A stretch of DNA of 64,000 bases from positions 38,932-102,931 of the forward strand of contig JBAZLL010000002.1 in assembly GCA_041650255.1 (NCBI GenBank), read 5' to 3'. How positions within the stretch are numbered: the stretch's first letter is position 1; every line of letters starts with the position of its first letter. The position numbers were made by a program, and so were the translations under genes. Under the pieces are notes generated by a model. It worked only from the letters and a program-made list of their open reading frames with translations, was not told where the DNA came from and searched no databases. The DNA comes from Candidatus Micrarchaeia archaeon (lineage in GTDB: Archaea > Micrarchaeota > Micrarchaeia > Anstonellales > Anstonellaceae). Below, piece after piece: positions 1-64,000 of the stretch.

Positions 1-1075
1 GCAAACTAATTTTTTCTTTTTTGCTTATTTTTTCACCTACTTTCTCCCCCAATCCCCGGCTGGTGCATCTCAGAATCGTCAATTCCAAACCCGCTTTGGA
101 AGTTATTTGCACCCTGTCCCCTTTTTGTTTCAAATAAGAATCGGCGTAATTTTCCCCGATTTTTATCCTGCCGCTTTTTTTGTCAAAAGTTGCCTCTCCC
201 CAGATGCGCGTCCCGTCCGCAAGGTTTGCCTCCACATTTTTTTTGTTTAATGCCTCAAGCCTTTCTTCAATATTTTTTGCTTTTCCCTGCTGGTTTTTTG
301 AAACAATTCTTACCTCTCTAATTCTGTCGCAGATTTTTGTGAAAAAAATAAGTTCGGAATGGTTTGGAAAAGACATCGGAATTTGTTGCATGTTTCGCAG
401 AGCGCCAAAAAGTTTGGAAAATGTTTTTGCCTTAAGCACCTGCTCAAATCCAAATTCGCCCGCATACTCGCTTGCAAGAAAATCCTCGTAAGTTCCGTCC
501 GATTTTTTGACTTTCGCATTTGCAAAAATAGCCTTTATCTGCTCTTCTTCCCCCGGAGCCATATATTCCGCAAGAATCTGGGGGGTTATCAATACTGTTT
601 TGGTGCTCACATCCACGCCCAAGAGTTTTTTCCCAAGCTGTTTGTTCATTTCTTTTTCAATTTCAATATTTAATTGGTATAATTCAATGTCCTCGCACGG
701 AACGCACGCGACAAGGCTTATGGCTTTCATCTCTTTTGCCTTTTTCGCTATTTTGTCTGTTTCAAAATTTAGATTCAAATCCGCAGGTCCGGACACTTTC
801 TTTCTTTTTTCACTGCCCGTTTTCATTGCTTCCTGAACCGCAATAGGACCAAACACAATGCACTGTATATCTTTGATGTCAAGCCAGGCAGACCCGTATT
901 TGCTTTTGTTTGATGCCAAAAACGAGATTAGCATTGATATGTCTGTATCCGCATATTTTTTCATGTCAAGTATTCCGGGATTCATATAATTTCCGGTCTG
1001 TGTTTCATTCGTAAAGTCTTGTTTTTGTATTGGCTGATGTCTATCTGCCATTACTAACTGAAACACGAATGTCAT
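1..1075 (-). CDS. Hypothetical protein, >350 aa, 3' end beyond window edge
   Basis: Hand translation: open frame from ATG 1075 (or 1051, MADRHQPIQK...) to position 2 with no stop; absent from the ORF track because it is incomplete; no family recognised. Confidence 0.75.
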   Translation of the reverse strand, partial: MTFVFQLVMADRHQPIQKQDFTNETQTGNYMNPGILDMKKYADTDISMLISFLASNKSKYGSAWLDIKDIQCIVFGPIAVQEAMKTGSEKRKKVSGPADLNLNFETDKIAKKAKEMKAISLVACVPCEDIELYQLNIEIEKEMNKQLGKKLLGVDVSTKTVLITPQILAEYMAPGEEEQIKAIFANAKVKKSDGTYEDFLASEYAGEFGFEQVLKAKTFSKLFGALRNMQQIPMSFPNHSELIFFTKICDRIREVRIVSKNQQGKAKNIEERLEALNKKNVEANLADGTRIWGEATFDKKSGRIKIGENYADSYLKQKGDRVQITSKAGLELTILRCTSRGLGEKVGEKISKKEKISL

Positions 1076-1183
1076 GCGCTGATTAATGCAATATCCTTAT
1101 TATTGGTTGCCCTCGGCCAAAAATCAAAAATAGATAAAAGAAGCCCGCGCAAATTGCGTCGGTCTATTGTCAAACAAACTATT

Positions 1184-1576
1184 CTAAATCAGAATGCCGT
1201 TCACTACGCCGTCTTGGCCAACTCGGTTTGTAACCTTTGCCGGACCTGCGTCTGTGTCAACAACTGCGCCTTTTGTAAGAATATTCTGTCTTGTAAAATG
1301 GCGGTTGTCAGGGTTGTCAGTCACTTTCTTTATTTTTACTTTTGAAATTTTTCCGTCTTTGCCCTTCACATTCATGTAAAGCGCGCCTTTCAATTTCACT
1401 TTTCTGATATTTCCCCTTGCGTTTTTCATGACGCGGGTATCCTTTGTCGCAACTTTTGCATTGGTGGGCGGACTACCAACATAACAGAGCTTTTTGCCCT
1501 CCATGCTTTTTCTCTTTCCACCTGTTCCACTTGATTTTGTCTTTACTGGTTTGTGATAATTACCCATAACATTCAC
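1184..1576 (-). CDS. rps8e: 30S ribosomal protein S8e
   Basis: KxSGGK-like N-terminus, RGNIRKVKL, NPDNRHFTRQNILTKGAVV, VTNRVGQDGVVNG are eS8 motifs. Confidence 0.96.
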   Translation of the reverse strand: MNVMGNYHKPVKTKSSGTGGKRKSMEGKKLCYVGSPPTNAKVATKDTRVMKNARGNIRKVKLKGALYMNVKGKDGKISKVKIKKVTDNPDNRHFTRQNILTKGAVVDTDAGPAKVTNRVGQDGVVNGILI

Positions 1577-1674
1577 CTAAAACATTTTTCAGCAATCAAA
1601 CTAAGTTTGTTCCTATCAACCATATGTATTTCGCATTTTTTAACCCTTTGGTTGCCCTGTTTGCAAGTATAAGG

Positions 1675-1733
1675 TTGCCTCAGATCTTAGTATAATCATC
1701 ACTTTTCAGGTTGTGTTTTCGTCATCGGCATGC
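1675..1733 (-). ncRNA. Box C/D methylation-guide sRNA (candidate A)
   Basis: Minus strand: C-like CCGATGA (1728-1722), 12-nt guide CGAAAACACAAC, D' CTGA, AAA, C' GTGATGA, 12-nt guide TTATACTAAGAT, D CTGA (1683-1680); GATATAAA TATA-like box about 25 nt upstream. Confidence 0.7.
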
Positions 1734-1820
1734 AATATTTGCAAATGAAGGTTTATATCCCAAAAGCATCAAATTCCCAGACCGTCCACATCAAATTCTG
1801 ACATTATTCATGTCTCAAAT

Positions 1821-2999
1821 TCATACCCCGAATGCATGCAAAATTGACGGGCCGATAAGGCTTCCCATAACATGGGTTCGCGACACTCTCCAAACAAGCG
1901 GTAAATATCCGATTGCAAACGCGGTTGCAAGCACCACCAACCCAAGAATTCCGTCCGAGAAAAACGTCATCACGATAAGATATGCCCCCAAAATTTTCGC
2001 AATAAGGTCCATGTCTATCTGTCCAATCTTTCTTCCCATCGGGCCGGCAAGCCTTGCCAAAAGAAACGCGCCCAACGCGGCGGAAAACAAAAATGCACCC
2101 GCAAACGAGGGCCAGCTTTGCACATTAATATCCGCCATTCCCTGTGCCATCGCAATCGTGCCAACCCGCGCAATTTTAATTGAGGCGGCGGATGCAATTG
2201 CAAAAACCGTATGGCTTGCCTCAATCGCCGCTACATGCGCAAGAAAGTTTCGCGCGGAATCCATCTTAAAAAACATCGAAGTGAACACGGCAATTTGTGC
2301 CGGAGTGGAAATTCCCGGAATCAAATCCGCAAGCGCTCCAAGCAAAACTCCTGCAAAAACATACGGCATATATGAAAGGGAATAATCCTGTTTTTCATTT
2401 TTGATAATTTTCGGCTTTGCCAAATTTCCGGACAAAAGCGCGGGCATTGTGAAAAAACCGACAAAGAGCGCAAAGAGCGGCTCATGCATTGGCATATCTA
2501 AAACCATTTTCCCAAGAATAGCGGCAAGCAAAAAAACCACTCCTGCTTTGAAAATTTTCTCCCTTCCAATCTCATGCGCAAGCAACGCGGCGGCCGCAAT
2601 GAGTAAAATATATCCGATATATGGCTCCACCACAGAAAAAATTGACGGCAAAATCGGAATAATAAACGGAATTGCCAAAATGCTTAGAATGCTTGCGACA
2701 ACTACCGAAACCGCAACAACCACTGCCGCTTCTTCGCCCCTCCCAAGTGAAAACATCCTCTGCCCCGGCAAAAGCGCAATTTGTGTCTGTCCTTCGGGCA
2801 CGCCCAAAAATATTGACGGCAAAAACGCAAGGGCGCAATGCACTCCTGCAATAATTATGAGCGCATACGCAATCTCAACATTTTGCCCGAATATTTGTAT
2901 AATCACCGCGCCGATGCTGTTTGGGTGCAATCCCGGCAAAAGCCCGGAAAGAACGCCGAGCACAATCGCCCCGATTAAAAGAAGAAAAGGCAACTGCAT
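1821..2999 (-). CDS. Tripartite tricarboxylate transporter TctA-family permease (DUF112)
   Basis: Polytopic; GLLPGLHPN, FLPSIFLGVPE, ALLPGQRM motifs of archaeal TctA-like proteins. Confidence 0.85.
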   Translation of the reverse strand: MQLPFLLLIGAIVLGVLSGLLPGLHPNSIGAVIIQIFGQNVEIAYALIIIAGVHCALAFLPSIFLGVPEGQTQIALLPGQRMFSLGRGEEAAVVVAVSVVVASILSILAIPFIIPILPSIFSVVEPYIGYILLIAAAALLAHEIGREKIFKAGVVFLLAAILGKMVLDMPMHEPLFALFVGFFTMPALLSGNLAKPKIIKNEKQDYSLSYMPYVFAGVLLGALADLIPGISTPAQIAVFTSMFFKMDSARNFLAHVAAIEASHTVFAIASAASIKIARVGTIAMAQGMADINVQSWPSFAGAFLFSAALGAFLLARLAGPMGRKIGQIDMDLIAKILGAYLIVMTFFSDGILGLVVLATAFAIGYLPLVWRVSRTHVMGSLIGPSILHAFGV

Positions 3000-3003
3000 T
3001 CGC

Positions 3004-3387
3004 TCATCTCATCACGAATATTTTTTGTGCCCTTACAAACCGATTTGAATACATCGCAGAAATTGTGCCGCTAATATTCACTTCGCCGCGGGAATAAATC
3101 GGGTCCTGCGCGCTCCAATCACCTACAATCTCATCCGGCGCATAAACGCTTATACACTCTTCATCAAGCGAGCAAACACTAAGCGTATTGCCTCCGCTTT
3201 TCGCGGTTATTTTTTGCACAGTTCCGACAAACTGCACTTTTTGCCCGTCGTCCATCACATTAATTCTTGCTATTTCAACGGTTGCAAAGCCCGATTGTGC
3301 CGGCCAGAAATAAAGTATCAATATTCCAAGAAGTGCGACCGCAAGCGCAATATATTGCAAGCGAGACGAATCGCATGCGATTTCCAT
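3004..3387 (-). CDS. Membrane-anchored OB-fold protein
   Basis: N-terminal TM helix then OB-like pattern (GQKVQFVGTV...GEVNISGTI); 4 bp from the tctA-like gene. Confidence 0.6.
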   Translation of the reverse strand: MEIACDSSRLQYIALAVALLGILILYFWPAQSGFATVEIARINVMDDGQKVQFVGTVQKITAKSGGNTLSVCSLDEECISVYAPDEIVGDWSAQDPIYSRGEVNISGTISAMYSNRFVRAQKIFVMR

Positions 3388-3501
3388 ACATTATAGTATG
3401 CCTAAAAAAAGTTATAATTCGACCTTTCTCAAACTGCATTCAAATCCGCATGCAAAACAATAGTTTGAGCCTCTCTCAAAATATTCAAATTCGCGTGAAA
3501 A

Positions 3502-4110
3502 TTACAGCTTGAGCCTTTTTTGAATCGTAATCAAATCGGCGTGCATCCCTTTTTCAATATCGTCCAATATTTCAAGCGCAACCTGTTTTACCATCTTATT
3601 CTCAATTTCCATTGCCTTTTTTCTCGCCTCTAAAATTGTTGCGACCGCACAATTTATTTTCCCGTCATAAATTTCTACTTCGGCCAATTCGCTTAAAATC
3701 GGGCATAAAATCGCCGCATCGTTTATTTTGCGCGAAGTTTTTTTCGCATCTGAATATTTTCCTTCGCGCGCCTGCTGGCTTGCCAATCTGTTCAGTGCCC
3801 AATTTTTATTTTCATCCCATTTAATGCATTCAATCGTTGAGTGGCTGTCATCAAACAATCCCGCTTCCGCTTCTCTGTACGCAATCTCGCGCAAAATCAG
3901 GTCCCGCTCAAGCGCATCCTTTTCATCAATGGCAAACGCTTTCGCTTCTCCAAATGTTTTTTTCGCAAGGGCGTGGTTTCCCCTCTTTGCCTGACTGCTT
4001 CCAATTTGAGCAAGCGATTCGCTCACAAGCCGATTATATTTTTTCCCTTTTGCAGGCCGCAGACTAAGCTTTTGCACAATCTTTTTTGCAGCTTTGGCTT
4101 TTTCCCCCAA
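3502..4110 (-). CDS. Helical-repeat (TPR-like) protein
   Basis: Repeating helical motifs (LAQIGSSQAKRG, LREIAYREAEAG, LNRLASQQAREG, LSELAEVEIYDG). Confidence 0.6.
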   Translation of the reverse strand: MGEKAKAAKKIVQKLSLRPAKGKKYNRLVSESLAQIGSSQAKRGNHALAKKTFGEAKAFAIDEKDALERDLILREIAYREAEAGLFDDSHSTIECIKWDENKNWALNRLASQQAREGKYSDAKKTSRKINDAAILCPILSELAEVEIYDGKINCAVATILEARKKAMEIENKMVKQVALEILDDIEKGMHADLITIQKRLKL

Positions 4111-4262
4111 TTTATCGCCTGTTTAACCCCCTCAATCACAGGTTTGAGCTTAATAAATGCAATGGAAAAAGCGGCACTCTCCTCAAGCAAAATATACACC
4201 AAAACTTTTTTTGCCAAGCCGAACAGGGCGTATTCAACCCCGCAAATTCTGATTTTTAACGC

Positions 4263-4883
4263 CTATTTCTCTTTAGAAATCCTTCTTGCCTCAAATTGCA
4301 AAAATATAAATGAGATTACAGATACTGCCGCAACCGCCCAAAGCAAATACCATGCATACATCACTTCTCCATAAAGAAAAAGCGCGAGCACAATCAATAT
4401 CGCAATAACCCTTTCCGCTCTGGGCATAATCGTTTTCATTTGCGCCGCTTCCTTATTGTCGGCAATTTCTCTGTGGCTTGCATAAGCCTTTGAAAAGCTT
4501 GTCATGCAGGTTCCAAAAAACAGTGTAATAAGCGCCGGAAAAACAAACTCGGCAAATAAAAATAGCGGCAAAAGCGCAAGAAACTCAACAAGTCGGTCGC
4601 AAATTCCATCCATATATGCGCCGAATTTTGATGTAAGCCCTTTTGCCCTGGCAATCGCGCCATCAATCGCATCAAGCGCAAACGAAATTGCAAACATGGG
4701 TATTGCAAGCAAATTTCCCCCGAATGCAAAATATGTCCCCGCCCCTGCGAATAAAACAGACAACGCGGTTATGTGATTCGGGTGCAGTGGAATCGGTTTT
4801 AGCATCTCCCCGAGCTTTTCCTGAAAATTTGAAAATGATTTTTTAAGCATGGTTTTCCCATTTTCAACAAATTTATTATTCAT
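4263..4883 (-). CDS. CDP-alcohol phosphatidyltransferase (archaetidyl-inositol/glycerol phosphate synthase type)
   Basis: HPNHIT and DAIDGAIAR...SKFGAYMDGICD signature. Confidence 0.93.
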   Translation of the reverse strand: MNNKFVENGKTMLKKSFSNFQEKLGEMLKPIPLHPNHITALSVLFAGAGTYFAFGGNLLAIPMFAISFALDAIDGAIARAKGLTSKFGAYMDGICDRLVEFLALLPLFLFAEFVFPALITLFFGTCMTSFSKAYASHREIADNKEAAQMKTIMPRAERVIAILIVLALFLYGEVMYAWYLLWAVAAVSVISFIFLQFEARRISKEK

Positions 4884-4923
4884 TGACAAAAATCTTGATC
4901 ATCGAACCCATCATCTGTCAATT

Positions 4924-6867
4924 CTACTCCACATTCCCTTTCTTCTCAACAATCTCCTTTAAGTGTGAAATAAATTCCTCTGCCTTCAAATTGTATTGCT
5001 TGCCGTTTCTCTCCCTTATCTGAAGCTCGCCGCCATCCTGCTCTTTCTTTCCAATCACGAGCATATATGGAATTTTCTGCAATTGCGCGTCCCTTATCTT
5101 CGCATTAATGGTTTCCGTCTTTTCATTGACAAAAACCCTCAATCCGTTCTCCTGTAATTTGTGTGCGAATATATTCGCAAAATCCAAATATTCGTCGGAC
5201 ACCGGAAGAAGCGCGACCTGCACCGGCGAAATCCAAATCGGGAATTTACCCGCATAATGCTCAATCAATATGCCCATGAATCTCTCCATTGAGCCGTAAA
5301 TCGCGCGATGAATCGCAACCGGAATATGGGATTGTCCGTCAGCCCCTTCATATTTTAGACCAAAGCGCATAGGCATCTGAAAGTCCAGCTGGCATGTGGA
5401 AAGCTGCCATATTCTTCCAATCGCATCCTTTACTTTAAAGTCAATTTTCGGACCATAAAATGCGCCATCTCCGGCGTTTATTTCATATTTCATGCCCACT
5501 TTGTCAAGTGCATTTCCAAGCGATTTTTCAGCCTTGTTCCAAGTGTCAATTTCGCCCATGAAACTTTGCGGGCGGGTTGAAAGCTCGGCAGTATATTCAA
5601 ATCCGAAAGTTTTGAGCACAACATCAATCAGCTCAAGCACGCCGATTACTTCCTGTTCAATTTGTTCCTGCGTGCAAAAGATGTGCGCATCATCCTGCGT
5701 AAATGCCCTTACTCTAAACATTCCGGAAAGAACGCCGGAAAGCTCGTGCCGATGCACAAGTCCGAACTCCGCCATTTTAATCGGCAGGTCCCGATAGCTT
5801 CGGGTGGAATTTGCAAATACGAGCATGTGCCCCGGGCAATTCATCGGCTTTACGCCGTAATCCTGCTCGTCAATTTTTGTGAAATACATATTGTCTTTGT
5901 AATGGTCCCAATGCCCCGATGTGTGCCAAATATTGCTGTTAACAATAATCGGGCTTTTTACCTCTACATATCCGCGCTTTTTGTGCTCCGCACGCAAAAA
6001 CGCCTCAAGCTCGTTTCTAATAATCGCCCCGTTTGGAAGCAGGAAAGGCATTCCGGGCGCAAGCTCACTAAACATTATGAGTCCGAGCTCCTTGCCGATT
6101 TTGCGATGGTCGCGTTTTTCGGACTCTTCAAGCCTTTTGAGATAATCGTCAAGTTCTTTTTTTGTGGCATAGGCAGTGCCATAGATTCTCTGCAACTGGT
6201 CGTTTTTGGCATCTCCTCTCCAATATGCACCAGCGACCTTCATCAGCTTGAACGCGCCTGCCTTTGCCGTAGATGGCAAATGCGGGCCGGAACACAAATC
6301 AAAAAATTCTTTTGCATCTTTCGGGCTTTTGGGAGTTTTTTCATTATAATAAATTGAAATTGCCTCTTCTTGTGGCAATGCGTTGATTACTTCTCTCTTG
6401 TACACATTGTCCGAATAAAGCTCAAGCGCTTTTTTCCTGTCAACCTCAACGCGCACAAATGGCTGGTCTTCTTCAACAATTTTCTGCATCTCATTTTCAA
6501 TCTTTATCATGTCGTCCGGAGTGAATGGCTGTTTTCTTGCAACGTCATAATAAAATCCTTCTTCAATAACCGGTCCGATAGTGAGTTTTGCATCCGAAAA
6601 AAGCCTTTGTATCGCCTGCGCCATAATGTGCGCGCTTGAATGTCTAACCACTTCAAGCCCTTCGGGAGTTTGCGGTTTTATCAAAATAAGTTTCGCGCCA
6701 TCGTGCAATTTTGCACTCAAATCAGCCATCTTGCCATCTATTTTCGCGGCAACAACTGCGCGTGCAAGTCCCGGACTTATTTTCATCGCCGCATCATGCG
6801 CGCTTGAGCCCGCACTCATCTCAAGCGGTTTGCCGTCCGGCAATATGATTTTGATACTCCCAGTCAT
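4924..6867 (-). CDS. thrS: Threonyl-tRNA synthetase, bacterial type (TGS + editing domain)
   Basis: TGS N-terminus, RHSSAH and DLCSGPH editing motifs, RDHRKIG, KPMNCPGH, FYGPKID, HRAIYGSMERF; likely start MTGSIK at 6867. Confidence 0.97.
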   Translation of the reverse strand: MTGSIKIILPDGKPLEMSAGSSAHDAAMKISPGLARAVVAAKIDGKMADLSAKLHDGAKLILIKPQTPEGLEVVRHSSAHIMAQAIQRLFSDAKLTIGPVIEEGFYYDVARKQPFTPDDMIKIENEMQKIVEEDQPFVRVEVDRKKALELYSDNVYKREVINALPQEEAISIYYNEKTPKSPKDAKEFFDLCSGPHLPSTAKAGAFKLMKVAGAYWRGDAKNDQLQRIYGTAYATKKELDDYLKRLEESEKRDHRKIGKELGLIMFSELAPGMPFLLPNGAIIRNELEAFLRAEHKKRGYVEVKSPIIVNSNIWHTSGHWDHYKDNMYFTKIDEQDYGVKPMNCPGHMLVFANSTRSYRDLPIKMAEFGLVHRHELSGVLSGMFRVRAFTQDDAHIFCTQEQIEQEVIGVLELIDVVLKTFGFEYTAELSTRPQSFMGEIDTWNKAEKSLGNALDKVGMKYEINAGDGAFYGPKIDFKVKDAIGRIWQLSTCQLDFQMPMRFGLKYEGADGQSHIPVAIHRAIYGSMERFMGILIEHYAGKFPIWISPVQVALLPVSDEYLDFANIFAHKLQENGLRVFVNEKTETINAKIRDAQLQKIPYMLVIGKKEQDGGELQIRERNGKQYNLKAEEFISHLKEIVEKKGNVE

Positions 6868-6899
6868 ACCTAACCTTTCTTCATAAAAATTTAAAACCA

Positions 6900-6938
6900 A
6901 GCCCTTTTCTTTCTTTTTGCGAAAAGAAAAAAAGGTCT
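6900..6938. repeat. Pyrimidine/purine palindrome (dispersed family copy)
   Basis: AGCCCTTTTCTTTCTTTTT-GCG-AAAAGAAAAAAAGGTCT; ends match the copy at 48277-48307 read on the minus strand. Confidence 0.65.
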
Positions 6939-7076
6939 GCTAGGCTCATTTTGTTTTGCAAAATAGGGTGCCAAAACCGATGCGTTGGTTCTGTGTCATC
7001 CCTCAAAAGGAAAAACAAGTTTTTTCCCAAAAATGCAAGAAATCGGAATTAGAAATTAATATATAAAAAATAGAAA

Positions 7077-7685
7077 TTACTTTTTCTTCTTCACTTTTGT
7101 TTTTGCCGCTTTTTGTGCAAGTTCCAAATTTTTGTCATATTGCGGCTCGTGCGGCCACACTCCCTTTGCCATCGCAAAATCTTTTTCCGCCAAGTCAAAT
7201 CGGGTTTGTGAATAATACATCACTCCGCGCCCGTTGTATGCGACCGCGAGCGCTTGGTTCAGCTCCTTATCATCCTGGTCCATCTTAAGCGCGGCAAGCA
7301 GGTTCTTTATTGACTCGCCGTATTTTTTGTTATTATAAAGTTCATACGCATTCTTGCAAAGTTTGTCAATGGCGCTTTTTTTAGCAGAATCCTGCGCAAG
7401 CTTGAGATTTTGCAAATACTGATTATTTGTAGGTTCAAAATCCTTTGCCATTCTAAAATCATTGACCGCCTGTTCATATTTTTTAGCATCATATTTTGCG
7501 ACGCCCCGGTTATTGTAGCAACTTGCAAGAGCCATTTTGTACTTGGGATTTTTCGAATCCCCGCTCAACGCAGCCCTGAATTCGGTTATGGCTTTGTCAT
7601 AATCTTTCTTATTGTAAAATACAACTCCTGCATTATATCTTTCGATGTGCCCTGTCTTGGATTTTTTGCTTGCCATGAACTTCAA
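7077..7685 (-). CDS. TPR-repeat protein
   Basis: Repeated YN/YNxRG..Y..K.YD.A...F..A...P.N..Y..NL..A units. Confidence 0.9.
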   Translation of the reverse strand: MKFMASKKSKTGHIERYNAGVVFYNKKDYDKAITEFRAALSGDSKNPKYKMALASCYNNRGVAKYDAKKYEQAVNDFRMAKDFEPTNNQYLQNLKLAQDSAKKSAIDKLCKNAYELYNNKKYGESIKNLLAALKMDQDDKELNQALAVAYNGRGVMYYSQTRFDLAEKDFAMAKGVWPHEPQYDKNLELAQKAAKTKVKKKK

Positions 7686-7747
7686 ATCAAGAAATACTTT
7701 ATAAACTTAACACAAGCGTTGCATTGCGCCCGCAAGATTTTGTTTAT

Positions 7748-9418
7748 TTAGCGAAATATCCATGGCAGTATATTTACTATAAACGCGCCACAAGCAATTA
7801 CTGCTATTGCCATCGCGATCTTTTTGTTTCCAACTCCGTTTTCCATAAGCTTGTTCCCATCAAAAAGTGGAATCGGCAAAAGATTCACAATTCCCACAAG
7901 CACGCTTGTTGCAAATATGAGCCCGAGCGTATTTAGCACAAATCCCATCCATTCAAAGCCCGGAATAAATTTGTATCTAAAGCCCAGTCCGCTTTTATCA
8001 TAATAACTCATACTTATCCCGATTTTTCCATTCGAATCCGTTACCCTGTCAAATGTTCCGGCGCTGGTTTGGATTTGCACATTAGTATTTGCAGAAAGGC
8101 TTACATTTTGTCCGTAATATTTTTCCCCGCCGATTGAATAAATCGCCGCACCTTGCGGAAGCGGGCCGGATTCAACAAAATATCCTTCAAGTCTAATATC
8201 CTGTGTCATGGCAATAACTCCGGTAAGAAGTGCAAACGTTATCATTGCCATTATCAGATTCGATGCGCTTCCTGCAACAAGTATGCGGTTTATCTCGTGC
8301 GTTTTTATATTGTTCATATCTTTTTCATCAGGCTCCACAAACGCGCCAAATGGTAATATGCCCCAGAAAACTATTCCGGCAGAATCCAGTCTTACATTGT
8401 ATATTCTTGCAAGTAATCCATGCGACATCTCATGCACTACAAGCAGGGACGCAAGCGCGATTATGCCCTCAACAAGAGGCAAATTTATTCCCGGAATTAT
8501 GGGTGCGCCCCCCGGTGGCGGAAGCCCGTCGGAGTTAAATTTTCCTCCGGTAATCAGTGCAATTATTCCCGCGCCGATTTTTCCAAGGAGCGCCGGCAAT
8601 ATGATAAGTGAATAATACACAAGTGAGAGTACTACCGATCCGGCAAGTCCGAAAATTATCAACACCAATGTTGCAAATATTCCAAAATAAGAAAAATTGT
8701 AATCTTTTCCGGCGACATTCGCCTTAAATCCGCCGATATCTGATACACTTTCGCGCAAATAATTTGATGCGCTGTGCACGTCTCCCCCGCTAATCATTCC
8801 CGCAACAACCGGAAACGCCATAGGTGCCACAACGCTTGAGAAAAGCAGAAGAAGCAAAATGCCAAAGATGTAAATCGGAATCAGGCTTGTGAGTTTTTTT
8901 CTCTCGGGTGCAAAAAGAAAATAGCTGAAAAGCCCATAACCAAGTACTAATCCGACGTCCGCAAGTGCAACCCATATTTTTTCATATCTTTTTGCCTGCC
9001 TGTCAATCCAGCTAAGTGTGCTTCTGTCTTTGAAGAGTATGAGCCCCCATGTTCCTTCCCAGCCCATCCACGCCCGCGCAATCTCACCGCTTAAAATAAA
9101 TAGCAATGCGGACGAAATTGCCTTTTGCATCGCCGAGAATTCGCCGTTAAGAATTTTTGTGAATGTAAATGCCACCAAGACGGCGAACAATATTATTCCA
9201 ATCCATCTTGTTGTTTTATTTTTCGGGCTGATTTTTTCAATCACGTTTCTCATCGGTGCAAACGGATCCGAAATATCTATTCCTACTTTTTTTTGGTCCG
9301 GTGCGAATTCCAAATTTTTTTTGTGTACTAAATGGGTTGCGGACTGTGTATTTGCATTAATATCCGTGTTTTCATTTCCTTTGTTTGGTTTGTTAGCTAA
9401 GAGTTCATCATTTGCCAT
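7748..9418 (-). CDS. Site-2 protease (M50) with extra N-terminal membrane region
   Basis: HEMSHG (HExxH), GAFVEPD, VAGSASN, NLLPIPLFDG. Confidence 0.92.
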   Translation of the reverse strand: MANDELLANKPNKGNENTDINANTQSATHLVHKKNLEFAPDQKKVGIDISDPFAPMRNVIEKISPKNKTTRWIGIILFAVLVAFTFTKILNGEFSAMQKAISSALLFILSGEIARAWMGWEGTWGLILFKDRSTLSWIDRQAKRYEKIWVALADVGLVLGYGLFSYFLFAPERKKLTSLIPIYIFGILLLLLFSSVVAPMAFPVVAGMISGGDVHSASNYLRESVSDIGGFKANVAGKDYNFSYFGIFATLVLIIFGLAGSVVLSLVYYSLIILPALLGKIGAGIIALITGGKFNSDGLPPPGGAPIIPGINLPLVEGIIALASLLVVHEMSHGLLARIYNVRLDSAGIVFWGILPFGAFVEPDEKDMNNIKTHEINRILVAGSASNLIMAMITFALLTGVIAMTQDIRLEGYFVESGPLPQGAAIYSIGGEKYYGQNVSLSANTNVQIQTSAGTFDRVTDSNGKIGISMSYYDKSGLGFRYKFIPGFEWMGFVLNTLGLIFATSVLVGIVNLLPIPLFDGNKLMENGVGNKKIAMAIAVIACGAFIVNILPWIFR

Positions 9419-9525
9419 AGCTTAGTTTGAATCATAACACATATAAGATTTGGTCGCCAACCAATTCTTGCATCTGCCTCTCACTTTTTAATTTGGGGCT
9501 AAAATTTTTCGTCGGAGTTGTTTTA

Positions 9526-10062
9526 ATGGAATGTGAAATCTGCGGCAAAGGCGAAGCTGTATACATAGTATTCATGGAAGGCGCAAGGCTTAACGCATGT
9601 CCTACCTGCGCGCGCGGCGCAAAAATAATCGGCGGTCCAGGTCAGCAGGGCTCGCGCGGCTCTCAAAAAGGCGGGGCATCTTTTGGCGGCTCGTCCGGCA
9701 GTGGCACGTTCTCTTCATCAATTGGCGGCGGTTCTTCTTCAAGAGGCGAGCCGGAATTTGAGCTGGTGGAAAATTTCGGCTCAAAGATGCGCGATGCAAG
9801 AAACAAGATGAAACTTCCGCTTTCCGTATTGGCTGAAAAATTGGCGGAAAAGGAATCTTTTCTTGACAGAATAGAAAATCAAAAGACTCATCCTTCGCAG
9901 GAGCTTGCAAGAAAAATTGAAAAAGAGCTTGGCATAATTATTCTTGAAGAAAGTTCTTCTGCTCCAATGCAGGATGACAAATTCAAGCCCTCAGGCTCAA
10001 AAAAAGGTCTCACGCTCGGAGACATTTTGGAAATAGAGCAAAAGAAGAAAAAAAATAAATAA
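9526..10062 (+). CDS. mbf1: Archaeal multiprotein bridging factor 1 (Zn ribbon + HTH)
   Basis: MECEICG...CPTC Zn ribbon, HTH with ARKIEKELGI, TLGD tail; start 9526. Confidence 0.92.
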   Translation: MECEICGKGEAVYIVFMEGARLNACPTCARGAKIIGGPGQQGSRGSQKGGASFGGSSGSGTFSSSIGGGSSSRGEPEFELVENFGSKMRDARNKMKLPLSVLAEKLAEKESFLDRIENQKTHPSQELARKIEKELGIIILEESSSAPMQDDKFKPSGSKKGLTLGDILEIEQKKKKNK

Positions 10063-10098
10063 AAAAATAAAAAAGAAATTAAAAGCAAGTGATTCAAA

Positions 10099-11157
10099 AT
10101 GGGTTGCAATTTGGCGGATTTGACAAATCCAAAACAGGTGTCATTTTCCGATTTATCTTCAAAGGTAATTGCCGTTGATGCCTACAATACATTATATCAA
10201 TTTCTTTCTTCAATTCGCCAGGCGGACGGAACCCCTTTAATGGATACAAAAGGGAGACCAACCGGACATCTCACCGGGCTTTTTTACCGCTCAATAAAAT
10301 GGCTGGAAGCCGGAATAAAACCCGTTTTTGTATTTGATGGAAAACCGCCCGAACTAAAGGCAAAAACTTTACAAGAGCGAAAAAAGCGAAAAGAGGAAGC
10401 GCAGGAAAAAATGCAGCAAGCCCTTGATGAGGGCGATATCGAGTCTGCAAAACGATACGCGCAAGCCACAAGCAAACTCACTCCGGAAATGGCGCAGAGC
10501 GCGAAAAATCTTCTTGACGCACTCGGAATCGCTCACATACAGGCTCCTTCCGAAGGAGAGGCGGAAGCATCCGATTTAGTGAAGCGGGGCGTTGCATGGG
10601 CTGTCGCATCTCAGGATTTCGATTCACTTTTATTTGGCACGCCCCAGCTTTTGAGAAATCTCTCAACAACCGGAAGAAGAAAAGTACCCCGAAAAAACGA
10701 ATATATGCAAATTGAGCCGGAGCTCATAACCTTGCAGGAAGTCTATTCTGCAAACAATGTAAACAATTTCCAGCTCATATGGCTTGCAATACTTTCAGGC
10801 ACCGATTTCAATTCGGGTGTTTTTGGCATCGGTCCGAAAAAAGCGCTCAAAATTGTGTCTGGTGCAAAATCATTTGATGATGTAATCGCCCGCCTTCCAG
10901 AATCCGCGCGGGCAAAAAAAGACGAGAACAACGAAATAATCGGGCTTGAGAGCTGGCAAAAAATAGAAGAATTTTTCCTAAAGCCCCCTGTTAGCGGCAC
11001 AACAAAAATCTCGCATTCCATCCCCGATGAGAAAAAAGTCGCGGCAATTTTGTGCGACGAATACGATTTTTCCCACGAGCGCGTGGAGCGCACACTTGGC
11101 GCGTATCTAAAGGCGCAAAAAGAGAATGGCGGGCAAACAAAGCTTGGCGACTGGTAA
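10099..11157 (+). CDS. fen: Flap endonuclease 1
   Basis: AVDAYNTLYQFLSSIRQADG, QAPSEGEAEA, SQDFDSLLFG, GTDFN, C-terminal PIP-like QTKLGDW. Confidence 0.97.
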   Translation: MGCNLADLTNPKQVSFSDLSSKVIAVDAYNTLYQFLSSIRQADGTPLMDTKGRPTGHLTGLFYRSIKWLEAGIKPVFVFDGKPPELKAKTLQERKKRKEEAQEKMQQALDEGDIESAKRYAQATSKLTPEMAQSAKNLLDALGIAHIQAPSEGEAEASDLVKRGVAWAVASQDFDSLLFGTPQLLRNLSTTGRRKVPRKNEYMQIEPELITLQEVYSANNVNNFQLIWLAILSGTDFNSGVFGIGPKKALKIVSGAKSFDDVIARLPESARAKKDENNEIIGLESWQKIEEFFLKPPVSGTTKISHSIPDEKKVAAILCDEYDFSHERVERTLGAYLKAQKENGGQTKLGDW

Positions 11158-11200
11158 GACAATAATAAAGAAAAACTTCAATATCCAAAAATTCGTTTTT

Positions 11201-11584
11201 CTAAATTTCAATTTCCACTTCGCTTCCTTCTTCCAATCCGTATTTTTTCTTCAAATAATCTGCGGAAATAATTTGCAAAATGTTTCTTGGATGCACATTG
11301 TTTTTTGGAAAAACAACTGCGCATTTGCTCTCTTTTATTTTTACTGGATATACATCAACATTCCAAAACCTGATTTGCTCGTCTTCAAACCCGTTTATTA
11401 TTATCGCCGGTCGTTTTTTCATCTTCTCAATTTTTTCAATATCTTTTTCAGCTATGTTGATATTTAGTGTTCCTTCAAAAGGAATATAACCCAGTTTTTT
11501 CTCAAACTGTTTTTTGTATTGTGAAATGGACATGAAATATCTTCCCGTACCCATTCCTTTCACAACTGTCCCGGAAATTTTCAT
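11201..11584 (-). CDS. ribK: CTP-dependent riboflavin kinase paralogue (divergent)
   Basis: GTVVKGMGTGRYF, PFEGTLN, HPRNILQII..LKKKYGL; conserved Glu appears as Gln. Confidence 0.8.
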   Translation of the reverse strand: MKISGTVVKGMGTGRYFMSISQYKKQFEKKLGYIPFEGTLNINIAEKDIEKIEKMKKRPAIIINGFEDEQIRFWNVDVYPVKIKESKCAVVFPKNNVHPRNILQIISADYLKKKYGLEEGSEVEIEI

Positions 11585-11674
11585 AAAAAAGATAATCATG
11601 TTTGCATTTTAACCTTTTGCAAACCGTGCATCCGATTACTTGCAACGCGCTTTTTGCCAAAAACTTTTTTAAAT

Positions 11675-12094
11675 TTATAATAATGGCAAAATTTCAACCT
11701 CAATTTGTGCCCCGTCTTTAAGCCCGAATTTCTTGCGCATATTCTCCGCGCACACAAACTCAAGCACTTCCGGCGGGTGATGGTTCAAAAACGGGAATAT
11801 AATCACTCCCTGCTCTCCCAATATTTTTGCCTTATGGCACTTAATCTGAAAATATTTTTTGTTCCCGACGTCAAATCCGTCTACAACAAGTCCGTCGCCC
11901 ATTCTCAATTCCAACGCCAGTTTTTCATATTCGGGTAAAACTCTCACATTCAGCGTTCCTGCAAAAGGTGCATGCCCAAGCAATTTTTCAAATTCCTGTG
12001 CATATTTCTCAAGCGATAAAAAGAACTGCCCCTCGCCCCTGCCTGATACCACTTTCCCTATTATTTTAGACATGAAATTCACTGCCATTTGCAA
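11675..12094 (-). CDS. ribK: CTP-dependent riboflavin kinase (archaeal)
   Basis: GKVVSGRGEGQFF, PFAGTLN, HPPEVLEFV..NMRKKFGLKDG; true start may be 12073. Confidence 0.9.
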   Translation of the reverse strand: MQMAVNFMSKIIGKVVSGRGEGQFFLSLEKYAQEFEKLLGHAPFAGTLNVRVLPEYEKLALELRMGDGLVVDGFDVGNKKYFQIKCHKAKILGEQGVIIFPFLNHHPPEVLEFVCAENMRKKFGLKDGAQIEVEILPLL

Positions 12095-12103
12095 TAAAAT
12101 AAA

Positions 12104-12166
12104 TGGTCTCAGACGCTGTTAGCCTCATCATATATCAGAGGTTGTTCAACAAATCATCAACGACCA
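12104..12166 (-). ncRNA. Box C/D methylation-guide sRNA (candidate B)
   Basis: Minus strand: stem TGGTC, G, C box TTGATGA, TTTGTTGAACAACCT, D' CTGA, TAT, C' ATGATGA, GGCTAACAGCGT, D CTGA, stem GACCA; TTATAAAT box at 12193-12186. Confidence 0.88.
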
Positions 12167-12243
12167 AACTTATCTGTGTTTGGATATTTATAACTCCTGC
12201 CCCGAAATTGTTCTTCTGTATTTGGCAGTATCCATATCAAAAT

Positions 12244-12687
12244 TTAGCAATTATCATTTATCGCAACATGTGCCGTGCCTGTTGCATTATACGCAACTTT
12301 TATCCTGTGTCTTCCCGGGGTTGAAGGCCATTTTCCGCAAATGGGTGCATGAGAGCCGGCAGACATGTCTCCTTCGCTAAGCACGTTAATGTTTGTGGTT
12401 TTTCTCTTGCTCCAATTCAGCTCATAAGAAGGCGCACCGATAAACGAGCCATTAAAATTAGTGCTTTCGGGCATATCCACCCAAACATATTGGGATGCAC
12501 CATCCCCTGCCAAATACACTTCATCCGCCGCATTTGCAACTATTGAGGCAGAGCTTTTGGCAATCTCCTTCTCTCTTATTGCCTGGCTTCCTATCGCTTC
12601 ACTAGGCAAAACCGCCACAACAACTGAGAGGGCAATTAATGCCCCCGCAAATAAAAGAAGAAGCTCAAGTGATCCTTGAGCCTTCAT
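12244..12687 (-). CDS. Class III signal peptide (type IV pilin-like) protein
   Basis: MKA|QGSLE followed by a hydrophobic helix (Q at +1, E at +5). Confidence 0.85.
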   Translation of the reverse strand: MKAQGSLELLLLFAGALIALSVVVAVLPSEAIGSQAIREKEIAKSSASIVANAADEVYLAGDGASQYVWVDMPESTNFNGSFIGAPSYELNWSKRKTTNINVLSEGDMSAGSHAPICGKWPSTPGRHRIKVAYNATGTAHVAINDNC

Positions 12688-13583
12688 TTTTTCTTTCCCC
12701 CCTTTCTCGCATGGGTCTTTTTGCGGGTTGCAGCCGCCGGAGCAACCGACGGTCTTGCATGTCCTTCATTAAAGAAGAACTTGAACATGTTCGCCATATA
12801 CGATGTTCCTATCGCAATCATTACTGCTTCCAGTGCAAACATCACTATATATTCAATAGTTGTTCCGACAACCGGAATCATTGATGTAAACACAGTTGCA
12901 AAAACAATCACCATCGCCACAACAAATGCGATTACTCCAAAAACAAATTGCGGTATGAACACCTCAACTGTCTGACCCTTTATTGTGTCAAACGATTTTC
13001 TTGGCATCTGTCCCTCGTGCCCATCGCCTCTAAGCAAAAGGTATTGCGAAAAGGTTGTTCTTATGCCGTGAATAATCATCGCGATAATCCATGCAAAAAT
13101 TGCAATCATGAAGAACAGGATTCCGACTTCTACAAATGTAAATGCCGCTACGATTCCAATTATGAGCAAAACAACTGTCGGAATAAGCAATTTCTTGTCA
13201 TACCAGCAGGTAATGTCAACCGCAAAGAGCCTTAGGTGCAGCATAAACCATTCGACCACACCCGGAACTTTTTGCGGTACACCCATTCCGTTTGCCTTAA
13301 TCGCCGTTCGCATAATTCGCGGCAATACATAAAAGAAATTGAAAAGCCCGAGCACAACTGCAACTAATCCTAACGCAAGAACTGCCATACTCGCGCCCGG
13401 AGAAATCGTTGTTGCCTGTGAATAGGGTGCATATCTTGATGAACCCGTAATCATCGCCATCCCATACGACGGAATAATCGCAAGGAACGCATAAAGCGCG
13501 CCAAGCTTAAGCATCTCCATATTGCCCACTTGTGAAATGGCAAACTTTATGCCACCTATAATATCAAAATATGTTTTCCCCAT
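12684..13583 (-). CDS. Hypothetical polytopic membrane protein
   Basis: About 6 hydrophobic segments, basic tail; 4-bp overlap with the pilin-like gene. Confidence 0.75.
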   Translation of the reverse strand: MGKTYFDIIGGIKFAISQVGNMEMLKLGALYAFLAIIPSYGMAMITGSSRYAPYSQATTISPGASMAVLALGLVAVVLGLFNFFYVLPRIMRTAIKANGMGVPQKVPGVVEWFMLHLRLFAVDITCWYDKKLLIPTVVLLIIGIVAAFTFVEVGILFFMIAIFAWIIAMIIHGIRTTFSQYLLLRGDGHEGQMPRKSFDTIKGQTVEVFIPQFVFGVIAFVVAMVIVFATVFTSMIPVVGTTIEYIVMFALEAVMIAIGTSYMANMFKFFFNEGHARPSVAPAAATRKKTHARKGGKKK

Positions 13584-13706
13584 TTACACACCTTCATGTT
13601 TGGTTAATTATCAGAAAAGCTATTATGATATCAATTAAAAACCTAACTCCGCCCGATTTTTCGCACAACCCTCAATTCTTCATAAAAATGCAAATAAAAA
13701 TTAGTG

Positions 13707-14792
13707 TTAATCCTGCCTTTCAATTATTTTTTGCGCAATGCTCATTTTTTTCTCGCGTTTTTGCCTATGCTTTGCAAACCATTCAAGTGCAATTTCAACC
13801 GCTTCTTTTTTGCATTCGCCGCAAAGCATCTTTCCGCCCGTGCATCTTGCATATCTGTTCTCAAGGCTCTTATCATCCAATTCAAAGTGGGTTTTGCACA
13901 AATCAAATATGACACATTTTGCAATATCCCCGCCAAGCCTTCTTTGCTCGTCGGCAGTATCCCGCCCGCCGGTGAGTGTGCGCATAAGCTTTCTCTTAAT
14001 GCTCTCCTCATCTTCAGAAAGCCAAATCATGGAATCGGGCTCGCGTTTTGACATTTTCGCCTCGCCCTTTAGATTTCTGATAAACTTATGATAAGTTGCA
14101 GACGGCAACACAATCTTTTCCTTAAATGCCAAATCGCGCGCAAGTCGAATATGCGGGTCCTGGTCAAGCCCGACAGGCACAAGCACATGCTTCGGACCGC
14201 CAAAATCCTCATGTTGTGGCAGGAAAATATCGCCTATCTGTGCAAGAACCGCCATGTAAAGGCCCATATCTTTCTCGCCGTAAATTGCCTCAAAGGTTGC
14301 GCGGGTTACTCTCCCAGAAAGAAGAAATGCCTTGTTCATCACTCTGCTTTCCTTTGATTGGCGGTAAATGTAAGCGTTCTTCTCATCAAGCCCAAGTGCA
14401 AGCAAATCGGCAACATTTGATATTGCATTTTGCCTGCACTGCTCAAGGCTAAGCCCGTTGTCCGCGTGCGCCTCCAAATCGGCAATGCCATAGAAAACTT
14501 TTGCGCCGAATTCCTTTTGGAAAAATATTATCTCCTCGGCAGTCTGCTTGCTTCCGAGATGAAAATCGCCGGACGGCTTTATTCCGCTCATCACCGCCGC
14601 TTTTTTTTCCTCTGCCGCTTTTATCCACTGAACCAAATCACGGTGGGCAATCACAATATCGCGCGAAAAAAGATGCGAATGCGCAAATCTTTTTTTAAGC
14701 GCGGGGCTTATGTGCTCAAGCCCGAATTCAGAATAAAGCTTTGAAACGTCCTCGCAAATATCCGAGCTCCACGGGTCTATTTTGTCTTTCAT
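13707..14792 (-). CDS. trpS: Tryptophanyl-tRNA synthetase (archaeal)
   Basis: SGIKPSGDFHLGS (HIGH), VPVGLDQDPHIRLARD, KMSKR (KMSKS). Confidence 0.96.
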   Translation of the reverse strand: MKDKIDPWSSDICEDVSKLYSEFGLEHISPALKKRFAHSHLFSRDIVIAHRDLVQWIKAAEEKKAAVMSGIKPSGDFHLGSKQTAEEIIFFQKEFGAKVFYGIADLEAHADNGLSLEQCRQNAISNVADLLALGLDEKNAYIYRQSKESRVMNKAFLLSGRVTRATFEAIYGEKDMGLYMAVLAQIGDIFLPQHEDFGGPKHVLVPVGLDQDPHIRLARDLAFKEKIVLPSATYHKFIRNLKGEAKMSKREPDSMIWLSEDEESIKRKLMRTLTGGRDTADEQRRLGGDIAKCVIFDLCKTHFELDDKSLENRYARCTGGKMLCGECKKEAVEIALEWFAKHRQKREKKMSIAQKIIERQD

Positions 14793-15517
14793 TATTTTCT
14801 CCCCAATTTTTTGCCAGATGGCTTTTGCGTGCTAATGCTAAATCCGTTTGAGTCAATGATGCAAGGGTGCATGTCGTGCATGTGTTGTGTTCCGCGAAGT
14901 TTTATCACTTCAAACGTGCGCGTTCTTTTCATACCCTCTCTTATCCATCCAAGATGGACATATCCATCAGTGAGCGCTTCTATTCCTACACTTGTGCGCG
15001 GAATATTCGGGTCCGGGGGCACCATATCATCCGCAGTTATTATCGTGGTTGCGCCCCATTTTCTCACGATATTCACAATCTTTTGCAAAAATTGCCTTCG
15101 CTCGTCTCCCATTGCGAGGCTGGCAAGCGGGGTAATTGAATCAAAAACAACTCGCTCCACTCCGAGCGTGTCAATCAATTCCAGAATGGAGCTTTCCTGC
15201 TCCACAAAGCTTGAAAGTTCGTTGTGCGGGTATTCAATAAATATTACCTGTTTTTCCCGCTCCATTTTCGGCAAGTCCCAACCAAAGCTTGTCATGTTTG
15301 AAAAAATCGAGAATTTCGGCTCGTCAAACGAGAGATAAAGTCCGACTTCCTTTTCCTCTTTGAATCCATTAATTAGAAATTGCGTTGCGAAAGTCGTTCT
15401 TCCCGAGCCCGTGCTTCCGGACAAAGCGATAAGATTATTTTTGGTGAATCCGCCGCCTATAATTTCATCCAGCCCCGGAATACCGCTTTTTACCCTGGGA
15501 AACAATATGCTGCTCAT
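14792..15517 (-). CDS. KaiC/RAD55-like ATPase, single domain
   Basis: RVKSGIPGLDEIIGGG, Walker A GSTGSGRTT, RVVFDSI, RTFEVIKLRG. Confidence 0.9.
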   Translation of the reverse strand: MSSILFPRVKSGIPGLDEIIGGGFTKNNLIALSGSTGSGRTTFATQFLINGFKEEKEVGLYLSFDEPKFSIFSNMTSFGWDLPKMEREKQVIFIEYPHNELSSFVEQESSILELIDTLGVERVVFDSITPLASLAMGDERRQFLQKIVNIVRKWGATTIITADDMVPPDPNIPRTSVGIEALTDGYVHLGWIREGMKRTRTFEVIKLRGTQHMHDMHPCIIDSNGFSISTQKPSGKKLGRK

Positions 15518-15523
15518 CGTAGT

Positions 15524-16036
15524 TCACTTCTTCTTGTCCTTTGAATCATCACTCATCTCTTTAATCCTTTTGCCAAGCTCCGCCTTGTTTGACATTTGTT
15601 TTACAAACTTTTTGCGCTCTTCCTCAGACATTGATTTTGAAAGAATGTGATGGGTAAGCTCCTGGCTTGTTGCCGAAATATTCATGAGCGCATTTTGCAT
15701 TTCGCCCGCATCTATTCTCGCGTCAAGCGGCTCTTCTATGTCAATTCCAATCGGAGTGTAACTCATTGTGAGCCTCAAAAGGGTTGAAAAATCCGAAATA
15801 AGCATGCTGACTTTTGCAGTAGTTGAGAAAGTTCCTTCGCGCTCAAGCGGCGCTTCAATTTCCGCGACCGCCATTTTTACTCCCGGTTCATTAGTAAGCT
15901 TGCTAGTAAAGCCCACCATCATCTCCTGCAAGTTGTCTATCTTGTCAGAGTGCATGTCAAAATAAAAATGCACAAAAAACCCGCCGTGCCTTAGCACATT
16001 TGACTTAAGCTCTTCAAATTTTCTCATGTCTGCCAT
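15524..16036 (-). CDS. Hypothetical protein, co-oriented with the KaiC-like gene
   Basis: 170 aa, globular pattern (HFYFDMH, NEPGV, YTPIGIDIEEP); 6 bp from the KaiC-like gene. Confidence 0.75.
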   Translation of the reverse strand: MADMRKFEELKSNVLRHGGFFVHFYFDMHSDKIDNLQEMMVGFTSKLTNEPGVKMAVAEIEAPLEREGTFSTTAKVSMLISDFSTLLRLTMSYTPIGIDIEEPLDARIDAGEMQNALMNISATSQELTHHILSKSMSEEERKKFVKQMSNKAELGKRIKEMSDDSKDKKK

Positions 16037-16106
16037 AGAAATTACCTTAGAAGCAAAATTTATGTAAAATTAACGAAGGCAGGATATAAAAAGTGAATGA
16101 ATGGCA

Positions 16107-16146
16107 AAAAAGCAACCAAACTGCAAAAAGCAACCAAACTGCAAAA
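16107..16146. repeat. 18-bp tandem repeat (2 copies plus partial)
   Basis: AAAAAGCAACCAAACTGC at 16107 and 16125. Confidence 0.85.
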
Positions 16147-16173
16147 TTTAGTACTATATCTATCAATTCATAT

Positions 16174-17376
16174 CTATTTGTGCGCAATTTTTGCCACAAC
16201 CATCAAATCCGTTCCAATGCTTGCAACATTCACTATCTCCGCATTGGTCGCATTCGCAATCTCAAGTGCCCCTTTTCCTTCAAAAAGAGATTTTCCATCT
16301 CCTCCAATAATCTTCGGAGCAACGAACAATATCATCACGTCAATTAGCCCTTCATCAAGCAATGCTTTTGCCAAGGTTGCTCCCCCTTCGCAAAGCACCT
16401 GATTAATTTCCCTTTTTTGCAATTGCATAAGCAAAAATTTCAAATCCACATGCCCGTTCTTATCCGCCGGACACATAAGCACGTCAATTCCTTTTTTTTG
16501 CAATTTATCAATCTTTTTTTTGTCCGCTTTCTGCGTGCATGCAACAAGAGCGTTTTTATCAAAAAACACTTTTTCATCGCCGGAAACAGACAAATTCGAA
16601 TCAACAATAACTCGTAGTGGACTCACAAACTCCATTTCATCAAAATCAGTTTGCACGGATTCGTTTGCCCGCGCATTTTTCGATTTCTTCGCATCCGTTT
16701 CCTTTTCCAATTTTCTTGCAGTCAGTTGCGGATTGTCTTTTAGCACCGTGCCGGCTCCGACAAGAACCGCACCTGCTTTATCGCGCATTTTCATCACAAT
16801 CATTCTGGACCTCTCGCACGAAATCCATTTTGAATCTCCGGAAGAAGTAGCGGTTTTTCCATCCAATGTAATCGCCATCTTCAAAGTCAGAAGCGGCATG
16901 CTTGTTTTGAGCGCTTTTATATATGCAGAATTCACGGCTTGTGCTGCCTCTTCCAAGATGCCAGATTCAACTTCAATCCCCGCCTCGCGCAATTTTTTCT
17001 CCCCGTCTCCCTTTACTTTTGCATTCAAGTCTTTCATTGCAAAAACAACCTTGCCAATGCCCGCATCAATTATCGCGTCCGTGCACGGCGGAGTCCGCCC
17101 CGTATGGTTGCAAGGCTCCAAATTTACATAAAGAGTAGAACCTTTCAAAAGAGATTTCCAATCTTTCGGATTTTTTTTCTTCACATCAAAAATGGCTTCA
17201 ACTTCCGCGTGTGCTTCCCCTGCCTTTTTGTGAAATCCCATTCCGATTATTTTTTCCTCTTTTACAATAACCGCGCCAACGTATGGATTCGGCGCAGGCC
17301 TGCCTCGCACCGCCAATTCAAGCGCCTGTTGCATAAAGAATAAGTCTTGCTCGTTATTTTCAGGCATCAATATCAC
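16174..17376 (-). CDS. ribD: Bifunctional riboflavin deaminase/reductase RibD (bacterial type)
   Basis: PNPYVGAV, HAEVEA, LEPCNHTGRTPPC deaminase; KMAITLDGK, GAGTVLKDNPQL, CEGGA reductase. Confidence 0.96.
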   Translation of the reverse strand: MILMPENNEQDLFFMQQALELAVRGRPAPNPYVGAVIVKEEKIIGMGFHKKAGEAHAEVEAIFDVKKKNPKDWKSLLKGSTLYVNLEPCNHTGRTPPCTDAIIDAGIGKVVFAMKDLNAKVKGDGEKKLREAGIEVESGILEEAAQAVNSAYIKALKTSMPLLTLKMAITLDGKTATSSGDSKWISCERSRMIVMKMRDKAGAVLVGAGTVLKDNPQLTARKLEKETDAKKSKNARANESVQTDFDEMEFVSPLRVIVDSNLSVSGDEKVFFDKNALVACTQKADKKKIDKLQKKGIDVLMCPADKNGHVDLKFLLMQLQKREINQVLCEGGATLAKALLDEGLIDVMILFVAPKIIGGDGKSLFEGKGALEIANATNAEIVNVASIGTDLMVVAKIAHK

Positions 17377-17411
17377 ACAAACTTTTGCAATCGGATAAAT
17401 CTAAATGCACA

Positions 17412-18035
17412 CTACAAATCTTCCTGCTCATCCATTATATGTCCCATCTTATCTTTTTTGGTTTTCAAATAAGCCGAATCATAACCCGTTTGTGCGACTT
17501 GCAAAGACATTCTCTCATCAACAACTATCCCCTCTTTCTCAAGCCCAATCACTTTTTTGGGATTATTGCTCATCAAAATAATTGATTTCACTCCGATATA
17601 TTTGAGCATGTCTGCCGCAGATTCATAGCCTCGCAAATCATCTGCAAATCCGAGCTGATGGTTTGCCTGTACAGTGTCCATTCCATCATCTTGCAAAGCA
17701 TAAGCCCTGATTTTATTTGCAAGCCCAATGCCCCGCCCTTCCTGATTCATATAAAGTAAAACTCCAATTTCCTGTTTTCCAAGATATGTCATTGCCTTCT
17801 CGTATTGTTGCCTGCAATCACAGCGCAGTGAACCGAGCGCATCTCCGGTCAAACAGCGAGAATGCACGCGAACAGGCACGCCCTGTTTGCCTTTTACTTC
17901 CCCTCTTACAAGCGCCAAATGGGTTTTCATTTTTTGGTCTTCAAAAGCATATACCTCAAACTCGCCAAACCCAGTCGGCAGTTTCGCCTTTGAGATAAAT
18001 TCAGTCCTTTCCCGCTCGCCTGTTTCTTCATTCAT
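17412..18035 (-). CDS. ribA: GTP cyclohydrolase II
   Basis: VRVHSRCLTGDALGSLRCDC, QEGRGIGL, DTVQAN, MSNNPKK, YLKTKKDKMGH. Confidence 0.97.
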   Translation of the reverse strand: MNEETGERERTEFISKAKLPTGFGEFEVYAFEDQKMKTHLALVRGEVKGKQGVPVRVHSRCLTGDALGSLRCDCRQQYEKAMTYLGKQEIGVLLYMNQEGRGIGLANKIRAYALQDDGMDTVQANHQLGFADDLRGYESAADMLKYIGVKSIILMSNNPKKVIGLEKEGIVVDERMSLQVAQTGYDSAYLKTKKDKMGHIMDEQEDL

Positions 18036-18455
18036 TTATTTCACCAAATCCTTCATGTTCCCAATCATCTTAAGCGCGCTTATGACACATCTTTCTCCAT
18101 ATTCCAAGGCTCTTTCATGTGCCTGCTCCTGAGTCGCCCCAGGTCCGATAATTCCAAACAAAACGGGCTTGCGGCTTTCAATAGAAATGCGAGAAAGCGA
18201 GTTTGCAAGCGCCCCCGCTATAATTTCGTCGTGTTTTGTCTCTCCCTTCACTATTGCGCCAAGGCAAACAACTGCCTGCACTTCTGTCTTTTTGGCAAGC
18301 TCGGAGGCGACAAGCGCCATGTCATATGCGCCGGGAACATGCACCAATTTTACTATTTCAACTTTTTTGCGCTCGCACGTTTCAAGCGCGCTTTTTTCCA
18401 TCTTCTGTGTAATCTCACTATTAAATTCCGATACAATAATCGCGATTTTTACCAT
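18036..18455 (-). CDS. ribH: 6,7-dimethyl-8-ribityllumazine synthase
   Basis: IIVSEFN, VPGAYDM, LGAIVKGETKHD, PVLFGI. Confidence 0.96.
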   Translation of the reverse strand: MVKIAIIVSEFNSEITQKMEKSALETCERKKVEIVKLVHVPGAYDMALVASELAKKTEVQAVVCLGAIVKGETKHDEIIAGALANSLSRISIESRKPVLFGIIGPGATQEQAHERALEYGERCVISALKMIGNMKDLVK

Positions 18456-18461
18456 AATATT

Positions 18462-18950
18462 TCAGCCCTTTATCTCTCCTTCATCCTCTCTTCCCTGCCG
18501 TTTTCCCGTTCCTGCTCTTTCCACAAGTTTAGCCGGATTCTCAACGAGCCAAATTGCATTATGCACATGTTTTCTAATTCTGTCTTGAGTGAGCAAATAC
18601 AAGTCCATTTCATCCAATACCGCATTTTTCATACTCTCTTTCATGTGCACAAAAACTTCAATTATGTGCTTTGAATGTTTGAGCATCACGGCCTGAATTG
18701 CAGAAGATGCCTCATGTGCGCAAACCGAGTCAATATCCGCCCCGCCAACCATTCCAAGCGCCATTACGATATCGCATTTTTCATTTTCAAAAAGAAGGGC
18801 GCATTCAACCGGCAAATCCTTGATTCCCGGAACGGTCTTTCTAACAACTTTAAGCGTGTCAAATTCGCCTTTATTCTTCGCAATTTCATCCAGCGCAATT
18901 TTTCCCATATTAACGCGCGAGAATGTCGTATCCACTATGCCAAGTTTCAT
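18462..18950 (-). CDS. ribC: Riboflavin synthase, archaeal type
   Basis: GIVDTTFSRVNMG, TVPGIKDLPV, IIEVFVH. Confidence 0.95.
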   Translation of the reverse strand: MKLGIVDTTFSRVNMGKIALDEIAKNKGEFDTLKVVRKTVPGIKDLPVECALLFENEKCDIVMALGMVGGADIDSVCAHEASSAIQAVMLKHSKHIIEVFVHMKESMKNAVLDEMDLYLLTQDRIRKHVHNAIWLVENPAKLVERAGTGKRQGREDEGEIKG

Positions 18951-19029
18951 GTAAATATATGCGGATGCGAAAAATTAAAGCCTATGCCTATGAGATAAAC
19001 AAAATTATACTCCTCTAAATCTATTTTTA

Positions 19030-19692
19030 TCAATCATTTAGCATCTTCGCAAGCTCCTTTCCCTCAATCATGTTAAACTTGTTTTTCTTGGCATATTTTT
19101 TTGCATCTTCAAAAGAGAGTGCCTTTCCATCATCAGAAAGCATTTCGCAAACCACCACTGCCGAGCTCATGCCGGCTTTTTGTGCCAATGTAGTGGAATA
19201 TTCCGTATGCCCCTTTCTCTTTTCAAGCCCCTGCGATATAAGAAGCGGAACATGCCCCGGCGAGCAAAAGGACAAAACAAATCCTTCCTGCATCTTCTCT
19301 TTTTTCAAAGAAAGGATTCCCTCAAATTCCATTATTGTCTTTGAGCGGTCATTGTCGGTAATTCCTGTGCGCACCTTGCGCGAATTGATATAAATTGAAA
19401 ATGAAGGCATATCTCCATAAGCCGTCTTTTTTATCGCAAGTTTTCTATAAGTCGGCAAGCCCGCATCCGCCATTCTTTTTGCCATTAATTCAATTCCGAG
19501 CACATTTGCAATTTCTTCATCCGTTGCAAGGCAAATAAGTCCGCCGGCATCCTTTCTCAAAAGCCGGATTTTATCCGGAGTGCAATATTTTGCATGAATT
19601 ACAATATCCGCTTCGCCCTCGCGTTTGGGGTCGTCAAAAATAATAATCGGAGTTCCGGCTCTAAAGTCGGATATAATTTTTTTTAAATTCAT
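19030..19692 (-). CDS. ribB: 3,4-dihydroxy-2-butanone-4-phosphate synthase (archaeal-like)
   Basis: IFDDPKREGEAD, RKDAGGLIC, YGDMPSFSI, GITDNDR, PGHVPLL, RKGHTE, VCEM. Confidence 0.96.
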   Translation of the reverse strand: MNLKKIISDFRAGTPIIIFDDPKREGEADIVIHAKYCTPDKIRLLRKDAGGLICLATDEEIANVLGIELMAKRMADAGLPTYRKLAIKKTAYGDMPSFSIYINSRKVRTGITDNDRSKTIMEFEGILSLKKEKMQEGFVLSFCSPGHVPLLISQGLEKRKGHTEYSTTLAQKAGMSSAVVVCEMLSDDGKALSFEDAKKYAKKNKFNMIEGKELAKMLND

Positions 19693-19731
19693 TATTTCAA
19701 CTCATAATAATTTTCAAAGCTCAAGCGCTCT

Positions 19732-20997
19732 TTATTTCATTTCTTTCTTCTCTAAAATATTCTCAATCGCCTGTTCCAAATTCAGCTCTTTTTGCTCGCC
19801 GCTATTGAGGTTCTTAAGAGTATAAAGCCCGCTTTCCACTTCTTTTTTGCCCATAATAATCGCAAACAAAATCTTGCAGGCATTCGCATATTCAAGCTGT
19901 CCGCGCATTTTTCTCTCGTTCAAATCGGTTTCTACGTTTATGCCCGCCTGTCTAAGCCTGTTTGCAAGCGTTACGCATTCCGCATAATATTTTTCCTCAA
20001 GGCAGACAATCATCACATCTGTCTGTGATGTTGGATCCGCACCCTGATTTCTTATTGCAAAAAGCCGCTCAATTCCAAGCGATATGCCGACTGCAAAATC
20101 GTTTTGCCCGTAAAGCCCAAGCAGATTATCATATCTTCCACCGCCGGCAACCGAGCCGATGTCATCCGATGCTTTTATCTCAAATATCGGTCCGGTATAA
20201 TAGCCGAGACCGCGCACAAGGCTTGGTTCAACATAAACATTCAAAATTCCATAATCATTTCTCAAAAGTTTAAGCAACGCTTCAAGTTCGTTCGCGCCTT
20301 CCTGTGAATATTTTTTGGCAATCTCAAGCGCAGTTTCATTTGTTTCCTGTCTCTCAAGAACGCTATTCATAAGTTCGTTTGCCATCTTTTTGGAAATTCC
20401 GCCCTTCTCAAGCTCGGATGCAACTGCTTCCTTTCCGATTTTGTCCAACTTGTCAAGAGCCCTAAGAACGACTCCCTCTTTCTTTTCAACGCCGAGGGTT
20501 TTTACAATTCCCGAAAGAATTTTTCGGTTATTCAAAAGCACCTTGAATCCACTAAATCCCAATTTTTCAAGAGATTGGCATGCAAGTGCAATCAGTTCCG
20601 CCTCGCATCTCATTGAAGGGGAGCCTACAATATCCGCATCCGCCTGCAAAAATTCCCTAAGCCTGCCCTTTTGCGGCTCCTCGCGCCTCCAAACAGGTGC
20701 GATGCAATATCTTTTGTAAGGCTTTGGCATACTGTTATTTGCCGCAAACCTTGCGGTGCCAACTGTCAAATCAAATCTAAGTGCATATTCGGACTCTTCA
20801 ATTTTGAAAAGCTGACCTGCAATTTCATCTCCCGCTTTTGCAGTTAGGGTTTTCTCCATTTCAATTGCAGGAGTTGAGAGTGGCTGATATCCCCAAGATT
20901 TGTATACTGATGCAATCGTGTCAATCATTTTCTGGCGCGCCATCATCTCTGTGCCGGACCAGTCTTTCATTCCTTTTGGAGTTTGGAATTCTGCCAT
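19732..20997 (-). CDS. hisS: Histidyl-tRNA synthetase
   Basis: QTPKGMKD, LRFDLT, WRREEPQKGRLREFLQ, LVRGLGYYTG, GGGRYD, GIERL. Confidence 0.97.
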   Translation of the reverse strand: MAEFQTPKGMKDWSGTEMMARQKMIDTIASVYKSWGYQPLSTPAIEMEKTLTAKAGDEIAGQLFKIEESEYALRFDLTVGTARFAANNSMPKPYKRYCIAPVWRREEPQKGRLREFLQADADIVGSPSMRCEAELIALACQSLEKLGFSGFKVLLNNRKILSGIVKTLGVEKKEGVVLRALDKLDKIGKEAVASELEKGGISKKMANELMNSVLERQETNETALEIAKKYSQEGANELEALLKLLRNDYGILNVYVEPSLVRGLGYYTGPIFEIKASDDIGSVAGGGRYDNLLGLYGQNDFAVGISLGIERLFAIRNQGADPTSQTDVMIVCLEEKYYAECVTLANRLRQAGINVETDLNERKMRGQLEYANACKILFAIIMGKKEVESGLYTLKNLNSGEQKELNLEQAIENILEKKEMK

Positions 20998-21140
20998 AGG
21001 GGTATAGCTCGCTCTCGCTTTATATGAATTTGTACTTGGAAAAATCGGAACAAATATACAAAAATTAAATTTTTAAAAAAATTAAAATAAAAAATTTAAA
21101 CTAAAAAATTCAAAATAAACATTTAAAATAAAAATTTAAT

Positions 21141-21449
21141 TTATTTTTTGTGGCTTTCAATCCAAGCTTTCAGCGCCGCCTTGGTGCCCGCCCCTCTTCT
21201 GTCAACTATTTTTCCCTTTGAAAAGAGAATAAGCGTAGGAATGCCCGACACCTGATATTTTGCCGCCAGCTCGTCATTCTCATCTACATTTACCTTGCCA
21301 ATTTTCACATCTTTCATTTCTTTTGAAAGCTCATCAATAACTGGTCCAATCATCTGGCACGGACCGCACCAAGGTGCCCAAAAGTCCACGAGCGCCAAAT
21401 TTGAATTTATATGCGCACTAAAATTTTCTTCAGTAAGTTCCACCGCCAT
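21141..21449 (-). CDS. trxA: Thioredoxin
   Basis: DFWAPWCGPC, GIPT. Confidence 0.97.
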   Translation of the reverse strand: MAVELTEENFSAHINSNLALVDFWAPWCGPCQMIGPVIDELSKEMKDVKIGKVNVDENDELAAKYQVSGIPTLILFSKGKIVDRRGAGTKAALKAWIESHKK

Positions 21450-21535
21450 AAAAACACCCCATCAGCATCTCTTACTCAAAAAGATGTTAAAAGCTTAGCC
21501 TAAAAGAGAATTTAAAACCAACCAAATATGCCTGA

Positions 21536-22555
21536 TTATACTCCGAAATACTGCTTGAATTTGGAAGTAACAATCACTTTATTCGTCCTGCCTAAAGGAA
21601 CAAGCTCCACGAATCCTTTTTCTTCAAGCTCTGCAACATCAACATAAATCGCGCTTCCAAGCTTTCTGAACAAATCCCTTTTTGTTATTCCGTTATTCTT
21701 GGAAATAAATGCAAGCGTCTTTAGAGAGTGCGTGGAAATTTCCGCTTCTCCCGCAAACTGCCGAACTGCTGGGGCATAATTTTGCCGCACACGCATCGCC
21801 CATTTTCCATTGTCCTGCACAATTTCTATCGCCGAGCCCTTCTCCTCATAATGTGTAGCAAGCGCCTGCATCATTTTTTGCACTTGCGAAACAGCCGCAA
21901 TTCCGACTAATCTTCCCAAAGAGCTATTGTCAACTCCCTGTCCCGCCATGAAAAGAGCCGCCTCCATTACTTTGGAAGGTTCGTTTTGTGAAATGTAAGG
22001 ATCAAGCTGTATTTGCAATTGCGGTTCTTCTTTTTTCTGCGTTGGCTCTGCCGCATAATTAATTTGAACCGGTTGCGCAAGCGAGCCCATCTGCTCCTGC
22101 ATTGCGCTAAGCTGTTGAGTTTGCACGATTCCGTCTATATGTTCTTGTTCATGCACCAACTGATGAATAGAGCTTGCATAATGCTCTTGGTTATTTTCTG
22201 CTAAATTCGGATTAACGCCCCCATCATCTTTCTGCTCAAGCGCACCGTCATCCAAACTTTTGGCAGATTGTTCCATCGGACCCTTTTCCAAAGAGTCAAC
22301 TGTTTGCTCATTTGCAAGTTTGCTTTTTCTTCCCCGTTTTTTCTTTTGTGCGCCGTTCTCGGGCGAAAAAGTTTTTTCAACAATTTCCTTTAGTTCCAGA
22401 TTGTCAATCTCCTTTTCCTCTTTTTTTGCCTTTGTCTTGTTGTCAAGGACTTCTCCCATTGCGCTTGTTTTTATTACTCCAATCGGTCCTGTCGCGACAT
22501 CTGTTTTCGGCTTTATATAAACATGAACTTTTCCGGTAGTCATACTCTCATCCAC
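21536..22555 (-). CDS. scpB: SMC-Scp complex subunit ScpB with long N-terminal extension
   Basis: C-terminal half MEAALF, LKTLAFI, VAELEEKGFV, TSKFKQYFG; follows scpA. Confidence 0.88.
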   Translation of the reverse strand: MDESMTTGKVHVYIKPKTDVATGPIGVIKTSAMGEVLDNKTKAKKEEKEIDNLELKEIVEKTFSPENGAQKKKRGRKSKLANEQTVDSLEKGPMEQSAKSLDDGALEQKDDGGVNPNLAENNQEHYASSIHQLVHEQEHIDGIVQTQQLSAMQEQMGSLAQPVQINYAAEPTQKKEEPQLQIQLDPYISQNEPSKVMEAALFMAGQGVDNSSLGRLVGIAAVSQVQKMMQALATHYEEKGSAIEIVQDNGKWAMRVRQNYAPAVRQFAGEAEISTHSLKTLAFISKNNGITKRDLFRKLGSAIYVDVAELEEKGFVELVPLGRTNKVIVTSKFKQYFGV

Positions 22556-23333
22556 TCTTTTTTTGTTCGTGCAATCTTATGAAAATTTCTCCAAAGAACG
22601 GGTCTTGGCGCATTGAAACCTTTCCTTCGTTTGCCAAGAATAAAAGCGGCAAAAATGTATATACGACATCCAGTCGGTCTTTTTTGTCCAAGAGATTTGA
22701 AAATGTCACAAGTCCTTCTGTATCCAGTCTGTTTTCTATTTTATCCCAAAGTATTTTCACTTGCTGGTCAATGTTAAACTCGCTCATTTTTATCTCAATC
22801 GGAGTTACGTCCATCGGGGGAATCTGTTTTTGCGCGGTTTTCTCCTCTCTCTCTTTTTGCTCCTCAAATACTTTTTCAACCGCTTTCACAAGCTCGTCAA
22901 GTGTTACCCTTCCTTTCGGTGCAATTCTGCCCTTTAATTCAATAGTTTGTATCTGATTGTAATGCATCGGCTCCACAAACTCATCAAGGCTTGCTTGCAC
23001 CGGCTCGTCAAGATTAATCATATCCGATTTGAATCTAAGTAAAATAGATGCGGCAAGAATAAGGTTTGCAGGAATGCGCAAATCGTCCATTTGCATTTCT
23101 CGAATTGTTTCAATATATTTGTTTGTCACCTGTGCAACATCAATATTCCACGGGTCAATATTGTTTAGCATTACCATCTCGTAAAGTAGCTCGCGCCAAG
23201 TGGGAATTTGCACCATGCGCTCAAGGTTTGTGTCCTGAAGCTGTTCTTTTGAAATCTGTTCAGTCAGCGTCTGCTCGCGCTGTACGCCTGTCATTTGCCC
23301 ATCCGACATGAAAGCATAATCTTCAATAACCAA
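22548..23333 (-). CDS. scpA: Segregation/condensation protein ScpA (kleisin)
   Basis: IDPWNIDV..VT.KY, ANLILAASILLRFKS, VTLDELV, FLPLLFL, QDPFFGEI. Confidence 0.93.
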   Translation of the reverse strand: MVIEDYAFMSDGQMTGVQREQTLTEQISKEQLQDTNLERMVQIPTWRELLYEMVMLNNIDPWNIDVAQVTNKYIETIREMQMDDLRIPANLILAASILLRFKSDMINLDEPVQASLDEFVEPMHYNQIQTIELKGRIAPKGRVTLDELVKAVEKVFEEQKEREEKTAQKQIPPMDVTPIEIKMSEFNIDQQVKILWDKIENRLDTEGLVTFSNLLDKKDRLDVVYTFLPLLFLANEGKVSMRQDPFFGEIFIRLHEQKKSG

Positions 23334-23513
23334 TATAAATACTGGGTAAAACGGTGGTTAAAGAAAAAATTATATGTGTCAAATTCGGCTCTCGTAAGTA
23401 CGGGATAACCCAATTATTTCACCATATATCACATATTCCCATATTTTTTTGGCAAAATTACTCAATTTGAATACTGTTTTTAATTTTGAGCCAAAAATCC
23501 AATTTGTGGAGTT

Positions 23514-24113
23514 TTGAATATGGATAAAATTTCAGAGCTTGAAAAAACAAAAGGAAAAATTTTGCAGGAGCTTGAATGCCCTCTCAAAGCCAGTGCAACC
23601 AATCTTGTTTTTGGCAAGGGAAATGTAAATGCAAAAGTGATGATTATCGGCGAAGCTCCCGGAAAGAACGAGGATTTACAGGGAATTCCTTTTGTGGGAA
23701 AGGCGGGAAAAAATTTGGACGAATATCTAAAGTTTGCAAATTTGAGCCTTGAAAAAGTGTATATTGCTAACATTCTCAAGTACCGCCCGCCACAAAATCG
23801 CAATCCCACCAACGACGAAATCGCAGGGCACACTCCATATCTTTTGGAGCAGATAAAAATTATTTCGCCCGATGTTTTGGTGCCTCTTGGAAATTTTGCG
23901 GCAAAATTTGTTTTGGGCGGTTTTTCTGCGGGTGGAATGAAAAATGTTGAGGGCATTTCAAAATTGCACGGACAAAAACTTGAAGTAAAATTTGAGAGCC
24001 GAAAAATTTTGGTCTATCCGATGTATCATCCGGCGGCGGCAATTTACAATAGAAAGTTGATTGAGGAATTAAAGTCTGATTTTGTACAACTGGGAAAAAT
24101 TCTCAAACAATAA
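23514..24113 (+). CDS. udg: Uracil-DNA glycosylase family 4
   Basis: IIGEAPGKNED.QG.PFVG, RPPQNRNP, YHPAA. Confidence 0.93.
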   Translation: MNMDKISELEKTKGKILQELECPLKASATNLVFGKGNVNAKVMIIGEAPGKNEDLQGIPFVGKAGKNLDEYLKFANLSLEKVYIANILKYRPPQNRNPTNDEIAGHTPYLLEQIKIISPDVLVPLGNFAAKFVLGGFSAGGMKNVEGISKLHGQKLEVKFESRKILVYPMYHPAAAIYNRKLIEELKSDFVQLGKILKQ

Positions 24114-24136
24114 ATCAAAAATACTAAAAATATTTT

Positions 24137-25732
24137 TCATCCCGTATATTTACAAAGCGCATCCGAAACCGGCTTCAAATAAGACACAACGATTCCAAGT
24201 TTGTTCTTTTCCAAAAATACATAAATCATGTGCCAGTCTTTTGCATTAATACCTTTCACGACAAGGAACGCAATGCCATAAATCACATAGCTTATGCAAA
24301 CCGCTATCACAAGCTGAATTATTCCCTGCATTGAAAAATCAAATATTGAGCCCATTCCCGGCAAAGCGATAAAGCTCAATCCGACCATAACCGCGCCTGC
24401 GGCAAACGCTTTAAGAATGTCTGGATGAAGTCTTGCTCCAACCATTTGCCTTGCCTTAATCACGGCGTAAGATTCTCCTATGACTGCGGCAATCGAGCTT
24501 GCAATCGCGGCACCCAAAACCCCAATTATGGGTATAAGCACAATATTAAGTACGACGTTCAGCCCTACTGCAATCGCACTCACCACAAGCAATATCTTTA
24601 CGTGTCCACGCGCGAGCAATGCGTTTCTGCTTGAAATGGATACAAGAGTCGAAATCACAAACGGCGCAAATGCCCATACAAGCCATGCGTTTTCCCAATA
24701 AGGCTTTGCCATTATCTGCAAAATCGGGGCGGAGAAAATTAGGAACATACAAAGGAACGGAATTCCAAGATACATCGTCCATCTCGTGGTTTCGCGAATT
24801 ATATTGCTTGTAAATTCATTTTTGGCTTCAAAATGTTCAACGAGCATTGGTTGTTGTACATCGCTAATTGGAGAAAATATCATCGGTCCGATATTTCTTA
24901 CAATCAGTACAACTGCTGAATATCCGGCGACCACTCCCGGGTTTTCCCCAAGGAAAATGCCAATCATGAGCACATCAATCTGTGTCACAAGCGTGTCCAG
25001 CATTCCGCTGATATAAACCGGCAAGCCGAACGCCGCGTCCCTTCTCAGAATTCCAAAATCAAATTTGGCGGCATTTTCATGCTCTTTGAATTTGCCGTAA
25101 ATATGCCACATCATATACATGGCAACTATTGCCTGTGATGCGGCAAACGCACCCATTATCGTATAAGCGGTTCCAATTCCCGCGGCAATAACTCCGCCGA
25201 TAAGAATTACTTTGAGTACTGCCATTGCCGCACTAGCCGCCGATGAAACTCCAAACTGCTTGAGTGCATTGAGTGTCGAGCCCAAATAAACCAAAAATAT
25301 CAAACCTGTCATTCCAATCATGCAAAGTGGTATCAACGGAATAATCCCCGCGCCATAATAATCTGCAAAAGTCTGCTCGAATATTACTGCAAAAATCGCG
25401 ACAATTATGCAAATACCCGCAAGCGCGGCAATGGACGTCCAAATCTGGGTTTTCACTTTGCCGAACTCTTTTTTCACCATATATGCAGGTATGTATCTTA
25501 TCGCCGCAACCGAAAGTCCGAGCCCACAAAACGAGCTTAGTGTAATTGCAATCGCGTTTGCCTCAAAAAACAAGTCTGCCTGCGCGGGCAATAAAAAATT
25601 GATTATAAGAAGGGTGGTGATGAAACTTATCGCCTTAATTATCCCCATAGAGCCGAATTTGTAAAGCGTGCCTTTTGCAAATGTGTCAACAAGCGCGTGT
25701 TTCTCCTTTTGCGGTGCAGTCATCTCTTCCAT
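24137..25732 (-). CDS. Oligosaccharide flippase (Wzx/MOP family)
   Basis: About 14 TM segments, GLGLSVAAIRYIP, TQIDVLMIG, LNIVLIPIIGVLGAAIAS. Confidence 0.9.
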   Translation of the reverse strand: MEEMTAPQKEKHALVDTFAKGTLYKFGSMGIIKAISFITTLLIINFLLPAQADLFFEANAIAITLSSFCGLGLSVAAIRYIPAYMVKKEFGKVKTQIWTSIAALAGICIIVAIFAVIFEQTFADYYGAGIIPLIPLCMIGMTGLIFLVYLGSTLNALKQFGVSSAASAAMAVLKVILIGGVIAAGIGTAYTIMGAFAASQAIVAMYMMWHIYGKFKEHENAAKFDFGILRRDAAFGLPVYISGMLDTLVTQIDVLMIGIFLGENPGVVAGYSAVVLIVRNIGPMIFSPISDVQQPMLVEHFEAKNEFTSNIIRETTRWTMYLGIPFLCMFLIFSAPILQIMAKPYWENAWLVWAFAPFVISTLVSISSRNALLARGHVKILLVVSAIAVGLNVVLNIVLIPIIGVLGAAIASSIAAVIGESYAVIKARQMVGARLHPDILKAFAAGAVMVGLSFIALPGMGSIFDFSMQGIIQLVIAVCISYVIYGIAFLVVKGINAKDWHMIYVFLEKNKLGIVVSYLKPVSDALCKYTG

Positions 25733-25799
25733 CAAAATCTTCCTACCAAAATCTTCCTACCAAAATCTTCCTACCAAAATCTTCCTACCAAAATCTTCC
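25733..25799. repeat. 14-bp perfect tandem repeat abutting the flippase start codon
   Basis: CAAAATCTTCCTAC x4 (25733-25788) plus an 11-nt partial copy. Confidence 0.95.
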
Positions 25800-25900
25800 A
25801 AATCCAAATCTTTCTATCAATTAACCTCTTATCTGGCATAAATCTGTAGAATATCAAATTGCCTGCTATGCTTTATAACGATTATCTGCCAAAACGCCTC

Positions 25901-27313
25901 ATGGTTCTCTCATTGGGCACGAACGGAGTGCGGGCAAAATTTGACGAACTAAATGCCGGTGCCGCATCTGATTTTGCATACGCATTTGCCAAATTTTGCA
26001 TAAAAGAGGCAAAAAAGAAAAATGTAAAATTGGGGCTCGGGCAAAAGAAAAATGTAAAAATAGGGCTTGCCCGCGACATGAGAAAAACTTCTCCCTGCCT
26101 TTTTGACGCGGTTGCATCCGCAATAATGGAAGCAGGATGCGATGTTTTGGATTTCGGGCTTATTCCCTCTCCGGTTGCGGAATGGGCGCTTGCGCACTAC
26201 AAAGCAGACGGGCTCATAATAGTCACCGCGTCCCATAATCCGCCGGAGTGGAATGCCCTAAAGTTCGTGGATAAAAACGGTGTCGCGGTTTCGCGCGAGC
26301 GCGGGGAAAATTTTGGAGAATATTTGGAAAAGCCGCACGCTCCGGCCCTTGACTGGAAAGAAATTGGAAAAATTCAGAAGATAAATACGGTTTTGGATGA
26401 TTATTCAAAAGACGTGCTTGCAAACATTGACAAGAAAAAAATAAAAAAACTCAAAATAGTTGCGGACCCCGGAAACGGCACATCAACCCTTATTGCACCC
26501 GCTCTTCTTCGCTCTCTTGGCGCGCAAGTGATTGTGATAAACGAACCTCTTGACGGCACATTTCCAAACCGGCTTTCCGAGCCGGCAGAGGCGAATTTGC
26601 AGCAACTCATAAAAAAAGTAAAGGAAACAAAATCCGATTTTGGAGTTGCATGGGATGGCGATGCCGACCGAACAACATTTGTAGATGAAAAGGGAAGATG
26701 GATTGTCGGGGACAAATGCGTTGCAATTTCGGCCAAATGGGCTTTAATGAACGAAAAAAATGCAAAAGAAAAAATGGTTGCGACCACTTCCGCCACTTCA
26801 AAAGTAGTGGAAGACATCGCATCCGCATTCGGGGCAAAAACATTATACACCGACGTTGGCGCCCCCTATCTGGCTGAGCAGATGTGCAAACTTATTTCAA
26901 AAATGGTATCCGGCGGGGAAGAAGTCGGCGGCATCGTTTATCCTAAATTCTCCCTTGCAAAAGACGGAATATTTGCATCCTGCAAATTAATGGAAATAGT
27001 TTCCCAAAAGCCGCTCTCGCAGTGGCTCGATGAGCTTCCCTCCTATTACAATTCAAAGACAAAAATAAGTGCAAACGCAAAGCAAAAGCAAACCGCGCTA
27101 AACTCTATTATTCAGAAAGCAAAATCAAATGCAAATGGTTCGCTCATCCCCCTCATCGGCGGTTTCCGCTTAAATTTCAAGGACTCATGGGTGCTTGTCC
27201 GTGCATCCGGCACAGAAGATTATATTCGCATATTCGCGGAAGGAAAAAGCGAGAAGCAAGCGCAAGAGCTTATGAATGAATATAAAAAGTTGGTTGAACA
27301 AAATCTAAATTAG
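25901..27313 (+). CDS. Phosphomannomutase/phosphoglucomutase
   Basis: LGTNGVR, VTASHNP, DGDADR, GGEE, VRASGTE; TTTATAA box about 25 nt before ATG 25901 suggests a leaderless start. Confidence 0.95.
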   Translation: MVLSLGTNGVRAKFDELNAGAASDFAYAFAKFCIKEAKKKNVKLGLGQKKNVKIGLARDMRKTSPCLFDAVASAIMEAGCDVLDFGLIPSPVAEWALAHYKADGLIIVTASHNPPEWNALKFVDKNGVAVSRERGENFGEYLEKPHAPALDWKEIGKIQKINTVLDDYSKDVLANIDKKKIKKLKIVADPGNGTSTLIAPALLRSLGAQVIVINEPLDGTFPNRLSEPAEANLQQLIKKVKETKSDFGVAWDGDADRTTFVDEKGRWIVGDKCVAISAKWALMNEKNAKEKMVATTSATSKVVEDIASAFGAKTLYTDVGAPYLAEQMCKLISKMVSGGEEVGGIVYPKFSLAKDGIFASCKLMEIVSQKPLSQWLDELPSYYNSKTKISANAKQKQTALNSIIQKAKSNANGSLIPLIGGFRLNFKDSWVLVRASGTEDYIRIFAEGKSEKQAQELMNEYKKLVEQNLN

Positions 27314-27333
27314 CAAATAACGGTGATTTATTC

Positions 27334-28035
27334 ATGAAAGCAATTCTGGTATGTGGAGGGCTCGGAACAAGGCTTCGGCCTCACACTCTTAGCACTCCAA
27401 AGCCCATGCTCAAATTAGGCTCGCGACCAATCGTTTATTATCTAATTGAGCTTCTCAAAAAGAACGGAGTATCTGATATTTATCTCACAATCGGCTATCT
27501 CAAAGAACAATTCAAAACCTATTTTGGCGACGGCTCAAAATTCGGCGTTCGCATACATTATGCGGAAGAGGAGGAAAATCTCAATACTGCAGGTTCCACT
27601 CTCTCAATCAAAAACGAATTCAAGGACACTTTCATCGTAATGATGGGCGACCATTTCACGGAAATTGATTTGAGAAAAATGATGAAATTTCATAAAGAAA
27701 AGGGCGGCATTGCCACGATGGGACTAAAATCAATCGAAACCCAGATAGAATATGGCGTTGTGGAAATAAATGAAAAATGCCACATAAAACAATTTATCGA
27801 AAAGCCGAAAATCCAAAATTACATAAACACCGGAATATACGTTTTTGAGCCGCAAATATTTGATTACATAAAAGAGAAAGAGGACTTTGCAAAAAACGTT
27901 TTTCCCCGCCTTCTAAAAGAGAAAAAACAAATCAACGGCTATTCATTTGAGGAAAGATGGCTGGACATCGGGCAAGCCGAAGACTACGAGAAGGCGCATA
28001 AACTTTTTACTGAAAAAGAGAAAGCGAAAAAATAA
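27334..28035 (+). CDS. Sugar-1-phosphate nucleotidyltransferase
   Basis: GGLGTRLRP.T...PKPM, FIEKP, INTGIY, WLDIG. Confidence 0.93.
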   Translation: MKAILVCGGLGTRLRPHTLSTPKPMLKLGSRPIVYYLIELLKKNGVSDIYLTIGYLKEQFKTYFGDGSKFGVRIHYAEEEENLNTAGSTLSIKNEFKDTFIVMMGDHFTEIDLRKMMKFHKEKGGIATMGLKSIETQIEYGVVEINEKCHIKQFIEKPKIQNYINTGIYVFEPQIFDYIKEKEDFAKNVFPRLLKEKKQINGYSFEERWLDIGQAEDYEKAHKLFTEKEKAKK

Positions 28036-28063
28036 AACTAAAAAAAATTTGAAAAAAATAGAC

Positions 28064-29044
28064 TCAATATTTCCCAAAGTATATTACGACAAAAATCGCA
28101 ATCACAGTTTCAATTCCAACGCAAACAAGCACCAAATTCTTTTCAGTCAGCCCGCCGAAAATGGTTAAAATCAAATCCGCAAAGCCGCGAATTTTTCCTT
28201 TTGGCGCGCGAAGCTTTCCATCCTTACCAAGCTCCGCAAAGCTTTTTGGGAATCCATTTAATGCTTTCAAAAACCAGTCAATAATGTAGGGCAGCATCAA
28301 AATAACTCCTGCCGATTTCAAGCTTGACAATATTACCGCCGCCCCAATCGCCGCTCCGATTGTAAGCGTGCCGACATCTCCCAAAAAGGCGCGTGCGGGA
28401 TACCAGCTAAATTTCAAAAATCCAATGAGTGCTCCAAGCATCGCAACGGACAAAACAGACATCTCAATCTGCCCATGCATAAACGACAAAATTGACAATG
28501 CCGCGAAAATAATAATTCCCATTGACACTTCAAGCCCGTTAAATCCGGCAAGCATATTCGTCAAATTTGAGCAAACGGCAATCGCCAGCGGGACAAGCAA
28601 AATCGCATAAAGAATGCCAAAATCAATTCCTCCAACAAATGGAATTGAAATAATGCTCTGCCCGCCTGCCATTTCTATCGCAACAAGAGGTACTGCCGCC
28701 GCCAGGGGAAGAAGCGCTTTTACAACTTGTCCGACATCCACAAGGTCGTCATAAATTCCAATAATAGCTACGATACAAACAGTAAGCAATGCCGCCATTA
28801 TACCCGCAAGCTCAAAATTGAATCCGAAAAACAAGTGCAAAATAATTCCAACCAAAGCGGAGCCGACAAATCCCGCAACGATTGCGATGCCTCCCATCTC
28901 AACCACTTCGGGCTTTTCTTCCTTGTGCATGTCTTTGCCGACAATTCCGGCAAGCTTAAGTTTTGCAATCACTTTGCCAGCCAAAAACATGGTTGAGATA
29001 ACCGCGCTAAAAAACACAATTGCAAGAAAAACAAGTTGTTCCAT
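28064..29044 (-). CDS. UDP-GlcNAc:polyprenol-phosphate GlcNAc-1-P transferase (GT4/AglH-like)
   Basis: EMGG, GIYDDL, NLTNMLAGFNGLE, FLGDVG. Confidence 0.9.
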   Translation of the reverse strand: MEQLVFLAIVFFSAVISTMFLAGKVIAKLKLAGIVGKDMHKEEKPEVVEMGGIAIVAGFVGSALVGIILHLFFGFNFELAGIMAALLTVCIVAIIGIYDDLVDVGQVVKALLPLAAAVPLVAIEMAGGQSIISIPFVGGIDFGILYAILLVPLAIAVCSNLTNMLAGFNGLEVSMGIIIFAALSILSFMHGQIEMSVLSVAMLGALIGFLKFSWYPARAFLGDVGTLTIGAAIGAAVILSSLKSAGVILMLPYIIDWFLKALNGFPKSFAELGKDGKLRAPKGKIRGFADLILTIFGGLTEKNLVLVCVGIETVIAIFVVIYFGKY

Positions 29045-29079
29045 TTGTATGCCTCATTTTAATTTTATTTTGCACTCCT

Positions 29080-30342
29080 CTACCGTTTCTTTCTTATTTG
29101 CGACAGCGCATTTTTCGCGCCTTCCGCATTCATCATTTTATTTTCCTGCATCCATTGTACAACCGCATCCATCTCGCCAGCTTTTGCTCCGGCGGCAGTT
29201 GCGATGTTTTTTGCATGAAGCTTCATGTGTCCTTTCTGTATTCCTTCAAGCGCCAATGCCCGCAAAGCCGCAAAATTTTGCGCAAGCCCGACAGATGCCA
29301 GCACTTGTGCAAACTCGCCGGAGTTTGTTACTCCGAGCATCTTTAGGCACATTTTGGCGGTCAAGTTCACTCCCAAGGAGCCGCCGATTGTTCCGACCGG
29401 CATCGGAATAAGTATTTTTCCCTCAATATCCCCGTCCGGGGTTTTTCTAAATGTTGTGAGCGCCCCATTCTTCAGAGCCGAATAGGAATGCGCGCCGGCT
29501 TCCACTGCTCTCCAGTCATTTCCGCAGGCAACAAGCACGGCGTCAATTCCATTCATTACTCCCTTGTTATGAGTTGCCCGCCGATACGGGTCTGCCATTG
29601 CCATGCTCCAGCAGTCAAGTATTGCCTCAACGCCTTCATCTCCGTCCACATCTTCTGCTTTCCAAACAGCAATAGCAGATGCCATTCTTCGCGTTGCAAG
29701 ATTTGACACAATTTTGAGCCTAACGTTTCCACCCGAAATTTCCGCCAAATCAGGCGCAATTTTTTCAAGCAGTGTGTTCACCGCGTTTGCGCCCATCGCG
29801 TCGGAAACATCAATCGCAAATTCAACAATAATCATTTTTCCCCTGTCGGTTGCAATGGTGCGCGTACTTACCTCTTTCACTCCGCCGCCGTATTTGTGCA
29901 AATGGGAGGCGTATTCGTCCGCCTTTTCAAATATTTTTTTATTCGCGGAATTTAATTTCTCAATAGACTTTTTCACATCCTTCATTCCCACAAGCTGAAC
30001 CTGTCCAATCATGACCGAGCCCGTATAAGAAGTGCGAAATCCGCCCGTGCCTCTTGCAAGTTTTGCCGCATTGGATGCGGCGGCAACCACGGATGCCTCT
30101 TCAATCGCCATCGGAACAACTGTTTCGCGTCCGTTAATGATAAAATTGGGTGCAATGGAGAGCGGCAAACCGATTGTGCCAATAACATTTTCGCTCATCT
30201 TGTCCGCAATTTCAATCGGCAAGGGTCCCTGTTTTTTTAGCAATGCCTGCTCGGAAGAATCAAGCTTGAATTCGGCAATAACTTTTTTCTGCCTCTCCTC
30301 AATGCTCAATTTATAAAAACCCGACCATTTTGAATCTGTCAC
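29080..30342 (-). CDS. mvaA: Hydroxymethylglutaryl-CoA reductase, class II
   Basis: ENVIG, PMAIEEASVVAA, DAMGAN, RATHNKGVMNG, GNDWRA, IQKGHMKLH; GTG start at 30342 follows AGGTGA. Confidence 0.95.
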   Translation of the reverse strand: MTDSKWSGFYKLSIEERQKKVIAEFKLDSSEQALLKKQGPLPIEIADKMSENVIGTIGLPLSIAPNFIINGRETVVPMAIEEASVVAAASNAAKLARGTGGFRTSYTGSVMIGQVQLVGMKDVKKSIEKLNSANKKIFEKADEYASHLHKYGGGVKEVSTRTIATDRGKMIIVEFAIDVSDAMGANAVNTLLEKIAPDLAEISGGNVRLKIVSNLATRRMASAIAVWKAEDVDGDEGVEAILDCWSMAMADPYRRATHNKGVMNGIDAVLVACGNDWRAVEAGAHSYSALKNGALTTFRKTPDGDIEGKILIPMPVGTIGGSLGVNLTAKMCLKMLGVTNSGEFAQVLASVGLAQNFAALRALALEGIQKGHMKLHAKNIATAAGAKAGEMDAVVQWMQENKMMNAEGAKNALSQIRKKR

Positions 30343-30440
30343 ATTTTCACCTGAAAAACTCACTTTCATCTGAAAAACTTACTCCTAAACAGGCTATTAA
30401 ACCTTCGTTAGTACCGCCCAAAATTTCGGCACCTGTCCAA

Positions 30441-31541
30441 TTATTCATTCATCTTCCTTACAATCTCTTCAATCGACGCATCCGTTCTTATCGCCGTGTC
30501 CTTAAAAGTAGTCCTGCACGCATAAAATCCGCTCTCTTTAAGCCGGGAAACAACATCGTCAATCTTTGCCGGCTTCACCTTATATTTTGAGCAAATCGTA
30601 TGCAGATTATAATAAAACGCCCCTGCCTGCGACTCCTCATATATTCTCTGCAAATATTTTGCCAGCACTTCTGAATCCATATACTTTCTTTGAGCCAGAT
30701 TTTTCATCATGCTCTCAACTGTTTGCGGCTCAAATAATTTTGAGCCCCACATCTGTCCCGCCCAAGTCATATTTTTGCCGCATTGAGGGCACAACTCATT
30801 GGGAAATTGTGCGCTTATCTCATGAAAAAGGCAACTCGGACAAAAAGAAGAATAGTGCATTGATTTTTTCGCGGACTCAACCGCTCCCTTTGCGCTCTTT
30901 TTCACTCTCGCCAATATTTTGAAATAGTGCCTGTGCGAAATGCAAAATTGCGGCTCAAATTCCCATTCATATTTGGATGCGGTTTTTGCAATGAACGCCA
31001 TCAATATCCTAAGCCCGTTCTCATGACAAAGCTCGTTATGCCCTGGTTTTGCCCCGTAATTTTTGTAGCATGCCTGTGCATGTGCGCCGCAAAGAACCGC
31101 CGTGTCCGTCGCGGTTATGGAAATAAATTTTTGCTTCTGTTTCCAATCCGCCCAAAAGAGCGAATCTATAAAATGCGCCGGGCTTCCGAACGGGTCAATT
31201 TCGCAAAAATCAAAATTTTGTTCCTGTGCAAAAAACTTGTGCGAATTTGTTTCATTCACTTCTCCTTTAATCTTATTCAGCTTCAAATTTTTCTCAGTCA
31301 TTTCACATGCAGTTTTGCTTCTGTCAAAAAACTTTAGCTCGCCGACATTTTCATTTTCAAGTTTGTAGCGGATACCTCTTACCCCGCTTGCGCAAAATCC
31401 GTCCACAAGAACCGGCAATTGAGGCAGTGTGCCAACCCAAAGCGAGCTTATGTCCCGGCAAAATTGCATTCTCGGATTATAGAACAGCCCGTCGCCTAGG
31501 GATATTTTTGCAAGCCCTTCATTAACGGTTTTAGAGTTCAT
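30441..31541 (-). CDS. trm1: tRNA (guanine26-N2) dimethyltransferase
   Basis: FYNPRMQFCRD, SGVRGIRY, IDPFGSP, ITATD, GLRIL, Zn finger CPSC...CPQC. Confidence 0.95.
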   Translation of the reverse strand: MNSKTVNEGLAKISLGDGLFYNPRMQFCRDISSLWVGTLPQLPVLVDGFCASGVRGIRYKLENENVGELKFFDRSKTACEMTEKNLKLNKIKGEVNETNSHKFFAQEQNFDFCEIDPFGSPAHFIDSLFWADWKQKQKFISITATDTAVLCGAHAQACYKNYGAKPGHNELCHENGLRILMAFIAKTASKYEWEFEPQFCISHRHYFKILARVKKSAKGAVESAKKSMHYSSFCPSCLFHEISAQFPNELCPQCGKNMTWAGQMWGSKLFEPQTVESMMKNLAQRKYMDSEVLAKYLQRIYEESQAGAFYYNLHTICSKYKVKPAKIDDVVSRLKESGFYACRTTFKDTAIRTDASIEEIVRKMNE

Positions 31542-31595
31542 GTAAATTTATGGCAAAAAATAGCTATTAAAACCTCCTATCCGTTTCTCATTGCA

Positions 31596-32855
31596 ATGTC
31601 AAATTGCACAATATCAAAAAGCACTGTTTCAGGCAATTTCACTCCGCCCGCGAGCATTCCACTTGCATGGAGGGCTCTTTGGTGCGCATCCATAGGTCAG
31701 GGCGGCGCATTCGGAAATTGCCCCACTCACTCGGACATAAAAGCGATATTGCGCCTGGGAGGTCAGCTCGGCGCGGACATCACTGTGGAAAGAAATACTG
31801 TCGACATTTTGGCGGAAGGTCTGCCTTTTCCAAGTGAATTGCTCACATGCTCTCTTTCTTCTCGTGCATCCAGAGTTGCATTTCCGCTCGCCGCGATTTT
31901 TGATTCTGGAGTAAAAATAAAAGAGTTCAAAATTGCCGGATCCGCGCTTTCTGGAATGGATTCAATCGCATTGGATATGGGTGTGCGAATTACAAAAACG
32001 CCCGATGAAATTTTCGTAAGCGGACCTCAAATAAAAACCCTCATTCCCCTTGACAATCGAGCCGGAGCATATTGGGCAAGCGGGCTCATGATGGCATTGC
32101 CACTTTCTCAACAGGCGTCCGTTCTTGCAATGGATGATTTCGTGCGCATTCATCCTAGCGTAATAAATACCTTTGAGATTCTCACGCTTTTTGGAATAGA
32201 TTATTCTTTCCAAACCGAGGAGGGCACGATGACAATTTCGCCGTATCAGGCATATCCCGCCCGTTATGTGGATATCCCTGCCTGCTGGAGGGAAGGCTCG
32301 TATTATCTTGGTGCATTCGTCCTTTGCGGCAAAGGCGAGGTAGCCCTTTCGTGGGGCTCAAACCAGCCCGAACGGGAATTTTGGAAAATTATTTTTGCAA
32401 ATAAGCAAATCGCATTTTCAAGCGACGGCCAAACAATTATTGCAAAATCCTCTTTGCCATTAAGCCTGCCGCCAATGATAGACCCCCGCCCGTTCCCGTC
32501 TCTTATTCCGCTGATGATGCTTTTTGCGACACAGTCTTCCAAGAGCACGAAAATCGGGCCTCTTGTGCCCATTTCCGCTCCCGCACTTGCAAGCGCCCGA
32601 ATAATGGCGGCTCAATTGAATCGACTGGGCGCGAAAATAACATTTGAAGGCTCGCACATAAACATCCCCTACTCGCCTCTAAGTGGCGGAATAGTGGATT
32701 CGCAAAAAAATGGCAGGGTTGCGATGGCTTTAGGTCTTGCAGGGCTTATTGCAAAATCTCCTGTAAAAATTGCAAACGCAGATGCGTCTGATAAGTATAA
32801 TAAGAATTTCTGGCAAGATTTGAAAACTCTTGGAGCGAATGTAAAAATAGGCTGA
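31596..32855 (+). CDS. Degenerate EPSP synthase (AroA)-fold protein
   Basis: Length and spacing follow AroA (WRAL, SDI..L..LGA, GRVAMALG, NFWQDLKTLG) but catalytic motifs are replaced. Confidence 0.7.
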   Translation: MSNCTISKSTVSGNFTPPASIPLAWRALWCASIGQGGAFGNCPTHSDIKAILRLGGQLGADITVERNTVDILAEGLPFPSELLTCSLSSRASRVAFPLAAIFDSGVKIKEFKIAGSALSGMDSIALDMGVRITKTPDEIFVSGPQIKTLIPLDNRAGAYWASGLMMALPLSQQASVLAMDDFVRIHPSVINTFEILTLFGIDYSFQTEEGTMTISPYQAYPARYVDIPACWREGSYYLGAFVLCGKGEVALSWGSNQPEREFWKIIFANKQIAFSSDGQTIIAKSSLPLSLPPMIDPRPFPSLIPLMMLFATQSSKSTKIGPLVPISAPALASARIMAAQLNRLGAKITFEGSHINIPYSPLSGGIVDSQKNGRVAMALGLAGLIAKSPVKIANADASDKYNKNFWQDLKTLGANVKIG

Positions 32856-32868
32856 TAACTGTTTTGTC

Positions 32869-33141
32869 TTATTCTTTTGCTTTCTTCCTAAATGCGTCAA
32901 TTAATCCATGGGCGTAGTTAATTGCGCCAAACGCCGTTACATAATCCTTCTTTTCTAAAAAGAATTTCGTATCCTCACAGTACTGGGATGCTAAATCAAG
33001 AACATAAGAATTCGAGGCAGTCCGCTTTACTTCCTTCACATTTTCATAAAATTGTTTAATATCCGAGAGACAGCGTTCCTGTTGCACCTTTTCCCAGCCC
33101 GCCTCTCTTTTCATTTTAGATTGTTTGCAACTTTCACTCAT
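32869..33141 (-). CDS. DUF357 family protein
   Basis: LASQYCEDTKFFLEKKDYVTAFGAINYAHGLIDA. Confidence 0.88.
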   Translation of the reverse strand: MSESCKQSKMKREAGWEKVQQERCLSDIKQFYENVKEVKRTASNSYVLDLASQYCEDTKFFLEKKDYVTAFGAINYAHGLIDAFRKKAKE

Positions 33142-33263
33142 TGTTTCAAATCCTTTTTGCTTAGTTTTCTTTACAACGACACTTATTTGTCTAATAACTA
33201 CGCTTATAAATATATATTGGCATTAACTAAACATTCTAAAATTACTTTACTTTAGGTGTTATA

Positions 33264-33377
33264 TTGGGTTCTAGACCAAGAAAATGGAAGAAAAAAGGAA
33301 GAATGCGCTGGAAGTGGCTCAAGAAACGCAGAAAGCGGCTTAAGCGCAGAATGAAACGAAGAGTAGGCGAGCTATAG
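33264..33377 (+). CDS. rpl41e: 50S ribosomal protein L41e (not in ORF track)
   Basis: TTG start after AGGTG; [37 protein letters not shown]. Confidence 0.92.
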
Positions 33378-33489
33378 GCTTGTTTATTCTTTTTATTTCA
33401 AGCTTTTTCTTTTCAAAATTTTTTCTCTTTCGAACACGTTTTTATCGTTTTTTTCTCTTTTCCCGTTCAAACTTTATCTCTAAGTCCAT

Positions 33490-34101
33490 TTATTCAACAA
33501 TAGTTTTTCTATCTTTATATCTTGCCCTTTTTCTCACCTTTTCCATCCTTACAATCGCTTCTTTCCTTCCGATTTTTTCATAGCCGGAAAGAAATTTTTT
33601 TGCATTTTCATCAGAAAGAGAATTTTCCATCGTAAGCAAATCAACCGCCATATCCTCAAAGTCATGGCTTGAAAAGCCAAGCCCGAAATCAATCACATAT
33701 AATTTTCCCTTTCCATCCAGCATCAAATTTGCAGGAGTATAATCTCCGTGCATTATGTTATGCGAATGCAGTTTTGCCAAATATTCCCCTGCAAGCCTAT
33801 ACACTTTCAAATCAATTTTCTTCTCAATTTTATTGAGAGTTTTTCCATCAATCTTCTCCATCAAAATAAAGTCCTCTCCAATTGCAAACACATATGGGCA
33901 TAAAACGCCCGCCTCTTTTGCCTTGTGCAAAAGGCGCGCTTCAACTTTGGTTCTTGAAAATCTTATCTTCTCATCAAGCTCGCTTGGTCTGTATTTTTTT
34001 TGCACTCTCACTTTCTTCAGGGCAGAAAACCCTGCAAATTTTGCAGGAATAAGTATTGCTTCCGCGCCTTCATCCATTTTTTTCATAAGAAATTTGCTCA
34101 T
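33490..34101 (-). CDS. bud32: KEOPS kinase Bud32 (standalone)
   Basis: GAEA, RTKVEARLL, HGDYTPAN, IDFGL. Confidence 0.93.
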   Translation of the reverse strand: MSKFLMKKMDEGAEAILIPAKFAGFSALKKVRVQKKYRPSELDEKIRFSRTKVEARLLHKAKEAGVLCPYVFAIGEDFILMEKIDGKTLNKIEKKIDLKVYRLAGEYLAKLHSHNIMHGDYTPANLMLDGKGKLYVIDFGLGFSSHDFEDMAVDLLTMENSLSDENAKKFLSGYEKIGRKEAIVRMEKVRKRARYKDRKTIVE

Positions 34102-34166
34102 GCCCGATTGAAAAACTTATGTTTTGCAGAAGGAAAAAGCCGGATGCAAAATCAGAAAAAACTTAA

Positions 34167-34829
34167 CTAAAATCCGAAAACTCCGCTTCCGATAAACGCA
34201 ATTGCAAAAAGAGCAAGCCAGATTTTCCAGCTCCATGCAAACACTTTTGAGCCGTCAAGAGGGAAAATCGGCAGTAAATTAAACAATGCCAAAAACATGT
34301 TTACCTGCGTTCCCATAAGCATTACATATGCCGCCGTTTCGCCATAAGGAATTACTGTTCCAAATGCCCCAATTCCGACGATTAAAACCGCAAGCGCGAA
34401 AAAGAGAAGCCCGAGCAAAATATTTGTAATCGGTCCGGCTGCGGAAATTATCCCGTTTTCCTTTTGGCTTATTTGCCGGTTGCCATAAATCATTACTGCG
34501 CCCGGTGCAAGAAATAGCGGGAACATTCCCCATCCCACAAGCTGTGGAATTATCGCAAGTCCAAGCATGAGCACAAGACCCCAAACCCATGCTTCAAAGC
34601 GGGCGCGCAATCCGAAGCGAATGGCGGTATATTTATGTGCAAGCTCATGGAGCAAAAACCCGCTTCCGACAGTAATGCCAAACGCAATCATCAAAAATAC
34701 AAATTCCGAAGGGCTGATTTGTATTCCCCCGCTTGCAAACGTAAGCGAGAGTGCGATTGCAACTATCGACGTAAGAATGTTTGACCATTCATCCAAATCA
34801 ATGCGAAAGCCGGGTGGAATAAGCGCCAT
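34167..34829 (-). CDS. Small site-2 protease (M50)
   Basis: LHELAH, APGAV, AAGPITN, NLLPIFPLDG. Confidence 0.92.
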   Translation of the reverse strand: MALIPPGFRIDLDEWSNILTSIVAIALSLTFASGGIQISPSEFVFLMIAFGITVGSGFLLHELAHKYTAIRFGLRARFEAWVWGLVLMLGLAIIPQLVGWGMFPLFLAPGAVMIYGNRQISQKENGIISAAGPITNILLGLLFFALAVLIVGIGAFGTVIPYGETAAYVMLMGTQVNMFLALFNLLPIFPLDGSKVFAWSWKIWLALFAIAFIGSGVFGF

Positions 34830-34836
34830 AAAACCA

Positions 34837-34906
34837 CTAACCAATTAACCTCTAACTAATTAACTGCTAACCAATTTACAACCAACTAATTAACCATTAA
34901 CCAATT
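34837..34906. repeat. Degenerate 15-bp tandem repeat x5
   Basis: CTAACCAATTAACC-like units at 34837, 34852, 34867, 34882, 34897. Confidence 0.75.
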
Positions 34907-34953
34907 TTTTTCACGCGCGGACGAAATATTTCATGCGCCCGCCAAATAAATTT

Positions 34954-35364
34954 TCATATCACTTTTATGTTTTGCTCTGCGCGTATTCCAACGCGCGCGG
35001 GAGTGATTATCCCCGCATAAGATTCAACTGTTGCGACTACTGCCTCAGCCTCACCCGTATTTATCCTAATTGTTTCACCAAGCTTTTTTCTCTCAAGTGC
35101 GGTTCCAAGTTTAATCATTGTCCCGCCGTTTATCGGGTCGCGCGAAATCACGAGTACGCCATCGCCTTTTAGCACTCCAAATGAGGATGGCACAACTGCC
35201 GTAGTAATGATTGAGAGCGCAAGTGCAAGCGCCTCAAACTCAACAAAGCGCAACAATATGCTCGTCATATCATATTCTTTGAGTATGACTGGCGCAATAA
35301 ATACTCCGAACATGGCAAGTACGGTAAATAGCGCAAATGCTTTTGCAAACAAAACTATTCTCAT
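34954..35364 (-). CDS. Hypothetical membrane protein
   Basis: Two TM helices then a small beta-rich domain. Confidence 0.65.
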   Translation of the reverse strand: MRIVLFAKAFALFTVLAMFGVFIAPVILKEYDMTSILLRFVEFEALALALSIITTAVVPSSFGVLKGDGVLVISRDPINGGTMIKLGTALERKKLGETIRINTGEAEAVVATVESYAGIITPARVGIRAEQNIKVI

Positions 35365-35400
35365 TTTTATTTCGCCTCATTTCCTGCAAGCAAATTAACG

Positions 35401-35436
35401 GATTTAAGCAGGCGCGGTTTTTGGCGCCTGCAAATC
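35401..35436 (-). terminator. Stem-loop downstream of cdc48
   Basis: GCAGGCGC (35408-15) pairs with GCGCCTGC (35424-31), flanked by GATTT/AAATC; function unproven. Confidence 0.4.
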
Positions 35437-35455
35437 CTTTTTTGGCATGCACGAT

Positions 35456-37678
<2,223 letters not shown>

Positions 37679-37745
37679 TCACCATACCATGAATAGCATC
37701 CTTCTCATATTTATAAATAAGTTTGATTAATTCGCTACGAATTTA

Positions 37746-37870
37746 TCGCCAAGTCGGCAAAAAAACCGCCCGCTTTAGCGGGCGGAATGAACGCCGACAG
37801 CCGACTTGGCGAGACTTCGCCGAATGAGCCGCAAACCCAGTCCCTTAGGGCTGGGTGCTCTTCGGCGAAG
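37746..37870. mobile_element. GC-rich double nested hairpin, IS200/IS605-end-like non-autonomous element or structured RNA
   Basis: 13-bp outer stem around CCGCCCGC-TTTA-GCGGGCGG; 10-bp outer stem around ACCCAGTCC-CTTA-GGGCTGGGT; no transposase nearby. Confidence 0.55.
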
Positions 37871-38010
37871 CTGATTAAAAATATAAATCCACAACTTCTG
37901 AAAAAAACAAACAAATATTTTGGGCAGCTCAAAGATCATCTCGGGCGGCATTTTGGTTTTCTTATTTGGGTTCGGTTTTAAAATATTCCCTCCTTTCTCT
38001 CTTTGGTTAT

Positions 38011-38262
38011 ATGGCAACTGATATGTCCGCATTTCACGAAAAGACAAAAACAATGGCTATTCTTATTCATGATTTGCAATATGTTTTGGATTCCAAAAAT
38101 ACTGCGGTAAAGGAAAAACCCTACATTCAGGAAGTCTTGACTTCGTTGAAAAAACAGTATTTAAACGAATATAATAATTTTGTGCAAAATCAGTCAAACT
38201 TATCTACTGTTTATAAGAAAACCCCATCAGAAGAAAAGAAGCGCACCATGGTTATGAGATAA
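38011..38262 (+). CDS. Hypothetical protein
   Basis: ORF fills the intergenic gap; amphipathic helical pattern; start 38011 preferred over 37966. Confidence 0.45.
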   Translation: MATDMSAFHEKTKTMAILIHDLQYVLDSKNTAVKEKPYIQEVLTSLKKQYLNEYNNFVQNQSNLSTVYKKTPSEEKKRTMVMR

Positions 38263-38385
38263 ACCAGCTGCGCGAGTTATACTAATCCAATTGCATCAGA
38301 CAAAGACGACTGGATTCTAAAATTTTAGTGCACTTCGATACAGTCATCTACAAAATTGCAAAAATAGAAAAAATGCAAAATCTCT

Positions 38386-39063
38386 TTACTGCCTGATTAT
38401 CTGCTCTGCCATCTGTTCCAAAAGCTTTGCTGGATTTGTTGCCTTCACATAAGCCGAGGCAATCAATACTCCTTCAACTCCAAGCTCAAACGCCCTTTTC
38501 ACATCTTCAGGAGTGCTTACACCTGCTCCGCAAACCAATTTAACATCGGGAGTAATTTCGCGAACGGCATGCACTGCACCAGTAACTATTTGTGGTTTTG
38601 CGCTTGAAACACTCACACCCGAACCAATAAGCTCCGGCGGCTCAATTGCAATATATGTCGGCTTGAATTGCGCCAATTGCGCGCATTCATGAACATCTTT
38701 TGCGCAAACCATTGATTCCAATCCAAATTTCTTGAGTGCTTCAACGGACACTTTCACGTTTTCGGGATTGATTCTTTTTTCAGAATGATTAATCAGGCTT
38801 CCGGATACGCCCGCCTCAAGAAGCATTTTTGCAGTAATTGAGCCCGTGTATGCACCGGACGCATTTCCATCGACATGTTGTGCAAACACTTCCGCACCCG
38901 TAACTGCGCATTCGCGCACAAGCGTCGCGTTCGGGCAAACAACAATTCTCACTCCTGTTTTTTGCGACACATCTCTTGCAATTTTTGCCAGTTCAATGCC
39001 GCGTTTGCCGCACGATTCTTCATACACTTTCAGGTTTAATGCGATAAATCCGTCTTCTGCCAT
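38386..39063 (-). CDS. tpiA: Triosephosphate isomerase, archaeal type
   Basis: LNLKVY, AQHVD, GAYTG, INHSEKR, AIEPPELIG, CGAGV, GVLIAS. Confidence 0.96.
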   Translation of the reverse strand: MAEDGFIALNLKVYEESCGKRGIELAKIARDVSQKTGVRIVVCPNATLVRECAVTGAEVFAQHVDGNASGAYTGSITAKMLLEAGVSGSLINHSEKRINPENVKVSVEALKKFGLESMVCAKDVHECAQLAQFKPTYIAIEPPELIGSGVSVSSAKPQIVTGAVHAVREITPDVKLVCGAGVSTPEDVKRAFELGVEGVLIASAYVKATNPAKLLEQMAEQIIRQ

Positions 39064-39151
39064 GAAAAATTTAACGAGTTTATATATTTTAAATCAACCC
39101 TTCATAAAGAAAGAAAGATAAAGCATGAAATCCTTAAGTTATACTATTCAT

Positions 39152-39314
39152 GCCAACGTCGCATAACCTGGTAGTGCGTCAGTCTCGAAAGGCTTTTCTT
39201 TTCTCTCGCCAGAGAAAAGAAAACCCTGGAAAAGAAAAGAGAGGGATGAGCCTTCCTTTTTTCCGAGATAACTGATCCCTTACGGGATTGTAGGTTCAAA
39301 TCCTGCCGTTGGCG
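39152..39314 (+). tRNA. tRNA-Ser(CGA) with 80-nt intron (39190-39269) at 37/38
   Basis: Acceptor GCCAACG/CGTTGGC, anticodon arm TCAGT-CT-CGA-A...A-ACTGA, long variable arm, GGTTCAAATCC, G73; BHB with CTCG/CGAG helix and AAA/ATA bulges. Confidence 0.93.
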
Positions 39315-39399
39315 TTATATTTTCGTCTTTTGCCGCATTTTGGTTCGCCTTCTACAAAATGTTTATATGTTTTATCTCTTGAAGTGTTTCGGTGGTAAT

Positions 39400-39603
39400 A
39401 TGAATATTGTAGTAAGTATCGCGCAGATTTTGTGTGCCATAGGTGCAATAAACTGGGGGCTGACAGTATTCAACTTCAACCTGGTTTCATGGATTGACAA
39501 GATGGCTGGAAACACCGGAATTCTTGCAATGGTAATCTATCTGTTAGTCGGATTGTCTGGCATTGTACTATTGCTCTCAATGCTCAAAGTGATAAAAGAT
39601 TAG
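39400..39603 (+). CDS. DUF378 small membrane protein
   Basis: IGAINWGL..FNFNLV, IYLLVGLSG. Confidence 0.88.
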   Translation: MNIVVSIAQILCAIGAINWGLTVFNFNLVSWIDKMAGNTGILAMVIYLLVGLSGIVLLLSMLKVIKD

Positions 39604-39701
39604 AAAATTATTCCGGGCAAAACCCGGAAAAACCTTTTTTTGCAAAGCCGATGCGATAGGTATAAAAGTTTTAAACATCTAACATTTGTCGGGTGATTTA
39701 A

Positions 39702-40286
39702 ATGAAAAAATACGAACTTCCAAAACTTGATTATGATTATGGTGCGCTTGAGCCGGTTATCTCTGCAAAAATAATGGAGCTTCATCATGCCAAGCACCAT
39801 GCGGGGTATGTAAAGGGGGCAAACGATGCGCTTGAAACATTGGAGAAACTGCGTTCCAATCAGACAAATGGCTCGGTCGGGGACGTATTAAGAAAACTTT
39901 CATTTAATCTCAACGGGCATTTAATGCATTCTCTTTTCTGGAAGAACATGCGCCCGCCAAAAGAAAACAATATGCCAAAAGGAAAAATTGCGGATGCATT
40001 AAAACGCGATTTCGGCTCATTTGAGGCATTTGCAAAACAGTTTTCCGAGACCGCAGTAAGCGTTGAGGGTTCCGGTTGGGCGGCGTTGGTAAAAGACGAG
40101 GAGAAAAACTTGTTTTTAGTGCAAATAGAAAAGCACAATTTGATGCATCTGTCCGGTTTTAAGCCGCTTTTGGTGCTTGATGTATGGGAGCACGCTTACT
40201 ATCTTGATTATCAGAATAAGCGCGCGGACTTCGTGCAAAACTGGTGGAAATTGGTGAATTGGGAATATGTGAACTCCCAATTTTAA
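39702..40286 (+). CDS. sod: Fe/Mn superoxide dismutase
   Basis: LELHHAKHH-like motif, NGHLMHSLFW, GSGWA, DVWEHAYY. Confidence 0.97.
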   Translation: MKKYELPKLDYDYGALEPVISAKIMELHHAKHHAGYVKGANDALETLEKLRSNQTNGSVGDVLRKLSFNLNGHLMHSLFWKNMRPPKENNMPKGKIADALKRDFGSFEAFAKQFSETAVSVEGSGWAALVKDEEKNLFLVQIEKHNLMHLSGFKPLLVLDVWEHAYYLDYQNKRADFVQNWWKLVNWEYVNSQF

Positions 40287-41037
40287 TTTCCATTTTTATT
40301 TCCTCTTTTTGAGGCATAATTTTGTTCATGTAATTATCTTCGTACAATGCTTTTGCAACCGGCATTTTGATTGCCGTGAATGAAACATCTGCTTTTTGTA
40401 ATGTTTTTGCTTTGGTTGCCCCATAATAATTTTCAATCGGCAATTTGTCAACTATTTTGGAAATGGCTTTTATGCCCGTTTTTATCCAAGCCGCTGTCTT
40501 CGCATATTTGGGCATACTAACCTGTGCTTTTTGAAAGTGCGAATATTCCTGCCCTATTATTTTTCCAACCGCTTTTTCCATTGGGGTAAAAGCGGTTTTT
40601 GCAACTTCTTGTTTTATTTTGTAGTCTGTTTGAATAACAGTTATTCCCAAGCCCTTTTCCCTGAACTGGCTCATGTTATATCTAGGTATTTCCCGTTGAA
40701 TAACATTTGCAATTGTATTCTTCGCATAATTATCCGATACTGCTCTTCGAATAAGCGACTCGATGTCGTTTGGCCAGTAATTTTGCTTTTGGAAGGCGTA
40801 TGAATAAACTCTTTCCTTTGCCTTTTGCTCAAAAAGAGGTGGGAATTTTGAAATCGCGCTAATGCCTACAAAGCTCGATGTGCTTCTGTGCCTTGAAACG
40901 CGGCGGGATTTTGAACTCCATAAGCTGGGCAAATATGCTGAGCGCATGCCTGCCTTATGATGCCCCTTCGCGCCAATCTTTCTGATATTTTGGCCAGAAA
41001 ACGAAGGATGTGATTCCAAACTATATTCTGATGCCAT
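40159..41037 (-). CDS. Hypothetical basic protein; 3' end overlaps sod
   Basis: 292-aa ORF, no family recognised; last 128 bp antisense to sod. Confidence 0.5.
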   Translation of the reverse strand: MASEYSLESHPSFSGQNIRKIGAKGHHKAGMRSAYLPSLWSSKSRRVSRHRSTSSFVGISAISKFPPLFEQKAKERVYSYAFQKQNYWPNDIESLIRRAVSDNYAKNTIANVIQREIPRYNMSQFREKGLGITVIQTDYKIKQEVAKTAFTPMEKAVGKIIGQEYSHFQKAQVSMPKYAKTAAWIKTGIKAISKIVDKLPIENYYGATKAKTLQKADVSFTAIKMPVAKALYEDNYMNKIMPQKEEIKMEIKIGSSHIPNSPISTSFARSPRAYSDNQDSKRAPIHQAPKAA

Positions 41038-41085
41038 TTTTGTAGTTCCACCTTTAGGCTTTGTTTACTATTTCAGACTAATCCG

Positions 41086-42345
41086 TCATCGTTTATAAAC
41101 ATCTCGATTTTGCCACGTCAAACAGCGAAGATTTTGTACACGCGCTTCAATCATATGCAAATTTTGTGCGGCGTAGGTTGCCGATTCGGCTTTTGCATAA
41201 GCAATCTGTACTCCGTTTTTCATAAGATTGGAGATAACATATTTCTCCGCCGCTATGCCTATATCCTCTGGTGGGAAAACTCCGAATTTCTTTATTTTTG
41301 TAAAAGTGGTCGCATAAACAGATGCCGCCAATCCGGTGGCATAAGAAATATGGTTTGCGCCGCAAAATGCTTTTGGAATTTTTGTCAAAGAAGGATAAAC
41401 AACGAGCGCCTCAAGCGAAGACTCGCGCTTGCCCCGCAAACCGTCAATTTTTATTGCAGAAATAAAATTTCCTTCCCTTACCTCTTTTTTCCCAATCATT
41501 TTTGCAAGCTCTTTTGGGGTCGGAATCTTGCCCGCGTTCTTAATCGCGTATTCGTATTTGTCCATTTTTGTTTTTTGAATTCCTTCATAAAGTTTCAGGG
41601 CAGATTCAATCTCCCGCCCGCCTGCTTTCACATCAATATTTTTTGCATGTACGAAATATGGCAAAGTGGCAACTTCATCCCCGTAAATTGAATACACTCT
41701 GGTTTTTCCAAAGGGCATGCCAAAATCATAAGTTTCCTCTTTCTCAAATGGCTCTCTGAATGCAAATTTATTCTGCTCAAAAACAAGCGGAGGGGAAGTT
41801 ATCTCATCCACAATTACTTTTGGAGACCATGTAAGCACCGGCTTTTTTGAGTCAATGTCTTCTATGTGCCTGATTTTGATGCTTTCAATCTTGTCATATT
41901 CGCGTGCCATCTTTCTTGCAATCGTATTTGTAATTCCCGGAGACACGCCCGTGTTGATTATCGCCTTTAATTTCGCCCTCTTAAATTCAGAATAAAATTC
42001 CAACTGTTCAACTGTTTTGAAATCCTTTAAGCGTGAGCACATGTCTTGGTAATTTGCGCCTATTTCAAGCGCGGCCTGCATTATATTTTTGTTGAAATCC
42101 GGCAATGAGGCATTGATTATCAAAGATGAGCCCTTTGCAAATTCTGCTATTTGCGAGACATTTTTTGCATCAACTTCCCTAAATGTGATTTTCGGGGCCT
42201 GCAAATCAACAAACTCTTTGGCAGTTTCAATGTTTCTCGCGCATATTCTTATTTGCTTGATATCTTTGTTTTTTGCCAAAAATCTTGATATTATTGATGC
42301 CGTTGCTCCGGCTCCAATTATCGTTATTATTTGCGCTTTGCGCAT
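41086..42345 (-). CDS. Saccharopine dehydrogenase / carboxy(nor)spermidine dehydrogenase-like oxidoreductase
   Basis: IIGAG Rossmann motif, INASLP, GANYQDM, GVSPGITN, WSPKVIVDE. Confidence 0.85.
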   Translation of the reverse strand: MRKAQIITIIGAGATASIISRFLAKNKDIKQIRICARNIETAKEFVDLQAPKITFREVDAKNVSQIAEFAKGSSLIINASLPDFNKNIMQAALEIGANYQDMCSRLKDFKTVEQLEFYSEFKRAKLKAIINTGVSPGITNTIARKMAREYDKIESIKIRHIEDIDSKKPVLTWSPKVIVDEITSPPLVFEQNKFAFREPFEKEETYDFGMPFGKTRVYSIYGDEVATLPYFVHAKNIDVKAGGREIESALKLYEGIQKTKMDKYEYAIKNAGKIPTPKELAKMIGKKEVREGNFISAIKIDGLRGKRESSLEALVVYPSLTKIPKAFCGANHISYATGLAASVYATTFTKIKKFGVFPPEDIGIAAEKYVISNLMKNGVQIAYAKAESATYAAQNLHMIEARVQNLRCLTWQNRDVYKR

Positions 42346-42610
42346 ACCTATACCGTCCGCTAAGGGTTTGTAAACTAAATATTGTATTTTTTTCAGGATT
42401 TCTGAGCCCGAGTCTTCTCGGGTTTATTCCCTTAGTATCTTCTCTCTTTGATGCAAACTGCTTATAAATCGTTGCAAGGCTATTTTCCATTATCCTCGTT
42501 TATAAATACCGTTCTTAGCGATTTTGTGTTATTAGCTAAAAGGTTGTTTAATAAATCAGAAATAATAAATTGTATTCCTATGCCCCCAATCAAGGGCATT
42601 AGCATTTTCT

Positions 42611-42716
42611 AACGCCCCTGTAGCTCCCCCTTTTTCTTTCTTAGAAAGAAAGAAAAAGGTAGGTTTCCAAAAAGAAAGAATACTAATGAAACTATATTCC
42701 AACGCCCCTGTAGCTC
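42611..42716 (+). repeat. 16-bp direct repeat of the tRNA-Thr 5' end flanking a 74-bp palindrome/mirror insert
   Basis: AACGCCCCTGTAGCTC at 42611 and 42701; 14-bp hairpin 42629-42659; purine mirror 42646-57 / 42669-80. Confidence 0.9.
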
Positions 42717-42775
42717 AGCGGTAGAGTGCTTGTTTCGTAAACAAGATGTCGCGGGTTCAAATCCCGTCGGGGGCT
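42704..42775 (+). tRNA. tRNA-Thr(CGT)
   Basis: GCCCCTG/CGGGGGC acceptor, CTTGT-TT-CGT-AA-ACAAG, GGTTCAAATCCC, U73. Confidence 0.95.
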
Positions 42776-42780
42776 TAAAC

Positions 42781-43344
42781 CTAAAGCACAAATTTGACCC
42801 ATTCGCAATTTCTAAGTCTGTATGCCCACAGCTTCGGCGGTTCTATTTTTGCAACCTCATTAATCATTGCAATTGCAAGTATGCCATGCGCAAACGCGGC
42901 AACTTTTTTTCCCGCATATTTTTTTCCAATCACCGCAAGGGCTTTTTTCGCCCTTTTTGTAATTTGCGCCCAGTTTTCCCCGCCCGGCACCTTTTTTAGA
43001 AAATGCGATTTTTGCCCGTTTTCATAATCAAAAAAATAAGATGGAAATTCACTTCTGAGCTTCAGGGCGCTATGCCCCGTCCAGTCTCCCAAATCGTGCT
43101 CTGCCAGCAAATCCAAATACTCAATTTTCATATTATACTTCTTGGCAAGATAATATGCAGTTCTGCGCGCCCGCTTCATGGGGGAAGATACAATTACGTC
43201 AGGTTTTTCATTCCAAGAAGCCGCAAGCGCTTTTGCATCCTTCACACCTTTGGAAGTAAGACCGACATCGCGCCGACGTCCATTAAGTATATGAGACCGG
43301 TTTCCGCCTGCGCGTGCATGACGAATTATGAAAACTTCAGCCAT
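42781..43344 (-). CDS. Histidine phosphatase (phosphoglycerate mutase family)
   Basis: FIIRHA, SSPMKRARRTA, EHDLGDW.G, PGGEN, FAHG. Confidence 0.92.
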   Translation of the reverse strand: MAEVFIIRHARAGGNRSHILNGRRRDVGLTSKGVKDAKALAASWNEKPDVIVSSPMKRARRTAYYLAKKYNMKIEYLDLLAEHDLGDWTGHSALKLRSEFPSYFFDYENGQKSHFLKKVPGGENWAQITKRAKKALAVIGKKYAGKKVAAFAHGILAIAMINEVAKIEPPKLWAYRLRNCEWVKFVL

Positions 43345-43477
43345 TGTTTTCTTTTGCATCATTCTGACTTGCCCCAATACCTATTTAAAGATAATTTGCC
43401 CAATCAAATTCAACAACCGCTTAGAATTCTTCAGATTTTTAAGAGGATTAAATTCATTATTTGAGAGGTTTTGCTTT

Positions 43478-45670
43478 ATGGTCAGAAAGGAATACGTTGT
43501 GGACGAAGTACAAAAAATGATGAGCAATCTAAAAAATGTGCGAAATGTCGCCATTTGCGCTCACGTTGACCACGGTAAAACCACACTAACCGATTCATTG
43601 GTCGCAAGAGCAGGTCTCATTTCAAAGGAAACTGCCGGCGAACAGCGAATGATGGACTTTGACGAGCAAGAACAGGCAAGAGGAATTACAATCAAATCCG
43701 CAAATATTTCATTGGCTTTCCATCTTAACGGCGATGATTATCTAATTAACCTCATTGACACTCCCGGGCACGTTGACTTCGGAGGCCATGTAACGAGGGC
43801 AATGCGAGCAGTTGACGGAGTCATTCTCGTGGTAGATTCGGTGGAGGGAGTAATGCCTCAGACCGAAACCGTTCTTAGGCAGGCTCTAAAGGAAAAGGCA
43901 AAGCCGTGTGTATTCATAAATAAAGTTGACCGCTTGATAAACGAGCTAAAACTTACCGACGTGCAAATGCAGGAACGCCTCGTAAAAATTATCACACATA
44001 TCAACAAGCTCATTTTACAATATGCGCCTTCAGAGCACCGTGAAGACTGGATTATAGATGTAAAGAAAGGAAATATCGCATTCGGCTCGGCATTTCAGAA
44101 ATGGGCAATGTCTATTTCCGCAATGAAGAGATTCAACATCAAATTCTCGGACATAATTTCAATGTGCCAAAATGGCCAAACAAAAGAGCTCGTGGAAAAG
44201 GCACCACTTGACGACGTGCTTTTGGACATGATGGTAACTCATCATCCATCTCCGGACTTCGCGCAAAAATATCGTATCCCGACCATTTGGAGAGGCGACT
44301 TGGAATCCGAAACAGGAAAATCGCTAATGACATGCGACCCGGAAGCAAAAACAGTCGGAGTTTGCATCGGCGTAGTAAACGACCCGCACGCAGGAGAGGT
44401 TGCAATTGTGCGTCTTTTCGCAGGCAGGGTAAGAAAAAGCGACATGCTTTATCTCGCATCAAAATTCAAAGAGGAAAAAGTCCAGCAAGTGGCAATTTAC
44501 ATGGGTCCGGATCGAGTAATGGTGGACAATGTTATTGCAGGAAATATCGTCGGCATAGTCGGTCTTCGTGATGTATATGTAGGAGAAACTATCTCAAACG
44601 GGCAGGTAGAGCCTTTTGAACAAATCAAGCATTACTCTGAGCCAGTCGTTACAAAATCAATTGAGGCAAAAGACTCAAAGGATTTGGCAAAACTGATTCT
44701 TGTATTGCGTTCGCTCACAAAAGAGGACCCAACACTTCGAGTTGAGCTCAATCAGGAAACTGGTGAGCATCTAATATCTGGTATGGGAGAGCTTCACTTG
44801 GAAATCATTGAGTATAAAATCACGAAGGAGAAAGGGGTTGCAATTACAACTTCCCCGCCTATCGTGGTTTACCATGAGATACTCACCGGAAAAGTGGACA
44901 GGCCTGTTGAAGGAAAATCTCCAAACAAGCATACCAAACTAAAATTCTTGGTCGAGCCGTTGGAAAAGGCAGTTTACGACGCAATTATTTCTGGAGATAT
45001 TCCGGATGGTAGGCCAAAAGGCAAAGCGGTGACTGAAAAACTCATTGAGCTTGGAATGCCGCGCGACCAGGCAAAAGCGTTAATTACAATCCACAACAAA
45101 AACATTCTAATTAACGACACACGAGGAATTCAGTATCTCAACGAAATTATGGAGCTTGTGGTACAAGGATTTGAAGAGGCAATGGACAAGGGTCCGTTGG
45201 CAAAAGAAAAGGTCGTTGGCACAAAAGTAAGCATAGTTGACGCCGTAATCCACGAAGACCCGGTACACAGAGGTCCTGCGCAGATTATTCCTGCGACAAA
45301 GAGACCAATATATGCCGCTCTTTTGATTGCCGGTTTGACTCTGCAAGAGCCAAAGCAGAAAGTGACAATTCTCGTGCCGCAGGAATTCATGAGCAACGTA
45401 ATCACACTTGTTCAGGGAAGAAGAGGGCAGGTGCTTGACATACAGCAGGAAGGCGAACAGGCAACCGTGATTGCAAAAATCGCAGTGTCCGAGCTTTTCG
45501 GCTTTGTGGATGCATTGCGCTCTGCGACACAGGGAAGGGCAATTCCATATCAGGAATACGAGGGATACGACAACCTTCCGCGCGAAATGCTGCTAAAAAC
45601 CGTACAGGCAATTCGCAAGCGAAAGGGAGACAAGCCCGAACCGCCGACTCCAAACGACTTTTTGGATTAA
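43478..45670 (+). CDS. fusA: Translation elongation factor aEF-2
   Basis: AHVDHGKTT, RGITIKS, DTPGHVDF, NKVD, GMGELHL, HEDPVHRGPAQ diphthamide site; start 43478 after GAGAGG. Confidence 0.98.
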   Translation: MVRKEYVVDEVQKMMSNLKNVRNVAICAHVDHGKTTLTDSLVARAGLISKETAGEQRMMDFDEQEQARGITIKSANISLAFHLNGDDYLINLIDTPGHVDFGGHVTRAMRAVDGVILVVDSVEGVMPQTETVLRQALKEKAKPCVFINKVDRLINELKLTDVQMQERLVKIITHINKLILQYAPSEHREDWIIDVKKGNIAFGSAFQKWAMSISAMKRFNIKFSDIISMCQNGQTKELVEKAPLDDVLLDMMVTHHPSPDFAQKYRIPTIWRGDLESETGKSLMTCDPEAKTVGVCIGVVNDPHAGEVAIVRLFAGRVRKSDMLYLASKFKEEKVQQVAIYMGPDRVMVDNVIAGNIVGIVGLRDVYVGETISNGQVEPFEQIKHYSEPVVTKSIEAKDSKDLAKLILVLRSLTKEDPTLRVELNQETGEHLISGMGELHLEIIEYKITKEKGVAITTSPPIVVYHEILTGKVDRPVEGKSPNKHTKLKFLVEPLEKAVYDAIISGDIPDGRPKGKAVTEKLIELGMPRDQAKALITIHNKNILINDTRGIQYLNEIMELVVQGFEEAMDKGPLAKEKVVGTKVSIVDAVIHEDPVHRGPAQIIPATKRPIYAALLIAGLTLQEPKQKVTILVPQEFMSNVITLVQGRRGQVLDIQQEGEQATVIAKIAVSELFGFVDALRSATQGRAIPYQEYEGYDNLPREMLLKTVQAIRKRKGDKPEPPTPNDFLD

Positions 45671-46030
45671 GCCAAAAGTTTTTTCTTTTTCTTTTTATTT
45701 TCTACTTTTTTATATTCGAAAAATCTTTGTACAGCGTTAACTATTTATAATTTGCCAGTCTGACTCCTGCGATGTTCTTTCTTTTATTCGTGCAAAAGTC
45801 GGAGTTTTTACGGGTTCGTACAAACAATTGCAATCCCAAATTCATAGTTTTTGGGCTGCCTTTCTCTAAAACAAACGTTCTCGTAAAATGTGGTTCGAGT
45901 AACAAATGCCCGTTCCAAGAGCAACATCCATTTAAGCCCAGCAAATTTACATGTTCAAAATCAAAAGATCTAATCGTGGACGATATTCGCAAACTCTGAT
46001 TTTATCATTTTGGCAACATTTTGGCAAATA

Positions 46031-46067
46031 TTTAAATAAAGTTAATCACATATAACTTTTGGAGGTG
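46031..46067 (+). promoter_or_regulatory. TATA box plus Shine-Dalgarno for the micro-ORF
   Basis: TTTAAATA 46031-38; GGAGGTG 46061-67, 5 nt before ATG. Confidence 0.65.
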
Positions 46068-46072
46068 CTTGA

Positions 46073-46114
46073 ATGGATAAGAAAGGAAAGAAAGGCGGCT
46101 GTGGATGTTGCTAA
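46073..46114 (+). CDS. 13-aa micro-protein MDKKGKKGGCGCC
   Basis: Strong SD and TATA directly upstream; below the ORF-track cutoff. Confidence 0.55.
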   Translation: MDKKGKKGGCGCC

Positions 46115-46234
46115 ATAACTCCATCGCTAAGCCAAAATATTCGGGCTTTTGGCGCTTTATTTTGACCCCACATACACCAAAATAAAGTTGCCAAAACCCA
46201 AAATTCTCACTCGCAACTGTTTTTATTCTTTCAA

Positions 46235-46534
46235 GTGCCATCTTCTGATATGGTTGATAAAAAAAAGCCCAGTTATACACTTGAGCCTTACAAGCATTAT
46301 GAAGACATGATGCTCCCAAAGTACAAAATAACCATGACTACTTCGGCTGAAAAAGTCATCAGCCAGGAAGAGGCAAAAATGCTTGTGAACATGCTTTCCC
46401 ACGAATTTAGCGAGCGACCTCATCTAAACTCATTTCATTTTGAAAAAGTGGGCTTGTGGGTGCTAAAAGACAAAAACCATCTTACAATTATTACTGAAGA
46501 AGATAAGAAATCATTTGAAGCAAAAAAGAATTAG
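46235..46534 (+). CDS. Hypothetical protein
   Basis: 99-aa ORF (possible start MVDKKK at 46250) ending 9 bp from a convergent gene. Confidence 0.6.
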   Translation: MPSSDMVDKKKPSYTLEPYKHYEDMMLPKYKITMTTSAEKVISQEEAKMLVNMLSHEFSERPHLNSFHFEKVGLWVLKDKNHLTIITEEDKKSFEAKKN

Positions 46535-46542
46535 GTCGTCTT

Positions 46543-47370
46543 TTATTCATATACAAACGGAGGTCGCGCATCCCAAATTTCAATCTCTTTTTTCTTTGCC
46601 ATCTCAAGAAATATTCTGTGTATATTGCTACCGTATTGCATTGCTTTTTTCTGTCGCTCAACCGCAATTTTTGGCACGCAAAGCAATTTTGCAATTTCGC
46701 GTAAAAGGGGTTTTTTCATCTCTATCTTTCCAATCCTTTTTTTTGCCGGAATCAAAAAAACGGCTTCAATGAGCTCCTTATCCATAAACGGAGTTTGCAC
46801 TTTTAATCCGACAAAATCCGCGACCGCGCCTGCCCGTTTTATATCCCTTTTTGGCAGGCTGGAAATTTCCTCACGCAAAAGTTTGTCCAAATCCACTCCA
46901 TTTGCAAATGCATCATAATATTTGTGATAGCCGACAAAAAGCTCTTCGGCGCCGGAGCCAAAAAGAACTTGTTTATCTCCAAGTGAATGTGCTTTTTTAC
47001 AAACCTCATAAATCGCGCACATAAGCTCAATGTCTGTCAAGGTTCCGGGCATCAGCTCCCACATTTTTTTATAATCCTTCAAAAGAGCCGCCTTATCCAC
47101 AAGTATGATATGCAACTTTATTTGTGTCTCTTTTGTTTCATTTTGTACTTGCAGTTCTTTTGCCGCCGCTTTGGCAGCCTCAACATCCGGGCTTCCTTCA
47201 AGTCCGACTGTAATCAAATCCACGTCGCATTTTTGCATCGCGATTTTTGCAATTGTGGTGGAATCCAACCCGCCTGAAAAAGCAATCGCGATTTTTTTCT
47301 CATTCTGCAAATTTTTCAAAACAGAATTTTGCAAAATCGGAGCAAGTTTTTTCGCATCGGAAATATTCAT
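46543..47370 (-). CDS. Asparagine synthase C-terminal-domain protein (no glutaminase domain)
   Basis: AFSGGLDS PP-loop, GSGAEELFVGY, TPFMD, KKAMQYGS. Confidence 0.87.
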   Translation of the reverse strand: MNISDAKKLAPILQNSVLKNLQNEKKIAIAFSGGLDSTTIAKIAMQKCDVDLITVGLEGSPDVEAAKAAAKELQVQNETKETQIKLHIILVDKAALLKDYKKMWELMPGTLTDIELMCAIYEVCKKAHSLGDKQVLFGSGAEELFVGYHKYYDAFANGVDLDKLLREEISSLPKRDIKRAGAVADFVGLKVQTPFMDKELIEAVFLIPAKKRIGKIEMKKPLLREIAKLLCVPKIAVERQKKAMQYGSNIHRIFLEMAKKKEIEIWDARPPFVYE

Positions 47371-48017
47371 TTTTTCATCCTGCCAAAAATGCTTTCAATT
47401 ACCGGATTAATCAGCTGGTTTAACATCGGAATAATGTAAAACGACATAACTATTCCAATAATCCCTCCGGTCAGCAGGCGCATGGTGTTCGTGCTTTCCC
47501 AAAAGCCCAAGAATTGCCCGCTCCCGTCAATCGCAATCGGTACCATCGCAAGCACAAGCCATATCGGGTGCGGCCAATTTTGTTCATTCGCTTTTTTTAC
47601 GAGCGGATAAATAATCCCGCCGATTAGCATTGACAAATATATTCCAAAGTCTCGGGCGCATACCGGAAATTTATATCCAATATCCGAAGCAGTGCATTTT
47701 GCAGAACCAGCCCCCACTCCGTCGTTCAGGCATGATTTTGAAAAAATAATCTCTGTTTTTTGCCCTGTGTTCGCTCCGTCGCAATCTCTAACCAAAAATC
47801 CTGCCTCATAATAGCACAATGACCTTGTATCAAGCTGGTGGCATGTAAAGCTCCATGCAAAATAAGCCGAAGAAGCAAGATTTTCCTGTTCATTTGCCAC
47901 AAGCAGTGGGGGCATGAAAATAAGTGCATTTATCGCAAGCATGCAAATTAGGTAAATAATCCAGCCATACGGAATTTTTGTTCCATATATTTTCCGTCCA
48001 GTTTCCATAAATCGCAC
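47367..48017 (-). CDS. DUF2085-like membrane protein
   Basis: FTCHQL..RS, PVCARDFGIY, PIAIDG, RLLTG. Confidence 0.85.
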   Translation of the reverse strand: MRFMETGRKIYGTKIPYGWIIYLICMLAINALIFMPPLLVANEQENLASSAYFAWSFTCHQLDTRSLCYYEAGFLVRDCDGANTGQKTEIIFSKSCLNDGVGAGSAKCTASDIGYKFPVCARDFGIYLSMLIGGIIYPLVKKANEQNWPHPIWLVLAMVPIAIDGSGQFLGFWESTNTMRLLTGGIIGIVMSFYIIPMLNQLINPVIESIFGRMKK

Positions 48018-48039
48018 TGTTATTTCTTTTTTTTTGGAA

Positions 48040-48165
48040 CGGACCCGGTGAGATTTGAACTCACGACCTTTGTCTTGCTCCGTTTTTAATTAACTTTTTT
48101 CTATTTTCTAAAAAGAAAAAAGTCATTAGGAGGACACTGCTCTATCCAAGCTGAGCTACGGGCCC
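48040..48165 (-). tRNA. tRNA-Arg(CCT) with 51-nt intron (48076-48126) at 37/38
   Basis: GGGCCCG/CGGGTCC acceptor, GTGTC-CT-CCT-A...A-GACAA, GAGTTCAAATCTC; BHB with CTCC/GGAG helix. Confidence 0.93.
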
Positions 48166-48386
48166 GTGATAATAATATTGCAAATAGGGTATTTATATTC
48201 AAAACGCTTTCTTTTTGGGGTTACCCATATCCTCAACCGCCGCGCGGTTGGGGAGCTTGAAGCCGAAGGCTTCATGAGACCTTTTTCTTTTGAAAAGAAA
48301 AAGGGCTGGGGAGCTGAGCTACGGGCCCGTGATAATAATATTGCAAATAGGGTATTTATATTCAAAACGCTTTCTTTTTGGGGTTA
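48149..48386 (-). repeat. 75-bp perfect direct repeat (promoter + first 17 nt of tRNA-Arg) flanking an 88-bp triple-hairpin insert
   Basis: 48149-48223 identical to 48312-48386. Confidence 0.95.
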
Positions 48387-48448
48387 AGCTAATTGCAATT
48401 TTTGGCAATCAGTTCGCCTTTAAATATTAAGCTTCCTTCTATTTTTTT

Positions 48449-49867
48449 ATGGGCAGGGTTATTCAGGTCAAGCCGGCATTATTCCTATTGTTTTTCCTCT
48501 GCACATTTACTCTCTCTTTTGCATTTACCGTCGAACCAGTGGATTTGCTGGTTAATGTGTATGATGCAAACGGGCATGTCGTTCCCGATGTTCACATAAT
48601 CGCCGAATACACCCAATTTGCAAATAACAGCATCTATGTCAACAATCTAAGCGGAACAACTGATATTGGCGGGCAATGGGAAACAACAATCAAATTCGCA
48701 GAAAATCTCACCCCGACCGAGTACATTTCCCTCGAAGCGTATGCGCCTTATTGGTCATCCGGCATAATACGCGCGAGAATACCCTCAAGCGGGCAAAGAA
48801 AAGTTTTTGCAAATTTTACAATTCCGTACGAATTTGAAACCTCCCGTGTGCAGGTTTTGGATTCGTCTTCAAAACCGCTAAAAGGGGCGAAAGTCCAGCT
48901 CATGAGCCCGATATTCATGGAGAAGGGAACCGGTTCAAACGGAATTGTTTTTCTAAGGTTTCCAAAAGGTCTTCCAATTAACGGATGGGTGGAATATTCC
49001 GGCTTAAAACAGGAGTTCAAATTTTCTTCTCAGGAAAATCAATCTTCTCTGCCTTTGGTGACTATTCGAGTTCCGTTCAAAAATCCAAAACCAACCGATA
49101 GTCAGGGTCGTTTTAATTGGACGGTGCAAATTTTTGATTCGAACATGAAGGCACTATCGTCGGTTCCATTCACTGTATCACAAAAAGATTATTCCTCAAA
49201 ATATATTTCCGACTCGTACGGTTTTATTTTTTTCAACGATATTCCATATGCCGAGTTAAACTTGTCTTGGTTGCTTTACGATTATCCATACACTAAATCA
49301 TTTGACGTATCCGCAAACCCGCCCGAGCGCATAGTCTCCGAACAATTACTGCAAATTCACCCGCCATCTGTAATCGGTTTGGGCGAATCTTGCTATCGCA
49401 TCGAAATAAATATCACCGACCCCCGTGTCGGGGTATTAAAACAGGTTATCGCCCGGGCTGAAGATAACAACGAAACGCTTGCTCTCTCGCTTGACCAAAA
49501 TCAGTCGTTCAACCAGACGCAAATTACATTTTATCGCATTTTCTGCGTGTCCGACGACACCAACTTTGACATCGTGGCTTCAAGTCCCTACGAAAACGCA
49601 TCTGTAAAAATCCGGCTTTTAAAAAGCAAATATGCCCCTCTTCCGCAAACAAGTGGTGTAGAAGAAGTGCCTGTTCCCCCCGAAGTTGTTGAAAGACTTG
49701 AAGAGGAGAAAAAGCTTGAGATGATAGTCATTCTCATCGAAATTCTTGTGCTTCTTGCAGTCGTATATCTTATACTGCGGTTTAACAAGTCCGCACTATA
49801 TTTCTTCCAGTCGATAATACGCTATCTTTATTCCAATCTTCAATCCGTATTTAAGAAAAAGCATTAA
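48449..49867 (+). CDS. Secreted, C-terminally anchored surface protein with repeated beta-sandwich units
   Basis: Signal peptide; three V.V.D.....P(L) units (VNVYDANG, VQVLDSSSKPL, VQIFDSNMKAL); C-terminal TM. Confidence 0.75.
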   Translation: MGRVIQVKPALFLLFFLCTFTLSFAFTVEPVDLLVNVYDANGHVVPDVHIIAEYTQFANNSIYVNNLSGTTDIGGQWETTIKFAENLTPTEYISLEAYAPYWSSGIIRARIPSSGQRKVFANFTIPYEFETSRVQVLDSSSKPLKGAKVQLMSPIFMEKGTGSNGIVFLRFPKGLPINGWVEYSGLKQEFKFSSQENQSSLPLVTIRVPFKNPKPTDSQGRFNWTVQIFDSNMKALSSVPFTVSQKDYSSKYISDSYGFIFFNDIPYAELNLSWLLYDYPYTKSFDVSANPPERIVSEQLLQIHPPSVIGLGESCYRIEINITDPRVGVLKQVIARAEDNNETLALSLDQNQSFNQTQITFYRIFCVSDDTNFDIVASSPYENASVKIRLLKSKYAPLPQTSGVEEVPVPPEVVERLEEEKKLEMIVILIEILVLLAVVYLILRFNKSALYFFQSIIRYLYSNLQSVFKKKH

Positions 49868-49933
49868 CTCGGCGTTCTCAAGCTGAAAAATCTGTAGAGA
49901 TGGTATATACATTTATATATTTTCACCTGCGTA

Positions 49934-49956
49934 AGTGTAGATATGATATTAACACT
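49934..49956. promoter_or_regulatory. Imperfect 23-bp inverted repeat, candidate operator of the chaperone operon
   Basis: AGTGTAGATAT-G-ATATTAACACT, 9 of 11 pairs Watson-Crick, about 15-35 nt downstream of ATTTATATAT (49911-20). Confidence 0.45.
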
Positions 49957-50455
49957 AGTGCGAGTACGGCGTATGCCTTCATTGGTGCTTGTTCCACAAG
50001 ATAGGCAGGACGAAGTAGGGCAACTCTGCCATTCTCTGCAAATAGTTTCGCGCAGGGATTTGGATGGCACAGTTACCACCGTTATACGTGCAATGCTGAC
50101 TTCTGCATGTGATGAACCGGTGGGAAGCAGTGAGCTTGCTTCAAAATTAAGAATCAACCGAGTCACAGTTATTCATCATTTGCAGCGGCTTGAACGCGCG
50201 GGAATAGTGCAAAAGCGCGAACGAAAATACATGCTTGCGCCTCAAGGTTTTGGCGAGTTTGTAAAAAAAATGCACGAAGAAACCGAGCAAATGTTTGAAC
50301 AGGCGCAAATGCTTGCCCAAAAGATTGACGAAGAATATTTTCCTGCGATTAGTTCCGGGGAAAAAAACGATACTTTTCAAAGATTAGATTCACAACCTCC
50401 AAATAAATCAAAAAAGAGGATTTCCAAAGTCGGCGAAAACAAGCGAAAAAGGTGA
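49943..50455 (+). CDS. Winged-HTH transcriptional regulator (ArsR-like)
   Basis: GSSELASKLRINRVTVIHHLQRLERAGIV; stop overlaps the grpE ribosome-binding site. Confidence 0.85.
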   Translation: MILTLVRVRRMPSLVLVPQDRQDEVGQLCHSLQIVSRRDLDGTVTTVIRAMLTSACDEPVGSSELASKLRINRVTVIHHLQRLERAGIVQKRERKYMLAPQGFGEFVKKMHEETEQMFEQAQMLAQKIDEEYFPAISSGEKNDTFQRLDSQPPNKSKKRISKVGENKRKR

Positions 50456-50460
50456 GGCAA

Positions 50461-51108
50461 ATGGGCGAAAACACAAACGACGATACCGGCAAAAACAAAT
50501 GCCGCGGGAATGAAAAATGCAAATGTAATTGTAATGAAAAAAACTGCAACTGTGAATGCACATGCAAAGACAGTCAAGACAAAAATTGTAATTGTGGGAA
50601 TGAAAAATGCGAAGAATACAAAAACGACCTCAAGCGATTGGCTGCGGAATTTGATAATTACAAAAAGAGGGTTGAAAAAGAAAAACAACAAACTCGCATG
50701 GATGCGCAGGCAAACGCACTCGCGCCATTTTTGGATATGAATGATGCATTTGAAACCGCTCTTTTGCACATAAACAAAAAAAATGCAACCGGCGCAGATG
50801 CAAACGGTGTAAAAGTTTATGAAGACGGAATAAAACTTTTGCACAAAAAACTGCATTCAACTTTGCAGTCTTTTGGGGTAAAAGAAATCGCCTGCAAAGG
50901 AATTGCAAATCATCTGTATCATGAGGTAATGCTTCAGGTTCCGGGGGAGCCTGCAGGTGAAATCGCGCAAATATTGCGCAAGGGATACACAATGGGAGAT
51001 TATGTTCTTCGTCCGGCGCAAGTGAGCGTGTTTGCGGGAATATCAAAAGAGGAAAAATCCGCAGAAAACAAAACAGAAAAGTCCGGCGGTCAAAATGAGG
51101 AAAAATAA
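50461..51108 (+). CDS. grpE: Nucleotide exchange factor GrpE with Cys-rich N-terminus
   Basis: LKRLAAEFDNYKKR, YHEV, LRKGY.MGDYVLRPAQV. Confidence 0.94.
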   Translation: MGENTNDDTGKNKCRGNEKCKCNCNEKNCNCECTCKDSQDKNCNCGNEKCEEYKNDLKRLAAEFDNYKKRVEKEKQQTRMDAQANALAPFLDMNDAFETALLHINKKNATGADANGVKVYEDGIKLLHKKLHSTLQSFGVKEIACKGIANHLYHEVMLQVPGEPAGEIAQILRKGYTMGDYVLRPAQVSVFAGISKEEKSAENKTEKSGGQNEEK

Positions 51109-51182
51109 AATAATAAAATGAAAAAATAAAATATTGAAAAGAAAAAATAAATCGAAAAGTTATGTTTCTAGAGGTGTTATAT

Positions 51183-53072
51183 ATGACAAATGAAAAAATA
51201 ATCGGAATAGATTTGGGCACAAGCAATTCGGCGGCAGCCGTATTGGAAGGTGGCAGACCTGTAATTATTCCTTCAGCTGAAGGCGCAAGCTTGTACGGAA
51301 AGGCATTTCCATCTTATGTTGCTTTTACAAAAGACGGGCAAAGGCTCGTCGGTGAGCCGGCAAGAAGGCAGGCAGTCTCAAATACGGATGGTACTGCTGC
51401 TGCATTCAAGCGCAAGATGGGTTCAAATTTCAAATTCAAATTGCAGGGCAAAGAATACAAGCCTCAGGAGCTTTCCGCAATGCTTTTGGCAAAAATAAAA
51501 TCAGACGCAGAAAGTTTTCTTGGCGTGCCGATAAAAAAAGCGGTAATTACTGTTCCCGCATATTTTGACGACAATCAGAGACAGGCAACAAAAGACGCCG
51601 GAGAAATCGCCGGTCTTGAAGTTGTAAGGCTTGTAAATGAGCCGACTGCCGCATCAATGGCATATGGGCTTGACAAAGCGAAAGAAGACCAGCGCATTTT
51701 GGTGTTTGATTTGGGCGGTGGCACACTTGACGTTACAATAATGGATTTCGGTGGCGGAGTGTTTGAGGTAAAATCAACTTCCGGAGACACCCAGCTTGGT
51801 GGCACGGATATGGACAACGCCATTGTTGATTATCTTGTAGGCGTGTTTCTTCACGAGAGCGGAATAAATATTCAAAGCGACAAGATGGCAATGCAGAGAG
51901 TGCGCGAGGCGGCCGAAAAAGCAAAAATTGAGCTGTCCACAACACTTGAGTCCGATATCAATTTGCCATTTTTGTCCGCGAACAAGGAAGGTCCGAGGCA
52001 TTTTACTCACAAATTAACGCGTGCAAAACTTGAGGAAATAATTGACCCGATTGTGCAACGCTGTTCACAGCCTGTGAAGAATGCGCTTGCGGATGCGAAA
52101 ATGACTGCAAGCAATATTCACAAGGTTATTCTCGTCGGCGGTCCTACACGAATGCCAATCGTGCAAAAATTTGTGGAAGGAATGCTCGGCAAAAAAGTTG
52201 AGCGCGGTGTGGACCCAATGGAGTGTGTTGCTCTTGGTGCAGCGGTACAGGCAGGAGTTCTTGCAGGCGAAGTAAAAGATGTTCTTTTGCTTGATGTAAC
52301 TCCGCTTTCTTTAGGAATTGAAACACTGGGCGGGCTTTTCACAAAGCTTATTGAGCGAAATACAACTATTCCGGTGAAAAAATCGCAAGTGTTCTCAACT
52401 GCGGCAGACAATCAATCTTCCGTAGAAATCCGTGTTCTTCAAGGCGAGCGGGCAATGGCTGGCGACAATGTTGAGCTTGGGCGCTTCCAGCTTATCGGAA
52501 TTCCGCCAGCATCGCGTGGAGTTCCTCAAATAGAAGTTGCATTTGACATAGATGCAAACGGAATTTTGCATGTATCCGCAACCGATAAGGGAACCGGAAA
52601 AGAGCAAAAAATGCGCATAACCGCTCCAAACAAAATGGATAAAACCGAAATTGAGAATAAAATGCGAGATGCCGAAAAGTATGCGGAAGAAGACAAAAAG
52701 AAGCGCGAGGAAGCAGAAACCCTAAACGAGGGAGAAATGACTCTTTACTCGACGGAGAAAACCCTTCAAGAGTTCGGCTCAAAAATTTCTTCGGAGCTAA
52801 AAGGTAAGATTGAGGAAAAACTCAAAGCGCTTAAAGATGCGTCTTCCAAAAAGGATGTATCAAAAGTAAAATCCGCACTTGATGAGCTCAAGCCTATTCT
52901 TTCTAAAATCGGGGAAGAAATATACAAGCAAGGCGGTGCATCGGGCGCTCAACCAAATTCCTCAACAGGCGGAGCCGATGGCTCCTCCTCTTCTGCAGGA
53001 AATGATTCCGGTGCGGGTGCAGGTTCGGGCTCAAACGATGAGCCGATAGATGCGAACTTCAAGAAAAAATAA
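51183..53072 (+). CDS. dnaK: Chaperone DnaK
   Basis: [38 protein letters not shown]; start 51183 after GAGGTG. Confidence 0.98.
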
Positions 53073-53129
53073 AACGAAAAGCCAAAAGCAAAAATAATTT
53101 GAAAAACTCAAGGAACCGAGGTTAATTAA

Positions 53130-54254
53130 GTGCCAACCAAACGTGACTATTACGAAATATTGGGCGTTGCGCGAACCGCTCCAGTGGATGAAATAAAAAA
53201 AGCCTATCGAAAGCTTGCGCTTCAATTCCATCCGGACAAAAACAAGGATAGTGGAGCGGAAGACAAATTCAAGGAAATATCCGAAGCGTATGCCGCCCTC
53301 TCCGACCCGCAGAAAAGGGAAATATACGACAAATACGGGCACGCAGGATTTGACCAGCGTTTCTCGGAAGAAGACATTTTCCGCGGGGCAAACTTTGAGG
53401 ATATTTTCCGCTCAATGGGAATGGAATATGGCGAGTCATCTTTTGGCGATTCAATCTTTGGGAATATATTTGGCTCAATGTTCGGTGCAGGTGCAAGAAG
53501 CGGGCGCGGCTCAAATTTGGCTGTGGAAATAGAAATATCACTGCATGACGCATACACCGGAACCGAGAAAACAATAAAACTTCAAAGAAATGCAGAATGC
53601 GAAAAGTGTTCCGGCACCGGACTTGCCCCCGGCTCAAGAATGCAAAGATGCAGAACTTGCGGCGGGCAAGGACAAGTACAGCACGTGCAATCATTGGGCG
53701 GCTTCGGAAGATTTGCAACCGTCACAACCTGTCCAAAATGCAAAGGTGCGGGCGAATCTCCCGAAAAAGAATGTCCTTCATGCAACGGCGCACGCGCGCA
53801 AAGGCGGGAAGAAAAAATTGATGTGCAGGTGCCCGCCGGAGTAAGCACCGGCTCAAGGCTTCGGCTTTCAGGGCTCGGTGAATGGGGCCCGCAGGGATAT
53901 GGCGATTTATTCGTTATTCTAAATGTTTCGCAAGACGAACGCTTTAAGCGCGAAGAAGATGATCTGTACACCGATGTAAAAATAAGTTTTGCAACTGCCG
54001 CTCTCGGCGGGAAAATTTCTGTTCAATCAATGTCTAATGTTAATGAAGTAGATGTTCCTGCGGGAACTCAATCACACACACTTTTGCGCCTTAAAGGAGA
54101 GGGTATGCCTCATGTGCACGGTTCGGGCAAAGGTGATTTATTTGTGCGCGTAATAATAGATGTACCAAAAAAACTCAGCGCCAAACAAAAAGAGCTTTTG
54201 CACGAGTTTGAGGGAAAGAGTGAAAAGACCGGCAAAGGATGGTTTGCACTCTAA
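53130..54254 (+). CDS. dnaJ: Chaperone DnaJ
   Basis: J domain HPD, G/F region, four CxxCxGxG-type motifs. Confidence 0.98.
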
Positions 54255-54260
54255 GTATAT

Positions 54261-55280
54261 TTGCAGGGTAATCAAATGAAATTAAAACCAATTGACGAAT
54301 GGATGGAAGAGAAAAATACTGCATATTACAAATCTCCCTCCACGAAAATATATGATGACTTTTCCACTTATGCGCAATCCGAAAAAGGAATGCTTGCGCG
54401 GGCAAATGCGCAAGCTTTTTGCAAATGGGCATCGGAAAATAAAAAAAACAAATACAATATATTGGAAACCGGTGTCGGAAACGGGGCATTTGCCTATGCT
54501 TTTTTAGACGAGATAAGAAAAATTGACGGCAAAAGCAAGGAAAAAATTCTCAACAAAATCAATTACACTTTGGCGGATTTTTCGGCCCCGATGCTTGAAA
54601 AAGCAAAACTTCAGAATGCGGCGTTTAAAAAATTCTGCAATATCAATGCAGTTTTATTTGATGCGTCTCTTTCAGACGCATTAAAATCCGGAGAGATTTC
54701 AGAGGATACAAAAAAGCTTGGCACTTATGATTATATTCGATGCAACGAACTTTTCTCGGATTTGCCGGCTAAACTGTATGCAAATATTGATGGTGAAATA
54801 TCACAAGTGCTTATGGATGACAAAATGCAGGCGGAGCTTGAGCCTCTTAGTTCCTCTTTGGATGATATTGAGGCAAAGATGATTCTCTCATTACCGGAAA
54901 ATTATTTTATACCGATAAATCGCATCGCCGTAAATTCGTGTGCATTTTTCTCAAGTTTGCTCAATGAAAATGCCTGTATGGATGTATTTGATTATGGATT
55001 TTATTTCAATTCGGATTTTGTCATCCCGCCAGATATGTGGAACATGTCAATCGTGCGCGAATACGGCGGGCAATGGACAATTGACTTGAATTTTATTTAT
55101 CTGTCCTTAACCCTTTCCTCGCTTGGAAAAAATATCAAAATAGAGCGCCAGAAAGATTATGTGCAAAATGTTATTGGCAAAAAACTTTCCATTAGTGACG
55201 ATTCGGGATTGGACTATGAAGAGACGGACGGGGAATTTGAGGAAGACGACTCATTCTATCATATGCAAATAAAAAATTAG
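54261..55280 (+). CDS. SAM-dependent methyltransferase, MidA/NDUFAF7-like
   Basis: ILETGVGNG, NELFSDLP, DYG. Confidence 0.75.
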   Translation: MQGNQMKLKPIDEWMEEKNTAYYKSPSTKIYDDFSTYAQSEKGMLARANAQAFCKWASENKKNKYNILETGVGNGAFAYAFLDEIRKIDGKSKEKILNKINYTLADFSAPMLEKAKLQNAAFKKFCNINAVLFDASLSDALKSGEISEDTKKLGTYDYIRCNELFSDLPAKLYANIDGEISQVLMDDKMQAELEPLSSSLDDIEAKMILSLPENYFIPINRIAVNSCAFFSSLLNENACMDVFDYGFYFNSDFVIPPDMWNMSIVREYGGQWTIDLNFIYLSLTLSSLGKNIKIERQKDYVQNVIGKKLSISDDSGLDYEETDGEFEEDDSFYHMQIKN

Positions 55281-55303
55281 GGCTGAGAAATAAAAAATCC
55301 GAA

Positions 55304-56356
55304 TTGGGAAATTCATACAATTTGGTTTATATTTCATCCCTTCATTCTCATTTTATGGATATTTTCAAAAAATGCAATTGTGCCCTTCTCTTCAGCGATG
55401 ATCCGTATAGTGGGGTGGATGCCAATTTTTACAAGCATTCAAATTGCGAAATTGATAATTCAATTCTTCTCTTATGCAATGGAAAAAAACTTCTTATTGC
55501 AAATAAAATGAATGAACGGGAGGCAAGGCAAAAATGCAAATTCGCGGTCAAATCCCTCTTTTCGCGCGATGTCCCCGCTTTTCTAAAAAAGAAAATATCA
55601 AAAACCGCGAAAATAGGACTGGATTTCGAGGCAATCTCATCTGCAAGATATTTCAGGCTAAAAAAAATATTCGGTCCCCGCCTTGTGGATATAAGTGAAG
55701 AGCTTGAGCAGATGCGACTGCAAAAAACGCAAGAAGAAATATCAAATTTAAAAACGGCGGTAAAAATTGCAAAAACAATTCTGAACGGGCTTAAGCTCTC
55801 GCCTTCAATGAGCGAGCTTGACGTGCAAAAATCACTTCACATCGCCTGCCTGCAAAAAGGCGTGGAGTTCTCTTTTCCTCCAATCATCGCATCCGGCAAA
55901 AACTCCGCAAATCCGCATCATAAGCCTTGTGCAAAAAAGCTCGGAAATGGTATCGTGCTAATTGATTTCGGGGTAAAATACAAAGGCTATTGCTCCGATT
56001 TGAGCCGGTGTTTCTTTTTGGGAGAATGCAAAAAAGAGAAAGAAAAATATGCACAGGCAAAGTTGATATTTTCAAAATTAGTAGATTCATTTTCGTCTGT
56101 TCGGACAATCGGGCAAGTTGCCCAAATCGGGGATATGGAATGCAAAAAACTTGGCTGGCCGCCGATGATTCATTCATTCGGGCACGGAATAGGGATCAAA
56201 GTGCACGATGCCCCCCCTTTATACTCAAAATCAAAGCAAATGATTTTGCCAAATATGGCTCTTGCAATAGAGCCTGGCTATTATTGCAATCAATTCGGGG
56301 TTCGTTTTGAAGACAATATCTTAATTGGAAAGAAAGGGGCAAAACTATTGCAGTAA
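55304..56356 (+). CDS. Xaa-Pro peptidase (M24)
   Basis: LIDFG....GYCSDLSR, HSFGHGIG..VHD, IEPG.Y, GVRFED. Confidence 0.93.
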   Translation: MGNSYNLVYISSLHSHFMDIFKKCNCALLFSDDPYSGVDANFYKHSNCEIDNSILLLCNGKKLLIANKMNEREARQKCKFAVKSLFSRDVPAFLKKKISKTAKIGLDFEAISSARYFRLKKIFGPRLVDISEELEQMRLQKTQEEISNLKTAVKIAKTILNGLKLSPSMSELDVQKSLHIACLQKGVEFSFPPIIASGKNSANPHHKPCAKKLGNGIVLIDFGVKYKGYCSDLSRCFFLGECKKEKEKYAQAKLIFSKLVDSFSSVRTIGQVAQIGDMECKKLGWPPMIHSFGHGIGIKVHDAPPLYSKSKQMILPNMALAIEPGYYCNQFGVRFEDNILIGKKGAKLLQ

Positions 56357-56528
56357 AATAGGCTAATCGCTCGTTTGTTTCTGATTTTTTCAAATTCAAG
56401 CCCTTTTTGCTTTTGTTTCTTCACATGGTAAAAATGCGCCCGCTCATCAGAATATATATAAATACCCCTGCACATATGTTATTCAAGTATTTCTCTCTTA
56501 GAGTAATATCTACAACGAGGTTGAATTT

Positions 56529-56939
56529 ATGAAATTGGTTATTGGCGACCCGGCATCCGGGAAGTCTTATACTGCCGAAGTTCCAAAGGGAAGCGAAGGG
56601 CTTCTAATCGGAAAAAAGGTGGGTGACTCATTCGAGGCAGGCGCGTTTGGTGCGGCAGGTTACACGCTTAAAATTACTGGCGGCTCCGACATGTCGGGCT
56701 TTCCCATGCGCCACGATATCGACGGTCCAAGAAGGGCAAAGGTTCTTTTGTCTCAAGGTCCGGGATTCAACTCAACGCAAAAAGGCGAGAGGCAAAGGCG
56801 CGTTGTAAGGGGAAAAATCATTTCAGATCAAATTGAACAGATTAATTGCAAAGTTGAAACAGCAGGCCCGAAACCTCTTAATGAACTTTTTGTGAAGAAA
56901 GAAGGAGAAGGAAAAAAGAAAGAGGAAGGCAAAAAGTAA
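56529..56939 (+). CDS. rps6e: 30S ribosomal protein S6e
   Basis: LIGKKVGD, KITGGSDMSGFPMR, GERQRRVVRG, QINCKV. Confidence 0.96.
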   Translation: MKLVIGDPASGKSYTAEVPKGSEGLLIGKKVGDSFEAGAFGAAGYTLKITGGSDMSGFPMRHDIDGPRRAKVLLSQGPGFNSTQKGERQRRVVRGKIISDQIEQINCKVETAGPKPLNELFVKKEGEGKKKEEGKK

Positions 56940-56954
56940 TGGGGTTTCATCACA

Positions 56955-58154
56955 ATGCAGTCTGAAATTAACATCGGTTTGGTAGGCCATGTGGACCATG
57001 GCAAGACTTCGCTCACACGGGCTCTAAGTGGAAAATGGACAGACACCCACTCCGAGGAACTCAAACGCGGCATCACGATTCACGTCGGGTACGCGGACAC
57101 TGCTTTTTACAAAAACAAAAAAACCGGAAAATATCTGCCGGAGCATAAAATTCCCGCCGAGGAAAAAGAGGATTACGTCCTTTCGCGCCGGGTTTCTTTT
57201 CTTGATGCACCGGGGCACGAAACGCTTATGGCGACAATGATTTCCGCCGCAAGCATAACCGATGCCGCCCTTCTTATAGTCGCGGCAAACGAGCCATGCC
57301 CGCAGGCGCAAACAATTGAGCACATGATGGTGCTTGATATTCTCGGAATAAAAAATGTCATAATCGTGCAAAATAAAATAGACCTTGTAACCGAGGAACA
57401 GGCGATAAAGCATTATGAGCAAATAAAAAAATTCCTCAAAGGCACCGTTGCAGAAAATGCGCCGGTAATTCCCGTTTCCGCAAATTACAATTCAAATATA
57501 GATTCGCTTATAGCGGCGATTGAAGAAGTATTCGTAACTCCCAAAAGGGATTTGGATTCGCCGCCAAAAATGTATGTTGCCCGCTCGTTTGACATAAATC
57601 GCCCTGGGCAGGCAATTGAGAAACTCAATGGCGGCGTGCTTGGCGGTTCGTTAATATGCGGGAGAATAAAAAAAGGCGACAAGCTTTCTTTGCGCCCCGG
57701 ACTTTTGAAAAAAGTAAAAGACAAAGACGTTTTCATTCCTGTTGATATTGAAGTGGTCAGCTTAAACAGCGAGCGCGGTCCGATTGAGGAAGCTATTCCC
57801 GGCGGATTAATCGGAGTCGGCACAAAACTCGATCCTGCAATTGTAAAAAGTGATTTGCTTGTCGGACAAATTCTTGGAAAGGATGGTCATTTGGGCGAGC
57901 TTTTGAGCGAGCCAAACATTGAATACATGCTCATTAAACGAGAAGGATTCGACAATTCGCCGCTTAAGATGGGCGAGCCGCTTGTGATATCTGTTGGAAC
58001 CGCAACTTCCATCGGCTCGGTCGTAAAACTCAAGGGCAAGAGCCTTTCCATAAGGCTTAAGCGCGCAATATATGCCGACAAGGGAACAAAGGTTGCCCTA
58101 TCGCGCAGAATCGGGCAGAGATGGCGCCTTTCTTGTTACGGAACAATACAATAA
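56955..58154 (+). CDS. eif2g: Translation initiation factor 2 gamma subunit
   Basis: NIGLVGHVDHGKT, EELKRGITI, DAPGHETLM, QNKID, RSFDINRPG. Confidence 0.97.
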   Translation: MQSEINIGLVGHVDHGKTSLTRALSGKWTDTHSEELKRGITIHVGYADTAFYKNKKTGKYLPEHKIPAEEKEDYVLSRRVSFLDAPGHETLMATMISAASITDAALLIVAANEPCPQAQTIEHMMVLDILGIKNVIIVQNKIDLVTEEQAIKHYEQIKKFLKGTVAENAPVIPVSANYNSNIDSLIAAIEEVFVTPKRDLDSPPKMYVARSFDINRPGQAIEKLNGGVLGGSLICGRIKKGDKLSLRPGLLKKVKDKDVFIPVDIEVVSLNSERGPIEEAIPGGLIGVGTKLDPAIVKSDLLVGQILGKDGHLGELLSEPNIEYMLIKREGFDNSPLKMGEPLVISVGTATSIGSVVKLKGKSLSIRLKRAIYADKGTKVALSRRIGQRWRLSCYGTIQ

Positions 58155-58242
58155 GCCTATTTTTTATCCATTATTATTTGGTTTTCTAATTTTGGCAGAT
58201 TTAGCAGAATGAAGTCAATCAAACAAGATTTTCAAAATAAAA

Positions 58243-58297
58243 GAGCCTGAAAAACAAAAAAAGCCTGAAAAAATAAAAAAGCCTGAAAAAAATAAAA
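58243..58297. repeat. 18-bp period tandem repeat x3
   Basis: GCCTGAAAAA at 58245, 58263, 58281. Confidence 0.85.
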
Positions 58298-58385
58298 GAA
58301 GTTTGGCAAAACAAAAAACACGGCTTAGGTTTCTTGCCGTATTTTTGCATTCATTTGTCTTGCCAACTTTGTTTTGTTGTGCACT

Positions 58386-59963
58386 CTATCGTTTTTTGAG
58401 AAACAACAAATATGCAACTATTCCTCCAAGCACTAAGCAAACCACGCCAAGCAAAACAATTGTTGAATTGCCGCCTGCATCTGCCGCCGCCTGTTCTTTT
58501 TTGCATACTGCATTTCCATCCGAAATCTGGCATTTTTCATTGGTGTTGCAATGATATCCAAAGCTCCATTGTCCCTGCGAACAAGTATATACGTTGTCCG
58601 CAACACACTGTGTTTGCCCATTTGAGCATGTGGGTGCGGCAACGCATTCTCCTTCTTCGCACGAATATCCGCTCGGGCAGGTGTTATCATCGCTCATCTG
58701 TCCATCTTCCGAGCATATTCTATAAGTTGTGGCTCCGGAGCAATATTTCTCGCCCGGTTTGCATTCAGTGCAAATTCCGCCGAAGCATCCAAGCGAGCAT
58801 GCAGACATGTCCTCATAAACATATTGCGCCGAGCATTGCTGTATCATGTTCGGGTTTTGCGAGGAACATCTTCTTTGCCCGGGTGTTTGGCATCTGGCGT
58901 CCGCGGGCGGCTGGCATGTTCCGTTTTGGCAATAATATCCTGCTTGGCATTGCATTTGCGCCCCCCACTGCCCCTGTGTGCATATCTGGTATCCGTTCGA
59001 GCCGGAGCATTGTTTATCGTTGTTGGTGCAAACATTGCACTGTCCATTCCCGCATCCAAGACTACAGGTTTTCCAATCAGTCCAAATTGAATTCGTGCCG
59101 CATTTTTGCACCATATTCAAATTATTCGGAGAGCATCTGGTGCTTGCGGTATTATAGCACTGCATATCCGGTGCGCTTACACATGTGGAGCCGCTGCACA
59201 TATATCCTGTTTGGCAATATGCCGGATAATCCCATTGCCCGCTTGGTAAACAAACTTTGTAACTGCTGCTTGATGCACAGGTTCTTTCTCCAGATACACA
59301 AACTGCGCACGTTCCACTTTTGCATCCATAATCACATCGTTTCCAATCCGTCCATTTGTAATTATTGTTGCATATTTGCATTTCGTAACTATCTGACGGA
59401 GAACATCTTGTGCTATCAACATTTGAACATTGTGGTGGCGATGGCGGATAAGCGCAAGATCCCGAACTGCATACTTGGTCTGTGGGGCAAGATAATGTGC
59501 CCCCCCACTGTCCACTGCTTGTGCATGTGCGATAATTGGCAGAATCAACGCACTCGGTTTTTCCCGGAGTGCAAACCGGCGCGGGTATTCCCTGGCACCA
59601 TCCGCTTGAGCATTCGGCGCCAATCCCGCAAGATTGGCTATCGCCCCATTGTCCATATTCATCGCATATTCTATATTCGGTTGTGCCCGTGCATTCTCTT
59701 TGCCCATAAGTGCATACTGGGGTTCCAAATCCAGTGCACGCTCCATTTTGGCATCTTGCTCCAAGCCCGCACATTATTGTGTCGTTCCATTGCCCGCTTT
59801 CATTGCAAATATGATATGAGTCAGTGTCAACACATTCCCTTTGTTCGGGAGTGCATACTGGGGGCAATACCCCTCCTCCGCCTATTAATTGTGCATTTGC
59901 AAACGCACAAAAAAATACCAGCGCAACAAACGTAATCCCCATTATTCCAAATATTTTTTTCAT
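58386..59963 (-). CDS. Cys-rich repeat surface protein (10 six-Cys modules)
   Basis: Signal peptide, ten C..C..C..W..C..C..C modules, C-terminal TM + KKR. Confidence 0.9.
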   Translation of the reverse strand: MKKIFGIMGITFVALVFFCAFANAQLIGGGGVLPPVCTPEQRECVDTDSYHICNESGQWNDTIMCGLGARCQNGACTGFGTPVCTYGQRECTGTTEYRICDEYGQWGDSQSCGIGAECSSGWCQGIPAPVCTPGKTECVDSANYRTCTSSGQWGGTLSCPTDQVCSSGSCAYPPSPPQCSNVDSTRCSPSDSYEMQICNNNYKWTDWKRCDYGCKSGTCAVCVSGERTCASSSSYKVCLPSGQWDYPAYCQTGYMCSGSTCVSAPDMQCYNTASTRCSPNNLNMVQKCGTNSIWTDWKTCSLGCGNGQCNVCTNNDKQCSGSNGYQICTQGQWGAQMQCQAGYYCQNGTCQPPADARCQTPGQRRCSSQNPNMIQQCSAQYVYEDMSACSLGCFGGICTECKPGEKYCSGATTYRICSEDGQMSDDNTCPSGYSCEEGECVAAPTCSNGQTQCVADNVYTCSQGQWSFGYHCNTNEKCQISDGNAVCKKEQAAADAGGNSTIVLLGVVCLVLGGIVAYLLFLKKR

Positions 59964-60105
59964 TGCAACACACCCTATTTTTTACAAACTAATTCAAGTG
60001 CCGAAGATAATCTATTTAAATGCGCATCATTACCATCATAATCGGATTTTATCCTTCTCGTATATCAAATATCAATAATATCAATTTCGTTAAATCGGTG
60101 TATTC

Positions 60106-61113
60106 ATGCGAAAAAATGCCAGAAAAAACATTGACTTATCAACTTTTGATGGTCGCATCACAAAACAGGGCTATCACAAAGTCGGCATGCACTCTGCCGC
60201 AAAAATGTGCAAATATGCAAAAGATTCTGTTTTGGGAAAAAACTGGTGCTACAAGAACAAATTCTACGGGATAAAATCAAACAGGTGTCTTCAATGTTCC
60301 CCCACTCTGCAATTTTGCAATTTGGCATGCAAATTTTGCTGGAGGTTAATTCCGGAAACAAAAACCGGCTGGGCGGATTTAGGCGCAGATTTTTCTTGGG
60401 ATACGCCGGAATTCATTGCCGACGGGCTCATAGTCGAGCAAAAACGGATAATGTCCGGCTTTTTGGGTAATGAAAAAGCGGACAAAAAACTGGCTCAAGA
60501 GGCAATGGCGCCAAAACATGTTGCTCTTTCCCTAATCGGCGAGCCGACAATGTATCCAAAGCTTTCAAAACTGCTCGAAATTTTTCATAAAAAAGGCATG
60601 ACTACATTTTTGGTCTCAAACGGAACTTATCCAAATGTGCTAAAAAATCTGAATCCACTTCCTACGCAATTGTATGTCTCGCTTGTTGCGCCGGATGAAG
60701 AAACTCACGCGCAAGTAACGCAGGCAAGCGGGCAAATCGCAAAACAAAATTGGAAAAATTATCTCAAATCCTTGGACGTTCTAAATTCGCTCTGCAAAAA
60801 AACCCGCACGGTTTTGAGAATGACAGTTGCGCACGGATTAAACGATGGAAATGTGCAGGGATTTGCGGATTTAATCGTCCGCTCACAAGCCCACTATGTT
60901 GAGGTAAAATCAATGACTTTTGTAGGTTGGGCAAGAAATAAAGAGCGCGGGCTTAGGTCACAAGATATGTATTCAATGGACGAAATTCGTGCGTATGCAA
61001 AAAAACTTGCAGAGTTAACCGGCTATATTTACACCGATGAACACGAACCTTCCCGTATTGTGTTGCTATGCCGCGATAAAACCGCAAAGGATAATAGACT
61101 TCTCAAACTTTGA
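60106..61113 (+). CDS. taw1: 4-demethylwyosine synthase Taw1/TYW1 (radical SAM)
   Basis: GYH.VGMHSAAKMC, YGIKSNRC, CNLACKFCWR, ALSLIGEPT, YVEVKS. Confidence 0.95.
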   Translation: MRKNARKNIDLSTFDGRITKQGYHKVGMHSAAKMCKYAKDSVLGKNWCYKNKFYGIKSNRCLQCSPTLQFCNLACKFCWRLIPETKTGWADLGADFSWDTPEFIADGLIVEQKRIMSGFLGNEKADKKLAQEAMAPKHVALSLIGEPTMYPKLSKLLEIFHKKGMTTFLVSNGTYPNVLKNLNPLPTQLYVSLVAPDEETHAQVTQASGQIAKQNWKNYLKSLDVLNSLCKKTRTVLRMTVAHGLNDGNVQGFADLIVRSQAHYVEVKSMTFVGWARNKERGLRSQDMYSMDEIRAYAKKLAELTGYIYTDEHEPSRIVLLCRDKTAKDNRLLKL

Positions 61114-61118
61114 TTTAT

Positions 61119-61856
61119 ATGGAAAATACTCACAGCAACCCCGAGCGATTAATCGCAATAATTTCCATTTTACTCTCATTCATATTCGTAGTTGCAATCC
61201 CCGCGTCCGTGATACTTGATTCGTCAGGCGGGTTTGATTTTGGTTTCGGGTTTGCGTTCGCTTCATTATTTCTATTAATTTTCTCAACAATCAGTGCCAT
61301 TATTTTCTGGATAAGAGCAAATGATCTGGATAATTTGTTCAATCAAAAAAATTTGCTGGCCCATTACATATATACTCCTCAAGAATGGAGCGAATACATC
61401 AAGTTTGATCACAAATACGATGCAGATGAAAAAAAGTTGATGCTCTTTCTTCTTGCAGGCTTTTCCATATTCTTCTCGGTAGTTTTTCTTCTAATAGACT
61501 TTGAACCCGGGCTTTTTGTTCTTGGCGTGCTTCTTGCAATCAATCTTCTAATATTTTTCTTAGTGCTTGTAGTCCAGCCAATGTTAAAGAAAAGAGAGAT
61601 AAACGTTGCAAATCCCCAGGCATTTATATCAAAAGATGCGGCGTATATCGGGAAATCTCTTCATACATGGAAACTTCCTCTAACTCGTTTTAATGGGGCA
61701 GAACTAATAAAAAACAAGCACGGAAATTTCATCAAACTCACTTACTCAACCTGCAATCCAAAATCAGGTCCTCAATATATGAGCTTTCATATTCTTGTGC
61801 CAAACGATAAATTATCTGGTGTAAATTCAGTTATAGATTCTCTTAATGCCAACTAA
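61119..61856 (+). CDS. Hypothetical membrane protein
   Basis: Four TM helices plus soluble C-terminal domain. Confidence 0.7.
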   Translation: MENTHSNPERLIAIISILLSFIFVVAIPASVILDSSGGFDFGFGFAFASLFLLIFSTISAIIFWIRANDLDNLFNQKNLLAHYIYTPQEWSEYIKFDHKYDADEKKLMLFLLAGFSIFFSVVFLLIDFEPGLFVLGVLLAINLLIFFLVLVVQPMLKKREINVANPQAFISKDAAYIGKSLHTWKLPLTRFNGAELIKNKHGNFIKLTYSTCNPKSGPQYMSFHILVPNDKLSGVNSVIDSLNAN

Positions 61857-61871
61857 TCACTCAAACAAAAT

Positions 61872-61961
61872 CAATTTCTTGGCACCAACCAATTTCTTGG
61901 CGTTAAACAACTTCTCGCAGTTAAACAATTTTCTAGCACTAAACAATTCCTTAACACTAAT
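61872..61961. repeat. Degenerate 18-bp tandem repeat x5
   Basis: CAATTTCTTGGC..TAAA-like units at 61872, 61890, 61908, 61926, 61944. Confidence 0.8.
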
Positions 61962-61970
61962 TAAGTTTTT

Positions 61971-62576
61971 TTATTTTTTCTTAGAAATTTTCTCTAAAAA
62001 GTACTGTGTTAATTTAGAACCCGTCATTTCGGGATGGCAAGTTGCCCCAAGCAAATACTGTTCTTTCTTTTCCTGTTCAATAATTGCAATATCGCCTGTT
62101 TCTTTTACTTTTGCCAAAACTTTTACTCCGGCTCCAACTTTCAAAATTTTCGGGGCGCGAATGAACAAAACATTTTCTTTATCCAATATTTTTCCTTCCA
62201 GCTCTCCCATAAATGAATTTAGTTGTGAGCCATAGGCATTTCGTGAAACAAAAACGTCCATCAATTCAAGGGTTTTCTGCCCTTTTTCCAGTCCTTTTAC
62301 TTCCTTCGCTATCAGAATAAGTCCCGCACAAGTTCCAAAAACGAACGGGATTTTTTTCATTTCTTCAAGTAATTCATATTTTTGCAAAAGAAGAGAATGC
62401 GCCGTGCTTTCGCCCCCAGGCAATATAATGCCAGAAAGCCCCGCAAGCTGTTCAGCCTTTCTCACTTCAACAATTTCAACTTTTAATTTCAATTTTGCGG
62501 CGGCGTCGGCTAATGAATTTTTATGTTCAATCACATTTCCCTGCAAAGCCAATACGCCAATTTTCATTCTAATCAA
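61971..62576 (-). CDS. pdxT: PLP synthase glutaminase subunit
   Basis: GVLALQG, LPGGEST, GTCAGLI, RNAYGSQ, FIRAP, CHPEM. Confidence 0.95.
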   Translation of the reverse strand: MIRMKIGVLALQGNVIEHKNSLADAAAKLKLKVEIVEVRKAEQLAGLSGIILPGGESTAHSLLLQKYELLEEMKKIPFVFGTCAGLILIAKEVKGLEKGQKTLELMDVFVSRNAYGSQLNSFMGELEGKILDKENVLFIRAPKILKVGAGVKVLAKVKETGDIAIIEQEKKEQYLLGATCHPEMTGSKLTQYFLEKISKKK

Positions 62577-62678
62577 CCAATAAATTCACTCGTCAATTCA
62601 AAAACAAACGTTTTCCGGGAAAATTCAAGCTAGTCATCTAAATTCATTTGCCAGTTGCTTTGTCTGTCATTTTTTTGC

Positions 62679-64000
62679 TTAGCCTTCCGAGTAAGCTTCC
62701 TCCACTTTCTTTTTCACTTTAATTTGGCAAACTTCATCGCACATGCAAGTTGATGAGTCCTGTCCGCAGTATTGTTTAAACAGTTTGCAAAAAAGCTGAG
62801 GTACAACTCTCATTTTTTCATTCTCAAGAACATAAGCAATTCTCATCTGTGTCTTTCCCGGATTTGTCGCATTATTCGCGCATTCGTAAAATCCTTCCAT
62901 CGGGGATACCAGCAAAGTCATGTCTTTTCCATCAATTTTGACCTTGCCTTTTTGTGCGCACCACATAACAAATTTTGTCGCGTCAAATCCCTTTTTTGCA
63001 ATATTTCGAACATCAATAACAGAATAGATTGACGCATCAGGTCTTGAAACAATTATCCCCGGAAGCAGATGCTTTAGTTCTTCGCTTATTTCTATAATCG
63101 TTTTTTTGTAGTGCGTTCTTTGCGCTCCATACCACTTTTTCAAATCTGCATGGCTTTCATGCGCCAATGCCCCGAATATATACTGTCCTATCGCATTTGC
63201 GCATAAGTTAGCGGTATATTCTGCGACTGATTTTTCATGAAATTCTTTATTGTCTGTTACAATCGCACCTATGCGAAGCCCGCACGCATTCCAAACTTTT
63301 GAAGTTGTTTCAATGGAAATTCTTCGCCCTTCAATTCCGGGCACTTGCTTGTTTGTCAATCCCCAAATGCTTAGTGTATCTTTACCCGCATAATTCAGCT
63401 CTCTGTATGCTTCATCGGATATAATCCACATATTGTGCTTTACGCATATTTTAGCAAGTGCAATCATCTGCTCCTGCGAAAATAATTGCCCAGTCGGATT
63501 GTCATAAGGTATTACTACAAGCGCCGCCGGTTTGTGTTTTTTAATCACTCTTTCCATTTCTTCGTTATTTGGTAAAGAAAAGCTTCCGTCTTCTTCAAGC
63601 TTTCTGCCGACAGAAACGGTTTTTCTTCCGACTCTTTTTGCAAATGCATTATAATTTGTGTATGCGGGGTCAATCAGCAAAAGCGGTTTTTCTTCACTTC
63701 CCGCCGGCCCGCAAGTTCCGACAATTACAAGCTCCATCGCTTGGCTTCCACCATCAAGTATTTGTGAATAAAGCCCGTCTGTTGAAAATCCTGACGATGC
63801 GATTATATTTAGTGCCGCATCGTTTGCCTCTTTTGTTCCAACTGTCGGCGTATATTTCACTATTCCCGCTTCAAAAGGCGAGTCTTTGCCTGCAAGTTTT
63901 TTCATCCTTTCAATCATTTTTGGATGCATCGGCAGTGAAACATTTCCTATTGCAACATTCAAATCCATGCATCCGTCTTCACGCTTTGCAAATTCAATTT
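62679..64000 (-). CDS. PLP-dependent aminotransferase class I/II, 5' end beyond window
   Basis: YDNPTG, ISDEAY, SKVWNACGLRIG; frame stays open from 63968 to the window edge. Confidence 0.93.
   Translation of the reverse strand, partial: IEFAKREDGCMDLNVAIGNVSLPMHPKMIERMKKLAGKDSPFEAGIVKYTPTVGTKEANDAALNIIASSGFSTDGLYSQILDGGSQAMELVIVGTCGPAGSEEKPLLLIDPAYTNYNAFAKRVGRKTVSVGRKLEEDGSFSLPNNEEMERVIKKHKPAALVVIPYDNPTGQLFSQEQMIALAKICVKHNMWIISDEAYRELNYAGKDTLSIWGLTNKQVPGIEGRRISIETTSKVWNACGLRIGAIVTDNKEFHEKSVAEYTANLCANAIGQYIFGALAHESHADLKKWYGAQRTHYKKTIIEISEELKHLLPGIIVSRPDASIYSVIDVRNIAKKGFDATKFVMWCAQKGKVKIDGKDMTLLVSPMEGFYECANNATNPGKTQMRIAYVLENEKMRVVPQLFCKLFKQYCGQDSSTCMCDEVCQIKVKKKVEEAYSEG

Follow-up and report, generated by a model that had tools for sequence, protein, structure and literature searches.

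Within the window, as the whole 64,000-nt stretch of analysed DNA is called here, positions 46031–46114 are best explained as a stand-alone archaeal micro-gene, in which a promoter with an upstream repeat, a TATA box, a Shine-Dalgarno (SD) sequence, a 13-codon open reading frame (ORF) and T-rich termination signals would together form one expression unit. The encoded peptide MDKKGKKGGCGCC is assigned, on the basis of sequence comparison, to an unannotated microprotein family of Micrarchaeia. That the micro-gene is real, conserved and translated was considered highly probable. A metal- or thiol-related function of the peptide is a tentative reading, held with slightly less than even confidence, and the statement as a whole, namely a Micrarchaeia micro-gene together with a metal/redox peptide and the mechanism proposed below, was judged to be evenly balanced.

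The source is a metagenome-assembled genome (MAG) of 1.05 Mb in 22 contigs, 89% complete and with intron-bearing tRNAs. Around the micro-gene, EF-2 is followed, after a 400-nt spacer, by the tiny ORF, and this by a hairpin, a small conserved gene, a convergent PP-loop gene and DUF2085. The features with their coordinates are collected in Table 1.

Table 1. Features at and around the micro-gene (positions in the window)
Feature	Position	Strand	Remarks
aEF-2 gene	43478-45670		family match
75-aa ORF	45772-45999	+	spacer after EF-2
11-nt tandem direct repeat CATTTTGGCAA x2	46006..46027	+	directly 5' of the TATA box, over the expected BRE position
TATA box TTTAAATA	46031..46038	+	counterpart in G004 is TTTAAATT, 23 nt from its SD
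Antisense 95-aa ORF	46032-46319	antisense	rejected as a candidate: not conserved, without family match
Shine-Dalgarno GGAGGTG	46061..46067	+	all 7 nt complementary to the 16S 3' end (...GATCACCTCC, contig C10)
13-codon ORF MDKKGKKGGCGCC + TAA	46073..46114	+	ATG at 46073, TAA at 46112-46114
Strongly folding 186-nt stretch	46055-46240		z = -5.05
Hairpin	46140..46202	none	25-nt arms, 76% complementary, 13-nt loop
First T-runs past the stop (TTTT, TTTATTTT)	46147..46163	+	possible archaeal oligo-T terminator
TTTTTATTCTTT	46220..46231	+	further T-rich terminator candidate; also the probable TATA box of the following gene
Small neighbour gene	46307..46534	+	frame open from 46250; conserved part from about Met20 at 46307
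Asn_synthase-like PP-loop gene	46543-47370		convergent; also in relatives without the tiny ORF
GrpE	50461-50625		starts with a Lys/Asn/Cys-rich extension

A preliminary description of this DNA had proposed a dedicated expression unit consisting of TTTAAATA, GGAGGTG and the 13-codon ORF followed by a stop, and this layout was confirmed position by position. The gap between the TATA box and the SD is 22 nt, and the spacer between the SD and the ATG is 5 nt. In archaea, the TATA box usually lies at -26/-27. Given this position and the 22-nt gap, the expected start of transcription is the first G of the SD or a position adjacent to it, and the SD would probably form the extreme 5' end of the mRNA. 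The ATG is followed by GAT AAG AAA GGA AAG AAA GGC GGC TGT GGA TGT TGC and then TAA, and an in-frame TGA at 46070-72, the codon immediately 5' of the ATG, closes the frame upstream, so that the ORF is not the end of a longer one. The peptide ends in GCGCC-stop, three of its 13 residues being cysteines in the arrangement C-G-C-C, and the consecutive Cys codons TGT TGC lie directly 5' of the stop.

The tandem repeat, the core of which is also written TTTTGGCAA, is part of the promoter of the mini-gene itself and represents a candidate regulator site; elements of the form TTTYGGCAA(C/A) were also found 5' of the orthologous tiny ORF in the two genomes of the same genus, G002 and G004. An operator common to the mini-gene and the grpE-dnaK promoter was not found. 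Within this genome, a single further close match to the tandem TTTNGGCAA motif was found, outside the window (G000, C2:116617-117327). There, the double motif is located just 5' of a TATA box and of a gene for a 215-aa secreted protein, which has a signal peptide and, close to the C-terminus, Cys motifs (KFGCEMNDGFDCQH, GNGCNCRH). This gene may be co-regulated with the tiny ORF.

GGAGGTG occurs 41 times in the 1.05-Mb genome, both strands counted together. The genome was also scanned for tiny Cys ORFs of at most 30 aa with two or more Cys among the five C-terminal residues and an SD at least 5 nt long, and the MDKKGKKGGCGCC ORF was the only one in which a polybasic body is combined with an ATG start and a 7-nt SD. 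The module, the hairpin and the upstream spacer have no paralogue elsewhere in the genome. A second mini-gene was noted on the minus strand at G000 C6:~20223, consisting of a TTTAAAAA box, GGAGGTG and a 26-aa ORF, MQGKKRAGKKRAKAEEPTIWEKIVRW, which has no Pfam match and the stop codon of which overlaps the next ATG.

In the spacer after EF-2, the 75-aa ORF shows a weak likeness to ribosomal protein S27e (PF01667, E 0.0042, below the cut-off), with the zinc-ribbon cysteines partly gone (..RTNNC.., ..KCGSSNKC..). The genome contains no paralogue of this ORF, the relatives lack it, and it may be a decayed gene copy.

Syntenic loci in relatives were retrieved via homologues of the small neighbour gene, which shows 44–58% identity to those in G001, G002, G004 and L020 and has no Pfam or NCBIfam match. 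In both G002 and G004, a tiny Cys ORF was present at the same site, between EF-2 and the same small gene. The G004 locus reads TTTCGGCAAAT-CTTTAAATT, 23 nt, GGAGGTG, 5 nt and ATG GAC GGA TGC GGA TGC CAC TAA (MDGCGCH), its difference in length from the present locus being an 18-nt in-frame block. The G002 locus, with which the metagenome locus L021 is identical, consists of GGAGGTG, 6 nt and ATG GGT CCG GGA TGC TGT TAA (MGPGCC), preceded by the promoter elements TTTCGGCAAC/TTTGGGCAAAT as in this genome and in G004.

The module is missing in G001 and in L020, the closest metagenome relative, where the distance from the EF-2 stop to the neighbour gene is 60–75 nt. The tiny ORF was thus kept in three of six lineages at the syntenic site, and its absence from the other two loci named marks the module as dispensable. 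Metagenome retrieval anchored on EF-2 yielded 45 loci, with the tiny ORF only in L021. A nucleotide search with the whole spacer in 40 relatives returned only T-rich terminator matches, and homologues of the neighbour gene in genus g3 displayed a different synteny with no tiny ORF upstream. When the full peptide was back-translated and used as a pattern with up to three mismatches in 176 genomes of the order, only the query was recovered; the family became visible only via synteny and looser, SD-anchored patterns.

Such patterns were run on 401 Micrarchaeota genomes, each with a reversed-pattern control. The pattern SD - ATG - ...CGC gave 16 hits (reversed control 5), SD - ATG - ...CC-stop gave 30 (control 11), and GGAGG - ATG - ...GCC-stop gave 27 (control 9). 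For the last of these, 9 of 25 matches were in-frame ORFs ending at the CC stop, and eight of these nine consisted of 40–60% Lys/Arg, lysine being no part of the pattern. All GTDB species genomes were also scanned for MDKK..CGCC-stop, which produced 12 hits; the two in frame, G048 and L081, both belong to Micrarchaeota and both stand behind AGGAGGTGA, and all ten bacterial hits were out of frame.

Together, the two scans yielded ten further tiny ORFs in addition to those of G002 and G004. Two of them are associated with DnaK: MDKKKSKKSGCGCC in G048 begins 18 nt after this gene, and MDKKKAKHSGCGCC in L081, a Candidatus Anstonellaceae MAG, closes a dnaK operon. The others are MTGPGKKPCCGC in G016, which follows a ferric-reductase-type membrane protein, MGGKKKPGCC in G010, MAEKKGKKAGGCC in G269, MPEKKSRKKHGCC in G252, MSGPKKPKKGGGCC in G274, MGGPKKPKKGGCC in G374, MYGKKKKKGGCC in G213 and MTCSCCGCGKKTAKKKTTKKKKK in G270, the layout of which (Cys head, Lys tail) is the reverse of that of the family. 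The common scheme of the family is Met, a basic stretch rich in Lys, Gly and Pro, then Gly and a CC or CGCC tail before the stop, in 6–14 residues altogether; the tails of relatives vary between CC, CGCC, CCGC and CGCH. All members have a 7-nt SD, and the spacer between SD and ATG is 5 nt, or 6 nt in G002. GGAGGTG is identical in G002, G004, G048, L081, G010, G016, G269, G252, G274 and G374, most of which were found with patterns demanding this very sequence. Since the patterns required the SD and the Cys codons, the apparent conservation of both is inflated and the true prevalence underestimated. The peptides are too short and too biased in composition to prove common descent, and their homology is suggested by the recurring layout.

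The 23-aa ORF MTCSCCGCGKKTAKKKTTKKKKK (L079 1013-1084, G270:C22), which stands behind a perfect SD, overlaps the 3' end of the preceding gene and converges with NAC. Two proteins of 47–49 aa starting with MDGCGCYGSRGF or MGGYDCGCYGMRGF (L077 1015-1158 in G275; L078, minus strand, G213:C1:~663755) were also noticed; they have TTTAAATA promoters and perfect SD sites, and their head, which is followed by a coiled coil, matches the G004 peptide MDGCGCH. These MDGCGCY proteins of another family matched DUF5320 only weakly (E 0.1).

The DnaK system of the present genome provides a further observation. The extension at the start of GrpE reads KCKCNCNEKNCNCECTCK..NCNCGNEKC, and in G048 and L081 it is the dnaK operon that instead ends in a Lys/Cys tiny ORF. 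Cys/Lys modules thus seem to be linked to the DnaK system in this family.

The preliminary description had named codon-level conservation in related genomes as the property to look for, and it was found in G002, in G004 and in the members of the wider family. Between G048 and L081, there were eight synonymous differences (including the stop) and two non-synonymous ones; between G274 and G374, eight (including the stop) and one; and between this genome and G004, four and one (Cys to His). Because the search patterns had fixed some codons, a recount was limited to the unconstrained ones and yielded 11 synonymous and 4 non-synonymous differences over three independent pairs, compared with about 20% synonymous expected for random changes (P ~1e-4). 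Indels within the family comprise whole codons, and the flanks of the members are unrelated apart from the SD and T-runs, the oligo-T tract in relatives lying about 8–35 nt 3' of the tiny-ORF stop. The six orthologous short transcripts were no more structured than their shuffles (z from -0.44 to +1.68), and a search of Rfam at gathering and permissive thresholds returned nothing relevant. The mostly synonymous differences, whole-codon indels, unrelated flanks and lack of a fold beyond shuffles point to a translated micro-gene, not to an RNA gene or a broken longer gene. The preliminary description had also raised the possibility of a frameshifted longer gene to which the SD and ATG would belong; this did not hold, as 13 lineages stop right after the Cys tail with TAA, TAG or TGA.

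These data also bear on the reading that the locus is no gene at all, which would make it either a chance product of an AT-rich spacer or a non-coding small RNA that mimics an SD and an ORF. Its extreme shortness, its absence from G001 and L020 and the three other GGAGGTG-ATG pairs of the genome, which open 3-codon frames by chance, are consistent with such an origin. However, 13 lineages from at least four families share the tiny ORF, with the codon pattern just described and with three different stops, its in-frame GTDB-wide hits are confined to Micrarchaeota, and neither an Rfam match nor structure exceeding that of shuffles was detected. The reading can be regarded as largely refuted and is extremely improbable.

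The 186-nt stretch listed in Table 1 does fold strongly, owing to the hairpin and to pairing between the Lys codons and the T-run. The hairpin is lineage-specific, occurring in a single copy in this genome and being absent from G002 and G004, and therefore lies outside the conserved unit. As the Lys-codon/T-run pairing is also absent in relatives, the stretch was rejected as an RNA gene or attenuator.

The same stretch was relevant to a regulatory reading, in which the tiny ORF would be a cysteine-responsive leader: ribosomes would pause at its Cys codons when Cys-tRNA is scarce and thereby alter mRNA structure and downstream expression. The two to three Cys codons within the last four codons would suit this role, as would the minimum free energy fold of 46055-46240 (z = -5), which pairs the SD/AUG region with a T-rich stretch 5' of the next gene. 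A precedent is provided by the mycobacterial polycysteine sORFs (Canestrari et al., 10.1101/834739), which are leaderless, head polycistronic operons of cysteine metabolism and act via ribosome pausing, the peptide itself being irrelevant; two consecutive Cys codons are enough for attenuation in Mycobacterium smegmatis (10.1101/834739). Like the present family, they are unannotated, only a few codons long and conserved across species, with consecutive Cys codons. In contrast to them, the archaeal ORFs are SD-led, usually stand at the end of a transcription unit, conserve Lys, Gly and Pro residues as well as Cys, and have no cysteine-metabolism gene downstream at any locus.

The arrangement of the loci also speaks against a leader. 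In L081, G010, G016 and G270, the tiny ORF is the last one before T-runs or faces a convergent gene, and in G048 it is followed by T-runs and then by a separate promoter-like TATA. In the window, the neighbour gene would be leaderless if the box at 46220..46231 is its TATA box. A CTCTTTTTATTTTTT box homologous to TTTTTATTCTTT is present 5' of the same gene in G001, G002, G004 and L020, of which G001 and L020 are without the tiny ORF, and the neighbour gene thus keeps a conserved promoter of its own whether the tiny ORF is present or absent, which identifies the latter as an independent unit and not as the leader of its neighbour. The fold itself depends on the hairpin that G002 and G004 lack, and the short transcripts are unstructured. 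With the ORF standing mostly last in its transcription unit or opposite a convergent gene, a leader-peptide role was considered quite unlikely.

If the product of the micro-gene is a functional peptide, the main indication of what it might do comes from the gene neighbourhoods of relatives. At six loci (G269, G252, G274, G374, G213 and L081), the tiny ORF lies within or beside metal- and thiol-handling genes. In the first five, the same cluster recurs (loci L113-L115, L119 and L120). It includes a DsbD/SfLAP-like membrane protein (DsbD_TM match weak, E 0.0032), a thioredoxin-like CxxC protein, a membrane protein with an ACCAHH motif, and membrane proteins of 70–95 aa with an N-terminal ...NHxxxMALCC... 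motif that end in ..KKSCH, carry the CC motif in their first helix and match MerT weakly (E 0.024). Larger proteins that carry PCC/CEYCC motifs and terminate in ..GGC or ..SGC are also present, together with YHS (2.4e-8), DUF5676 (8.9e-12), the hydrolase domain of a P-type ATPase (1.2e-29), DUF302, Pyr_redox_2 (a pyridine-nucleotide disulfide oxidoreductase) and TerC. Several of the cluster neighbours have weak or no family matches (DUF411, for instance, at 0.0019). Judging from this gene content, the membrane cluster looks like an undescribed thiol/metal system of Micrarchaeia.

In L081, where the tiny ORF follows DnaK, two HMA proteins (9.4e-13), a membrane-bound wHTH regulator and a cupredoxin-like protein ending in GGGGCGCGG are found 0.6–2 kb away. 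C-terminal Cys/His tails are a theme common to the cluster neighbours and the tiny ORF, the G004 tail GCGCH, for example, resembling ..KKSCH. It is this recurrence of Cys/His tails among the neighbours that suggests a metal or thiol ligand, the step from context to chemistry being conjectural.

Among the functions floated in the preliminary description, that of a minimal metal-binding peptide thus received indirect support from the metal- and thiol-handling neighbours in relatives, but not from the present genome, in which no cluster of YHS, HMA, P-type ATPase and CC proteins was detected by tblastn (MAG 89% complete). The neighbourhood argument is therefore borrowed from relatives. The suggested role as a RiPP precursor was not borne out: no modifying enzyme is adjacent at any of the 13 loci, where neighbour ORFs were inspected for RiPP-type enzymes (radical SAM, YcaO, lanthionine synthetase, ATP-grasp or similar), most of them at eight loci also against Pfam/NCBIfam, and none were seen.

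A different weight is given to the basic residues when the peptide is regarded as a gene-encoded polycation, comparable to tiny basic ribosomal proteins or protamine-like peptides. The Lys stretch would then be the functional part and bind RNA, DNA or the ribosome, the cysteines serving in redox dimerisation or zinc bridging. The Lys/Arg content of 40–60% among unconstrained residues agrees with this, and so do the highly expressed translation and proteostasis genes located upstream (EF-2 here, DnaK in G048 and L081) and the NAC gene beside the G270 ORF. However, the peptides of G004 (MDGCGCH) and G002 (MGPGCC) have lost every lysine and kept the Cys tail, which identifies the Gly-Cys tail, not the charge, as the invariant element. 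A polycation would also leave the placement among YHS, HMA, DsbD-like and Cys-tail proteins unexplained, and this reading was rated unlikely.

The membrane-targeting tails of eukaryotic Rab and Ras proteins combine a polybasic run with a CC or CXC at the end, and fungal lipopeptide pheromones offer a further comparison. By analogy, the C-terminal Cys could be prenylated or acylated and the polybasic stretch could act as a co-anchor, giving a lipid-anchored membrane peptide; many neighbours in relatives are indeed membrane proteins. The resemblance to Rab/Ras hypervariable tails extends to the CC, CXC or CGCC end, but here the peptide is free and 13 codons long, with no GTPase body and no escort-protein context. 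Prenyltransferase repeats of the beta (PF00432) and alpha (PF01239) subunits gave no match at E <= 0.01 in the 1.05-Mb genome (89% complete). As no protein prenyltransferase was detected, the comparison with Rab-type lipidation substrates made in the preliminary description is left unsupported. Moreover, no transferase recurs beside the ORF at the 13 loci, and tails as varied as CC, CGCC, CCGC and CGCH fit ligand chemistry better than the recognition motif of a transferase. A lipid anchor was consequently regarded as very unlikely.

For a metal or thiol ligand, two types of known systems offer comparisons. The smallest metallothioneins are the 25-residue fungal Cu-metallothioneins beginning GDCGCSG..., and the known members have at least 25 residues. 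Metallothioneins are likewise ribosomally made, have no fold of their own and contain Gly with C-x-C/CC motifs, and their G-C-G-C motif matches the tails of the present family as well as the MDGCGC heads of G004 and G275. In contrast, the peptide described here is two- to four-fold shorter, has a Lys stretch that metallothioneins lack and shows no scoreable sequence homology to them. With two to three Cys per peptide of 6–14 residues, the thiolates of one chain alone cannot fill a Zn/Cd site, and a metal-thiolate cluster within one chain is thereby excluded.

In mercury and copper relays, metal is passed between flexible Cys pairs, such as the vicinal-Cys membrane motifs of MerT/MerC, the C-terminal Cys-Cys of MerA, CopZ/HMA and YHS. 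The neighbours in relatives include HMA, YHS, a P-type ATPase and small membrane proteins with CC motifs, as in these relays, but the Cys pair of the present family resides on a free 10–14-mer and not on a domain. MerA, MerP and MerR were not seen, and the whole cluster is absent from this genome. Being several-fold shorter, carrying a Lys stretch and having no scoreable homology, the peptide was filed neither with metallothioneins nor with the Cys pairs of metal relays. A literature search on Micrarchaeota combined with metallothionein, DUF2933/YHS and vicinal-cysteine metallochaperones yielded nothing specific, and no published description of the family was found. Genes of 6–14 codons are invisible to gene callers, and the family ORFs could not have been annotated.

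Under the metal/thiol reading, the following mechanism is proposed. A soft metal or metalloid (Cu(I), Hg(II), Cd/Zn or As(III), for example) would be bound by the C-terminal vicinal thiols, or these thiols would instead switch between the dithiol and disulfide states. The peptide would be kept at an anionic surface, for instance the inner face of the membrane, by its lysine stretch, and metal or reducing equivalents could there be exchanged with membrane and metal-handling proteins bearing similar C-terminal Cys/His tails. In the present genus, the gene would have moved away from these partners to a site behind EF-2 and under its own promoter, and because of this separation the peptide would act here as a free thiol/metal buffer.

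A broader and more speculative proposal, which we consider possible but rather doubtful, is that Micrarchaeia, and perhaps other ultra-small archaea that are not known to make glutathione-type thiols, encode their low-molecular-weight thiol directly in the genome. The cationic vicinal-dithiol peptide would then be the mobile cytoplasmic partner in a relay of Cys/His tails (..KKSCH, ..GGC, ..GCC), carrying soft metals or reducing power to the membrane and away from it, and its gene would rank among the shortest conserved stand-alone protein-coding genes known.

The family represents one type of gene of 6–14 codons that appears to be conserved in four or more Micrarchaeia families and to be under selection for its peptide sequence. 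Hardly any archaeal microproteins with a plausible chemistry are on record, and the peptide is a concrete candidate of this kind that can easily be synthesised. Should it prove to be a gene-encoded thiol/metal carrier, it would help to account for the way in which genome-reduced symbionts lacking known pathways of thiol biosynthesis deal with metals and oxidants, and it would tie an uncharacterised membrane cluster (DsbD-like and CC-motif proteins, YHS, DUF5676) to a testable function.

Follow-up and report, generated by a model that had tools for sequence, protein, structure and literature searches.

A tRNA-Arg(CCT) gene end duplicated around a small hairpin cassette in a Micrarchaeota genome, a possible footprint of polar, target-duplicating insertion

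How does the 5' end of a tRNA gene, promoter included, come to stand on both sides of a small hairpin cassette? The locus that raises this question lies in the 64,000-nt stretch of DNA analysed here (the window), which belongs to a metagenome-assembled genome (MAG) of the Micrarchaeota (1.05 Mb, 22 contigs, 89% complete). A repeat search revealed a direct repeat of 75 nt with an offset of 163 nt, whose copies enclose a gap of 88 nt, and the whole repeat-cassette-repeat structure spans 238 bp (Table 1). The original prediction of a perfect 75-bp repeat, carrying the promoter and tRNA nt 1-17 around a hairpin cassette, was thereby confirmed. Read in tRNA sense, the region has the order X-[a p s]-E5-[a p s]-tRNA nt 18-76, where s denotes nt 1-17, p the 40 nt of the promoter and E5 the 88-nt cassette; the 18-nt motif a (TAACCCCAAAAAGAAAGC) is the usual 3' tail of the inserted element family described below. 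The promoter sequence of the repeat occurred at two sites genome-wide, both in the repeat copies, and both cassette junctions were unique sequences. AT-rich, TATA-like stretches were also present upstream of the other tRNAs of the genome. The flanking genes are ordinary chromosomal ones and encode a DUF2085 membrane protein, EF-2, GrpE and DnaK; the EF-2 gene has its matches in MAGs of Candidatus Micrarchaeota / Anstonellaceae.

Table 1. Features of the tRNA-Arg(CCT) locus and of related repeat-flanked loci. Plain numbers are window positions; positions with a C prefix refer to contigs of the same genome.
Feature	Position	Strand	Flanking repeat	Basis or remark
Intact tRNA-Arg(CCT) with canonical intron	48040..48165	-		Rfam RF00005, 45 bits; ARAGORN with introns
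tRNA-Arg(CCT) exon 1	48165-48129	-		
tRNA-Arg(CCT) intron, 51 nt	~48128-48078	-		
tRNA-Arg(CCT) exon 2	48077-48040	-		
Proximal repeat copy	48149..48223	-		runs on into tRNA body; 100% identity
Proximal copy, tail motif a (tRNA sense)	48223-48206			
Proximal copy, promoter, 40 nt	48205-48166			
Proximal copy, tRNA nt 1-17	48165-48149			
Distal repeat copy	48312..48386	-		ends in dead 17-nt tRNA 5' stub
Distal copy, tail motif a (tRNA sense)	48386-48369			
Distal copy, promoter copy	48368-48329			
Distal copy, stub	48328-48312			
TATA box TATAAATA, tRNA sense, -25 to -32	48190..48197; duplicate 48353-48360	-		read from sequence
88-nt cassette: element 5' part and nested hairpin modules	48224..48311	-		CCCCAGCCC immediately after stub nt 17
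Pyrimidine/purine palindrome AGACCTTTTTCTTTT G AAAAGAAAAAGGGCT, element family core	48277..48307	.		inverted repeat; family alignment A1
Hairpin TGAAGCC-GAA-GGCTTCA	48258..48274	.		fold; cUUCGg loop in tRNA sense
GC hairpin, CAACC...GGTTG stem	48230..48254	.		fold; common to contig C2:20239-20262
tRNA-Thr(CGT) instance: element copy and 20-nt spacer	42611..42716	+	16 nt	AAC and tRNA nt 1-13; R1 48.9 bits
tRNA-Leu(CAG) locus	C3:6899-7052		49 nt	3' end of tRNA and trailer
tRNA-Gly(TCC) locus	C14:9156-9290		17 nt	5' end of tRNA
Protein gene, 5' end	C2:1374-1642		105 nt	promoter and first 14 nt of coding sequence
Protein gene, 3' end	C2:20190-20371		~45 nt	last codons, stop and terminator
Recombinase upstream region	C5:61416-61563		~47 nt	sequence upstream of recombinase gene

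An intact tRNA-Arg(CCT) follows 146 nt downstream of the stub, and its presence rules out that the stub is the 5' half gene of a split tRNA. A simple tandem duplication was ruled out as well, the order being A-B-A with a single B. In its default mode ARAGORN missed the gene, which was found in intron mode; the canonical intron itself contains a pyrimidine/purine palindrome resembling that of the cassette. Elsewhere in the genome, intron mode produced a 'tRNA-Pyl(CTA)' at C8:43019-43177, which is really a tRNA-Arg(TCT) with a long intron, and a 'tRNA-Stop(TTA)' at C3:56827-56941. In two genomes of the same genus (L011 in G002 and L013 in G001) the tRNA-Arg(CCT) gene also adjoins the DUF2085 gene, inverted relative to the window (47367-48165), so the tRNA gene was flipped in place during divergence of the genus. 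The contig of a third same-genus genome ends inside the tRNA-Arg(CCT) intron, with the tRNA still beside the DUF2085 gene. The orthologous locus offered no alignable empty site in the three same-genus genomes compared. In the empty-site comparison, a 23-mer from the promoter found no match in metagenome or genome contigs, and the exact element-subfamily pattern none in genome or viral contigs.

As DNA, the cassette forms three hairpins (-27.5 kcal/mol, z = -5.9; none of 200 shuffles folded as well), in agreement with the three hairpins originally described, although the stems are somewhat longer than first written. The palindrome and the A-rich tail together form a mirror repeat. Covariance model R1 matched the minus strand at 48206-48312 with 53.5 bits (E 2.9e-10), and a copy related to the window cassette was found on contig C2 (20218-20325). 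The CCTTCGG loop type of the central hairpin recurs in the 3' cassette of tRNA-Gly(GCC), and the CAACC...GGTTG stem type in several tRNA 3' cassettes. The cassette is no unique object but a composite of modules from genome-wide families, which are also found in tRNA introns, and similar pyrimidine/purine palindromes occur in tRNA trailers. A transcript from the upstream promoter copy, if made, would probably meet a T5 run ~10 nt past the stub and end at ~30-35 nt, judging from the sequence. The RNA of stub plus cassette (48206-48328, minus strand) is predicted to adopt a closed multi-arm fold (-46 kcal/mol, z = -3.9, which may be chance), in which tRNA nt 1-9 pair with the cassette 3' end (UAUGGGU..CCC) and the hairpin arms lie inside.

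AGCTCCCC, which had been noted at the cassette junction, inside the cassette and at the tRNA-Thr junction, is indeed present at all three places. As a recognition motif it was discarded, since 14 occurrences against 10-17 expected in the genome represent no enrichment; the sequence arises because the tRNA D-stem AGCT(C) meets the CCCC 5' end of the element.

Alignment A1 of the copies in this genome yielded a basic element of ~56 nt, CCCCAGCCC-TTTTTCTTT-loop-AAAGAAAAAGG-TCTAGGGG-TAA-CCCCAAAAAGAAA. Its C-rich 5' end is followed by a pyrimidine/purine hairpin and a GGGG-TTA-CCCC turn, and the A-rich tail (CCCCAAAAAGAAA) behind them is a mirror image of the purine arm. The window copy is this basic element with a 47-nt insert between GGTCT and the tail, and the insert consists of two nested GC hairpins, one of the cUUCGg type and one with the CAACC...GGTTG stem, the latter repeated on contig C2. 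When the cassette was searched against the whole genome, related elements were found, each flanked by direct repeats of different, local sequence; element copies are dispersed over at least 10 loci in this genome. The repeated sequences include tRNA ends and the ends of protein genes (Table 1), and the repeat pair at C2:20190 contains one coding difference, which is synonymous. Some cassettes are sets of GC hairpins only, such as the 62-nt three-hairpin cassette at C4:117483 (-30.6 kcal/mol), which is flanked by 26-nt repeats comprising a gene's last eight codons. The tRNA-Thr junction of the original prediction proved to be a related structure, with the tRNA-Thr(CGT) gene (42704-42775) directly behind it, and many comparable junctions were found at other tRNAs, the test that the prediction had set itself.

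The family also extends into tRNA genes of this genome, as R1 matched the canonical introns of tRNA-Gly(CCC) and tRNA-Ser, and many tRNA genes are followed by a pyrimidine/purine palindrome in the terminator position. The 80-nt canonical intron of tRNA-Ser(CGA) at 39151-39315 of the window probably carries the same pyrimidine/purine hairpin and mirror tract. One 3' cassette family accompanied three of the five tRNAs with the T-arm CCGGGTTCAAATCCCGG and none of the 39 other tRNAs, and this tie to a single T-arm sequence indicates target recognition. tRNA-Val(GAC) (C8:2624-3050) is preceded by a tandem array with two extra units of 121-123 nt, each consisting of a 21-nt 5' stub, a hairpin cassette and a promoter; a related cassette follows nt 21 of tRNA-Val(CAC) on C4, the same position as in tRNA-Val(GAC).

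For each of the 44 tRNAs called by ARAGORN, we determined whether the first or last 25 nt recurred within 450 nt. The 5' end (13-21 nt) was repeated upstream at 7 tRNAs and the 3' end downstream at 11, the latter mostly from A58/A59 of the T-loop to the discriminator base, while the reverse arrangements (3' end upstream, 5' end downstream) were found at none of the 44. The duplication of a 5' end, originally set apart from the usual 3'-half duplication by tRNA-targeting integrases, is therefore a recurrent feature: besides these 7 tRNAs it was seen in two other genera, and in another archaeon a 5' tRNA fragment left by a mobile element is on record (PMC3293823). Exact direct repeats of at least 14 nt with a spacing of 25-350 nt numbered 102 in the genome and 1 in the shuffled genome, so that chance is excluded; roughly half of the 102 belong to the CRISPR array, and about a third of the remainder touch tRNA ends. 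This array (C3:26028-27700) has a 37-nt repeat, GTTGCACTCTCTGAATTAACGACGTGAACGATGCAAC, in roughly 23 or more copies, and a Cas1 gene lies nearby (C3:21914-22762).

The insertions are also polar. By inspection of the ten informative loci, i.e., those with one repeat copy joined to the gene body, the C-rich 5' end of the element always abutted the truncated stub and the A-rich tail faced the intact copy. Eight of these loci are in this genome (tRNA-Arg, two tRNA-Thr, tRNA-Gly, tRNA-Leu, two protein genes and the recombinase upstream region) and two, both tRNA-Arg(TCT), are in other genera; a further tRNA-Thr(GGT) locus in a relative agreed. At two independent loci (the window and C2:20190-20371) the repeat starts with the tail motif of the element itself, as would be expected had the tail paired with a similar sequence at the target; such pairing would give the window order X-a-p-s-E5-a-p-s without an extra step. 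A promoter stretch of 20-53 nt, unique in sequence, separates the element from the intact tRNA at three of the 5' stub loci here and at two in other genera, and this stretch shows no relation to the sequence upstream of the respective stub. These promoter-like spacers are each unique in the genome and gave no source there; they weigh against a simple target duplication, which does not predict such a stretch.

Among 41 related genomes, 21 had R1 matches and copy numbers ranged from 0 to 57, a patchiness that partly reflects the narrow reach of a model built from this genome's own copies. In the genome with 57 copies (G039), large composite T-loop introns have the element as their first module (...GGTTCAAA|CCCATATCCCTTTTT...). 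Among the relatives it was also present in canonical introns of tRNA-Arg, Leu and Cys, in T-loop introns, including that of tRNA-Ser(GCT) of another genus, and directly 3' of tRNA ends. Many tRNAs of G039 (L132-L151) carry introns of 100-400 nt at the T-loop position 58/59, built of repeated modules, and every one examined ends in a T-arm-like CGGTTCGGTTGA(A/G)A; ARAGORN found none of these tRNAs.

The layout stub-element-promoter-tRNA was found at tRNA-Arg(TCT) of two other genera, and it is shared by the orthologous tRNA-Thr(CGT) of a same-genus genome (L156). A protein-gene 5' stub in a genome of the genus (L154; G003:C87, ~2450-3300) comprises the first 13 codons, MVELTNDDLKALS, and differs from the intact start at five positions, all synonymous; a tRNA stub in another genome shows compensatory T-stem changes compared with the intact copy. 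Such stub/intact pairs have the appearance of two functional alleles that came together, and less that of a copy made in place. Their divergence and the unrelated promoters fit either a gene-end copy imported along with the element or an allelic replacement, at a later time, of the functional copy as far as the element.

None of the candidate enzymes searched for (reverse transcriptase RVT_1, Y1 transposase, tyrosine recombinase, Cas1) tracks the copy number of the element. RVT_1 was absent from this genome (G000) and from G039, G033 and G003, and no Y1 transposase was found. The only tyrosine recombinase of this genome is Xer-like and located away from the insert; G039, in spite of its 57 copies, has none, nor have G003, G022 and G031 (the search covered the tyrosine type). 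Around half of the 41 related Micrarchaeota genomes had no tyrosine recombinase, including G039, G003, G022, G031, G032 and G040. Such genomes would lack archaeal XerA, which elsewhere resolves chromosome dimers. Cas1 is present in this genome beside the 37-nt-repeat array and absent from G039, G003, G033 and G023, all of which have many copies. Integration by Cas1 (CRISPR or casposon type) was rejected, because a fixed target duplication would be expected and the repeats here measure 10-105 nt, and because Cas1 is missing in copy-rich genomes.

With moderate confidence, we take the 238-bp structure to be a footprint, left when a small element, non-coding and non-autonomous, inserted with a fixed polarity at the 5' edge of tRNA-Arg(CCT) and duplicated its target. 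One breakpoint would lie inside the gene, in the D-loop after nt 17, and the other outside it, where a copy of the tail motif already stood 58 nt upstream. Fill-in would then copy the interval between the breakpoints to both sides of the insert, with the element 5' end joined to the in-gene breakpoint and the A-rich tail joined to, and here merged with, the outside one. Selection would keep solely those insertions whose duplication rebuilds the whole gene and its promoter. The outcome would be one intact tRNA and a dead promoter with a 17-nt stub, any transcript of which would hit the T-run of the element. Anatomy and family membership are well supported; the data further show that the stubs occur exclusively in the restoring configuration, that the insertions are polar, and that high-copy genomes lack reverse transcriptase, integrase and Cas1. 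We infer the chemistry of a staggered break, tail annealing and fill-in, which would be carried out by some other enzyme or by a general repair activity.

A circle or a decayed integrative element could produce the same picture. In this scenario a small molecule carrying the gene end (promoter and nt 1-17) recombined with the resident tRNA in a Campbell-type integration, site-specifically or by homology; the cassette would be the remnant of the element and the repeat the shared attachment core. Indeed, a 163-nt circle integrating via the 75-nt homology would yield the exact structure, and the 3' stub boundaries (T-loop 58/59 to the tRNA 3' end) are textbook for tRNA-targeting integrases. The pairing of one cassette family with one T-arm sequence, the different promoters beside the intact tRNA and upstream of the stub at several loci, and the resemblance of stub and intact copy in relatives to diverged functional alleles point in the same direction. 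There is also a precedent in the 5' tRNA-Thr fragment that a recombinase-bearing element left 1.8 kb upstream (PMC3293823). However, the 'elements' measure merely 56-110 nt and carry no gene, and the many different tRNAs and protein-gene ends would each need a target-specific copy. The genome has a single Xer-like recombinase, the 57-copy genome and several others with copies have no tyrosine recombinase, and ordinary homologous recombination would need longer identities than these 13-24 nt. We consider this origin possible, though rather unlikely. A former D-loop intron at position 17/18 of tRNA-Arg, with the old exon 1 as the stub, appears still less probable. It would have been by-passed when unequal recombination between the intron's tail motif and an identical motif upstream of the promoter of an intron-less allele placed a fresh promoter and nt 1-17 behind the intron; a crossover within the 18-nt tail motif gives the window structure exactly. 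The stub ends where an exon would end, the element lies in tRNA sense at all 5' stub loci, the family does form introns, and 3' stubs begin at 58/59, the T-loop intron site of relatives, including tRNA-Ser(GCT) of another genus. Nevertheless, the window locus holds no in-register bulge-helix-bulge motif, repeat-flanked structures also occur at protein-gene ends, and no D-loop (17/18) intron of this family was seen among the loci examined. Nor can the copy at the tRNA-Leu 3' locus be an intron remnant, since it runs antisense to the tRNA.

The structure might also be kept for a function, as a source of a tRNA-headed small RNA or as a terminator or insulator between the divergent neighbour gene and the tRNA, which would be compatible with the other readings. 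The palindromes in the terminator position behind many tRNA genes and the cUUCGg-type loops in tRNA sense would suit such a role, as would the predicted closed multi-arm RNA with its paired nt 1-9 (-46 kcal/mol, z = -3.9) and the retention of the tRNA-Thr(CGT) stub layout in a same-genus genome. Yet the length and content of the stub vary by locus, protein-gene stubs have no plausible RNA role, and the stub in the same-genus genome retains an older acceptor sequence instead of tracking the gene, and we give selection for a function only a small chance. Least probable of all, and by our estimate very improbable, is a decayed tandem tRNA duplicate or an artefact of short-read MAG assembly. Tandem stub arrays do exist at tRNA-Val(GAC), and a 75-nt exact repeat can make a loop in the assembly graph. 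Random deletion in tandem tRNA genes should, however, also leave 3' stubs upstream or 5' stubs downstream, and the configuration counts (18 restoring stubs, 0 reverse) rule such decay out. Against an artefact stand the unique sequences of both cassette junctions and the ~18 further loci with the same architecture on many contigs and in other genomes, whose repeats of 10-24 nt are too short to mislead an assembler.

The preferred insertion of a small element can be compared with known systems. As in integrations of the pNOB8/SSV type, a partial copy of a tRNA end lies beside the intact tRNA with inserted DNA between, and direct repeats that include part of the tRNA (75 nt, with nt 1-17) stand at both ends of the insert; 5' fragments are documented there too, such as the tRNA-Thr fragment left by a recombinase-bearing integrative element in Caldiarchaeum subterraneum (PMC3293823). 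Those inserts are kilobases long and encode a recombinase, whereas here they measure 56-110 nt (88 nt in the window) without a gene, also in genomes without a tyrosine recombinase, and no matching integrase accompanies the window insert, the only recombinase of the tyrosine type searched being the Xer-like one elsewhere. MITEs and REP/BIME palindromic repeats are likewise small, non-coding, hairpin-forming, multi-copy and intergenic with nested insertions, and the dispersal over at least 10 loci fits them. Unlike these, the family has neither terminal inverted repeats (ends CCCCAG... and ...CCCCAAAAAGAAA) nor a short fixed target duplication (flanking repeats of 17-105 nt), and no related transposase was found (Y1 type searched). 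SINE/LINE target-primed insertion shares the variable, sometimes long target duplication, the A-rich 3' tail that merges with the target and the fixed polarity of the insert. In contrast to it, neither this genome nor its copy-richest relatives have a reverse transcriptase, and the 'tRNA head' here is a copy of the neighbouring gene, outside the element. Intrastrand mirror-repeat (triplex-type) motifs are matched by the pyrimidine/purine hairpin and the third tract mirroring its purine arm, which is read from alignment A1 and from copies in other genomes; the tracts appear to co-change from copy to copy, and the formation of a triplex here is putative, and this class is silent on how an element moves.

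With tRNA introns, the sequence family itself is shared. The window copy itself lies upstream of an intact tRNA. No in-register bulge-helix-bulge motif joining stub to tRNA was found, in a strict scan that also misses the relaxed canonical motif of this tRNA; by hand, the only in-register self-complementary 4-mers for splicing the stub to the tRNA were GGCC and AGCU, both without flanking helices. For the transposing tRNA introns of the Thermoproteales (Fujishima et al. 2010), the account given in PMC4090602 infers spread at the DNA level and gives no mechanism. Like the family described here, these are short non-coding sequences, nearly identical to each other, that occupy different tRNA genes and different positions (the T-loop among them) in a single lineage (PMC4090602). 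The family here differs in that it also occurs outside genes, between long duplications of gene ends and beside protein genes, and in that the window copy is no intron and has no splice motif. In the full-text literature outside subscription journals, we found no published account of hairpin cassettes flanked by repeats beside the tRNA genes of DPANN archaea. The locus belongs to an apparently undescribed set of small hairpin modules, spread across the lineage, which move back and forth between tRNA introns and gene ends and leave duplicated gene ends behind.

The route by which archaeal tRNA introns reach new genes and positions is acknowledged to be an open question, and a 2026 census of Asgard archaea gives no general route (10.64898/2026.10.13.758758). 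Tentatively, the modules could be a DNA-level vehicle that spreads such introns, polar, tail-annealed and target-primed, without reverse transcriptase or integrase, and aimed at the single-stranded loops of tRNA genes; we regard this extension as possible, though rather unlikely. Its targets would be the D-loop (13-21), the anticodon loop (37/38) and the T-loop (58/59). A short stagger would then give an intron and a stagger beyond the gene end a stub-flanked cassette, which could later turn into an intron once the proximal copy is lost.

For the annotation of DPANN genomes the stubs and hairpin cassettes matter in that they break assemblies and hide tRNA genes, as in the default-mode miss of tRNA-Arg(CCT) and the tRNA-Arg(TCT) mislabelled as tRNA-Pyl in intron mode. 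For the biology of tRNA genes, one family serves here as an intron, stands as a module next to tRNA ends and, in the window, has left what looks like a fresh insertion whose 75-nt duplication is perfect. These three states supply junctions, a polarity rule and target positions with which the insertion chemistry can be tested, and they may help to explain how tRNA introns move.
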